Positions 1 to 64,000 of a stretch of 64,000 bases of DNA are shown piece after piece. Positions within the stretch are counted from its first letter, which is position 1; the number at the start of each line of letters is the position of its first letter. Below the pieces are notes generated by a model that was not told the origin of the DNA, made no database searches, and worked only from the letters and a program-made list of their open reading frames with translations. The translations under genes were made by a program, and so were the position numbers. Source of the stretch: Octopus vulgaris (Eukaryota); the NCBI GenBank assembly GCA_951406725.2, contig OX597822.1, positions 56,482,001-56,546,000 of the forward strand. Direction: 5' to 3'.

Positions 1-719
1 CCCTCGGCTACCATCATCACCACATTCACCGCCGCCTCTGCAACTATCACAACTACAGCATACTATTACTATCACCCCTTTACCATCACAAAATGGCTAA
101 ATGTGTGTGTTCGTTCAGTATGTTACTTCAGCATGTTAGTTCAGTAGTCAGTCCCTCTTTCTCTCACATAGCCACTCTTTCTCTCTCTCACTCTCTCATT
201 ATTATTATTACTCCCACAGCCATCATCAACACTACTACTTTTAATAAAAACATCATCAACTCTCCCTATATTTTTTGTCTCCCTTTTTTCTTTCTGACTC
301 TCTTTCTCTGTCAGTTTTCACCACCACCCTCACTGTCTCTATGCCTACTATTACTCTTGCCCCAACATGAGCAATAGTAGGAGTGTTACGGAATAGTAAG
401 AGAAGAGGTCGAAGTGTGACACACTGACACACAGAAATTACTTTTCGCATTTATTATATTAGATATATGTGTGTGCGTGAATGTGTGTGTATATGTCTGT
501 CTGTGTGAGTGTGTGTGTGTGTGTGTGTCTGTGTCTGTGTAAATGGATTTGCTATTTATCAGTCTTTGCTTGTTGGCCAACTATATTATTGTTGTTATTA
601 TTCATTTTACTAATGATAGTAATTAATAATATCTATATAAAAGTTTTCAAATATTTATTCATTCAGTAATTTTATACACTGACACCAGTTTTTTTTTGGC
701 TCTAGCATTTCAACGATTA

Positions 720-2280
720 CCAAAAATAATTCGAATGTAAATAAGCACAATTATTATACACCCACGAAGAATACACTGACAATGAACAAAAATAATAAGA
801 TGAATTATAATAATAGTAATATTAATAATAATAATGATAGCCGTAAGGAAATTATATGGCTAATTATCCCTTATGGGATAAATCGAAACTAACTTGAAGA
901 AATTCTGAACATAATAAAAACAGCCTTTAAAAAGAACAAAACATACACGAAAATATTCTCAAACAAAACTATCAGAGTGGGCTATTCGACAACAAAAAAC
1001 GTTAGTAATATTATATCCTTTATAAACAACGTCAAATTAAATAACTTCTATAATAACAATTTAACTAATATTAACAATAGCTACGGAAGAAAAATAACAA
1101 TAAAAAAACATAACTGTATTTTAAATAAATACACATGTCAAGATAAATCCAAATGTAGCTTTAATAATAATTGCAACCTAGATAATGTAATTTATAAATG
1201 TACTGTAACCTCTAATAATAAGAAGAAAGAATATATAGGATCCACAGCGAATGAAATTAAAAGAAGAATTTTCCAGCATTATCAATCCATTAAAAATCTC
1301 ATAATAAATTCGACAGGCCTAAGTAAATACATATAGGAGTTGATATCTGAAAAATAGAATACACCCTTAATTGGAATATCCTTAGTAGAGCGAAGTCATA
1401 TAGAATAGGTAATAAAATGTGCTTATTATGCACAAATGAAAATACTCCAATCGAGAGAGGTATTACTGAGCAGTTCAGAAGAGAGAGGAACAACATGCCG
1501 ACATAAGAATGTATGTAATTTCCTAAACAATTATGTGGAAGATAGTTACATGTAGTTATAATAGAATTATATAATATAAGGTTGTCCCAAAAGTTCGTAG
1601 AAAGTCTTGGAAAATAATGGTCTTTATTTTGAGGAATAATTTTTGTTGTTTTTGTTAGTACTTGGCGAATAAAAATTCAATTTTCGCAAGTGTTTACGAA
1701 CTTTTGGGACAACCTAATAGTATTAGATACGGATATACCGAGAACCAAGAATATATTTAAAGAATATTACATTAAAAGGAATAGACAGGCCACATTTAAT
1801 ATAACATAATTCTTTAAATCTTTAACACTAGAGAAAAAATCCAGTTATAGCTAAATTTCAGAGTATCTTGATATTATCTCGCCTTGAATTCAATCTCTCA
1901 AATATTATTAGTCTTAGAGAATTTTTCAGAGTAGTATATTTTATTTATGTTATTCCTATAATACTTAGCGACGACAAAGGGAGTAGCCATTTGCACAGGA
2001 ACTAGCAGGAGTAAACGTGTAGATAAGTATTCTTCCTTTGTTAATTTTGTTTACTAGATTCATTTACTAGACTTATTCACTAAATTTATAACGTATATGG
2101 AGGTTTTTACTTTTTAAATATTATTAACTTACGTTTGACATAAAAATGATAATCCATGCTTGTATAGTTAGGGGTAAATCTTACAATAATTATTAATACT
2201 CGTAATGTTCATATAGATAAGCGTTGGAATTTGATGTGTTTATAAAATAGTCGATGAGGGTTTCTTTGTTTAGCAGTTTT

Positions 2281-2367
<87 letters not shown>

Positions 2368-2670
2368 AATAGTATTTTTAGGTGTTTAATTTTATAAATT
2401 TTTATTATTTAAAAATTTTTTTGATTTAAAAAATATTTTGATTTGGTAATTTTTTCAAAATATATTAGTAAGTTATATATATATTTATTATATTTTTATC
2501 CATATTCTTATTTTTCTATTGAATATATCTTAGAATATGTAGTTTTAAGCTTGATTCGTTAATAATAATAACAATAAGAAACTAGCCCCAGAACGCACTG
2601 GTGGATTTATGGATTAGGTATGGCCTGGTTTAACAAACCACCGGCGCAGAAACACGTGTAGTGTTGATTA
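720..2670 (+). mobile_element. Degraded Penelope-like element 3' part (GIY-YIG endonuclease)
   Basis: ORF 977-1336 CNLDNVIYKCTV...YIGSTANEIKRRIFQH...STGLSKYI, followed by out-of-frame WNILSRAKSY...CLLC; decayed hammerhead-like motif near 2585-2665. Mirrored in the right arm at about 57650-59335. Confidence 0.75.
1577..1717. mobile_element. Mariner-type MITE
   Basis: TIRs T(A/T)AGGTTGTCCCAAAAGTTCGTA, flanked by TA; the site is empty in the right arm (about 58970). Confidence 0.8.
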
Positions 2671-2887
2671 CACTTATCTACTTTCCCCACAGGTAGGGTA
2701 TATATATATTTCAAATATTTTAAAATATTTTAAAAAATTTATTTCATTGTACTTTAAAGTAGGCTTTAAAATGCTTATATCATTATAGTTATACTGGATA
2801 TAACTTTCTATGTGTATTCCGAAAATAAGATTGTCCTGAAAAAGGAGTTGTGGTTCTATTGGTAAAATCTCAAATTTATAATAATAC

Positions 2888-2950
<63 letters not shown>

Positions 2951-3242
2951 ATAATAAAAAATGGAGTTAACGCAGGTGTAATCAAATATTTTTACTTTCG
3001 ATACATGTTTCGAAAATTCCACTGATACTATTCAAAAGAATAAATGGTATAAACAATGCAATCTTCTCCCCAGGAAAGTGAAAAAAACGAAAATTTTTTA
3101 TTCATATTATTCGACGTAAACACGAAGTTTCTACCTTTATAAACAAGGAGTTACAACACCTTTACTTGTGAGATTTTTGCTGCCCTGGTAACTATTTATT
3201 TATTTTTTCCGTGTTAATTGTTAACAAGGTAAAAATACACTC

Positions 3243-3316
<74 letters not shown>

Positions 3317-3317
3317 G

Positions 3318-3400
<83 letters not shown>

Positions 3401-3513
3401 GTATATATATATATGTGTGTGTGCATAGAAAGTGTATGTCTGTGTTGTGTGTACTAATGAATATGACAACGATCAGCAGAGAAAATGAGAGAAGATAATA
3501 TATGGAAACTTAC

Positions 3514-3697
3514 CTGGACAATGGGTCTGTCCATTTTGGGGAGGAGATCTGTCCAAAAACCGCATATATTATTCATGTAATTCTCTTTCGTCTCAGGCTC
3601 TGCTTTATCGTCAATCACAATATATTTCTGGTTTTCGGGTGTGAACTTGGGCCATGGATCATTGGAGCAATCAGAACAACCTCCATTGTTAGGATTA
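3514..3697 (-). CDS. Cholinesterase-like gene copy A, second coding exon (GNPN...WPKF...CGFW)
   Basis: Acceptor TTTTCCAG|T, donor CAG|GTAAGT. Continues the phase-2 frame as G-NPNNGGCSDCSNDPWPKFTPENQKYIVID...ICGFWTDLLPK, the typical cholinesterase C-terminal catalytic segment. 184 nt versus 185 nt in copy B. Confidence 0.88.
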
Positions 3698-4361
3698 CTG
3701 GAAAACAATAAATCAAAGAGAAATCAAAACTTTAGGTAAGTGAGGCTTTGTGCTTATGGTAGGAAACATGATAGGAAATATTTTATGCAAGTGACTGGAG
3801 ATGAATTGATAGATTCGTTAGAACATCGGACAAGATGTCTGAGGTAACTATTTTCTGCCTCTTATATCAGTGTTCAAAATCCCATCGAGGTCAACTTTGA
3901 ATTTTAGTCTTCATGGATAAATAAAATATAATAGTTTCAAATTTTGGCACAAAGCCAGTAATGTCGAAGGAGTGGGTAAGTCGACTATATCGACCCCTGT
4001 GATCGACAGGTACTCAGTAGTAAATACTGAGATGAAATTAGTCGACAACAACCACCTTTAAAATGAATATCTTGTTTCTGTTCTGTTCAAGGTGGTAAAT
4101 GATTGACTTGGTTAAGCTTTGGATTAAAATACTTGGAGTGATATAATCACTCCAATATATAAATATATTTGTTACCTGTAATAAGTATAAGACATAGAGA
4201 TAGATAAAATAAATAAATCTATATAAAGGCATGGATACATACAGCATACCAACTGTACCATTTTATCGGGTCTTAGGACAACAGTAAAACAATAGGGTGA
4301 GAGGAAGGCCTCACTGCTGCTAAATATTATGATACACACACGCACTTACAATCACATGCGG

Positions 4362-4440
<79 letters not shown>

Positions 4441-4700
4441 CAAACAAGGACGCAAAAGCATGCGCACATAAGGACACACATCTTAGAAGAACAGAATGGA
4501 ATAAATGGAGAAAGACCTCACACGAAAACGAAAAGTGCCGCTGAAGAGGTCACACACTTGTGACAAAAGATTTCCGGACAATGGACATGAGTAAAATAAT
4601 AAAATAAGAACAGTAATAAAAGACTAAGAAAATATATATCTGTATAGTTATTGGCAAAATACAAAAAATAATACCATCCCGAAATACAATATATAAATAT

Positions 4701-4787
<87 letters not shown>

Positions 4788-4844
4788 GTGAAGGGAAGAA
4801 ATGGAGCTGAATGAAGATTCTACATAATTCCTTTTATTATCTTC

Positions 4845-4882
<38 letters not shown>

Positions 4883-4896
4883 CATACATACATACA

Positions 4897-4932
<36 letters not shown>

Positions 4933-4939
4933 TATATAG

Positions 4940-6380
4940 GGGGGGGGACATTTTTTCGGGCCTCCGTCGGTCATGGCTAACCATGGATGATGTCATCCGT
5001 CCGTTGAGTTGTCTATTCAGTTTTTTCAACGCCTCCTGTAGCTGTAGAGAGCGATGCGACAGTAGCAGTCTCATTTGCAGAGGTCACACCTATACGTTGA
5101 ATCCGGTCTGTTGGCTGTCATTTCTATTCTGCGGGTTCAGTTTTCAGCTGCCACCACCCTCAAATTCTCTTCGGCTGTCTGCGGTTGTTTGTGAAGAGTG
5201 CCTCGCCAGCTGGTTCGGTCGGCCGCGAGATCCTCCCAGGAATTGGTATTGATGCTAAGTGCCTTCATATCCCTTTTGCACACGTCACTGTACCTTAGCT
5301 TTGGGCGGCCAATGTTTCTCTGCCCTGCGACAAGCTCTCCGAAGAGAACATCCTTTGGGATCCGAACATCCTCCATACGGCGATCGTGATCAAGCCAGCG
5401 CAACCGAGGTTGTCTTAGAAAGGTGAGCAAGGTGGGGAGGCCAGCACGAGACAGAACGTCAGTATTGGTTACTTTGTTTTGGCAGGAGATGCCGAGTATG
5501 CGTCGGAGGCTTCTGAGGTGGAAGGTGTTAAGCCGTTTCTCCTGGCGGGCGTACGCAGTCCATGCCTCGCTACCGTATAGCAGGATGCTGAGGACGCAAC
5601 TCTATACACACCCATTTCCATTTTCACTGTTATCTTGGAATTTGTCCACACTCTTGGCGTGAGGCGAGCGAATGTTGTGGCTGCCTTCCCGATCCTCTTG
5701 TCTATCTCAGCATCTAGGGAGAGGTTGTCAGTGATAGAGGAACCAAGGTACATGAACTGGTGAACAACCTCGAGCTCATAGTTGTCGATGGTGATGACAG
5801 GTGGTGCCACCGTGTCTTGACCCATAACGTTTGTCTTCTTCAGACTGATAGTCATCCCAAAGTCTTTGCAAGCCTGGGTTAAGCAATCCATCAGCAGCTG
5901 CAGTTCCCTCTGAGTGTGAGTCGCAACTGCAGCGTCATTAGCGATCAGCATGTCTCTAATGAGAACTTCACGGATCTTTGTCCTCGCTTTTAGGCGGGCA
6001 AAATTGAACAGCCTACCATCCGATCTGGTCCGTAAGTATATTCCCTCTTGTGCTATGACAAATGCATGCCTCAGGAGGAGTGAGAAGATCCCGAAAAGAG
6101 TTGGGGCGAGTACGCAGCCTTGTTTAACTCCGCTGTCGTTGAACTGCGCAGTCTCTGTCATGTTGGAGTGGAAAGACTCAATTAAGCTGTGTAGTTTTGG
6201 AGGACAGCGATCTTTCGGAGATCCTTGAAAAGACCGTCGCTGCTGATAAGATTAAAGGCCTTGGTGAGGTCAATGTATGCGACATAGAGAAGTATCTGCA
6301 GCTCTCTGCAATTCTCCTGGAGATGGCCAAGAGTGAAGACCATGTCTACCGTGGATCTTTCAGCTCAGAAACCACACTGA
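4940..6380 (-). mobile_element. RTE-clade LINE, 5'-truncated RT and C-terminal region, in the copy A intron
   Basis: GVKQGCVLAPTLFGIF, DMLIANDAA (degenerate FADD), FMYLGS, RLRWLDHDRRMEDVRIPKDVLFGEL..GRPKLRYSD; frameshifted. Confidence 0.88.
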
Positions 6381-6860
6381 GTTGCTATCAGCTAATGTAA
6401 CAATCAATGAGCAAATCTACTTTCAACAATTAGACCGTTTGAACGATGCTTTGAAGAAAAAAGTCCTGCTTTAGTGAATCGAAAACGTGTGGTGTTTCAT
6501 CGGGACAATGCAAGATACCACTGTAAAAACCACGTCACAGAAGATCGAGGAACTTGGCTTGGAGAAAATTGCTCATCCATCTTATTCTCCAGACCATACT
6601 CTTCAGATTACCATTTGTTCCGTAGAATCATTTGGATGGATTAACTCTGAAAATAACTGAGGAAGTCGAAATTCGGGGTTTTCCTCTTCAAAATCGAAAG
6701 AGATTGTCACTAATGCGATAAAAAAAAATTACGAATAGATGGAAAGATGTCATAGATGGTCATGGAAACTATATCGACGATCAAATTTCATTAAAATGTA
6801 AGATTTGATCACTTGCTTTCCTTATTTAAAATCCGGACATTACTAATGAGATGAACTAAA
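6378..6860 (+). mobile_element. Mariner transposase remnant (truncated mirror of 49690-50780)
   Basis: NRKRVVFHRDNARYH and HPSYSPD..SDYHLFR motifs. Confidence 0.75.
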
Positions 6861-6867
6861 ATGTGTG

Positions 6868-6899
<32 letters not shown>

Positions 6900-7501
6900 C
6901 GTGTATGTGTGTGTGTATGTATGCATGTATGTATGTAGGTTTGTTTGTATGTATATACCAATATTCAACAGAGGTAACAGAGTGATTCAAGGTCTGAGAG
7001 TTTTCTGCGGTGACTTTTATCAAAGTTTGAGTAACTGTATTTTTCTAAGTCAATACACAAACGTTTCTACTTCGAAATTCTCTCATTACTACATTGGCTA
7101 GTACTGGGGAGTGTATATTTTATTGAGCTATTATAGAACTTATATATGTCTAAATTTATCTCCCTTTCTTGCCGAAAGGGTCAAAAACACATTAGTTAGT
7201 GGCTGTTATTATGTGTATGTGTGTATGTGCGTGTGTGTGTATATGTGAGTACGTGACAGTATGCACGCGAGCGCGTGTATATGATTCTCTGCGTCAGTTC
7301 CTGTATAATTGAATGAATCGCTTTGTATGCGAAAGTGTGAGGTGAGTAAATATACGTACTTCTCTCAGTGTACAGAAATTGCCATAGAACGAGCAAGAAC
7401 TATAAAAAGGAGACCAAAAATGAGTATAGACACACACACACACATACACACACCAATACACGCAAAAAGTAACATGAACAAATAAATAAATAAAAACTCA
7501 C

Positions 7502-8982
7502 CCTGATTTAGAAAAGTTAACAAAAAAGCTTGACATTCTTTCTGTCACTATTTTATCTTCTTCTGCAAACTCTTTTCTAGATAACGGGTGCGCAAATGTA
7601 AATATAACCTCATATCCATGCACTACACCCAACCATTTCGGCCAGGGATTTAATCGCGATCGAAACTCGAAAGAATACATGTAGACGTTGGAATGGCGGC
7701 TGAATTGCTCGGCGAATTTAAAAGCAGGACATGTAAATGCTGTATCTCCTGCTACTTGTTCTATTATGTATCTGTATTTTTCAGCTTCAGTAACGGAGAA
7801 GACACGAGAACCATAAAGATAGGTGATGACATCCATTTGCAGAGAATTTAGATATGTTGGCTGAGTAATACTTTTCATTAGTTTATGTGCAGTATCTGTT
7901 CCCATCGTCGCAATCCCATTTACAGGGATTTCTTTGGCAAATGCCGTCAGAACAAAAATACTTCCTTCATTTTCGACAAAACCAGTTAGCACATTTTTTT
8001 TCACGGTTTTATCGTTCAGAATTTCATTTAGATTTCCTGATAAGAAGTAATTGTCGACAACAGGAGTGAATGTAACTTGTAAGTAGTCATCTAACTTGAA
8101 GGATTGGGCTTCAGCTATTTTTTTAGCATCAGCTTCTAAAAAGCAATCTATCATCAATTTTGTGTTATCCACTGGACATTTAAGAGCAGAAGCCATTGCT
8201 TTTGCTCTATCGATGTTTCTATCTATTGATCTAATTGCCCAGTCGGAGGTGGTTGACCCACTCATCATGATAGCATTCCTGAAAAGCTTCCGAGAAAGTG
8301 GGGAAATAGTATGGAAACCAACAGATGCTGAACCAGCACTATGTCCAAACAGTGTCAGGCTACCAGGGTCTCCTCCGAAAGATGCAATATTATCATGAAT
8401 CCACTTTATAGCGAGGTTTTGATCAAGCAATCCCATATTACCCGGAGCACGCTCGTCATTTAAGGAAAGAAAACCAAAGGGACCTAATCTGTAATTTAGC
8501 GATGCAACGATAATATTTTGACTGGTAGCTAACCATTTTCCATCATACATTTCCAGCGTACTTGACCCAGAAACAAATGCACCTCCATGAATCCAAATCA
8601 TCGTGATTAAATTTGAACGAGATTTCCGTGATTCTGTTGGTGCCCAAATGTTTAAATAAAGACAATCTTCACTTATATTAGTTTTTAGATTCCATAAACT
8701 CTCAGCATCAACAACTCCCTGTGCTTGTTGTGCACACGCCGAAACATATTCCTTGGTGTCTTTTATACCACTCCACCTTTCAATTGGTTCAGGTCTTCTA
8801 AATCTTAGATTACCAACAGGAGGTTTAGCAAATGGTATTCCAAGAAATACATCAAGTTCAACATTCTGAACTGAAATGGTTGATCCTTTGATCTTCCCAG
8901 TGGTAGTATCAATTATCGGATCTTGCGCATAGATATAAGTTTTTAACAAAGAAATTATGAAAATATATTTCAATCCTTCCAT
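7502..8982 (-). CDS. Cholinesterase-like carboxylesterase, copy A, main coding exon
   Basis: Signal-peptide-like N-terminus; motifs FLGIPFAKPPVGNLRFRRP, SEDCLYLNIW, WIHGGAF, NYRLGPFGFL, GNMGLLDQ, FGHSAG (Ser), NEGS (Glu), WLGVVHGYE (His). Polypyrimidine-AG acceptor at 9013-9014 upstream of the ATG; donor GG|GTGAGT at 7502/7501 (phase 2). Confidence 0.93.
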
Positions 8983-9571
8983 GATATGAATGACTCAACT
9001 GTTGATGAAATTCTGAAAGAAAGAAAAGGAAAAAGAAGTTTTGATATACATCTCAGCTATTACATCACTAGTGTTTTGCAAAGAGCTGAAGCCACGTATT
9101 CGAGATTCAAGCAGAAAGCCTGAACCAGCATGGGTACGTAATTTAAAAAATAAAATTTTATTCCTGCTAAAAGTATCTTACAGATCGTTATAGCTATGAA
9201 ACGTAACACCGAGAACAACTTCACACATCACGAGGAAGACGTGAGAAAAGAAAACTACAGAGGCGATTTGGTGATACAGGATTCGGAATCCTACACTCTA
9301 AACTGCGCAACTGAAACAGCAATGCAAAGGTACAGCTGAAAAAGTAAAGTGTAAATCTACAACATATAAACGGCAAAATGCTCAATAAATTATTTGCTAG
9401 AGTTTCCAACTCAGGTTATCGCTACTTCAATGTAAAAGGCTCATTCCCTGTAAAACTAAAATACCCCCAGAGTGTACTGGAAACTTTATTCATCGCAACG
9501 ATCGAGTTACGGTGAATCCCACGTTGCAGAAGAGATGCTTCTTCACTATGGGATGCACCGTAATTCATAGT

Positions 9572-12500
9572 ATGTATATAATTTAGAGAAAAGACCACCA
9601 TTAAACAATTCAATAAAGAAGGATGTTATTCACACCATATAGAAAAAATATACTATAAAAACACCTTATTTTACATCAATAATGTACAATAAATAGTAAA
9701 CAGTAGTAAAAAAACTACGCAGGTTTCATAGCTATATTTTCAAATAGATAATAAAAATAAAATCAATTCGATTCAGAATTTAATCGAACTAAAATTAATT
9801 CTATTAAAAAATATAGTCAATCATCAGGTCTAAGATAATAAATAATAAAAAATAATAATACAATAAATGTACTTAACTTATACTAATTATCGAATAAATA
9901 TATAAAAAATACGTGTATTAACTATAAAGAATCGAAAAGCATTTAACAACACGTCTTAAAATAAAAATATAAACTTATCTTGTCGAAGGATTTTTCGTTA
10001 ACTACCAATTTAAACGTAAAACGTCGAACTTAGCGATTACAAGAAATATAAGAAATATATCGCGTGAAAATATGGCGTAAATAGAATTATAGAAGAAATA
10101 TATAGAAATATGTATATAAGCTATAAAAAATTTAAATTACAAATGTATTTTAGCTGTACGAAAAAGGAAAAAATAACTTTAATATACTATTAACTGGAAA
10201 AATTGTAAAGTCTAAATAATTTAAATACTAAATACGTTAAAAACATAATATAATAAACATAAATTAAGCTAAAATTCTATAATTTAATCTCTTTTCATTA
10301 ATTAATTTGTTTATTTTATAAACATCTAATTTTCAACATATTCTAATTATATAATATAGACTATATAATCTCGTGCTAATTTATACACATTTTACTGCAA
10401 CAAATTATAACTAATACAATTAGTAACATAAAACAGGGTTTATATATATACACAAATTGGCTAAACTTATTATATAAGTAATTTAATTTATGTCTGCAAT
10501 TAATTTTTCGTTCGTTGAGAGAATTAATTAAATTATTATTATTAGTTAATAATATCTCCTTACATTCGTCAGTACATAATAAACAAAAATTACTACCTAT
10601 TCGATATGATTCTGCCTTACAAACTATCTCCCAATTTAAATTGTACTTAATATTTTTAGATTTAAGTTTCCATATATATTTACTAAGGCCAGTAGAATTA
10701 TTTAAATTTCTATTCTTAAATGAATTCATCTGTTGAGCCACCCGTAATTTAATTTTATTAGAAGTCGACCCTATGTAAATTGCATTTAAATTATAACCAT
10801 TCCTATCATTATCATCAATTAAAGTCACTACACATTTATGCACTACATCATCGAAATTACATTTATTATTAAATTTACAATTAGTTTTATCACTAATTAG
10901 TACAATTAATTATATTATTATTATTATTAGTAGTAGTAGTAGTATCATTGGAATAATTATTTGATTTGTTTTGTAAAACTTATTTAGCTAAAATTTATTA
11001 AAAGAAATAATGTTCTCTACATTATTAGTAGTAGAATAACCACCTCCAAAATTATTACAAGAAAAAATGTTATAGTTTTTATTATTTCTAATCAATACTT
11101 CAATTACAGTTAATAATGTTTGTTTTAACTTGAGCTCCATAAGGAATAATTAACCAAATTTTGTTCTTTTTATTAATATTATTATATTTATTTATATTAT
11201 TAAATTTATTATTATCATTAAATGAATTAAATTTAATCTTATGTTTTAGTCTATTATTATATTTATGTTTTGTATTATCATAATACATATTATTAATACC
11301 ATTATTACCTAAATAAAACGTATCATAATTCTTAATGTTAGGTTTATTATTATAAAAAATATAGGAATCATTTATATTATAGTCTTTTATATTATATTCA
11401 TATTTAGAATTATTAAAGAATTTAATATTATTATTATATCCTGCCTCTCGCAGGGCTTCATTATAATAAGATGCGTGTTTTGGGAAAATCTCAAAATTAG
11501 AAGAAAGCAGCGATATTCTTTTACCTATATTATCTATTAATTATTTCTTAATAGAAGGTGGATGATTTAATATTAGCATTAATATATGTAAGGTTTTCAT
11601 TAATTTCATGGAATGGTTGGGTTTTACTTGTTATCAAATTAAAATTAGCATCTAAATAATTAACATTATAGTTCTCATTATATATAGTAATACTCAATCC
11701 ATATCTTTTAAAAAGCTATATAGTTTCTTCTTATATAATTCTAGTGATATATTGGTGCAATTCTTAGTTATTAATAAAAGATCATCCCTATATATATACC
11801 ACCTTCCAACTTTAATTTTTCTAATTGAAGTTCTGATAATAAATAAATACCTACTAAATCAGTTGCCTGTGCAGAATCGGGTACCCCCATAGGTATATCA
11901 AAATAGTTCCTAGTATCCTTCCTAGCCCACAATTTATTATTATATCTAATCAACGATTTCCTAGTCTTTTAACAACATTAACTTCATCATAAGTCATTCC
12001 TACCTTATTCATAGCATAAATTAAGGCCTTATTGAGTACTATCTCTTAATAGAAGAATGATAAATATCTATAACAATTCGAATTAATTTATATCTATCTT
12101 TATCTTTAATATTATTAAGCCATTTTAAAGTATCATTAGTACCAGTCCAAAGTTTAAGGTAATTATTTTCATTTAATCTATATATTTATCTAAAATGATC
12201 TTACTTAATTTACCTAGATCTGATTTACATGGACAAGTAAGTCTAACTTTTGGGTCAGAATAAAAATTATCCTTATGGTCTTTTAAAGTAATTCTAGGGT
12301 GCATAAGTTTCAGTTTTATTATCTAACTTTTATTTCATCATGATTAATTTAGAGTGCTTATTTATATTATAAAGAGTATTTTCTGGAACAATTTTATATT
12401 TTTTATTTATTTATTACACTCTCTAGGAGGTTATCATATAATTTAACTTCTAGTTTATACAGGTTCCTAGTTTTATCTGATTGTACTATAATTTCTTTCA

Positions 12501-13220
12501 TATTACGCATTTCTTTAATTCTAATAGCTAGATTTCTTAGATATTCATTATGTCTGTTTGGGTATTTATTAAATTCAACATTTTTCACCACCTTCCAAAT
12601 ATTATCCTCTAAAACCTGTATATCTCTATTATACGGGGGTTCATTTCTAGATTTAAATTTAGAATTGATATAATTAGCATTCTCTACATCGTTAAAATTA
12701 GATATGTTACAATTATTGTAGTAGGCTTTCCATTTAATCCTATTAATAAAATCTTTAATATTATTAATAAGTTTCAAAATATATTCTTTTCTAGATGGTA
12801 TAGGAATATCCTTCAAAGATGAATTCCAAAATAGCGGTTCTATCTTACCTGTAAGTTCCATAACTAACGAAAATGAGAGTTAAATACAATCGATAAACGT
12901 TAGTTATAAATATAAATACAAATATTATAATAATAGTAGTAGGGAATATAATTCCAAAACTTACAGGGAAAATTCAAATTAACAATTCTAAATGAAATTC
13001 CACAATATATAATATATGTATATAATTTAGAGAAAGATCACCATTAAACAATTCAATAAAGAAAGATGTTATTCACACCATATAGAAAAGATATACTATA
13101 AAAAAAAAACTTATTTATTGATTTAAAATAAGGATATTTTATTGTTTATCTTTTCTATATGGTGTGAATAACATCTTTATTGAATTATTTAATGGTGGTT
13201 TTTCTCTAAATCATATATAT
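9572..13220 (-). mobile_element. Near full-length degraded Penelope-like retroelement with direct and inverted pseudo-LTR copies
   Basis: N-terminus SLKDIPIPSRKEY..FINRIKWKAY (12403-12861); RT KDHKDNFYSDPKVRLTCP and IPMGVPDSAQATDLVGIY; GIY-YIG 10376-10843. 9572-9670 is repeated directly at 13016-13110 and inverted at about 13115-13220. Absent from the right arm. Confidence 0.88.
9712..9831 (-). ncRNA. Type I hammerhead ribozyme candidate in the Penelope 3' region
   Basis: Minus strand: agac CUGAUGA [about 93-nt stem II with ctatatttt/aaaatatag and ttagttcgatt/aatcgaattga pairing] GAAA c-ctgc-g UA gttt. Confidence 0.65.
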
Positions 13221-13546
13221 ATATATTTATATATAACTGTTACATTCTAGATAGCACCAAAAAGTATTCCATCGACTGAGAGATAAATATCTTTTAATAT
13301 ACGCATTATATTCAGATAAAAGCTACTGACAGTTTCATGACATGGAAACATGATAATGCGGCAGATTTATATAACGTGCCTTGTGTCTCTAAGCAATCCT
13401 CATTTTCATGTACAACTAAACAGGTGCACTGAACCCGAACGATTGGTTGCATACACAAGACACGTTGTATAAATCTGTCAAATTATCGATTTTCTACGAC
13501 ATGGAACCATTAGTAGATTTTATTTAAATACTGTGTATGTTAAATG

Positions 13547-13646
<100 letters not shown>

Positions 13647-13989
13647 TTTACAAACACGTATATACATAAGCATTAACATATATGCATGTATGCAATAAAT
13701 TTACTACATATTGAATTCTGTATATGTATCCCTAAACTTATTTCCTCAGTAGAGATAGTTACTGACATAAATCCGTGACTTCTTTTTAATCTAATACTTC
13801 TTTAAGTCATTAGACAGTAGGCATGTTAGGGCATCCCCTTGAAAGATTTTGTCAACTCAATCCTAATACTAACTCTTTTGCCAAGCCAGGTACTTTTACT
13901 CACTTTCTCTGTTGCCCAATTGCTACGTTACGGGGACGTAAACAAACCAACACTAATTTTCAAGCATAGACATGAATTTTTGATTGATT

Positions 13990-14450
13990 CAGTTTCAACA
14001 CAGAACGGGAAAATTCCTAATGCTGTTAATCAGAGTGTGGCCAATCTTACCCAGAAATGGGCAGAGTGGAAGCTGTCCCTGAAAGGACGGGCAGAAGAAG
14101 CGAATGCCTACATCGCCTCCGTCAGCATTTATTGTCCGACCGTCGTGCCTTGCCCCAGTTACTGCTTGATTATGTTGGAGCGATTCTTGTTCATTTTCTA
14201 GTGGAAGAGACGCGCTCCAATGGTCAGGCAAAGCATGCCATGGCTTTTGATGCGCAGACATGTAACCACGTTGCGCCACCTGTAACGATTTCTTGACGGT
14301 GACCGTGTGTGAGCTCCGTTTGTGAGACACGTTTTGCCACAACTCATCACTTTGATGGAGCAACAGTCCTGAGTGAATGACAGACGTGACTGGGCGCCTT
14401 GCACCTAGAATGTCATTAGGTTCTCACAGTCCTCTATCAGACGGGCAATA
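13990..14450 (+). mobile_element. Tx1/L1-clade LINE ORF2 fragment
   Basis: LTQKWAEWKLSLKGRAEEANAYIAS..Y..LERFLFIF*W resembles the post-RT region of L1/Tx1. Confidence 0.7.
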
Positions 14451-14479
14451 GGATCTGTGGATATTACACTTTATCTATA

Positions 14480-16848
14480 CCAGCAGGCGTATCCGGCGTT
14501 GCCAGGGGCTATTTGTTAAGTATACGTGATCAGTATACTCTCCCACGAAGTAGAGCTGAAGAAACTAAGGCGAGGCATCGTCATGCGACAGCTGGGAACC
14601 AATTCTATGATAAATCTGCACCTGCAGATTAAAGGAAAGCATGAAATGCCCATATCGTATGATGTTGGCGCCGAAGGAAGTCATTTGGAACGTGCAGTTG
14701 TATGCACGTATCCGCTTAAGAAAGTCATGAGAATAAGGAGACGCCCTTGTCTAAAGATCACTCATAAGGGGTGGAGGATTTTGTAGAAGAGGTACTGTAA
14801 TATTACTGTTGGAGCAGCACATGACGGGAGTTTCTTCAGGCCATTTTTTAGCTCCACAAAATCGGCAGATTGTGGACACGTAGCCTATTTGAACGTGAGG
14901 GTGATTATTGTAGTCAATCGTAAGATCGTAGTTGAATGCTGTCATTGCCCAACGCGAGAAGAATGACCTTCAGCTCGTGAAACAGCAGTTGCGGAAGCAT
15001 CCCTTGTAAGTCGATCTACGCGTGGTGCTGCAGTATGTGCTGCTCGTACAGCCGCAGTTGAGGAAGCATCTCTTGTAAGTCGATCTGCACGTGGCGCTGC
15101 AGTCTCTGAAGCTCGTGCAGCAGCAGTTGAGGAAGCTTTTCTTGTTCGGAATGCTGAACGTTGTTCGTTGCTCTGGGCAGCTCGTTGTGCAGCAATACGG
15201 GCTAACCGATCACAACGCTGCTCTTCACTTTCCCTTCTTCGCGCTGAAGCCATCCTAAGTGCATTGAGAGAGTCCCTCCTGGCGGAGTCTCGGCAGAGTC
15301 ATTTGCATGCATACGTTTACTTTTCTTTGCAGCGTTTGTTTGGCGACCTATATTGGATCTTTTGCGTCGAGGCATGGTGGAAAATCTTCAGTTTACGCAA
15401 TAGAAAAAGTCCCAAGAAAAAAGCGGTGAATGTGTAGCACCCAAAAAATAGTAAAATGTAGTTGGCAAAGATGTTAATCAAACAGACCAAATTAAGGATT
15501 TTTAAATTTGGGTAAGAGTTTTGAAGTGGTTAGTTTAAGTTGGAATGATTATATGAAAAAGAGCGCTCACGTGAAAACAGAGGCAAATCGTAACTCACAG
15601 GACAGTGCAAGCAGTCGAGAAGTATAGATTTTTTTCCAGCTGGGTGTGTATCACGTTTTTTCGATGGCTCACGCCAAATCCTAGGTGAATTGAGAGTAGT
15701 CTATTGATGCTGGGGGCGCAGAATTTTGAGGAAAAAATTACCAGGAAAATCATCCTAAGTCAAAGAGATATTTCTTTATTAACCTATATAGGTTTTACAT
15801 AGAAGGGACGTTACAAGGACAGACAAGGGACATTCAGGGTACAAACTCGCTTCTTACATACAGTGTGAAAAACCGGATGGATTTACATATATTGTGAATG
15901 GGGGTTAAAAATATAAATATAAATGATGATCGGATGAGTCTTGGGTCCGGGTTAATGTGTTAACCCGCCGGTTGGTTATCCCTTTTTGGTAAACTCTTTC
16001 CTTCCTTTTATGCTCCGACCGACCGTGCAAGCACAGCCTCGTGCATTCTCATCTTTCCTACCATTGTCGTCCATCTTTTTCCAAAGGCTCTTTGCGGCAG
16101 GCTCCTCCTCTCCAGGCGGATCTTGCTGGACAGATGGGCAGCGAAGTAATTCACCAGCCCACGTCCGGAGATGAATTGACCTGTCACAATCCCTTTTGCT
16201 CGCGTCTTCCATACCACATCTTTCAGTATGGTTACTACGCAGAGAAAAGCTACCTTCTTTTCTTTGGCGAAAGAGGAAGGTAGTACAATCTTTATCATGG
16301 ACTCGGACGAGAGTCGTACTCTTTCCGCATCTAACAACAGCTGTTCGGCAAAGGTCATCAACTGCCTCAACTCCCTAAGTCAAAGAGAGCACACATGTCA
16401 AATTTGGTGAAATTCGGTTGAAATTGCTTTTAATATATAAGATTAAAGGCGTACCGTTGCATAGAAGAGGTGGGTTCAAAACCTAGGCGAATTGAGAGTA
16501 ATATATTTTGGTTGGGGGCGCGGAATTTTGAAGAAAAAATTATAAGTATCCTAAGTCAAAGAGAGCACACATCAAATTTGGTGAAATTCGGTTGAAAATT
16601 GTAGGAGTAGAATGGTTTACACAACACATATACACACACATACAATTGACGAGGTGGGTTCAAAACCTAGGCGAATTGAGAGTAGTCTAATTATGTTGGG
16701 GGCGCAGAATTTCGAAGAAAAATTATAAGAAAAATCATCCTAACTCAAAGAGAGTACTCATGTCAAATTTGGTGAAATTTGGTTGAAAATTGTAGGAGTA
16801 GAAGTGTTTCAAACAACTCACAGACAAGTTGCCTTTTAATATATAAGA
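14480..16848 (-). mobile_element. Internally deleted Helitron
   Basis: Minus-strand 5' A|TCTTATATATTAAAA at 16848 (second copy at 16442); 3' hairpin CTGGC-AAC-GCCGG then CTGG|T at 14480; Rep/Hel N-terminal remnants CRFCGAKKWPEETPVMCC..VPLLQNPPPL, YNCTFQMTSFGA and QIYHRIG; subterminal tandem repeats of about 190 bp. Confidence 0.8.
15769..16373 (-). mobile_element. Tx1/L1-like LINE 3' end nested in the Helitron, with 15-bp TSD
   Basis: ORF 16008-16370 (..ILKDVVWKTRAKG..); AATAAA near the 3' end; TSD CCTAAGTCAAAGAGA at 15754-15768 and 16374-16388. Confidence 0.75.
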
Positions 16849-17077
16849 TACAGAGAATTAGTATCGAGGAAGTGCAAAAAACGAACTGCTAGTCTGTCCC
16901 CATTGACATTCCGTCTGCCGCTACGTTCTGCCTTTAAATTCCACCAAGGTCAACTTTGCTTTCATCCTTGAGGATCGATAAAAAAGTACCAGTGAAACAT
17001 TGGGGTCTATGTAATCGACTAGCCCCCGGCCCCAAATTTCAGGTTTTGCACCTATAGTAGAAAGGATTATTATTATT

Positions 17078-17140
17078 ATAGCCTCGGGTCGACCAAAGCC
17101 TTGTGAGTGGATTTGGTACACGGAAACGGAAAGAAGCCTG

Positions 17141-17218
<78 letters not shown>

Positions 17219-17792
17219 GTATGTATGTATGTATATGTATGTATATATATATGTATGTGTGTATTTGTTATTTGTGTCTGTGTCTGTCATCCACCCACCC
17301 CACCCCAGAATCGCTTGACAACCAATGTTGGTGTGTTTACGTCCACGTCACTTAGCGGTTCGGCACAATAGACCAATAGAATAAGTACTAGGCTTACAAA
17401 CAATAAGTCCTGGAATCGAATTGCTCGACTAATGGTGGTGCTCCACCATGGCCACAGTCAAATGACTGACACAAGTAAAAGAATAAAAGGATTACTCTTT
17501 TACTTATTCTATCAGTCTCTTTTGTCGAACTGCAAAGTTACGGGGACTAAACACACCAGCATCGGTTGTCAAACGATGTTGGTGGGACAAACACAGACAC
17601 ACAAACACACACATACACACATATACATATACACGACGGGCTTCTTTCAGTTTCTGTCTATCAAATACACTCACAAGGATTTGGTCTGCCTGAAGCTTTA
17701 GTAGAAGACACTTAGCCAAGGTGCCACGCAGTGGGACTGAGCCCGGAACCATGTGATAAGCAAGCTACTTACCACACAGCCACTACTGCGCC
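17078..17792. mobile_element. Two tail-to-tail copies of the abundant tRNA-derived SINE family
   Basis: Same family as 24315-24712 and 58000-58405: a plus-strand partial copy at about 17078-17490 and a minus-strand copy at about 17510-17792. Confidence 0.75.
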
Positions 17793-17883
<91 letters not shown>

Positions 17884-18576
17884 TGTTTTTTCTTCTTTCA
17901 AATTTGCTTCAATTTCTTGCCGAGTGTCTTCCCGACTCCTAGGGCAAAGAAACTCATAGTATACATTGGTAGGCCATTAAACTAAACTCAATAGTTCGTT
18001 CATTTTTTTTTAAAGTTAAATTAAAATACATGGGTAGTAATAGTTCTCACATCGACAATGCTCTTCTCAATACGTGTGATGTACCAGTTAAGACAATCTT
18101 TTGCACTTCTTGTATGGATGGTAAGCCAGGGATCATTCTCATATAATTTTCGGTTCCCTTCTTGATCATTCCTAGTGCTCCTACGATCACTGGTATTGTA
18201 ACCGCCTTGAGATGCCACATTTTCTCAATTTCAATGAGTAGGTCTTTATATTTTCTGAGCTTGTCAAACTCTTTCGCCGAGATATTATGATCACAGGGGA
18301 TGCTCATGTCGATCAATAAGCAAACTTTATTGTTTTGGTCTTTCACAACAATATCTGGTTTATTGGCTTTGATGGTTCGGTCTGTATGTACTGGAAAGTC
18401 TCACAGAATCGTTACATTTTCTCCTTCAGTTACAGCTTCAGGGTGGTGACCACTTGTCGGCAGTTTTGATATTGTAATGCTGACTTATTAGCCAGTGTAG
18501 ATATTGGCCAACTCTGTCATGTCTTAATTTATACTCCACTGGTGCTAAGACTTTACATCCAGAGATTAGGATGGCC

Positions 18577-18577
<1 letters not shown>
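17884..18577 (-). mobile_element. R4/Dong-like RLE LINE 3' end inserted in (TAA)n
   Basis: ISGC..LA..EYKLRHDRVG, KPDIVV (restriction-like endonuclease), LIDMSIP...KYKDL..EI..MW...IPVIVGALG; (ATT)n on both sides. Confidence 0.85.
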
Positions 18578-18628
<51 letters not shown>

Positions 18629-18934
18629 TATTATTATTCATTTTGTTCATCATGTACAAGTGCATAATGAACAAAGTGAATAACAACAATGATCCCAGGT
18701 GACGCACATTCAATCGCCCCACACTCAGCACAGGGTTGCCCATTTACAGCTGAGTGAACGAGAGCAGCGTCAAATGGATTGTTTTGGTTAAGAACAACAG
18801 CCGCTGGTCTGGCATTCGAAACCATGACCCTGTGTTCATGAGGGCAACACTATAATCCCGAGGTCACGCACCTTCACAGGCATACATACATGCATACATA
18901 CTAACATACATACATACTGTATGCATTACAGTGA

Positions 18935-19222
18935 AGGTGTGTCTCTTAGTGGTTAGGGGCATTCAGCTCATGATCGTAAGGTTGTGAGTTCAATTCCTGG
19001 CGGTGTGTTATGTCCTTGAGCAAGACACTTTACTTCACGTTGCTCCAGTCCACTCAGCTGGCAAAAATGTGTAGTACCTGTATTTCAAAAGGCTACCCTT
19101 GTTACACTCTGTGTCACACTGAATCTCCCCAAAAACTAAGTTAAGGGTACACGTGTTTGTGGAGTGCTCAGCCACTTACATGTTAATTTCACGAGCAAAC
19201 AGTTCTGTTGATCGTATCAGCT
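18935..19222 (+). mobile_element. tRNA-derived SINE (second family; also about 25200-25480 minus and 36780-37070 plus)
   Basis: A-box-like TAGTGGTTAGG, B-box GAGTTCAATTCC, shared body TGTCCTTGAGCAAGACACTT...CAGCTGGCAAAAATG. Confidence 0.7.
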
Positions 19223-19842
19223 CCTATGTATTACAATACACAAAAATGAAATTAGCGTAACAACAGAATACCTCTTTGATACTAATGTTGCTATGTGATT
19301 TCTCTTTATCATTCATTCATTCATTCATTCATGCATACATAAATACATACATACCTACAGTATGTATGATAAAGAAAACACTATAAATTGTGAGGGAGAA
19401 ATCCCATAGAATCAATAGTGTCAAGGAGATATGCGGTGGTTATGTTAATGTTATTTTTACATATTGTAATAGACACATTAACACATGGACAAGTAGACAC
19501 AGGATTTATCAAGTTAATACTACAATACACACACCATAGACATATTACACTTAATGGATGCTAGGAAAACATTACAACACAAATATTCAACTGCTTTATC
19601 ATCTATATTATATTTGTTTTAGTCACTGTCAAATAGTCATGCTCGGGGGCCACCTTGCAGGATTTAGTTGAATTAATGAACCCCATTAATTTCCTTTTTT
19701 TATCTTGGTACTAAATCCATTGGTTCCTATTAGTCAAAATGCTAAATTACGGAGATTTGCAACAACAGTTGTCAAGCGGTGGTGCAGGTCAAACAAATCA
19801 CACATACACATATATAAAAATATATATGTGTACATACATATA

Positions 19843-22580
19843 TATGTACGCATGATACCCTAAGGTCCAATCTATCATTAATTAGGTTGCACTTATCTTT
19901 ATGCTTAAAAATTTCCTATGTTTCCATAGACAATATCTGTGCTCTATGGAAACAAAATTTTTAAGCATAAAGATAAAGGCAACCTGATTGATAATGGATT
20001 AGACCTTAGGGTGTTATGCGTACATAGTGTCACCTGTACTTTCAAATATTTTTGAAAGTAGCACTTTCTAGGTCTATGAATTGTATTGATTTTGATGGAT
20101 ACTTAGTTTTAATATTTTTAATCCGAAACTAAAGCAAATAGCACATATTACAATATAATAAATGCTATATAGTATAGTAAGTTAGTGTGCTAAATAGAGT
20201 TAGTATACTATCCATATGAATTTTTCCTGCTTAGTTGATCAAATTTCATCATGGTTTTAGTAATTATTTTATTTATCTCTTTCTTAAAGTATTCCACCCT
20301 CCTGATCTTAGTAGTTATAAGAGCCTTTATGTAAATAGCCCTTCTAATTAAGTACCCCTATGAAACTACAATATCATGTTTGGATTAACATACAAAAACT
20401 TTTAAAACCTATAATATACCCCTTAGTTTATAATTAGTATATAGTTAGCATGTCCTATAACATCAATATTCCTTTAGCTAATACCAGGCATCAGACTTTA
20501 TTGATATAAGCTAAATAAATAAATAAACAATTTTTAGTTTAAATACTTGAATTATTATACATTTTCTATAAGTCTTCTCTATTGATGTTAATAAGGTATA
20601 TATACTTCATCATGGTTTTATAGTGATTAAGCTATTTTATTCTTTTTCTATGGTGTTCTAGCCTACCCGATCATTTTATTATTTTATGATAGCCTTTATG
20701 AAAAAAACCTAATTTATAAATTCCTATCTAGCTTATATAAAACAATACCGGTATCTTCACAACTTAAAATAAACTGCTTAGACAATAATTCAATTAATAT
20801 ATAGTTAGCATGTTCTTTTGCTTCAGTACTCCTTTATTAAATACCAGTAAATGCCAATGATCAATCTTCATAGATACCATTTGATATGTAAGTATTTAAG
20901 TATTTAATATGTATAAATATTAAACTTTTTCTATGTAATTTCTTTTCCTCCGTCTATTGTGGTAAAATTTGGTATATACTCAAAAGCATTCAAAAAATAT
21001 GTTATCCTCTTGTTATAATATTCTTCTTAATAATCTTCTTGATAACCCTAAATTTTAACTTTACACAATATGGCAATATTGCTTAAAATGGTATTAGTAA
21101 TTACTTTATTCATCCCTTTCTTAAATTGTTCCACGTTCCTGATCTTAGTATTTATAAGAGCTTTTATGTAAATAGCCCTTCTAATTAAGAACCCCTAAGA
21201 AACTATATCAAGTATGGATTAACACTAATAACTTTTAAAACCTATAATATACCCCTTAGTTTATAATTAGTATATAGTTAGCATGTCCTATAACATCAAT
21301 ATTCCTTTAGCTAATACCAGGCATCAGACTTTATTGATATAAGCTAAATAAGTAAATAAACAATTTTTAGTTCAAATACTTGAATTATTATACATTTTCT
21401 ATAAGTCTTCTCTATTGATGTTAATAAAGTATATATACTTCATCATGGTTTAGTGATTAAGCTATTTTATTCCTTTTCTATGGTGTTCTGCCCTACCCAA
21501 TCATTTTATTAATTTATAATAGCCTTTATAAAATAAACCTAATTTTTGTACCTCCATAAATTTATATTTGGCTTATATAAAACAATACCGGTATCTTCAC
21601 AACTTAAAATAAACTGCTTAGATTATAATTTAATTAATATATACTTAGCATGTTCTTTTGCCTCAGTACTCCTTTATTAAATACCAGTAAAGGCCAATGA
21701 TCAATCTTCATAGACACCATCTAGTAAGTTAATATTTAAGTATATAATATGTATAAATATTAAACTTTTTCTATGTAATTTCTTTTCCTCCGTCTATTGT
21801 GGTAAAATTTGGTATATACTCAAAAGCATCCAAAAGAATATTTTATCCTTTTGTTATAATATTCTTCTTAATAATTTTCTGAATAACCCTAAATTTTAAC
21901 TTTATAACGAGATGGCAATATTGTTTAAAATATCTAACTATAGTACCCCATGATAAAATTTGCCCTGTATTATCATCATTGGCCCTTTAATTGTCAGCTA
22001 CTCTTGATTTAAGATTTCCTCATTATATCGCTTCAAATTAATCTTGATAGTTTTATGACTATACGCACTATGATTTCTGTTGACTTCCTCAGCCCCTTTC
22101 CTAACAGACACTGCTCCTTGTTCTTTGGCCTTAGCTTTTTATATAGAAAGATTTGGTAAACAGGACTATAAATTAAAACTGACCCTACAAACCACTGACA
22201 AGCTGGATCTCAAACAAGTCTTTCTTCCTGATACCTTAGTAGCTTCTAAGCTGAAGTGAAGACAGTATGTTCTTTGCCTCCTTACATTCTTGGAGGTTTT
22301 AGGTAAAATTATAGTAATGTGTCTATCTGTTTTAATTTAAATTAATTCTATGTATTTATGCAGCTGAGGATTGCTCTTCATTTAAATCGGTGCAATGGTT
22401 GCATTGTTCAATTAAATGTAGTTGCTTGAAACAACTGTACCGCATTACCTCTGAAAATCCTGTAACTTATTTTGATTTTAATCATCTTATTTTGAAACTG
22501 TTTGTATAATACCATACTAAAGTCTAGTGCTTCAACATGAGTACCTAATTCATCTGAATCTAAATTTTTGCTTAAGTCAC
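19843..22580 (+). repeat. AT-rich non-coding repeat element with a terminal fold-back, an internal tandem duplication of about 835 bp and a 3' hammerhead-like motif
   Basis: Palindrome 19843-20026; 20260-21089 repeated at 21096-21931; hammerhead-like motif at 22358-22445; flanked by CA/TA microsatellites. A single-unit copy lies at about 37520-39360. Confidence 0.6.
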
Positions 22581-22584
22581 ACAC

Positions 22585-22665
<81 letters not shown>

Positions 22666-22769
22666 TATGTATGTATACATGTATATCTATAAATACATAT
22701 ATATGCATATATATATATATGTATATGTGCACATATATGTATATATACCTATAGCATACAACGGGCTAT

Positions 22770-24010
22770 AAAAATACCCATACAACAACTTACGACAACC
22801 CAAGGAAGAGGAAAACAAGAACAAGTCATACCATTCATAGTGACACACAACCCATGTCACCAGAATATCTTCAACATTGCCAAAGCAAACCTACCAATCA
22901 TTGCCCAAAGTAATGAATTAAAAGACATAATCACGGATCGAGCTATGGTTCTTAGTAAAAGACAGCCTAAAAACTTTTAAAAATTACTAACAAAGGCAAA
23001 ATGTGACCTTAGCAACAAAGACCAAACATTCACTGTATCAAAATGCAATGATAGTCGTTGTGGCACATGCCAATTCATACATACCGGCCAATAAATATAA
23101 ATACAAAAACCGGGAAAATATTCACAAACGCGAATATGAACTGCAAAAGCAGAAATTTAATTTACTGCATCAAATGCTCAAATTGTGAAGAAATATATGT
23201 AGGTCAGACGGGAAATGCACTATCAGAACACTCACGTGTACACCGACAACAGATTAGAGACCCAGAGGTCTGTCAGATACCTTTGAGAAACCACCTAGCA
23301 ACATGTGGTCGGAAAATATATATAATATTTCCATTCTACAAATTACACAGCCCAAGTGAAATCGAGAGGAAAATCAGAGAAAAGAATTTTATTGATAAAT
23401 TCGAACCCAAGCTAAATAAGCAATAATAATAATACCTAGATAGCAGGAAAATTATCTTATTTAGGGTTAAAAGTTCTATTGCCACCACCATCACCACTAG
23501 CAACAATAATTAAGGTGCTGACAATGATGATGATGACAATTGAAATATAAAAATCTCTGACAAAGGCTATTTACAACATTTCTAAAAATAGCCCAACAAT
23601 TGCTGCCTCACCCAGGGTTAAGATACAGGACTCTTGACATGTTCCACAAAGCGTGACGCCTAAAACAATCAGCTCAACCAGCCAATCAGCTTAAGTAATT
23701 GAGTGATACTACACACTAACTGGTCAGAATACAGTTTGCAAAACCTAGCAATCTGGAGCCTACCCAGCTGTATTTAAGGCACAGATTCAATCATCTCGCC
23801 ACAGTCAAAAATTGTGAAGCATGACTGTCACCACTACTACATGAACCTGAAGATTGCAGAATTTAATGCATGAAAGTACTAGTTCAATCAGAATGAACAT
23901 TTAACATTCTACTATTTTATTTTATTCTATTATAATATATTATCTTATAATATATCATTATAAGATTGTAAATAAAACGTGAAAATCAGACAAGGTTGAA
24001 ATTCCTTTTA
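22770..24010 (+). mobile_element. Penelope-like element 3' part (GIY-YIG) with 3' repeat
   Basis: IPFIVTHNP, LSKRQPKN, MNCKSRNLIYCIKCSNCEEIYVGQTGNALSEHSRVHRQQIR..HL..C..REKNFIDKFEPKLN. Confidence 0.85.
23842..23886 (+). ncRNA. Minimal type I hammerhead ribozyme (Penelope-associated)
   Basis: tgaac CUGAAGA ttgca-gaatttaa-tgcat GAAA gtac UA gttca: perfect 5-bp stem I, intact core, palindromic stem III (AGTACT), CUA cleavage triplet. Confidence 0.8.
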
Positions 24011-24146
24011 TTAATATATTCTTCTATACACAATCACACACACCCATATATATATATGTATATATACATATATATGTATATACATACATATGTATATATA
24101 CATATATATACACACACATTTATCTATGTATGAATACATATATGTG

Positions 24147-24242
<96 letters not shown>

Positions 24243-24269
24243 TAGATAGATTTATATATAGATACATAT

Positions 24270-24308
<39 letters not shown>

Positions 24309-24314
24309 CTCTCT

Positions 24315-24712
24315 TTTTTTACTCTTTTACTTGTTTCAGTCATTTGACTGCGGCCATGCTGGAGCACCGCCTTTAGTCGAGCAACTCGACCCCGGGACTT
24401 ATTCATTGCAAGCCTAGTACTTATTCTATCGGTCTCTTTTGCCGAACCGCTAAGTGACAGAGACGTAAACACACCAGCATCGGTTGTCAAGCAATGCTAG
24501 GGGGACAAACACAGACACACAAACACACACATATATATATACATATATACGACGGGCTTCTTTCAGTTTCCGTCTACCAAATCCACTCACAAGGCTTTGG
24601 TCGGCCCGAGGCTATAGTAGAAGACACTTGCCCAAGGTGCCACGCAGTGGGACTGAACCCGGAACCATGTGGTTAGTAAGCAAGCTACTTACCACACAGC
24701 CACTCCTGCGCC
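24315..24712 (-). mobile_element. Full-length tRNA-derived SINE
   Basis: Head GGCGCAGGAGTGGCTGTGTGGTAAG...GGGTTCAGTCCC, internal microsatellite, tail ...GACTGAAACAAGTAAAAGAG. Confidence 0.82.
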
Positions 24713-25024
24713 TATATATATATATATATAAGCATATATATATATATGTATGTGTATCTGTGTATGAGTATATATGCATGTATATATGTGAGATAATAGT
24801 TTCAGTATTAATAGTGATGCATGGACCCTATGTAAGGCTTGTGCAAAATTTGAATGAAATCGGTTGGGTAGTTCTCGAGTTTTATTGGTGCACACGTACA
24901 GACATACACATAGATAGACAGACACACACACACACACACATTCTCAGTTTTATACACATAGCTATATATATCCGAGATCTAATATAGTACATATATATGT
25001 ATATATGTATGCATGTATATGTAC

Positions 25025-25076
<52 letters not shown>

Positions 25077-25117
25077 ATGTATGTACATATATATATATGT
25101 ATATATATATATGTGTA

Positions 25118-25199
<82 letters not shown>

Positions 25200-25499
25200 C
25201 ACGCCTTCGGTTACGACGATGAAGATTCCAGCTGATACGATCAAACGGAACAGCTTGCTCATGAAATTAACGTGCAAGTGGCTGAGCATTCCACAGGCAC
25301 GTGCACCCTTAACGTAGTTCTCAGGGAAATTTAGCGTGACACAGAGTGTGATAAGGGTGGCCCTTTGAAATACAGGTACTACTCATTTTTGCCAGCTGAA
25401 TGGACTGGTGCAACGTGAAATAAAGTATCTTGCTCAAAGACATAACACGTCGCCGGCAATTGAACACATGACCTTACTAAGCCAAGTGCATTCATATAT

Positions 25500-25973
25500 G
25501 TATTTCACAAAGGACCCGTTCGATATATGTTTTTTCCTCGAGTTTTTTCGAGTGCATTCAACGTGTCTGACCTCTAAACACGCCGCAAGCCACTTTTTTT
25601 TCCATAAAAGAAAAGTGCCTCTCGGAGTTTCTCACCACCGGAGTTTCGTGGGTTTTTGTTTTTCTCTTCCAGGTTATTTCGCATACTTTCAACGAATGTG
25701 ACATCGAAATCACGCGTAAAGAGTTCCTTTCCTCAGAAAAAGGAAAGATTTGGTTGCTATTTCTAGCACGCCCTACTACCACGCAACAGCTTTCTTTGCG
25801 TTAAAGGACCTACCGATATTTCGCTGTGAAATATTTATACGCCCCATCCCTTTCTTTTCCAGGTTTGGAGATCAGATATGCGGGTTTGGAGATCAGATAT
25901 GTTGAATGCGCTCGAAACAACCTGTGGAAAAACTATTTCATACCTAGGTACGAATGGGTCCTTTACGAAATAT
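25500..25973. mobile_element. MITE-like element with about 22-bp inverted termini
   Basis: TATTTCACAAAGGACCCGTTCG ... CGAATGGGTCCTTTACGAAATA; truncated mirror copy at 36465-36770. Confidence 0.5.
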
Positions 25974-26332
25974 TTACTCATGGTTATTTACTGATACATA
26001 AATACACTGGCACAGCATTTTTATTTGACCATTCAGCCTTTCTAACATTTTATCTATGTACTAGTGTACACAAATACACTGGTACAGAAGATTGTAAACA
26101 ATGAAAGTAGTTGTAATAATTTTTTTGTGTACCAGACATCGTTACAACGGTAAACGCTACACAGAATGGTTGACAGAATGAAGAGAGAATATTAGAGATG
26201 TGTTGTCGTCGTCATCGTATAAAATGTCCTTTACTATCTCATAAGTAACGAACACACAAGCACACACACACACACACACACACAAACACATATACGCTCA
26301 TATACAAAATGTGACGTCGTCGTTGTGGTGTA

Positions 26333-26368
<36 letters not shown>

Positions 26369-26420
26369 ATGTATGTATGTATGTATGTATGTATGTATGT
26401 ATGTATGTATGTTTATAAAT

Positions 26421-27240
26421 ATTGGGTCATCCCATAAACAATGCGGTTTTCTCACTTGCATGAACTAAAAGTCGGAGGAGACCGGGATAAATACCTGCAT
26501 CAACTTGCTATAAAAGCAGATAATAATATTACATTGTCCTTATTCATAGTAGAAGTTTTGAAGAGTGCAGTTCAATTTTGACAGTTATTTTTTCAAAGCT
26601 ATAATAAAAGTGACAAAGGAGCATATTCGGCATATTTTGCTTTATGAGTTCAATAACGGCAACAACGCAACGGAAAGTGCGTATATAGGGATCGGACAGT
26701 AAGCGTAAGCCAGTCTCAACGGTGGTTCCAGAAATTCCGAGCCGTAAAATACAGCCTAGAAGACGAGCCTTGTCCTGGAATATCTGTAGAGCTTGACGAG
26801 GACGTCCTACAAACCCTGGTGGAATAAAATTCCAACGTAACTGTTGAGGAACTAACAGAGAAGCTTGGATCTGGTCATTCAACCAGTCATTCAAGTCAGC
26901 GCTAGAAAAAAAACGACCATCTTTGGGGTTTCACGACGAAAGGTGTTCTTACATCAGGATAATGCTCAGCCACATACAGCGAGGATGACATCCAAAGGCT
27001 AAAGCAGTTTGAATGGGAAAGGATGTCTCAGCCATCATATTCGTCAGACATTGCCCCATCTAATAATCATATTCCGCAGTCTTAAAAAATCATTTGAATG
27101 GTTAAAAATATGAATTATGTAGACAATGCCAAAACAGTAATAGAGAAGTATTTTTCGTTACGAACAAGTGGGTTTGGGAAGGGGGAACTTGCAAATGTAG
27201 AAAATGAAGGAGAGTATATTTTAGATTAAATAAAACTTTG
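26421..27240 (+). mobile_element. Degraded mariner element
   Basis: TA-TTGGGTCATCCCATAA terminus; remnants EHIRHILLYEF, RWFQKFR, VLLHQDNAQPHT, SYSSDIAPSN. Confidence 0.75.
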
Positions 27241-27261
27241 CTTAACTATATATATATATAT

Positions 27262-27965
27262 GGTTGAGAAATATCGTTATAGGTATAAATATGCCATAAA
27301 CAATTATAGAAAAATGGAGAATAAAAAGATGTTGAATTAAAATTAGATTCAATACAAAATAGAATACAATACATACGCACGTTTCAAACGACAATACAAA
27401 TATGTAAGAAAAATCTTAACCACAGTATATATAATTAAATTTATGCATTGTTATTTTCATCAGTGTGAGGAATTTTTGTGAGGACATCAAAAAAAGTTTA
27501 ATAAAATAAGATTAAAATAAAATACAATAAGGGGGAATACAAAGGGGGTAATAGGGGAAAAATCGGATATTTACAAGCAAGTTGTAAAAGGAGACATGTC
27601 TGTCTTTTTGTCTCTCTTACTATTATTATTACTGTTATTTTTCTCTTTTTACAACTTGCTTGTAAATATCCGATTTTTTCCCCATTACCCCTTTTGTACT
27701 CTCCCTTATTTTACTTTATTTTATCAAACCTTTATTGATGTCCTTACAAAAATTCCTTACAATGAGGAAAATGACAATGCATAAATTTAATTTAATTACT
27801 ATGGTTATAATTTTTTCTTACATATTTGTATTGTCGTTTGAAACGCGCGTGTGTAGTGAATCATATTTTGTATTAAATCTGATTTTGATTCAACATCTTT
27901 TTCTCCTTAATTTTTCAATAATTGTTTATGGTATATTTATACCTATAACGATATTTTTCAACAAC
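27262..27965. repeat. About 700-bp fold-back (inverted repeat) with a hammerhead-like motif in each arm
   Basis: 27262-27593 is the imperfect reverse complement of 27642-27965. Minus-strand motif at 27371-27466 with an intact core; the plus-strand motif at about 27757-27855 has core substitutions. Confidence 0.8.
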
Positions 27966-28094
27966 TATTTTCATATCCTTATTACTTACTCTGGGTGTTT
28001 TTTTTATGAATATGATGAATCGTTATTAGAAAACATTCTTTCTCTCTTTTTGGACCTCTCAAAGTTTGAATTGCTCTTTTTTAAACTTATTTTT

Positions 28095-28180
<86 letters not shown>

Positions 28181-28287
28181 ATACACATATACATATATTC
28201 TTATATATATATTCACACACAACACACATACGTATATATGCTATTATATATATACATACATACATATATATATACATACATACATAC

Positions 28288-28318
<31 letters not shown>

Positions 28319-28794
28319 CATACATACATACATACATACATACATACATACATGCATACATACATACATACATACATACATATCTGTGTGTATGTGTGTA
28401 TTATTATTAATTGTAAACATTTTGATTAACAGAGTGACGTATTATGATTATGCAGTTTTATGTCCTAAGGTTTGCAGCTATAACGCCCCTAACGTTTTGG
28501 GAAAAATAAATATCATTAAATCATCTAATGTGGCTTCTTTTTGTTTAAGATATGATATGATTTAGGAGAGATTTATCTGGTATTTCTTGCAGCGCAAACA
28601 CCCACTTAGATGCTGTTGTACTGGCTCGAAAAGCTTTCATTGGAATATACTAATGAAAAGAAAATGTGAGGAAAAAATATAAATAGATATATTATAGATA
28701 TATTATAGAAATTTCTCGCACGGCAAGTCTTCTAGTCGTTAAAAAGTTAGTTTATTTATTCCCGACATTTGATAATTTCTAACACACTATCTCA

Positions 28795-28854
<60 letters not shown>

Positions 28855-29228
28855 GCATGTGTGTGTGTGTGTGTTTGCGTGTGTCTCTCTCTCATTGCAT
28901 ATTCTACAACCAAGACTAGACAAGCATTCATACACACATACGCACGCGCCAGCACACCTACACACATACAAACACACTCAATAACGCACACACACCTGTA
29001 CATATATATACATTCTTGTCAGGTGTCCCAGATGAACCAACTTCACGGCAGGAGGTGCAGATGAGGGCAGCTGCATCGAGCTCTCTCATGCACCAAATGG
29101 CAATTGCTAAAAAGCATTCGTGAAGTAAAATCATGTAGCAACACCAAATGGCGGTGCCCCAGCATGGCCACAGCTTGTGAGCTGAAACTAGATAAAAATA
29201 AAAATAAAAATAAAAAATAAAAATAAAC

Positions 29229-29280
<52 letters not shown>

Positions 29281-30215
29281 CAGCGTGCTACCTTAGGTAA
29301 GTGTCTTCTAATATGGCTCTCGGGCCTACCGAAGCCTTGTGAATGAAGATTTGGTAGACGGAAACTGAAAGAAGCCGGTCGTATACACACACGTGCACAC
29401 ACACACACACACACACAAGTGTTTATACTGTTGTATTTAATCATTTATGCTTTCCATTGTAACTTTTCTGAAAATTTCTTGTCAAGTTATAATGTAAACA
29501 CAAATCAAAGATGAAAATGAGTGTGAAAAATTTAGTGTTTCACATCTATCGTCAATTGAACTTACGTTACAGTCTGTAAACTTCTCTACGATGTAACTGA
29601 AGCCAATAAAGACCCACACCAACTTGTTAATATTCCTGTTTCGATATGAAAAGTCTCTTATACAGGTACTGATGACATCTTCGTTCACACTGTGGGAACA
29701 AAGGAAAACGAGAAAAACAGATAGGAAGTAAAAACGAATGAACAAAAAAAAAAAAAAAAAGGAGAAATATAAAGGTGTATGAAAGAGCGTGACAGAAGGA
29801 GAGAGAAAATTAGGGCGAAGGCGAAAAAGGGGAAAATCAAGTTAGATATAGAGGGAGCTAATCTTGTGATAATTAATAGGTTGAAATAAAAAAGAGTACT
29901 ACACAAAAAGGTAGATAAGTAGATAATTTAAGACTTAGAAAGAGGGCGTAAAACCAAATACAGTTTGAGACATCGAAGAGGGAGTTGAAAGACCTGGTAT
30001 ATGCATGCATATACGTACACACGCATCTCCATGTATCAAAACATATTGTTTTCAATCAAATATTGTCATAAATTAATTTTCAAGCGTTATTTTTTCAAGG
30101 GAAAGAACTTCTATGAATAATGTATATAGACTGAATTATCTCCCTTGTAATATTAAAAGATAAAAACATAAATATATGATACTGTGTTGAGTCGTATGAT
30201 AGTGATATATATCTA

Positions 30216-30760
30216 TTGGGTTGTCCGGAAAGTTCGTGCCGATTTACAGTAGCTTACCTTTCGACTTATTTTAGAACATGGTTGAGTCCATAAAATAGTA
30301 TTTGACTACACCTCCATTTAGAGCAGATTTAGAGTTTATGTTCCTATAACCTGTGTTAATTCTATAACCCTTTAAAATGAAAGATAAGAAAGATCATTTT
30401 CGGCACTTGATGCTTTGGGAACAAGACAAAAATTACTGCAGCTCGGTTGGGATGTGTTACCCCACCCTCCATATTCACCAGATATTGCGCCATCGAATTT
30501 CCACTTATTCAGATCTCTGCAGAATAGTCTTAATGGTAAAAACTTAAATTCCTTGGATGACGTAGAAAGATACCTTGATGAATTATTTGCCATGAAACCA
30601 CCTCAATTCTGGGAAGAGGGTATTTTCAAGTTAAATGAAAGATGGAGACGCATTGTGCAACAAAATGGTTCATATTTGCTTGATTAAAAATGTAATGGCA
30701 AGTATTTATTGACCTTTTTCTTTCCTTCAAAAATTGGCACGAACTTTCCGGACAACCCAA
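30216..30760 (+). mobile_element. Internally deleted mariner with intact TIRs
   Basis: TIR TTGGGTTGTCCGGAAAGTTCGTGCC at both ends, TA TSD; ORF LGWDVLPHPPYSPDIAPSNFHLFRSLQN. Confidence 0.9.
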
Positions 30761-31615
30761 TATATTGAGACAAGCCAGATCAATATTTGAATATAGCATA
30801 AACATTTAGAGAAGTAGTTTTGCTACCCACTTCATTATGCCTGTATAGAATGTGGTGCCCTGATCAATGTGGATCAATCGAAAGCTTCCAATAGGGTCTA
30901 TCATAGTTAATCGGCGACTGTTACCCAAAAAATGCAGCTGGTTTAGTTACTTTTTCTGATGCTTGATCGCTGCAGTGATCGGCAACATCTGCTAGAAAGA
31001 AGAACTGCGTTAGTAGTGCCTTCAGAACTCCTGTAAAAGACTACTAGTCGAAGAGAACTTTACTGGTGGGCATCAACTAAAAACAGACACACGTAATGGA
31101 AACAACCGCAAACGCTCCAATAGTTAAGTAATTGCGAATGATTTGGACTAACATAGATTTTATTAGGATCGCCATTTTGGCCAGGCTGGAGTTCAGTTTC
31201 TGAAGGGGGCACTCGCATTAAAGCTTTCCGCTGTCTCCTCTTTGAACAGATTTGTCTTTATTCACTTTTACCAAGGAAGGTGAATAGTGAGGGTCAAGAT
31301 ATCTAGTATGATACCAGAGATGGACATTTGGTGGATTGCGGCTTAGGTCGCCCTGGAAGGTAGTATTTGTCTATTCTTGTTTATAAAAATACAAGCCGGA
31401 GAATTGGTCATGAACAGGACTGTATAGCATATTACTGGTGCAAACTAGAGCATCTGAAAAAGATTCTGAATGTAGTTAGGATGCCGAATGGAGCAGAACT
31501 GCATCTCTCATTGGAGGAAAGAAGGTCATGACGTCAAAAAGTATCGAGTATGTACCGGGTCAACGCCTACAGCCTATCATTATCATTATTATTGTTATTA
31601 TTATTGTTATTATTA

Positions 31616-31673
<58 letters not shown>

Positions 31674-31690
31674 TGTTGTTGTTATTATTA

Positions 31691-33850
31691 AGTAGTCTTA
31701 TTTTTATCACGTGCTTTCACTGCTCTACCGAGAGCAGCTCTGCGTGCCTTGGGTATGTGCATTGGTTTGTTGTGATACACTTATTTTTACTGTATTGAAA
31801 GTGTTTTACGTAGGATGTTTGTGGTACCTAGAAGTGTTATTTTTTGTATGTTATATATACTTTTTAGTCTCAGTGTTTTTGTTATGTATTTGTGTGAATA
31901 TATTTTTATCATACCTAATGCGCCTACTATGATAGAAATTGTTACTGTTTTTAGACTCCACATCCGAGTTACCTCTATTTCCAGGTATTTGTATTTTGAA
32001 AGTTTCTCCATTTTTTTAGAGAAACATTGTCATCTGTTGATATACTTAACAGAGTTCAGTTAAGTATATTGTAGCTGTAACTTATAATTGGGGTGGCTAG
32101 AGTGTAGATACCCATTACATCGATTAGAAAGCATTTTATTTTTCATGATGATCTATCACAACTATATCCGTCCTATTGGCCTTAATTTTTCTATCTATGT
32201 ATATTGGCATATCCCAGGGTATGGTTGCTTTCTGTGACCTTTTCTGGAGTATGCCTATACCACCTTTTTTCTCTTGTTATTCCATAGTGTTGGCGTAACT
32301 TCCAGTGTATATAGATCCCAACTCTGTCGTATCTGTGAATGTATTCCTTCTTAACCAGGACTGGGCAGCCAGAGACAATATGGTTTATTGTTTCTTGTTC
32401 ACCTCCACATATTCTGCAGTTTCTTGTGTTTCTTTTCATGACATGTTTTTTGTAATTTCTGGTGGGGATGCTTTGGTCTTGTGCAGCAATTAAAGATCCT
32501 TCAGTCTCTGCTTTGAGTCCCGCGCTTCTCAGCCATTGTTAAGATTTTGCTTTGTCTATTTCTTCTACCATGAAAGGGCTTTTCTTGGCGTGGTCCGTTA
32601 CTGTTCCAGTTTTAGTGTGGATTTCTGTTGTTTTACAGTTTTTGTTGTTTCTTCGTTTTCTTCATAGTTGTTAGGTACTATGACTTCTTTGTTGCATTTG
32701 TCAGCTTCCTTAAAGATGGAAAAACAGCTTTTTGTTTTGTTCGTGTTTTGTAGGTATTTGTATTAGTTTTTCTTGCTTCTGAAGTAGGTATTTCTGTAGT
32801 CCTATGGTGGACTACAGAAATACCTATTTTGTAATAGTTTTCTAGCTGTACGACGCCTCTACAACCTTGCATATGTTGTATGTATAACCGTTCTATGTCG
32901 GATTTTGGGTGGTGCATCCTAAATTCTGTCATTATTTTTCTTGCTTGCCTGTCTATTTTGATTAGTTCCTTTCGAGTTCACTTAAGTATACTGTAGCTGT
33001 AACTTATAACTGGGGCGGCTAGAGTGTAGATACCTATTATCTTATTTTTGGCATTGAGCTGTTTTCAGTATTAATCTAACTCGTCTAAAGTATTCTTTTC
33101 TTATCTTCTCTTTCATTTGTGTATGTTGTATTGTATCAAGTTCATTGATTCCTAAGTATTTGTATGTCTGGCTTTGGTCTAATTCTCTCATTTTATTTGT
33201 TTTCCTCTTTTCAAGGTTGCTTTGCTACATTTTTCTTAGCCAGCTTTCATGTTTATTACTTTGGTAAATCTACGTAATGTCTGTAGTAATGTTTCTAGCT
33301 TTTTATCATTTGTAGCGTACAGCTTTAGATCATCCATATACAAGAGGTGGCTGGTTGTTTTGCCGTAACAGTTGTATCCACTTCTAGTTCTGTTTAGCAT
33401 GTCAGATAAAGGTGTCAGTGTCAATCAGAAAAGGAGTGGACAGATTCCCTGGAATATTCCTTTTCTAATGGAGATGGCTTTGGTTTTTATGAGTCCCTCT
33501 TTTGTCTGGAGCTGCAGCACTGTCTACCATTTATTAATGCAATGTTTTATATATCATATGGTTATTGATACTACCTTGTTCATGACTAGTGTTTCTATGA
33601 TCCATGTATGAGTATTACTATCAAAAGCCTTTCGGTAATCAATCCAGGCCATACTTAGAACTTCTGCTCTTCTGAAAACAGATTGTTTTCTTCCAGATGC
33701 TTGCTTATTATCTGCGATATAATTGCAGTAATGGCTCTGTAAATTGTATGGAGACAAGTTATCGGTATATTTTGTGGGTTTGCCGTTTTAGTAGCTTTGA
33801 ATTTTAGGATTGTTTTCCTTTCCGTGAGCCATTCAGGCATTGCTAATATT
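31691..33850 (-). mobile_element. R4/Dong-like RLE LINE (RT, zinc knuckle, endonuclease), degraded, 3' end in (TAA)n
   Basis: AWIDYRKAFDS, HLLYMDDLKLY, MHHPKSDIERLY, CRICGGEQETINHIVSGC, KYKYLEIEVTRMW..IIVGALG. Confidence 0.87.
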
Positions 33851-34264
33851 TCATTAAATTTGTTCTGTTCGTACTACTCTTTTGCTCTGTCATGTCCATA
33901 CTTGTTGCAAAGTGTTCAACGGACAATTCTTGCTATATTAACATGATGTCTCTTATATTATTTCTGGGCAAGTAACATACACTGAATGGTAATATGCCAT
34001 ACAGTTTCACTATTTTGCCCTCAAATTCGGCACTTACCACTTTCTGATGTGTTGTCTATTTTGTATTTGACGTAATTGGTTCTTGATACTTGATCTTGGG
34101 CAGTACAGATTAGAAGCCCCCATTTCTAGTTTTAAATCACTTTTAGTCATCCATAGACATCTTTTTTCTGCCTGTCTTATCTTCAACATCCCTATGAAAT
34201 TGTCCATGCATTCTTTTCTTTATCTACTTATTTTCAGTTTCATTCATTCTCAAGTCCTTCGACG

Positions 34265-35240
34265 GTGCTTTATCTTTGCAAGCTTAACCTTCTTACTTCC
34301 AATAATTGCGGTTCTATGGCATTTTTTACATACCATGCTATGTTGTTTTCTTCTGCTCTAATGCTGCGTTCACATCCAATCAGTCCTCTTCCTCCTCTTT
34401 TTCTTGGTATATACAGTCTGTCTGTGTCACTTTTTGCGTGGAGTATCCCACATCTAATCAGCATCTTCCTTGTCTTTCTCTTTAAGCTGTTTAGATCGTC
34501 TACTGTCCATGCGATTACCCCTGATCCATATCTAAAGAGTGAAATCGCCCAGGTGTTGATAGATTCAATCTTATTCCGTCCGTTTAAATTCGACTTAAAG
34601 ATCAGTCTCAGCCTGCGCAAGTACTCCACCTTAAATTTTTCTGTCATTTCTTTCTCCATCAATTTATCCATTTCCAGTATCTCAAAGTATTTGTAGCCCG
34701 TTTCTTCTGCTTCATAACCTCCTCCGACAGTATCGCTAGCCCGTCTATACATTTTATTTTGCCTCTCTTCAAGACTAACACACCACACCTTTTCAGTCCG
34801 AACTTCATTCTGATATCAGTACTGAAAGTATACGCCGTATCAAAGAGGGAACTAACTTGAGATTCATCTTTACCATAATGTTTGATGTTATCTAGTGGTT
34901 GACTTTTTGTTGGCGGCTTTTGAATACATACCCTGCCTTTGTTTTCCTCAGAATCAATGTTAGTGGTATCATGCCCCGTACAAAGATCAGTGGGGACAGG
35001 CAGACACCTTTGAAGATGCCTCTTTTGATTTCTATTGCCCCTAAACTTCTTCAATATGCTGTCAGTTCCGTACTCCACTTCGCCATACATTTTCCAAGCA
35101 ATCGCTCAACAGTCGATGCAATACCAAACAGATCCATGCATTCCATAATCCAAGAGTGTGGGATCATATCGTACGCCTTACAATAATCGATCCATCACAT
35201 GGCTACGTTAGTTTTCCTCCTTTTGCAGTCTCTAAATACA
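34265..35240 (-). mobile_element. Second R4/Dong-like LINE RT fragment
   Basis: IDYCKAYDMIPHSWI, MKFGLKRCG, YKYFEILE, LNGRNKIESINTWAI, DRLYIPRKRGGRGL. Confidence 0.82.
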
Positions 35241-35389
35241 GGACATTGGAGGGTTCAGTAAGTACCCTGCAAAAAAACTTTCAAGAAAAACCCTTCCTCA
35301 CTACTCCCTCGACCAAAAAGAAGACTGTGTTAACAGTCAGCTCTGAAGACTAAGATACACAATTCCATTTTCTTTCCTCTAAGTTAAAT

Positions 35390-36440
35390 GGCTACACTTA
35401 GAGTTGACTATGTAAATATTCGAGACCTGGGTTCGGCTTGGAAGCAGGGTCAGCTGCTCAACGATTTCACGTCCCTAAATATAGATGTCACATCAAATAG
35501 GGAGACGTTAAATTGATGGAAAACATGATCTTGCAACCATTTTCGAAGACTACGCGGTATTCTCATCTTGTGATCTGTCAGGAGCAGGCGGCGGTATAGC
35601 AGTGTTATTCCGAAAATCATTAGATCTCAAAGTAAGGGCAATTTTCTTGGACCCGAACGGTAGGTTGGTGGTTCAGGTGCTGAATGGCGATGAAGGTAGT
35701 ACTCTTAGATTGGTGGCCGTGTATGCTCCGACAGGAGCTGGGAAGCCAGATTTCTTCAGGCGTCTAGAAACATTCCTGGGAACATCTCGCACTTTAGTAC
35801 TACTGGGGTGCTGGAATAGTATTTTGGACGCACGGAAGACTGTGTGGATTTAGTACGTAGTAATGGGGGGGGGTGTAAAAGCCTCGAAAACTCGTTCAGA
35901 AACTTCCAGCTTTCTAACTGTTATCGATTGAATTTCGCTGATGTGCTAGTGTGGATATGGAGCAATCACAATGGGTCATCCAGATCGCATCTACATAGAG
36001 TATTTGTTAGGTCAGCAGATAGGGATAGTATTGGGTGTCCACACTTCAAATTGGTCGGCTACACAGATCTGATGGAAAACATAAAGGAGGCGATGTAGGC
36101 ATTCGCCACCGCTGCTCGACCTTTCAAGGACAGCTTCTTCTCAGCCCATTTCTCTCCAGATTCTCAGTCACAAGCCCCTGCAACGGACTCATATTCTTCT
36201 TGAATGGAGCTGACCATCTCTAAATCGGAAGCGTCTGACATCATGACGGTTCGCGTATGCAGACACTTTCTTCCCTGTCTAGGCGTCCTATCTAAACCGA
36301 CTGTGCATCACTTACAGTGCAGTTATTCAGGGAGATGATTTATCATTTTTTAACAGTACAAAGAAAACCTTCTTTCGCGCCTGTTGATCGTGGTAGTATG
36401 GACGACCCAGAATCCTTAGATACGGTTTCGAATCTAAGCT
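35390..36440. mobile_element. Tx1/L1-like LINE: APE endonuclease (plus) joined to an inverted RT-region fragment (minus)
   Basis: Plus: GIAVLFRKS..GRLVV..LVAVYAPT..DFF..LLGCWNSILD. From about 36070, minus: WAEKKLSLKGRAAVANAYIAS. Confidence 0.7.
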
Positions 36441-38745
36441 TGGAGAAGGAAGTGTTAATTTTTACAGGTCCCTTATCGCAAATAAAGCTGTTGCGTGGTA
36501 GTAGGGCATGCTAGAAATAGCAGCCAAATCTTTCCTTTTCCTGGGGGAAGGGAACTCTTTACGCGTCATTTTCATGTCACATTTGTTGAAAGTATGCGAA
36601 ATAACCTGGAAGAGGAAAGCAAAAACTCATGAAACTCCGGTGGTGGGAAACTCCGAAATCCACTTTTCTTTTACGGAAAAAGTGGCTTGCAGCGAGTTGA
36701 ATGCACTCGAAAACACTCGTGGAAAAATATATATCACGCCGAGGTGAGAACGGGTCCTTTGCGAAATATATATATGCAGGCGCTTGGCTTAGTAAGGTCA
36801 TATGTTCAATTGCCGGCGACGCGTTATGTCTTTGAGCAAGATTCTTTATTTCACGTTGCTCCAGTTCATTCAGCTGGCAAAAATGAGTAGTACCTGTATT
36901 TCAAAGTGACACCCGTGTCACACTCTGTGTTACGCTAAATTTCCCTGAGTACTACGTTAAGGGTACATGTGTCTGTTGAATGCTCAGCCACTCGCACGTT
37001 AATTTCACGAGCAAGCTGTTCTGTTGATTATATCAACTGGGACTTGCGTCGTCGTAACCGACGGAGTGCTCGTATATGTATATATATATGTGTACTATAT
37101 TAAATTTCTGATATATCTATGCATATAAAACTGAGAATGTGTGTGTGTGTATGTCTGTCTGTCTATTTGTCTGTATGTCAGTATGTGTGCATTAATAAAA
37201 CTCGAGAACTCCCCGACCGATTTCATTCAAATTTTGCACATGCCTTACATAGGGTCTATGCAGTGTCATGGGCCGAAAAATTTCACCTTTTTGCCTAATG
37301 AGAGCACGGAACAATCTTATCTTTTACACTATTTCAACATTGTGTTGAAAGTGAAACGATAACATCTCTATTGTAATGTGAGGTACTTCCAGTTTAATAC
37401 TTTCACTATTAATACTGAAAGTATTATCTCACATATGTACATGTATATACACACACACACACATACACACATTGGGGTCAGTTTTAATTTATAGTCTTGT
37501 TTATCAAATCTTTATATATCGAAATCTAAAGCCAAAGCACAAGGAGCAGTGTCTGTTAGGAAAGGGGCTGAAGGAGTCGACAGAAATCATAGTGGGTATA
37601 CTCATAAAACTATCAAGATTAATTTGAAGCAATATAATGAGATTTCGTAAAGGAAGTCTGAAATCAAGATTAGCTGACAATTAAATGGCCAAGATTCTAG
37701 TAAACCATTGATGATAATACAGGGGAAATTTTATCATGGGGTACTATAGTTAAATATTCTAAACAATATTGCCGTCTCGTATAAAGTTAAAATTTAGGGT
37801 TATTCAGAAGATTATTAAGAAGAATATTATAACAAAAGGATAAAATATTCTTTTGAATGCTTTTGAGTATATACCAAATTTTACCACAATAGAGGGAGGA
37901 AAAGAAATTACATAGAAAAAGTTTAATATTTATACATATTAAATACTTAAATACTTACATATTAAATTATATCTATGAAGATTGATCATTGGCATATACT
38001 GGCATTTAATAAAGTAGTACTGTGGCAAAAGAACATGCTAACTATATATTAATTAAATTATAATCTAAGCAGTTTATTTTAAGTTGTGAAGATACCGGTA
38101 TTGTTTTATATAAGCCAAATATGAATTTTTAGAGGTACAAAAATTAGGTTTATCTTATAAATGCTATTATAAATTAATAAAATGATCGGGTAGGCTAGAA
38201 CACCATAGAAAAGAAATAAAATAGCTTAATCACTAAACCATGATGAAGTATATATACCTTATTGACAATAGAGAAGACTTATAGAAAATGTATAATAATT
38301 CAAGTATTTAAACTAAAAATTGTTTATTTATTTATTTAGCTTATATCAATAAAGTCTGATGCCTGGTATTAGCTAAAGGAATATTGATGTTATAGGACAT
38401 GCTAACTATATACTAATTATAAACTAAGGGGTATATTATAGGTTTTAAAAGATTTTTGTGTGTTAATCCAAACATGATATTGTAGTTTCATAGGGGTACT
38501 TAATTAGAAGGGCTATTTACATGAAGGCTCTTATAACTACTAAGATCAGGAGGTGAAACACTTTAAGAAAGGGATAAATAAAATAATTACTAAAACCATG
38601 ATGAAAGTTGATCAACTAAGCAGGAAAAATTCATATGGATAATATACTTTGTTTAGCACGCTAACTAACTATACTATATAGCTTTTATTATATTGTAATA
38701 TGTTCAAAGTGCTTTAGTTTCTACCTAAAAATATTAAAAGTAAGT

Positions 38746-39166
38746 TAAAGGCGGCGAGCTGGCAGAAACGTTAGCACGCCGGCTAAAATGCGGAGCTGTA
38801 TTTCGTCTGCCGTTACGTTCTGAGTTCAAATTCCGCCGAGGTCGACTTTGCCTTTCATCCTTTCGGGGTCGATAAATTAAGTACCAGTTACGCACTGTGG
38901 TCGATGTAATCGACTTGATCCGTTTGTCTGTCCTTGTTCGTCCCCTCTGTGTTTAGCCCCTTGTGGGTAGTAAAGAAATGGGTATTTCGTCTGCCGCTAC
39001 GTTTTGAGTTCAAATTCCCCCGAGGTCGACTTTGCCTTTCATCCTTTCTAGGTCGATAAATTAAGTACCAGTTACGCACTGGTGTCGATGTAATCGACTT
39101 TATACCTTTGTCTGTCCTTGCTTGTCCCCTCTATGTTTAACCCCTTGTGGGCAGTAAAGGAATAAG
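38746..39166 (+). mobile_element. tRNA-derived SINE with internally duplicated body and 17-bp TSD
   Basis: A-box TGGCAGAAACG, B-box GAGTTCAAATTCC, domain GGTCGACTTTGCCTTTCATCCTTTC present twice; TSD AAATATTAAAAGTAAGT at 38729-38745 and 39167-39183; empty site in the left arm at about 20105. Confidence 0.88.
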
Positions 39167-39774
39167 AAATATTAAAAGTAAGTATCAATCAATACAATTC
39201 GAAGAGGTATAAAGTGCTTCTTTCGAAAATATTTAAAAGTACAGGTGACACTATGTCCGCATGACACTCTAAGATCAAATCTATTATTAATCAGGTTGCC
39301 TTTATTTTCGCTGTGTTCTATGGAAACATATGACATTTTTAAGTATAAAGATAAAGGCAATAAAAAATTTTACGGATACAACTGCTTACAAAAATAGGGA
39401 TTGATGTATAATTTCTTCTTCATAAGTGTTCATAATTAAATCAATGTTTTAATGATTACACAGAGGTCCAATACAATAGTTCTCAGAAACATAGTTCGTA
39501 CAAATACGTCAATCATCACGACACGCACCTTCACTCACTCACTCACCCTCTTTCTCTCTCATATACACACGCGCAAGCACGCACGCACACACACACACGT
39601 CCACGTTTGCTCTGCTATTAAAATAACCAGTTGCTCACACAGCTGGCATATACCATTTCGCTAGCAACAAGGTGAGTACAAAATGACAGTCAGCCAAAAC
39701 TTTCGCTATGCTGTCTTTCTTCTTCTATCTCACATACACAAGCGCAAGCACGCACGCACACACACACACACACG

Positions 39775-39863
<89 letters not shown>

Positions 39864-40412
39864 CTATTTCATATATCTTCCTTCAATTTCTGCTCTCTGA
39901 TTATACGGAGGTGCAATACAATAACTCTCGGGTACATTTTCTTCTCTAAAAAGGTACGCGTATAAGAATTACTTATTCGACACTTCTTCACTTAGCTTTT
40001 ATCTTCACTCTTCTTAAATTGGATACGTCTGTAGCAGAAGTTTGGCAGTACAGTTAAAAATCATTTCTGTTTTACTTCTTGCAGACAATAAATTCTTACA
40101 GCTTCATTTTTTGGTGATGATTGAAATGTCAAACATTCTCTAACTGTTAAAGCAATTCTTAACGTCAACTTTTGCTTGCGTCTCTATAGTTACAATTTCT
40201 CATTCAAACTACATGATAGGCAGAATTGTCGGATTAAGACAGTAGGGTGTTTTGAGGGAGATTTGGCTGCTATTTCTACCAGGTCTAGCTACAATGTAGA
40301 GGTCTGAGCTTAATTTTCATTCACGTATTTGCATTTCAAAAATTTAACATAATCTTTTCCATAAATCAACTATCGTAAACATTTTATACGATTACCTCAC
40401 ATTTTCTATGTA

Positions 40413-41742
40413 TACTGGCGAAAATAAAGTTAAGACTGGTGATAAAAGTTCTATTTCTTGCAAAATATTTTGTTACTAACACCATACAAGTTATTTTTAT
40501 CTTTTATACCTTATGCAGAATTTATTTCTCTTTCGAATGATTCAGACAATAACTATTTTATACAACTTGAAGAATTCAATATAAATGTTTCAAATTTACC
40601 GGCAAAATTAGTTTAAGATCGAATCATTATAATTTTTTTTAAAGCTTAAGATTGTAGCAAAAATGAGCAACAAGAACGAAATACATATTAGTACTTTGTG
40701 CCATAGCCTTTATTCCTAATAACGGCTGGACAACGCCTCAGCATTGAATTCGCTAAGTGATTACAAAATTCTATGGGAATGTTTTGCCATATTTCATTGA
40801 TATAATCGAATAATTGTTTTAGATTAGATGGTTTTTTAGCATGGACTTTTTTGGAAACATAATTCCACAAGTTCTCGATCGGATTCAGGTACGGGCTCTG
40901 GGGAGGCAATTAGATTACGACAATTTTATGGTGATCAAAAAATTCCATAACTTTTTGGCTCTGTGCACAAGACTATTGTCCTTCTGATAAATAGCCCCCG
41001 AAGGCATTTGGTGAGTCAAATACAGTACAACATTATCCTTTACTAGATTCATATAACTTACACTATTTAGCTTTCCATCAACTTTAACTAGAGGGCCAAC
41101 ACCAAAGCTAATAAATGCCGCCCACACCACCACAACCCCACCACCCGCTTGCGCTGTCTTTTTCACGCATTTCAGACGGAATTCCTTGGTTGGGCGACGC
41201 CTGATGTATGTTTTACCATCTGATCCAAATATACAGAAGCGTGACTCGTCACTCCAAAGGACCCTGCACCAATCTTCGGCAGTCCACTGAGCATGGCTTT
41301 TTGCAAAATTAAGGCGTTTGAGTCGATTTCTTTCAGATATTATTCGTTTTTTCCTAGCGATTTGTCCGTATAGTCCAAATTCTCACAAACGGTTGCGGAC
41401 GGATTGTGGCGTAAAAATAAATCCATTCTCGTTCGACAATTGTTTACAAATGTCAACGGTTGTCAGCATTCGGTTGCCTTCCGAAAGTCGGTCGATTCGA
41501 TAGTCCAACTGTGCCGTCGTTTTTCTTGGGGCGCCAGTCCTTTGCCGATCTTTATATTGACAAGTCTCCGAGTATCGAATTCTTCAAGTTGTATAAAAAT
41601 AGTTATTATCTGCATCATTCGAAAGAGAAATAAATTCTGCATAAGGTGTAAAAGATATAAATAATTTGTATGGTGTTAGTAGCAAAATATTTTGTAAGAA
41701 ATAGAACTTTTATCATTTGTCTTAAATTTATTTTCGCCAGTG
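40413..41742 (-). mobile_element. Tc1-family DNA transposon with about 170-bp TIRs, transposase frameshifted
   Basis: TA-flanked (C/T)ACTGGCGAAAATAAA termini; VLWSDESRF, VVWAAF, YQKDNS, PPQSPYLNPIENLW (DD34E-type). Confidence 0.9.
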
Positions 41743-41924
41743 TATGTGTGTGTGTGCCTTAAAAGACGTCAATCATCACGACAAACACCTTCACTCACTC
41801 ACTCTATCTCTTTTTCTCGCCCTCTTTCTCTCTCACATACACACGCGCAAGCACGCACTCACGCGCACACACACACACGCAAACACATACACACACATAT
41901 ACACACCCACGTCCACTCCCTCCG

Positions 41925-42110
41925 ATACGATCTACAACTTTAAGCGGCTTCAATTTCCTATCAAACTCTCCTTTGTAATGACAATAAATAAGGCACAGGG
42001 TCAATCGTTGCAAATGGTTGGTTTAAATCTGACAGAGTAAGTGTTCTCCCACGGTCAAATTTACGTTTGATGTTCTCGTGTTGGCAGGCCGCAAAGTCTA
42101 TACATTTGTG
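41925..42110 (+). mobile_element. Helitron PIF1-helicase C-terminal fragment
   Basis: FKRLQFPIKLSFVMTINKAQGQSL..VGLNL..VFSHGQIYV. Confidence 0.8.
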
Positions 42111-42250
42111 CAACAGAGGGGAAAACAAGAAACGTTGCCTACAAAAAGGCTGTAGTAGAAGACACTTGCCCAAACTGCCACGCAGTGGGACTGAACCCGG
42201 AACCATGTGGTTCGAAAGCAAGCTACTTACCACACAGTCACTCCTACGAC

Positions 42251-42299
<49 letters not shown>

Positions 42300-42487
42300 G
42301 TAATAATAATAGTAAAAGTAATAGTAATAGTAAACGTAATAATAATAATAATAATACACACACATACACAAAAGACACTTGCCCAAACTGCCACGCAGTG
42401 GGACTGAAGCCGGAACCATGTGGTTCGAAAGCAACCTACTTACCACACAGCCACTCCTATGTATGTTTATACATACATATATACACA

Positions 42488-42584
<97 letters not shown>

Positions 42585-43668
42585 CATGCTCGAGCATGAC
42601 TATAAAGCAATTGAATATTTGGGTTGTAAGGTTTTCCTAGCATCCATTAAGTGGAAGATCTCTATGGTTTGTGTATCATAGTATTAACTTGATAAATCCC
42701 GTGTCTTTACTTGTCCATGTGTTAATGTGTCTATTACAATATGTAAAAATAAGATTAACATAACCACCGCACATCTCCTTGACACTATTGATTCTATGGG
42801 ATTTCTCTCTCACAGTTTATAGTGTTTTCTTTATCATACATACTGTATGTGTGTATGTATGTATGTATGTATGTATGTATGTATGTATGCATGAATGAAT
42901 GATAAGAGAAATCACATAGCAACAATAGTGTCAAGGAGGTATGCTGTTGTTTAGCTAATTTTATTTTTGCGTATTGTAATACATACAGTATGTATGTATG
43001 TATGTATGTATGTATGTATGTATGTATGTATGTATGTATGTATGTATGTATGTATGTATGTATGTATGTATGTATGTATGTATGTATTATGTATGTATGT
43101 ATGTATGTATGTATGTATTATGTATGTATGTATGTATGTATGTATGTATGTATGTATGTATGCATGCATGTATTATGCATGTATTACACACACACACACA
43201 GACCTGCCCGCACGCACAAGATGCGGGAGGAAAGAGTGAGAGAAAGTTTTTGCGAAAGAGTCAGCAGAAGTTCGCCATTACCTTCTGTTAGAGCCGCGTG
43301 GAGCTTAGGTGTTTCGCTTATAAACACACATATCGCCAGGTCTGAGATTCGAAACCGCGATCCCTCGACCGCGAGTCCGCTGCTCTAACCAGTAAGCCAT
43401 GTGCTTCCACATACACACACATACCTCCTTCTCTTGCATTTTCTTGTTTTGAAAGAAATTTTTCTTCATCCGTTCCCTTCCGGTCATTTCAACATGTGAC
43501 TGCGATTTTCTTTCTCCAGCTTTCCTTTTTTGGACTTTTTTCTATATTTCTGATGAAGAGCTCCGCTCGCAACGTGAAATCCTCTTTCTTTTCCTCATCG
43601 TCCAATAACACTGTACTTATTCCCCGTCCACGCATTGTTGTTTTTTCTTGCTTCTTCATGTTTGGATT

Positions 43669-43671
<3 letters not shown>

Positions 43672-43727
<56 letters not shown>

Positions 43728-43807
43728 GACATGTATATATGACATATATATATATATACACACATACATATATATATATACACATATATATATATGTATA
43801 TATATAC

Positions 43808-43859
<52 letters not shown>

Positions 43860-43943
43860 GACATGTATATATGACATATATATATATATATATATACACA
43901 CATGCATATATATATATACACACATATTTATATATATATGTAT

Positions 43944-43999
<56 letters not shown>

Positions 44000-44085
44000 G
44001 ACATGTATATATGACATATATATATATATACACACATACATATATATATATATACACACACATATATATATATGCATATACATAC

Positions 44086-44138
<53 letters not shown>

Positions 44139-44222
44139 GACATGTATATATGACATATATATATATATACACACATACATATATATATACACACACATAT
44201 ATATATATATGTATATACATAC

Positions 44223-44282
<60 letters not shown>

Positions 44283-44284
44283 GA

Positions 44285-44373
<89 letters not shown>
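43672..44373. repeat. Compound TA minisatellite, period about 135-140 bp
   Basis: TTATGACATGTATATATGACAT recurs near 43724, 43856, 43996 and 44135 within (TA)n. Confidence 0.8.
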
Positions 44374-44375
<2 letters not shown>

Positions 44376-44986
44376 CAATAATAATTCTCTAAATGAGATA
44401 TAGACAGTGACTGCTCCGTAATATAAGGGATATTAGCCAACCGAATATGGCTAGGGACAGGGCAGGGTGGTGGGGGTGTCACTGTTGCATTTAGCCCCAG
44501 GCGAACATCAACGTCACCAGATAGGTCTGACGCCATCACGGCGTCCTTTATCTTGCAAAGGGAGATCACCCACCAAGAAGCCGATACCACACACGGACCT
44601 AGGTTTCAAGGTGTGTTGCCTATTATCAACGTGTGGTAGGCATCGCTTCTCGATGAACGACCAACTTTGCAAGATACATATAAGGATTTTCAAGTAAATA
44701 CATTTACTGATTTCGAAAATCCGTTCGACAGCAATAATAATTCTCTAAATGAGATATAGACAGTGACTGCTCCGTAATATAAGGGATATTAGCCAACCGA
44801 ATATGGCTAGGGACAGGGCAGGGTGGTGGGGGTGTCACTGTTGCATTTAGCCCCAGGCGAACATCAACGTCACCAGATAGGCCTGACGCCATCACGGCGT
44901 CCTTTATCTTGCAAAGGGAGATCACTCACCAAGAAGCCGATACCACACACGGACCTAGGTTTCAAGGTGTGTTGGCTAATATCCCT

Positions 44987-44993
<7 letters not shown>
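44374..44993. repeat. Near-identical 356-bp tandem repeat ending in a short inverted copy
   Basis: 44374-44618 is repeated at 44730-44974; GTTGGCTAATATCCCTTATATTA at 44971-44993 is the inverse of the internal TAATATAAGGGATATTAGCCAAC; inserted in (TA)n. Confidence 0.8.
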
Positions 44994-45056
<63 letters not shown>

Positions 45057-45058
<2 letters not shown>

Positions 45059-46335
45059 ATCTGACTTCATGCTTCTCTGTTGATGGACCACTTTATTTCA
45101 GTAATAACACTGATGAGTTATTTCGCTGTTTGTTCCAAGAGCATGTTCCAGCTGAATGGTGCTTATTCATTGATTCATCTAAGGGAAACCTCAATGCAGT
45201 ACTACTACACAACGGCAATAAGAAACCATTCATTCCCATAGGACATTCAGTGCACGTGAAGAAGTGTTATGAAAACATGCACGTACTCCTCAATGCCATA
45301 AAGTATACAAACTACAGCGAGAAAATATATGGAGACTTGAAGGTGATTGGAAAGTTGATAGGAATGCAATCTGGGTTCACGAAATATTGTTGCTTTTTAT
45401 GCTTATGGCACAGTTGTGCAACTAACAAGTACTATGTACAATCAGAGAGGCCTTTGCGAAAATCATATGAGCCTTGAGTTTGTAGCGTCCGGAGTAACCA
45501 CTTTTAAATCCAGAAAATGTTCTTCTCTTTCTTCACATAAAGCTTGGCCTCATGAAACAATTCGTGAAGCCACCAGGAAAAGCTCAAAAGTTTTTGAATA
45601 TATGAAGGCCAAATTTCCAAAAAATCATCGAGGCAAAACTGAAGGAGGGCGTATTCATAGGTCTGCAGATAAAAGAACTCCTGAAGGACAACCACTTCCT
45701 CACGGCACTGGATGAGATTGAGCTTAAAGCCTGGGAATCCTTCAAATGTCTCTGAAAATTTCCTAGGCAACAAGAGATCTCTAGAAATGGAGTGAAATGC
45801 CTTCTAGACTCCTACGCTGCAATGGGCTGTCGGATGTCACTAAAAGTCCATTTCCTTGATTCACATCTGGACTTTTTTGCAGAAAGCCTTGGAACAGCGT
45901 CTAATAAGCAAGAGGAACTTTTTCATCAATATATTGCATCGATGGAACAACGATATCAAGGATTTTGGAATGCAGGAATGTTAGCTGATTGCTGTTGGAT
46001 GTTATACAGGGATGAACCTGAGACAAAACACCATAGAAAGTCCAAATCGCAAAGATTTTAAGTTGATATGCTTTTGGTGTATTCCAACTTATTTGTACAC
46101 AATTTTAATTTTGTACAATAACAAACCATGAAATTATCATATCTTGTATTGAATATACTTTATATAGACATGCATTACGAATACTATAAGTTAAAGCAGC
46201 AGGTATCATTAACATGAAAATGTGACCTGATAGAGGGAATCGGACTTCAGATTCGTAATCAGTATCAAAAATTAACCCAGGAAAGTCAATCAGCAACTCT
46301 GATGATTAAAAAAAGTTTCATTTTGTTGACCAGCG
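45057..46335 (+). mobile_element. Probable Chapaev-3-type (CMC) DNA transposon, 3' half, degraded
   Basis: WCLFIDSSKGNLNAVLLHNGN, GDLKVI..LIGMQSGFTKYCCFLCLW, MSLKVHFLDSHLDFF, FHQ.I..MEQRYQGFWN..MLADCCW; terminus TTTTGTTGACCAGCG. Family assignment is from memory of these motifs. Confidence 0.65.
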
Positions 46336-46584
46336 TAATTTGACAGATTTATATAACGTGTCTTGTGTCTGCAACCAATCGTTCGGGTTCAGTGCACCTG
46401 CTTAGTTGTACATGAAAATGAGGATTGCTTGGAAACACAAGGCACGTTATATAAATCTGCCGCATTAACATGTTTCCATGTCATAAAACTATCAATAGCT
46501 TTTATCTGAATGCGTATATTAAAAAATATTTATTTCTCAGTCGAGAGAATACATTTTGGTACTACCTAGAATGTAACAGTTATA

Positions 46585-46653
<69 letters not shown>

Positions 46654-47408
46654 CACAATGAGAAGGCAATCATCTGCAAAGATCGTGCAATTATCGTCAA
46701 ACACACACACACGCACAGAATAGAAGCAATGGATACTCAAGATAGAATATACTGGAAAATATTTATCACTACGATCGTTTCGACACATCTTGCATCGCTT
46801 CCTCGCAGGTGGGAAAATATACTATGAATTACGGTGCATCCCATGGTGAAGAAACATCTCTTCTGCAACGTGGGATGCACCGTAACTCGATCGTTGCAAT
46901 AGATAAAGTTTCCAGTATACTCTGGGGTATTTTAGTTTTACAGGGAATGAGCATTTTACATTAAAGTAGTGATAATCTGACTTGGAAACTCTAGCAAATA
47001 ATTTATTGAGCATTTTGCCGCTTATATGTTGTAGATTTGCACTTTACTTTTTCAGCTGTACCTGTGCATTGCAGTTTCAGTTGCGCAGTTTAGAGTTTAG
47101 GATTCCGAATCCTGTATCACCAAATCGCCTCTGTAGTTTTCTTTTCTCACGTCTTCCTGATGATGTGTGAAGTTGTTCTCGGTATTACGTATCATAGCTA
47201 CAACGATCTGTAAGATACTTTTTAGCAGGAATAAAATTTTATTTTTTAAATTACGTACCCATGCTGGTTTAAGCTTTCTGCTTGAATCTCGAATACTTGC
47301 TTCAGCTCTTTGCAAAACACTAGTGATGTAATAGCTGAGATGTATATCAAAGCTTCTTTTTCCTTTTCTTTCTTTCAGAATTTCATCAACAGTTGAGCCA
47401 TTCATATC

Positions 47409-48888
47409 ATGGAAGGATTGAAATATATTTTCATAATTTCTTTGTTAAAAACTTATATCTATGCGCAAGATCCGATCTTTGATACTACCACTGGGAAGAT
47501 CAAAGGATCAACCATTTCAGTTCAGAATGTTGATCTTGATGTATTTCTTGGAATACCATTTGCTAAACCTCCTGTTGGTAATCTAAGATTTAGAAGACCT
47601 GAACCAATTGAAAGGTGGAGTGGTATAAAAGACACCAAGGAATATGTTTCGGCGTGTGCACAACAAGTACAGGGAGTTGTTGATCCTGACAGTTTATGGA
47701 ATCTAAAAACTAATATAAGTGAAGATTGTCTTTATTTGAACATTTGGGCACCAACAGAATCACGGAAATCTCGTTCAAATTTAACCACGATGATTTGGAT
47801 ACATGGAGGTGCATTTGTTTCTGGGTCAAGTACGCTGGAAATGTATGATGGAAAATGGTTAGCTACCAGTCAAAATATTATCGTTGCATCACTAAATTAC
47901 AGATTAGGGCCCTTTGGTTTTCTTTCCTTAAATGACGAGCGTGCTCCGGGTAATATGGGATTGCTTGATCAAAACCTCGCTATAAAGTGGATTCATGATA
48001 ATATTGCATCTTTCGGAGGAGACCCTGGTAGCCTGACACTGTTTGGACATAGTGCTGGTTCAGCATCTGTTGGTTTTCATACTATTTCCCCACTTTCTCG
48101 GAAGCTTTTCAGGAATGCTATCATGATGAGTGGGTCAACCACCTCCGACTGGGCAATTAGATCAATAGATAGAAACATCGATAGAGCAAAAGCAATGGCT
48201 TCTGCTCTTAAATGTCCAGTGGATAACACTAAATTGATGATAGATTGCTTTTTAGAAGCTGATGCTAAAAAAATAGCTGAAGCCCAATCTTTCAAGTTAG
48301 ATGACTACTTAAAAGTTACTTTCACTCCTGTTGTCGACAATTACTTCTTATCAGGAAATCTAAATGAAATTCTGAACGATACAACCGTGAAAAAAACGTG
48401 CTAACTGGTTTTGTCGAAAATGAAGGAAGTATTTTTGTTCTGACGGCATTTCCAAAAGAAATCCCTGTAAATGGGATTGCGACGATGGGAACAGATACTG
48501 CACATACACTAATGAAAAGTATTACTCAGCCAACATATCTAAATTCTCTGCAAATGGATGTCATCACCTATCTTTATGGTTCTCGTGTCTTCTCCGTTCC
48601 AAAAGCTGAAAAATACAGATACATAATAGAACAAGTATCAGGAGATACATCATTTAAATGTCCTGCTTTTAAATTTGCCGAGCAATTCAGCCGCCATTCC
48701 AACGTCTACATGTATTCTTTCGAGTTTCGATCGCGATTAAATCCCTGGCCGAAATGGTTGGGTGTAGTGCATGGATATGATGTTATATTCGCGTTTGCGC
48801 ACCCGTTATCTAGAAAAGAGTTTGCAGAAGAAGATAAAATAGTGACAGAAAGAATGTCAAGCTTTTTTGTTAACTTTTCTAAATCAAG
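47409..48888 (+). CDS. Cholinesterase-like carboxylesterase, copy B, main coding exon (1-nt frameshift in the A-run at 48390-48396)
   Basis: Nearly identical to copy A. Split into ORFs 47409-48404 and 48398-48892 because the run has 7 A where copy A has 8. Acceptor TTTCAG ends at 47378; donor AG|GTGAGT at 48888. Either a pseudogene or a homopolymer sequencing error. Confidence 0.88.
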
Positions 48889-49188
48889 GTGAGTTTTTAT
48901 TTATTTATTTGCTTATGTTATTCTTTGCGTGTATTGGTGTGTGTATGTGTGTGTGTGTGTGTGTGTGTCTATACTCATTTTTTGGTCTCCTTTTTATAGT
49001 TCTTGCTCGTTCTATGGCAATTTCTGTACACTGAGAGAAGTACGTATATTTACTCACCTCACACATTCGCATACAAAGCGATTCATTCAATTACACAGGT
49101 ACTGACGCAGAGAAACATATACACGCGCTCGCATGCATACGCACACGTACTCACATATATACAGACACGCACATACACACACACACAC

Positions 49189-49223
<35 letters not shown>

Positions 49224-49652
49224 ATAACAGCCACTAACTAATGTGTTTTTGACCCTTTCGGCAAGGAAGGGAGATAAATTTAGACATATATAAGTTTTAT
49301 AATACCTCAATAAAATATAGACTCCTCAGTACTAGCCAATGTAGTAATGAGAGAATTTCGAAGTAGAAACGTTTGTGTATTGACTTAGAAAAATACAGTT
49401 ACTCAAACTTTGATAAATGTTACAGCAGGAAACTCTCAGACCACGAGTCATTCTGTTATTTCTGTTGAATATTGGTATATACATACATACAATCATACAT
49501 ACATACATACATACATACATACATACATACATACATACATACATACAAACATACATACATACATACATGCATGCATGCATGCATACATACATACATACAT
49601 ACATACATACATACATACATACATACATACATACATACGACATACATACATA

Positions 49653-49683
<31 letters not shown>

Positions 49684-49689
49684 TTTTAG

Positions 49690-50780
49690 TTCATCCCATT
49701 AGTAATGTCCGGATTTTAAATAAAGCAAGCAAGTGATCAAATCTTACATTTTAATGAAATTTGATCGTCAATATAGTTTCCATGACCATCTATGACATCT
49801 TTCCATCTACTCGTAAGTTTGTTTTTTTTTATCGCATTAGTGAAAATCTCTTTCGGTTTTGAAGAGGAAAACCCTGAAAGGTCAATTTCGACTTCCTCAG
49901 CTATTTGGGGAGTTGATCCATCCAAATGATTCTACGGAACAAATGGTAATCTGAAGAACAAGGTCTGGAGAATAAGATGGATGAGCAATTTTCTCCAAGC
50001 CAAGTTCCTCGATTTTCTGTAACGTGATCTTTACAGTGGTATCTTGCATTGTCCCGATGAATCACCACACGCTTTCGATTCACTAAAGCAGGACTTTTTT
50101 CTTCAAAGCATCGTTCAAACGGTCTAATTGTTGAAAGTAGATTTTATCATTGATTGTTGCATTAGCTCGTAGCAACTCAAAGTGGATGTCTCCTTAGCAG
50201 TCCCACCACACAGACAGTTGAACCTCATTCGCATGGAGTTCCCTTTTTGTGATCGGGTCTTTTCCCCATCACCAAACCAATGTCTACAACATTTAACATT
50301 TTGATGAAAAACCCATTTTTCATCACCGGTCACTTGTCTGTCCAAATAAGGTGGGATGAGTTCATGAGAAAGAAGAGAAAAGCAGATGTCTACTCGGAAT
50401 TTGCGGCTGGCATCAGACAAATCACGAGGCACCCATTTTCCGAGTTTTGGTACCTTTCCAAGTTGTTGAAGGTTGTTGTGAACAGCTGTATGGCTTTCAC
50501 GAAGCTTGCTTGCCAATTCTTCAACTGAAACTGCATGATGTTTTTCAAGTTTTGCCACTTCTAAATTTTACACATTATCTTCGGCAAGTAATTTCATTCA
50601 GGCACTCTTCTCCATAGACAGAGAATATTTCGAGTCACTCCAGCTGCAGTGTTCCCTTTTTTAAAGTCATGAATCATTATGTGCCTCAGCTGCTCCTTAG
50701 ACGCTACCATGTTTGAAGATCTATAATTAGTGCAATTTCAATTAGATTATCCTGCAAGGTGAAATTTAATTAGTTTAAAT
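49690..50780 (-). mobile_element. Degraded mariner element in the copy B intron
   Basis: LGKWVPRDL, VTGDEKWVF, HRDNARYH, SDYHLFR. Confidence 0.85.
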
Positions 50781-53431
50781 ATGTCCAAATAGATATAAAT
50801 ATTACTTGATACCATTAGACAAATTTCTTTCGATATCACAGAAAGATTAGTCCTTACATTGATGAAAAAAACAGCTAGATAAACTCCACCACCGTCACAA
50901 AATAACAGTCCCTTCGATAAAGATCGATATAGTAAATATATAGTAAAATAAGTACCACCGCTGAAATACCAAAAGTTTCCTTCAAGACTGTCTAAAGCAT
51001 GGTTCCAGTTCAGTGATAGATGAGAATGAATGGAAATGATTATTTGTCAAAATTTATCACCTGGTGTGCACTTAATAAAAGTAAGTGTACAATTTAGTTA
51101 GTTTGTGCACAAATATCAAAGTTCACAAGAAATCTGTCAATGTATATATATATATATATATATATACATACATACACAGAATCATCATCGTCGTCGTCGT
51201 CTTCTTGACCATCATCATCATTTTCCTTGTCATCATCGTTATCCTAATCATCGACGTTGCTGCCGCCACCTCCATCAGCGTCGCTGTCATCATTCCGTCA
51301 TCATCGTCGTCGTTGTCATTTAACGTCCGTTCTCCATGCTAGCATTGGATGGACGGTTTGACAGGAGCCAACGAGCCAGAGGTTTTTCTGGTTAGATAGT
51401 CTTCCTAACGTAACCACTTCACAGTAATTGGTTCTTTTTACCTGACACCATTACCAGTACCAGTGATGTCACTAAGTAACTCGCACGAGTAGACCCTCTA
51501 CTCAAGGGGTGTAATATTGAGAGAGGTGGCTTTATGCCTTGTGATGAGACGTATGATAGAGGAATTGAAACAAGTGTCTTGTGGACTAGATAATATTTAC
51601 TCCAGTTGAACAGGGGTGACAGAGTGTGAAAGATGAGTAGCTGATGGATAGAGATGGGAATAGAGGTGAATGCAGTGATTGAGGAATATGAGAGGAGGTA
51701 TAATAAATGGAAATACCAGCTGGTAGGAGGAAAGGTGAAGGAAATAAGATTAAATCAGTGACATGATATGTAACAGCACAGTTGATGCGGAATGTGGCAG
51801 TGCGCTGGAAATGCACAGCGCCAGGGATAATGTTTGAGGTACATAGGGATTGAAAATAATGAGGGGCAGTCATTGGTAGAATGAAAGGGTGTAGAAAGTA
51901 AGAGTGTAGGTAGAATGGGAATTCAGTCGAAAATAAGATGGTAGGGGATGATGCTGAGGGTGCGACATACGAAGTAAGTGGTTGTGTTAGAAATATCTAA
52001 GTATATTATTGCTTCTACATCTCACTGAACAGGATGGATATAAATACTACACAGATATAATCCAAACAATCAGAAGGACATTCAAATTATCATTTCTACT
52101 CAACAATGTTTTAACCAATATTAGGACTATCAGACAAAAAGTTGTTTGTATTGACCTTTACTCTTTAAACAATGGGTAAGATAGTGAAAAAGTATTTAAT
52201 GCAAGAGAGTACAAACGCATAACTTTATTTACAAAAAAACATTTCAAGGTTTGCTACTCAGTTCGAAATCTAATTATTATGTCCCCATAACTTAGCGTTT
52301 CGGCAAAATTGATGGACAGAAATTCCAGGCTTAAAGGGAAAAGAATAAGTACTGGAGTCGTTTCGTGCAACTGAAATTCTTGATGGTGGTGTCCCAGCAA
52401 GGCCGCAGTGTAATGTCTGAAACAAGTAAAATGAAAAATAAATAAGAGGGGAACAGTTCAATTAATTTTTTTGTGTTTTGGGAGAAGGGTATTTTGGAAG
52501 TGGTTCTGGGATGTTCTTTTTGTTTTGAATTCATATGTGTGTGTATGTATGTAAGTGTAGTGAATGCGTGTGTAGTGAATTTTGAAACAAGTCATATTTC
52601 GGAGATTTTGGGAGACTTGGTGAGAAAAAAAGAAGAATAACACAAATACATATAAAAGTACTAAGGAGGTATTTTGGGGAGATGGTTGCTTTCATGACAG
52701 ATCAGAAAATATCAAACTTGTTTTTCAGTTGCAATAAACTTTCTTTTATACATTGAATGGCTGACAGGTTTTTCTGGTTAGCTCTTGACATCTTCAACTT
52801 TTATTTATTAGCATTAATATATAAAATATACACACCTCCACAAAATCTACACACAGACACACATACACACACACACACACATACACACATGCTGGTATTC
52901 TTTTTGTTTTCATTTGTTTCAGTCATTAGACTGCTGACATGCTAGGGCATCATATAATATCACTCATCCAGGCCTACACTTACACATACTTCCATACATA
53001 CATACATACATACATGCATACATACATACATACATACATACATACATACATACATACATACATACATACATACACACATACATACACACATACACGTGTG
53101 TATGTATGTGTTTATATTTATATATCTTAATAATTTGTAGGTACGTGGTATTTCGTTATGCAGCCATAATATACTATAAAGTATATTAAATGTTTTCATT
53201 AGTCAATACCACGTTGTACTGCGTTGGCAGTGCCTTTTACATTATTCTGTTAAGATTATTTCTACAGATATTCAATAGAAATTATAGACGGCACTGATCT
53301 TTGCTACAACGTTTTGTATTGAGACATCAGATGTAAACAATCACAATGTTTGTTAACATCTAACGTCTCTCTCTCTCTCTCTCTCTCTCTGTACACACAC
53401 ACACACACACACACAAACATATATATATATT

Positions 53432-53506
<75 letters not shown>

Positions 53507-54145
53507 TCTCTCATCACTGACACGTGACCAGAGGGAAGCCACCTTTCCAACTGCTATCTTCACCGAGACAAGACGGCTTATCCTGTCCCTCTCATAAGTT
53601 GTCTCCTTAATGCATTCACAATAATTTTTCCATCATCTTGGCTTAACAGCCCTCTTCGTTTGTTTTTACTGTGTTATTGTCTTTGTCCTGTCTTTTACTG
53701 TTTTTACATGTATTGTTTTTACTCTCTTGTTTTGTTCTTACTGTCCTGTTATTGTTACTATTTTACCCCTCCGCAAAAAATCCCAAATTTTATTTAATTT
53801 GCTTTGCGGGAAGGACTGTTTCAACGAAGTCGCGTCTTGTCCTTACCTTCGGAACGCGGAGTAGGCGAAACGGGGACAACTGCAGAAGGGGAATATTCCT
53901 TGTGTTGAATGTCTCGTACTGTTTATACGTTGCTTGAAAAAAAGTTCGTTTCCACGTTTTTGTCTTTATATTTTCTTTTCTCATTGTGTTCAACGTTTTT
54001 GTGATGTCCTGTACCCATATATGCATGTATATATACATATAGATGTAGGTATGTACATATATGTATGTATATAGGCATATATCTATATATTATTTATACT
54101 ATTATATGAATGATCGAACTCCACGCATCCTTTTCCAAGTAAGTT

Positions 54146-54265
<120 letters not shown>

Positions 54266-54469
54266 AAGTAGATAAATGAATTATCTTATTACGGATTATT
54301 CAAATGATAACCGATACCTGGGTAGCAAAAATCACAACAGAAAAATCACGGTTGAGGTTACGACCATGGAGTCTCAAACCCGTGCCTTAGTGCGGAAATT
54401 TGAAGTTTTATATATTTAGTGTAGGAAGAAATGGAGCTGAACGAAGATTTAACAAAATTCCTTTTTATT

Positions 54470-54555
54470 ATTTTCTACATATGTTTCAAAGGCTGCAAAG
54501 TCCCTAATTCGGTTTGAATAAGGAGTCCATTTTGCAGCCTTCTCTTCAGGAAAAT
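54470..54555 (-). ncRNA. Type I hammerhead ribozyme with extended stem II, antisense within the copy B intron
   Basis: Minus strand: attttc CUGAAGA gaaggctgcaaa...tttgcagccttt GAAA c-atat-g UA gaaaat; 6-bp stem I, 12-bp basal stem II, palindromic stem III ACATATGT, GUA triplet. Confidence 0.82.
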
Positions 54556-54664
54556 CCAGGAACTTAATTCTCCAACAAAATGCACAGCAAGCTTTTCGAC
54601 AAACGCTCACGAGGCGCCCATGGGATAAATGGCACAAAACTGTCTATCAATAAACTATCTACAC

Positions 54665-54756
<92 letters not shown>

Positions 54757-55031
54757 TGTATGTATGTATGTATGTATGCACGTATTGTTGTATTTCAGGA
54801 TGGTAATTTTTTTATGCCAAATAAACACTATATATTTGTTCTTCACTCGTTTATTACTGTTCTTATATTATTATTTTACTCATGTTCACTGTCCGGGAAT
54901 CTTTCGTCACAGGTCTGTAACCTCTTCAGTGGCACTTTTCGTTTTCGTGTGAGTTCTTACTCCATTTACTCGATTCTTTTCTTCTAAGATGTGTATCCTT
55001 ATGAGCGCAAGCTTTTGTGTCCTTGTTTGTT

Positions 55032-55083
<52 letters not shown>

Positions 55084-55559
55084 TGTGTGTTTGTGTGTGT
55101 TTGTGTGAGTGTGTGTGTGTGTGCACGCATGTGAGTGTATGTGCGTGTGTGTGCATGCTCGCGTGTGTATCATAGTTTTTAGTAGCAGTGTGGCCTTCCT
55201 CTCAGCCCCATTCTCTCACCTTATTGTCTTGCTGCTGTCCTAAGACCCAATAAAATGGTACTGTTCTTGTATTCTTCTGTGTATATGTTGCCATCGTAGT
55301 AGTAGTAGTAGTTGTTGTTGTTATGGCCATCATTGTCACCGCTGTTGCGGCTGTCATTGTTGATCGTATTATTGACCGTCCATGAAATTTCTTGTATGCG
55401 TGTTTGTGTGTGTGTATGGGTTCACTTCGTATGTTGCATGTATTCATGCCTTTATACAGATTTATTTATTTTATCTATCTCTATGTCTTATATTTATTAC
55501 AGGAAACAAATATATTTATATATTACTTTATATAATTCTTTTTTTATACATCTATTTCT

Positions 55560-55900
55560 ATTTCTCATAAATATCACAGGTGTTCCATTCGTGTTTTCTA
55601 TTGATGCTTGGGCTGACTACTGTCATGAACATAGCTTCTGTCGATAATACATTAACCTCCATGCTATTAATCGAGCAACCATGTCTTGCCTGAGCATATT
55701 GGTAGAGCACTGGCGAGCTTTTCCCTTCTTTGAGCGCTCGCCTGTGTTTACCTATACGCTCTCATATGCTACTTGCAGTTTCTCCATTTTAGGTAGCTTC
55801 CATGTTTCTGCACCATCCCTCAGTACATCGTAAGTTATACAATACATTCCTAGCCTTACAGTTAACCTGTGGGTTCATCCTACATACAAAACAATTGTAC
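55560..55900 (-). mobile_element. Degraded Penelope-like GIY-YIG fragment
   Basis: Minus frame CKARNVLYNLRC..GWC...GETASSI*ERIGKHRRALK..SPVLYQYAQARH. Confidence 0.55.
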
Positions 55901-56015
55901 TCCTTACAGGGGACTTATCAAAGGATAGGTATATATATATATATATGTATGTGTGTGTTTGTAAATATATATATACAAGCACATGCACACACACATACAC
56001 ACACACACACACACA

Positions 56016-56084
<69 letters not shown>

Positions 56085-56488
56085 TTCTAATATAAGATTA
56101 AATTTTTCTTGAATAGTATTATGAGTGGTCAGCATATTAAAATACATTTTAAGTTGAAAATTATAAACAATTATAAATAAGGGCAAAAGAAAAAAATTGC
56201 TGAAAAATAGACTTCAGATCGTTTAACAGCATACAGTATTTTTCTCTATTGCTAGGATTACTGGAAAATAATAAAACAAGAAAGACATTGTATGTGGTTA
56301 GATTATCTAGAGTCTATTTTTCAGCATATTCACAGAATTTTTTTTCTTTTGCCATTATTTATAATTGTTTATAATTTTCAACTTCAAAAGGTATTTTAAT
56401 ATGCGGACCACTGATAAAATTTTTCAAGAAAGGTAGATAACTAGACAGACTGACAGACAGACAGACTGACAGACAGACAGATAGACAA

Positions 56489-56577
<89 letters not shown>

Positions 56578-57109
56578 CAGACACACATATAGGTGCAGAC
56601 ATGGCCGTGTGGTAAGAAGCTTGCTTCCCAATCACATTTAGAGGTTCAGACTTAGAAATTTAATGTGATTATATCACTCCAAGTATTTTAATCCAAAACT
56701 TAACCAAATCTATCATTTACCACCTTGAACAGAACAGAAACAAGGCATTCATTTTAAATGGAGGTTATTTTCGACTAATTTCATCTCACTATTTACTACT
56801 ATCGATCACAGGGGTCGCTATAGTCAACTTAACCCTTCCTTCGACATTACTGGCCTTGTGCTAAAATTTGAAACTATTATATTTTATTTATCCATGAAGA
56901 CCAAAATCTAAGTTGTTCTTGATGGGATTTTGAATACTGATAAAAGAGGCAGAAAATAGTTACCTCAAACATCTCGTCCGATGTTCTAACGAATCTATCA
57001 ATTCATCTCCAGTCACTTGCATAACATATTTTTTATCATGTTTCCTACCATAAGCACAAAGCCTCACTTACCTAAAGTTTTGATTTCTCTTTGTTTCATT
57101 ATTTTCCAG

Positions 57110-57294
57110 TAATCCTAACAATGGAGATTGTTCTGATTGCTCCAATGATCCATGGCCCAAGTTCACACCCAAAAACCAGAAATATATTGTGATTGACGAC
57201 AAAGCAAAACCTGAGACGAAGGAGAATTACATGAACAACATATGCGGTTTGTGGACAGACCTTCTCCCAGAATTAAAGGGACCTTTTTGTCCAG
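57110..57294 (+). CDS. Cholinesterase-like gene copy B, second coding exon
   Basis: Acceptor ATTTTCCAG|T; translates S-NPNNGDCSDCSNDPWPKFTPKNQKYIVIDDKAKPETKENYMNNICGLWTDLLPELKGPFCP; possible donor G|GTAACA (phase 1). Not in the ORF track. Confidence 0.87.
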
Positions 57295-57919
57295 GTAACA
57301 TTATATATATTTCGTTCTCTCATTTTCTCTGCTGACTGTTGTCATATTCATTAGTACGCACAACACAGACATACACATTCTGTGCATATATATATATTTA
57401 TATATATTATTACAAATTTGGAATTTTACCAATAGAACCAGAACTCCTATTTCAGGTCAACCTTATTTTCTGGAATACACATAGAAAGTTATATCCAATA
57501 TAATAATATATTACACAATAATAACATAATATACGCATTTTAAAGCCTACTATAAAGTACAATAAAATTAATTTAAAAGATTTTTAAAATATTTGAAAAA
57601 AATATATACCTTGCCTGTTATTAGTCAGTGTGGAAAGATGATAATTTTAATCAATGCTACACGTGTTTCTGCGCTGGTGATTTGTTTAACCAGGCTACAC
57701 CTAATCCATAAATCCACCAGTGCGTCCTTAGGCTATTTTTCTTATTGTTATTATTATTAACGGATCAAACTTAAAACTACATATTCTAAGATATATTCAA
57801 GAAAAAATAAGAATATGAAAAAAATATGATAAAAATATATATAACTTACGAATTTAAAAAAATTTTTGAAATTAAAAAATTAATAAAAATTAATATAATT
57901 AAACACCTAAAAATACAAT

Positions 57920-57999
<80 letters not shown>

Positions 58000-58002
<3 letters not shown>

Positions 58003-58155
58003 GCTGTGTGGTAAGTAGCTTGCTTACCAACCACATGGTTCCGAGTTCAGTCCCACTGCGTGGCACATTGGGCAAGTGTCTTCTACTATAGCCTCGGGCC
58101 GACCAAAGCCTTGTGAGTGGATTTGGTAGACGGAAAATGAAAGAAGCCCGTCGAA

Positions 58156-58190
<35 letters not shown>

Positions 58191-58405
58191 GTGTGTGTGT
58201 GTGTTTGTGTTTGTCCCCCTAGCATTGCTTGACAACCGATGCTGGTTTGTTCATGTCCCCGTCACTTAGCGGTTCGGCAAAAGAGACCGATAGAATAAGT
58301 ACTGGGCTTACAAAGAATAAGTCCCGGGGTCGAGTTGCTCGACTAAAGGCGGTGCTCCAGCATGGCCGCAGTGAAATGACTGAAACAAGTAAAAGAGTAA
58401 AGAGT
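58000..58405 (+). mobile_element. tRNA-derived SINE specific to the right arm
   Basis: Same family as 24315-24712; absent at the mirrored site (about 2280-2360). Confidence 0.82.
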
Positions 58406-59438
58406 ATATAGAAAGTGCTAAACATAAAGAAAACCTCATTGACTATTTTATAAGCACATCAGATTCCACCGCCTGTCTATATAAACATTACTGGAACTAA
58501 TAATTTATTGTAAGATTTATCCCTAACTATACAAGTATAAATTACCATTTTTATGTCAAACGTAAGTGGATAATATTTAAAAAGTAAAAACTTCTATACA
58601 CGTTATAAATTTATTGAATTGTAGTAAATGAATCTAGTAAACAAAATTAACAAAGGAAGAATACTTATCTACATGTTTACTCCTAGTTCCTGTGCCAATG
58701 GCTGTTCCCTCTGTCGTACGCTAAGTATTATGGGAATAACAAAAATAAAATAAACTACTCTGAAAAATTCTCAAAGACTAATAATATTTGATAGGTTGAA
58801 TTCAAAGGGAAATGATAACAAGATACTCTGAAATTTAGCTATAACTGGATTTTTTCTCTAGTGTTAAAGTTTTAGAGATTTATGTTCTATTAAATGTGGC
58901 CTGTCTATTCCTTTTAAGGTAATATTCTTTAAATATATTCTTGCTTCTCGGTATATCCGTATCTAATACTGTTATATTATTCTATTATAACTACATTTAA
59001 CTATCTTCCTCATAATTGTTTAGGAGATTACATACGGGGGTGGGTTATAATGTAATATATTTTTCATTTTATTATACCTAAAGTTATTCTTATGTCGGCA
59101 TTTTCCCTCTCTCATCTATACTGTTTCGTAATACTTCTCTTGAGTGGAGTATTTTCATAAATTCAGTTGTGCATAATAAGCACATTTTATTAACTATTCT
59201 ATATGACTTTGCTCTACAAATGATATTCCATTCAAGGATATATTCTATTTTTTCAGATTTCAACTACCATATGTATTTACTTAGACCTATCGACTTTATT
59301 AATTTGGGATTTTTAAAGGATTGATAATGCTGGGAAAGTCATAAAAATGATCATAGTAAGGAAAATATCAAAAATAATTCGAATGGAAATAAGCATAATT
59401 ATTATATACCCACGAAGAATACACTGACAATGAACAAA

Positions 59439-59510
<72 letters not shown>

Positions 59511-59513
<3 letters not shown>

Positions 59514-59670
59514 ATAGACGAGTTAGATCAATACTAAAAACAGAGCTCAATGCTAAAAACAAGATAATAGGTATTAACGTCCCAGTTATAAGTTACAACT
59601 ACAATATCCTTAACTGGACGCTAAATGAACTAACCAAAATAGATAAGAAAACAAGAAAAATAATGACACA
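59511..59670 (+). mobile_element. R4/Dong-like LINE fragment after (AAT)n
   Basis: YYRRVRSILKTELNAKNKIIGIN..VISY..LNWTLNELTKIDKKTRKIMT; homologous to 32930-33090. Confidence 0.7.
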
Positions 59671-60912
59671 CACCGCAGTGCCAGTATTGTTGTGAAAATG
59701 AGATTTGAAAAGTCCTCTAAGAAAACCACCAATCACTGGAAAAATAACAAGCATAACAGAAATCAGACTACGAGCAAAGCAGAAAGCCATAAAATGAGGA
59801 AATAGATATCTCTGGATCAACTGATTTTAAATTTTGAGAGTTTATCTTCCTTAATTCTCATCAGCAGGAATCACTATTTACCTAGGGTTAAAAACTTTGC
59901 TCGATTTATTGTGTTCGCTTACCGTTGAAAAGCTAGAGCTGGATTAGAAAAAGCTGGTGTCAGTGTGTAAAATTACTGAATTAATAGATATTCGAAAATA
60001 TTTATCTAGATATTATTAATTATTATCATTAGTAAAATGAATAATAACAATAATAATATAGGTGGCAAACAAGCAAAAACTAATAAATGGCAAATCCATT
60101 TACACACACATAAATACACACACACACACACACTCACGCGCATACATATATCTAATATGATAAATGCGAAAACTAATTTCTGTGTGTCAGTGTGTCACAC
60201 TTTGACCCCCTCTCTTACTATTCATTGACACTCCTACTATTGCTCATGTTTGGGTGAGAGTAATAGTAGGCATAGAGATGGTGAGAGCGGTGGCAAAAAC
60301 TGACAGAAAGAGAGAGAAAGAAAGATGAGAGACAAAATTATAAGGAGACTTGATGTTTTTAATAAAAGTAGTAGAGTTGATGGTGGCTGTGGGAGTAATA
60401 ATAATAAGAGAGAGAGAGAAAGAGTGGCTATGTGAGAGAAACTGACCACTGAACTAACAGGATGAGTAACATACTGAAGGAATACACACATTTAGTCTTT
60501 TTGTGATGGTAATGGAGTGGGCTGTAGTTGTGATATTGGTAGAGGCGGCAGTGATGGTGGTGGTGGTGGTAGCCGAGGGAATGAGGGATGAAGTGAGAGT
60601 AAGCGATGTGAAAGACTGTTGATGATGAAGGGGAAGGCGGCGAAGTCAAAGGTATTGGCTGTGGTGGCATCAGAAATATGCATGGTGCATGTATGGCAGA
60701 TGTAGTGGTGATGGTGGTGGTGGTGGTAGTATAAGTTCTAAGTCGACAAATTGTATCAATGTTTTGATGAAAATTGTTCACTGTTTGAAAAATATTGTTG
60801 AAGTTTAATAAAATTTAATATATACTCAATGCAAGAAGTGTCATTTTTGCGTCCAAGGCCTAATGAAGCACCCCCACAGGATCTATCTTAAAAGAGAGAT
60901 CTTTTTAAGCCA

Positions 60913-60978
<66 letters not shown>

Positions 60979-61166
60979 TGATTGTCAACTCCTTATGCAG
61001 AATCTGACAACGTTTTCAAAAGACTCCCACATAGATAGCATATCTGATTTGGACCACCAAGAACATCAGTTAAGTTCTGATTTTTGTGGATCTTAGAATG
61101 TCTTTTGAAGCCTCCATTTAATTTGCAGACCTTATTGCATACATACATACATATATATGTATCTAA

Positions 61167-61239
<73 letters not shown>

Positions 61240-61245
61240 TGTATG

Positions 61246-61279
<34 letters not shown>

Positions 61280-61281
61280 TG

Positions 61282-61367
<86 letters not shown>

Positions 61368-61643
61368 CAAATGTGTGAATAAATACACTCACACACTACT
61401 ATCACATCATTTTACATTCCTCTTGCTTCTCCTCTCTTTTTACCACACTTTCCTTTTTCTAGATCCCCCACTCTTTGTTCCATACTTTCTCTTTCTTTAC
61501 CTATCTCATTATCCTTGTAGCCTCTGTACATCTACCGCTGTATTATTATATTTTACTTAGCTGCAATCAATACCAATGTTGTATATGTATTTAAGTATGT
61601 ATGTATGTATGTATGTATGTATGTATGTATGTATGTATGTATG

Positions 61644-61709
<66 letters not shown>

Positions 61710-61719
61710 ATACATATAA

Positions 61720-62410
61720 GGGGGATGACCACTAAGTGGACATCCATTATGCTAGAAGTCGGCCCCGTACGGTCTTACCACTTAGAAAGGAATGTTCTCA
61801 AGAAAATTTAGCAAACACCAGAACGTAAGCGAGCAAGACAAATGAAAAGATACAAAATATGCAGATTATTCACAAATCCAGTTTCGTTATTACCACTTAC
61901 GTAGACGCCCGCAACTCGTCAGTGTGATCGTCATAACAAAATATAATTTGAAGAACTATACACGATACGTCCGCATGAAATTGAACATGTATATAGTTCT
62001 ACCAATTAGATTTCGGGTTATATTTGAAAAGTCTTCGTTTTGGAGCGCCAAAATACCGGAAATATTTCTGCAGAAAATAATTCTCTGCAGTGAAATTTTG
62101 CGATTTGAGAACATAGTTATTTAAATTTAAATTTAAAATAATAAGCGTGAAAAATTGAATATTGATTTGATTAATATCAATTTAAAACCAGTGGTCTAGG
62201 ATATAGAAAAATCTGAAGATTCAGAAAATTATATTACATACATATAAGAGGGATGACCACTAAGTAGACATCCATTATACTTGAAGGCGATCCCCTATCG
62301 TCTGACCACTAAGAAAGGAATGGTCTCAAGAAAATTTAGCAAACGCCAGAACGTAAGCGAGCAAGACAAATGAAAAGATACAAATATACAGATTAATTAC
62401 AACCCGGTAT
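61720..62410 (-). repeat. Partial tandem repeat (about 530-bp unit) with a hammerhead-like motif at the unit junction
   Basis: About 61720-61875 is repeated at about 62248-62403. Minus-strand tcaca CUGACGA...GAAA...tgtga at 61870-61927. Confidence 0.6.
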
Positions 62411-62439
62411 ATATATATATTATATATATATATATATAT

Positions 62440-63524
62440 ATAACTTAGAATAACTTAGAAAGGTTTTTGGCCAGTATTGGCCCAGGCCATGTCTAACTTA
62501 ATAGCACCACCTGGCGAAGTCTTTCAGTTCAGGATTTGGGCACCAAGGCCCATTCGAGCAGAGAGTTATTGTTTGCGGAGACATATCCGGGTGTGGATGG
62601 TTTGTCCGGTACTGTTTGAAGGAATTTGTCCAAAGACTTCTTGAATTTTGTGTGGTCAGTTTCTTTTTTGACGTGTCCTGGTGTAATGTTGAAGAGAGCG
62701 GGTCCAATTGAGGTGAAATAGTTGTGCCGTATTGTCGTTATGTGATGCGATTTAGATTTTTGTTGTGGACGGATGGCACGTGGTCCAAGCCTTGGATGCA
62801 TTTTGAAGGTGATGCCAACATCATTCGGACAGTGCTGATGGAATATTTTCCACATCATACAGATAATGTAGCGTTCACGGCGTCGTTGGAGTGAATACAA
62901 TTTCAGCTTCTCTAGTCTACCCCAGTAGTCAAGGTCTGACATGCCATCTATCTTTTTTGTGATTGACCTTTGGGGAGCTTCAATTCTCATAATATTTTGT
63001 TTTGTGTAGGGAGACCACAGTGGACAACAGTATTCAAGGTGGGGTCGGGCAAAAGTGGAGAAGAGAAGGATAATAGCGTGGGAATCTCTCGACTGGAAGG
63101 TTCTGAGAATCCAGGAACAGATTCTGCGGGCCATGTCAACTTTGCTGCTTATATGTGTAGCCCAGCTTATGTTGTTGTCCACTGTTACTCCCAGGTCTCT
63201 GATGTTGTTGGATGCCATGAGAATTTCTCCAGAAGGAAGAGAGTATGGGAGTTTCAGAGCGTCCTCCCTTCCAAAGTGGATCAGTTCGAATTTGTCTTCA
63301 TTTAGCAACATGTTATTCTTTTCCGCCCATTGGACAACAGCTAGTAGGTCTGACTGAAGGTTTATTCGGTCATCCACGCCATTGATGACCTTCTGGAGCT
63401 TGGAATCATCAGCGAAGGTTCTGATGTTGCTGTGTTTGATGGTGTCAGTAATATCATTTATGTAGATGATGAAGAGAAGTGGGCCCAACACAGTGCCTTG
63501 TGGGACACCACTGCTGACTTTGGC
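62440..63524 (-). mobile_element. CR1-group LINE, 5'-truncated, open RT and C-terminal frame
   Basis: SGVPQGTVLGPLLFIIYINDI, FADDSKL, RDLGV, RPHLEYC..WSP, LYSLQRRRER; 3' tandem tail (TTCTAAGTTA)2; inserted in (TA)n. Confidence 0.88.
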
Positions 63525-64000
63525 TATATATATATATCTTGACCTAAAGCATTTTATGCCAGTTGGGGTTCACACACGTCATTACCACACGTAGATGTAA
63601 ACATTTAAATTTGATGTTAATATTACGAAAAATTACATCCTCATTGGTATTTTATCGTTGCCTAGTATTCATCTAGCATACCTTTGATCAAAGAGAAATC
63701 TATCCGTGACAATTCTGATTTTTTTTGTGTGCTTTGTATGCTTCCTAATATAATTCTTGGTGGGATTTAGTGGAAAGTAACACTGAATTTGGCTAAATTT
63801 ACAATCTGCACTCCCCCACATCTCTCTCTCTCTCTTTCACACACACATACACAAACACATACACAAACACACACAGACATACTGACACAGACAAACACAC
63901 ACACACAAATATATGTCTGTCATAGACTATACTTACAGCATTACATACATTTACCTTGTACCATTGCAATAAGATACAACTCGTTAACGAACGTTTATTT

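What the first reader, a model, noticed from the sequence alone, without database searches (positions are those of the whole stretch)
7502..8982. Atypical cholinesterase: GHSAG elbow and a butyrylcholinesterase-like acyl pocket in an invertebrate
By-eye alignment to Torpedo AChE numbering: S200/E327/H440, W84, W114, Y130, W233, F331, W432, Y442 and all three disulfides are kept. Changed are E199 to H, G119 to A, Y121 to V, Y70/D72 lost with an omega loop 3 residues shorter, W279 lost, F330 to I and Y334 to T. F288/F290 become L/V (DYLQVTF), the same pair as vertebrate BChE L286/V288. There is also an extra CSDC motif after GNPN. This predicts a secreted broad-specificity esterase without a peripheral anionic site, possibly for detoxification, secretion or chemosensory clearance. 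The function is inferred.
Basis: partly seen in the sequence, partly recalled or inferred. Interest (0 to 1): 0.7.

Follow-up and report, generated by a model that had tools for sequence, protein, structure and literature searches.

The report
Octopus cholinesterase cluster with diversifying pockets
This is one of ten side-by-side copies of an octopus cholinesterase-like gene whose substrate pockets differ widely from copy to copy; this copy has lost its membrane-anchor tail and likely works as a secreted, broad-range ester-splitting enzyme rather than as the nerve enzyme acetylcholinesterase.

Summary
The residue list is confirmed by formal alignment: triad and W84 kept; E199H, G119A, D72Q, L288/V290; 7 of 14 gorge aromatics. 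The stretch is the first coding exon of one gene (copy A) in a 0.5-Mb tandem array of 10 cholinesterase-like loci in an Octopus vulgaris-type genome. The array belongs to a molluscan GPI-tailed clade, apart from the ace-1-type gene on another contig and from vertebrate BChE (AU p=0.002), so the BChE-like pocket is convergent; 19 of 52 non-vertebrate rows also lack aromatics at both sites. Gorge sites vary more than the rest among octopod paralogs (ratio 1.45-1.79) and less among ace-1 orthologs (0.53-0.64); gorge omega 0.68-0.78 is not above 1. New here: a 1-base deletion at the end of exon 2 shifts exon 3, so copy A lacks the dimer cysteine and GPI signal; spliced contigs and a second study's contig carry it. 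Best reading: a likely secreted broad-specificity esterase; rival: a decaying duplicate. No kinetics, no tissue data.

The parts
7502..9012 (-). Copy A, first coding exon (ATG at 8982; codons 1-494: signal peptide about residues 1-19, by eye, and most of the catalytic domain). Acceptor AG at 9014-9013 read from the sequence; donor GT at 7501-7500.
   Evidence: PF00135 E=4e-135; contig X1 record 8 covers 8950-9014 and has 28 other letters before it
8338..8343 (-). His214-Ser215 of the GHSAG elbow (Torpedo E199H, S200)
8074..8082 (-). Leu301-Gln302-Val303, acyl-pocket loop (Torpedo 288-290)
7966..7968 (-). Glu339, triad acid (E327)
7618..7620 (-). His455, triad base (H440)
3514..3697 (-). Copy A exon 2 (184 nt; 185 in copy B): NPN, CxxC, C539 of the third disulfide. 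A 1-base deletion near 3519-3520 removes the C-terminal Cys and puts exon 3 in another frame. Exon 3 lies left of the window (starts G000:C9:56480508, in L042) and gives the tail DQQADHKISGHSREKF-stop; protein 571 aa.
   Evidence: same tail in public model P0004; contigs X2 records 17, 19 and X18 record 9
47409..48888 (+). Copy B, inverted twin, first coding exon; 33 substitutions and one gap against A. One A is missing in an A-run near 48390 in this assembly; a B-like contig (X1 record 4) crosses that place without a gap, so this may be an assembly error or an allele.
57110..57294 (+). Copy B exon 2, normal phase, keeps the C-terminal Cys; its exon 3 (GPI-type tail) starts just right of the window (about G000:C9:56546021)

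Best explanation
Copy A is a transcribed, spliced member of an octopod tandem array of cholinesterase-like genes; it keeps the Ser-Glu-His triad and W84, has lost half the gorge aromatics, D72, E199 and its membrane-anchor tail, and likely works as a soluble, monomeric, broad-specificity ester scavenger outside the synapse. Shown: array, clade, residue states, splice joins, frameshifted tail. Inferred from AChE/BChE mutagenesis: a wider gorge takes butyryl or bulkier and neutral esters, acetylcholine is turned over more slowly, substrate inhibition is absent, BW284c51 binds poorly. Inferred: after duplication the gorge was released from the constraint seen in ace-1, and each paralog holds a different pocket, so the array covers a range of esters; A adds a released form next to the GPI-tethered twin B.
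For: Triad, oxyanion glycines 117/118, A201, W84 and six core Cys intact. Model of the 96%-identical O. sinensis twin P0086: pLDDT 90.2, TM 0.83-0.84 to human BChE and Torpedo AChE. Non-gorge codons of 8 paralogs under purifying selection, omega 0.39-0.42, far from 1 (2dlnL 154 and 136). Gorge sites differ more than other sites among 8 O. vulgaris paralogs (ratio 1.64 on 35 sites, P<0.0001; 1.58 on 18 paper-defined sites, P=0.007, 12 of 474 shifts) and 5 Argonauta paralogs (1.79; 1.45, P=0.04), but less among 14 ace-1 orthologs (0.64; 0.53) and 10 other molluscan clade members (0.61; 0.54). H199, A119, V121, L288, V290 are shared by the O. vulgaris, O. sinensis and O. bimaculoides orthologs. 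Contig X2-19 joins exon 1 to exon 2 of A with 0 mismatches (671 and 60 letters); X2-17 carries 156 letters of A exon 2 with 0 mismatches and goes on into exon 3; X18-9, another study, spans the deletion with 1 mismatch and no gap. Tail hydropathy 0.21 against 1.83-2.67 in 12 of the 13 octopod paralog proteins scored (the 13th, P0013, 0.35). A-derived 9 and B-derived 8 amino-acid changes, none in the triad. Effects of such substitutions on inhibitors and pocket size: PMC3045457 passages.
Against: No enzyme data. Gorge omega 0.68-0.78 is not different from 1 (2dlnL 2.2 and 0.9): relaxed constraint explains it as well as selection. Without paralog g1 the 18-site excess falls to 1.27 (P=0.13). Between A and the O. 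bimaculoides ortholog 5 of 35 gorge sites differ against 47 of 440 others (P=0.57), so the new pocket is not specially conserved. Among the listed pieces an A-exact transcript contig appears in 1 of 3 RNA-like runs, at depth 2, while X1 and X4 show B-like contigs (table cut; contigs cannot rank expression; X2 may be the same animal as the assembly, not determined). The O. bimaculoides ortholog and twin B keep the anchor, so secretion is recent and may be a lesion.
Confidence: 0.55

Rival explanations
1. Copy A is a decaying duplicate: the working enzyme is the GPI-anchored twin B, and the lost tail is the first lesion of a pseudogene.
For: Loss of anchor and dimer Cys by frameshift; the only other locus of 10 with a shifted exon-2 end is the broken g2; the array holds a pseudogene and 4 orphan last exons; A-exact contigs at depth 2 in one run; no A-type protein among the O. 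sinensis or O. bimaculoides records seen.
Against: 494-codon exon fully open with all catalytic residues; 11 synonymous and 17 non-synonymous codon differences to B; changes split evenly between A and B; B-derived residues shared with O. sinensis imply that the duplication predates that split (inference); the stop lies in the last exon, so decay of the mRNA is not expected (established knowledge).
Confidence: 0.22
2. The paralogs still clear acetylcholine or related choline esters outside synapses (blood, white body, regenerating tissue); the copies divide expression sites and the gorge changes are mostly drift under relaxed constraint.
For: W84, Y130, F331, Y442 kept; gorge omega not above 1; an 'ache' marks white-body/blood cells in O. 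bimaculoides (10.1101/2022.06.11.495763 passages; which paralog is not stated there); the cloned O. vulgaris AChE AHG95983 is array member g10.
Against: D72, E199, Y70, Y121, F330 and Y334, which guide and hold the choline head, are all changed in A; a separate ace-1-type gene with 11 of 14 aromatics exists; length changes in the omega loop (23-28 residues among O. vulgaris paralogs).
Confidence: 0.14
3. Copy A is a saliva or venom-gland enzyme, released as a soluble monomer like snake-venom AChE (that comparison is recalled).
For: Predicted soluble form; AChE-like contigs reported in both salivary glands of Paroctopus digueti (PMC12607849 passages), paralog unknown.
Against: No tissue data; the blue-ringed octopus venom genome paper (PMC7656900) and an O. 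vulgaris salivary proteome re-analysis (PMC7693380) show 0 occurrences of 'cholinesterase' in the search listing; a weakened choline site suits a paralysing AChE poorly.
Confidence: 0.06
4. The protein is a non-catalytic, neuroligin-like adhesion or ligand-binding molecule.
For: E199H and G119A flank the catalytic centre; non-classical roles are proposed for octopus AChE (PMC5430041 passages).
Against: Triad invariant in all 77 rows of alignment A1 (S215, E339, H455); no transmembrane tail.
Confidence: 0.03

Closest known systems
Octopus vulgaris 'acetylcholinesterase' AHG95983 / A0A075D677 (P0007; taken to be the clone of Fossati et al. 2014, seen only as a citation in PMC5430041, paper not held)
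   Same: Same array (locus g10, C9:56711362), 61% identical, same three-exon plan, A119, L288, F400, CxxC
   Different: g10 keeps D72, E199, Y290, Y330, Y334 (11 of 14 aromatics), a 26-residue omega loop and the GPI-type tail
Vertebrate butyrylcholinesterase (human numbering L286/V288/A328/F398)
   Same: Same six gorge aromatics replaced (70, 121, 279, 288, 290, 330); L/V acyl pocket with F400 opposite (PMC3045457 Table 1); top sequence and fold hits
   Different: Not orthologous (AU p=0.002); BChE keeps D70, Y332, G117 and as a rule E197; T-peptide absent here
Teleost atypical BChE (medaka, GPI-anchored; PMC3045457)
   Same: Intermediate gorge and GPI-type dimer tail, as in this array's other members
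   Different: Groups with vertebrate BChE in the tree; 10 of 14 aromatics; copy A has no tail
Octopus ace-1-type AChE (G000:C3:91.99 Mb, L011, P0115)
   Same: Cholinesterase fold and triad; 37% identical
   Different: Clade of insect and molluscan ace-1 (100/99); amphipathic T-like tail; G119, Y121, E199, W279, F290 kept; gorge conserved across molluscs
Insect GHSAG carboxylesterases (honeybee GB18660 and Anopheles candidate JHEs; PMC1761136 passage) and Xenopus tropicalis BChE F7BPW9 (GHSAG; PMC4108472 Table 2)
   Same: His before the catalytic Ser
   Different: Other lineages; independent origins (inference)

Membership tests
Carboxyl/cholinesterase family (PF00135) | COesterase domain and alpha/beta-hydrolase fold | tested here: met
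   452 bits against cut-off 27; twin model TM 0.83-0.84 to BChE and AChE
Cholinesterases | Ser-Glu-His triad | tested here: met
   S215, E339, H455
Cholinesterases | Choline-binding W84 and three intrachain disulfide pairs | tested here: met
   W97; C83/C107, C269/C280, C418/C539 by alignment; bonds themselves not observed
Cholinesterases | FGESAG elbow (E199) | tested here: not met
   GHSAG; 5 of 298 motifs; precedent in X. tropicalis BChE
Cholinesterases | Hydrolysis of choline esters, inhibition by physostigmine | not testable with these tools
   needs enzyme assay
Acetylcholinesterase (ace-1 type) | Orthology with ace-1 | tested here: not met
   separate clades; the C3 gene is the ace-1 member
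Acetylcholinesterase (ace-1 type) | Aromatic acyl pocket (F290, F288 in vertebrates) and peripheral site Y70, D72, Y121, W279, Y334 | tested here: not met
   L, V; Q, Q, V, S, T; site list from PMC12447245 Table 3
Butyrylcholinesterase | Orthology with vertebrate BChE | tested here: not met
   AU test, 19 rows held together, dlnL 50.4, p=0.00195
Butyrylcholinesterase | Aliphatic acyl pocket L286/V288 with F398 | tested here: met
   L301, V303, F416
Butyrylcholinesterase | D70 and Y332 at the gorge mouth | tested here: not met
   Q88, T346
Butyrylcholinesterase | Butyrylthiocholine preference, iso-OMPA or ethopropazine sensitivity | not testable with these tools
   needs enzyme assay
GPI-anchored (H-type) cholinesterase dimers | C-terminal Cys, then omega site and hydrophobic stretch (PMC3045457) | tested here: not met
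   absent in copy A (hydropathy 0.21, no Cys after C539); exon-2 phase normal in 8 of 10 loci, g3 and g4 without the Cys. Simple hydropathy only, no GPI predictor was run
Molluscan second cholinesterase clade, cephalopod branch | Clade membership and CxxC after GNPN | tested here: met
   100/100 for the 14-row cephalopod branch, 99/97 for the 19-row molluscan group; CxxC
Venom-type soluble AChE (recalled) | Expression in a venom gland | not tested
   run tissues are not shown by the tools

The most novel reading that the evidence does not exclude
Octopods turned a non-synaptic cholinesterase into a tandem repertoire of surface-tethered and secreted esterases with individually tuned gorges, expanded separately in Octopus and Argonauta, that clear or process the ligands sensed by the acetylcholine-receptor-derived chemotactile receptors of the suckers (those receptors are recalled from the literature): receptor and degrading enzyme of the cholinergic synapse both co-opted for tasting by touch.
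Probability: 0.12. Interest if true: 0.85.

Novelty: new variant of a known kind. Interest (0 to 1): 0.48.

Why it matters
The single substitutions have precedents, but the array is a natural mutagenesis series of the cholinesterase gorge: eight open paralogs with different residues at 119, 199, 288, 290, 330, 334 and 442 on a conserved scaffold, with a parallel set in Argonauta. It makes the route from choline esterase to general esterase testable. It also bears on octopus neurobiology: the sequence deposited as O. vulgaris AChE is an array member, not the ace-1 ortholog, so histochemical 'AChE' activity, 'ache' cell markers and B-esterase biomarkers in octopus may report several enzymes. I found no description of the array in 10 searches of the held library; subscription journals are mostly not held, and the genes are already auto-annotated as 'cholinesterase 2-like'.

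Tried and rejected
BChE ancestry: rejected. ace-1 identity: rejected. Positive selection on the gorge: not shown; pairwise ratios above 1 used whole-exon dS and fell to 0.68-0.78 in codon models. Gene conversion as the cause of the conserved block at residues 151-215: rejected, synonymous differences there are 0.27-0.35 like elsewhere. A and B as two haplotypes of one gene: unlikely, they are inverted with flanks 74-94% alike and run X18 holds both types. Fold search cannot tell BChE from AChE. Run search: no RNA holder listed, kinds are guesses and tissues are not shown. The joint 3698-7743 in X4 has no canonical ends and was set aside. The 50%-representative search collapsed the cephalopod clade into P0002 and added nothing. 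Earlier-finding look-ups returned nothing. Fossati 2014 is not held; Talesa 1999 on Loligo AChE was seen only as a citation, so its clade is not placed. Supplements of the bioRxiv preprint, which may name the 'ache' paralog, were not seen. No complex prediction was run.

Full report
What is there. The window is G000:C9:56482001-56546000 of a 2.8-Gb genome; C9 has the same length, 119,340,044, as the contig of named Octopus vulgaris proteins. The finding is the first coding exon of a minus-strand gene (ATG 8982, donor after 7502). Exon 2 is at 3697-3514 and exon 3 starts 1.5 kb left of the window. An inverted twin, copy B, lies at 47409-48888 and 57110-57294.

Observation. Seven of the 14 gorge aromatics of PMC3045457 Table 1 remain (W84, W114, Y130, W233, F331, W432, Y442). 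Six of the seven lost are those lost in human BChE; Y334, D72 and E199 are lost as well. F400 faces L288, the arrangement that this paper describes for aliphatic 288. Position 279 and the omega-loop columns are alignment-dependent. A model of the O. sinensis twin P0086 (96% identical to the exon) has pLDDT 90.2 and matches BChE and AChE equally; I could not inspect its gorge.

How unusual. A non-aromatic 288 is the rule in invertebrates (45 of 52 rows); both sites are non-aromatic in 19 of 52, 13 of them octopod paralogs. CxxC marks the whole cephalopod clade (41 of 315 stored proteins) and GHSAG only this gene's copies and orthologs (5 of 298). GHSAG is printed for X. tropicalis BChE and for insect esterases.

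The array. Between C9 56.25 and 56.75 Mb lie 10 loci: 8 with an open first exon at 61-77% identity to A (A included), B with a 1-base gap in an A-run, and a broken g2, plus four orphan last exons. O. bimaculoides, O. sinensis and Argonauta hians have several copies each. In trees of 63 rows (quick) and 35 rows (careful) they form an octopod clade (100/100), sister to two unnamed proteins P0015 and P0016, inside a molluscan group (99/97) whose members mostly end in hydrophobic tails. Four of five Argonauta copies group together (100/99), so that expansion is partly independent. P0015 and P0016 were the only non-octopod close relatives among the best 120 of 483 hits; that they are squid or cuttlefish is a guess. 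The gene on C3 groups with insect and molluscan ace-1 (100/99), and vertebrate BChE groups on that side; forcing the cephalopod clade with BChE is rejected (p=0.002). The deposited O. vulgaris AChE AHG95983 is array member g10.

Gorge divergence. With 35 gorge sites (list partly recalled) the mean pairwise difference is 1.64 times that of other sites among 8 O. vulgaris paralogs and 1.79 among 5 Argonauta paralogs, against 0.64, 0.61 and 0.70 in ace-1 orthologs, other clade members and vertebrate BChE-like rows. With 18 sites taken from tables in PMC3045457 and PMC12447245 the ratios are 1.58 (P=0.007), 1.45 (P=0.04), 0.53, 0.54, 0.71; leaving out g1 gives 1.27 (P=0.13). Codon models on the 8 genes give omega 0.39-0.42 outside the gorge and 0.68-0.78 inside, the latter not different from 1. 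The constraint on the gorge is lifted; positive selection is not shown. Between O. vulgaris and O. bimaculoides orthologs gorge and other sites differ at similar rates in 4 of 5 pairs, faster in g1.

The lost anchor. In 8 of 10 loci exon 2 ends in the phase that reads exon 3 as a GPI-type tail; A and the broken g2 do not. A's exon 2 is one base shorter than B's, which removes the last Cys and yields a 571-residue protein ending DQQADHKISGHSREKF, as in the public model P0004. Contig X2-19 joins exon 1 and exon 2 of A without a mismatch, X2-17 runs from A's exon 2 into exon 3, and X18-9 from another study spans the deletion without a gap; depth in X2 is 2. X1 and X4 show B-like contigs; X1-4 crosses B's A-run without a gap and X1-1 runs from B's exon 2 end into exon 3 in the tail frame. 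A and B differ by 11 synonymous and 17 non-synonymous codons; polarised on O. bimaculoides, 9 changes fall on A, 8 on the B line (O. sinensis sequence), 3 are unclear.

Mechanism. Catalysis would be the usual acyl-serine cycle. From the mutagenesis reviewed in PMC3045457 (passages), aliphatic 288/290 open the pocket to bulkier acyl groups and iso-OMPA, and loss of Y70, Y121 and F330 weakens BW284c51 binding; loss of D72 and E199 should lower choline guidance and substrate inhibition (recalled). I put 0.55 on a secreted broad-range scavenger, 0.22 on a decaying duplicate, 0.14 on plain non-synaptic choline-ester clearance, 0.06 on a salivary enzyme, 0.03 on a non-catalytic role.

Papers. Passages read: PMC3045457, PMC12447245, PMC4108472, PMC1761136, PMC5430041, PMC6896357, PMC12607849, PMC12961712, PMC3264636, bioRxiv 2022.06.11.495763. 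Listings only: PMC7656900, PMC7693380. Not seen: Fossati 2014, Talesa 1999. Ten searches showed no account of the array; three returned no paper.

Verdict. Real, correctly described, a new variant of a known enzyme family. Interest 0.48.

Noticed in passing
L008 (G000:C9:56711362-56712849) and L011 (G000:C3:91994946-91996433): The deposited O. vulgaris 'acetylcholinesterase' AHG95983 is an array member; the ace-1 ortholog is the C3 gene, which has Ala at 442 (shared with Argonauta and P0117) where other ace-1 rows have Asp, and a T-like amphipathic tail.
   Followed up: partly
window 48389-48395: Copy B lacks one A in an A-run in this assembly and is annotated as a 331-aa fragment (P0085); a B-like contig and the O. 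sinensis protein P0086 are open, so an assembly error or allele is possible.
   Followed up: partly
L012/L014 (G000:C9:56273803-56274781): Broken paralog g2: 5'-truncated, frameshifted, exon 2 shortened.
   Followed up: partly
G000:C9:56231424, 56319100, 56353729, 56438557: Four orphan copies of the GPI-tail exon without their own upstream exons.
   Followed up: no
L009 (G000:C9:56251634-56253109): Paralog g1 is the most eroded open copy (5 of 14 aromatics, Q199, R288, N233, T441-N442) and its gorge differs from the O. bimaculoides match at 15 of 35 sites.
   Followed up: partly
window 3514-3697 versus 57110-57294: Exon 2 of A and B differ at 20 of 184 bases, exon 1 at 33 of 1481; exon 1 may have been homogenised or the end of exon 2 exchanged with another paralog.
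   Followed up: no
L013, L015 (G000:C3:56.05 and 55.99 Mb): Two distant carboxylesterase-like single-exon frames; L015 lacks the GxSxG elbow and L013 lacks an obvious triad His motif, so they may be non-catalytic.
   Followed up: no
window 5137-6251, 62529-63569, 34270-35853, 10376-12879, 6372-6957, 40915-41382: Fragments that look like reverse-transcriptase retroelements, Penelope-like elements and mariner/Tc1-like transposases (by eye), one mariner-like piece shared by the introns of A and B.
   Followed up: no
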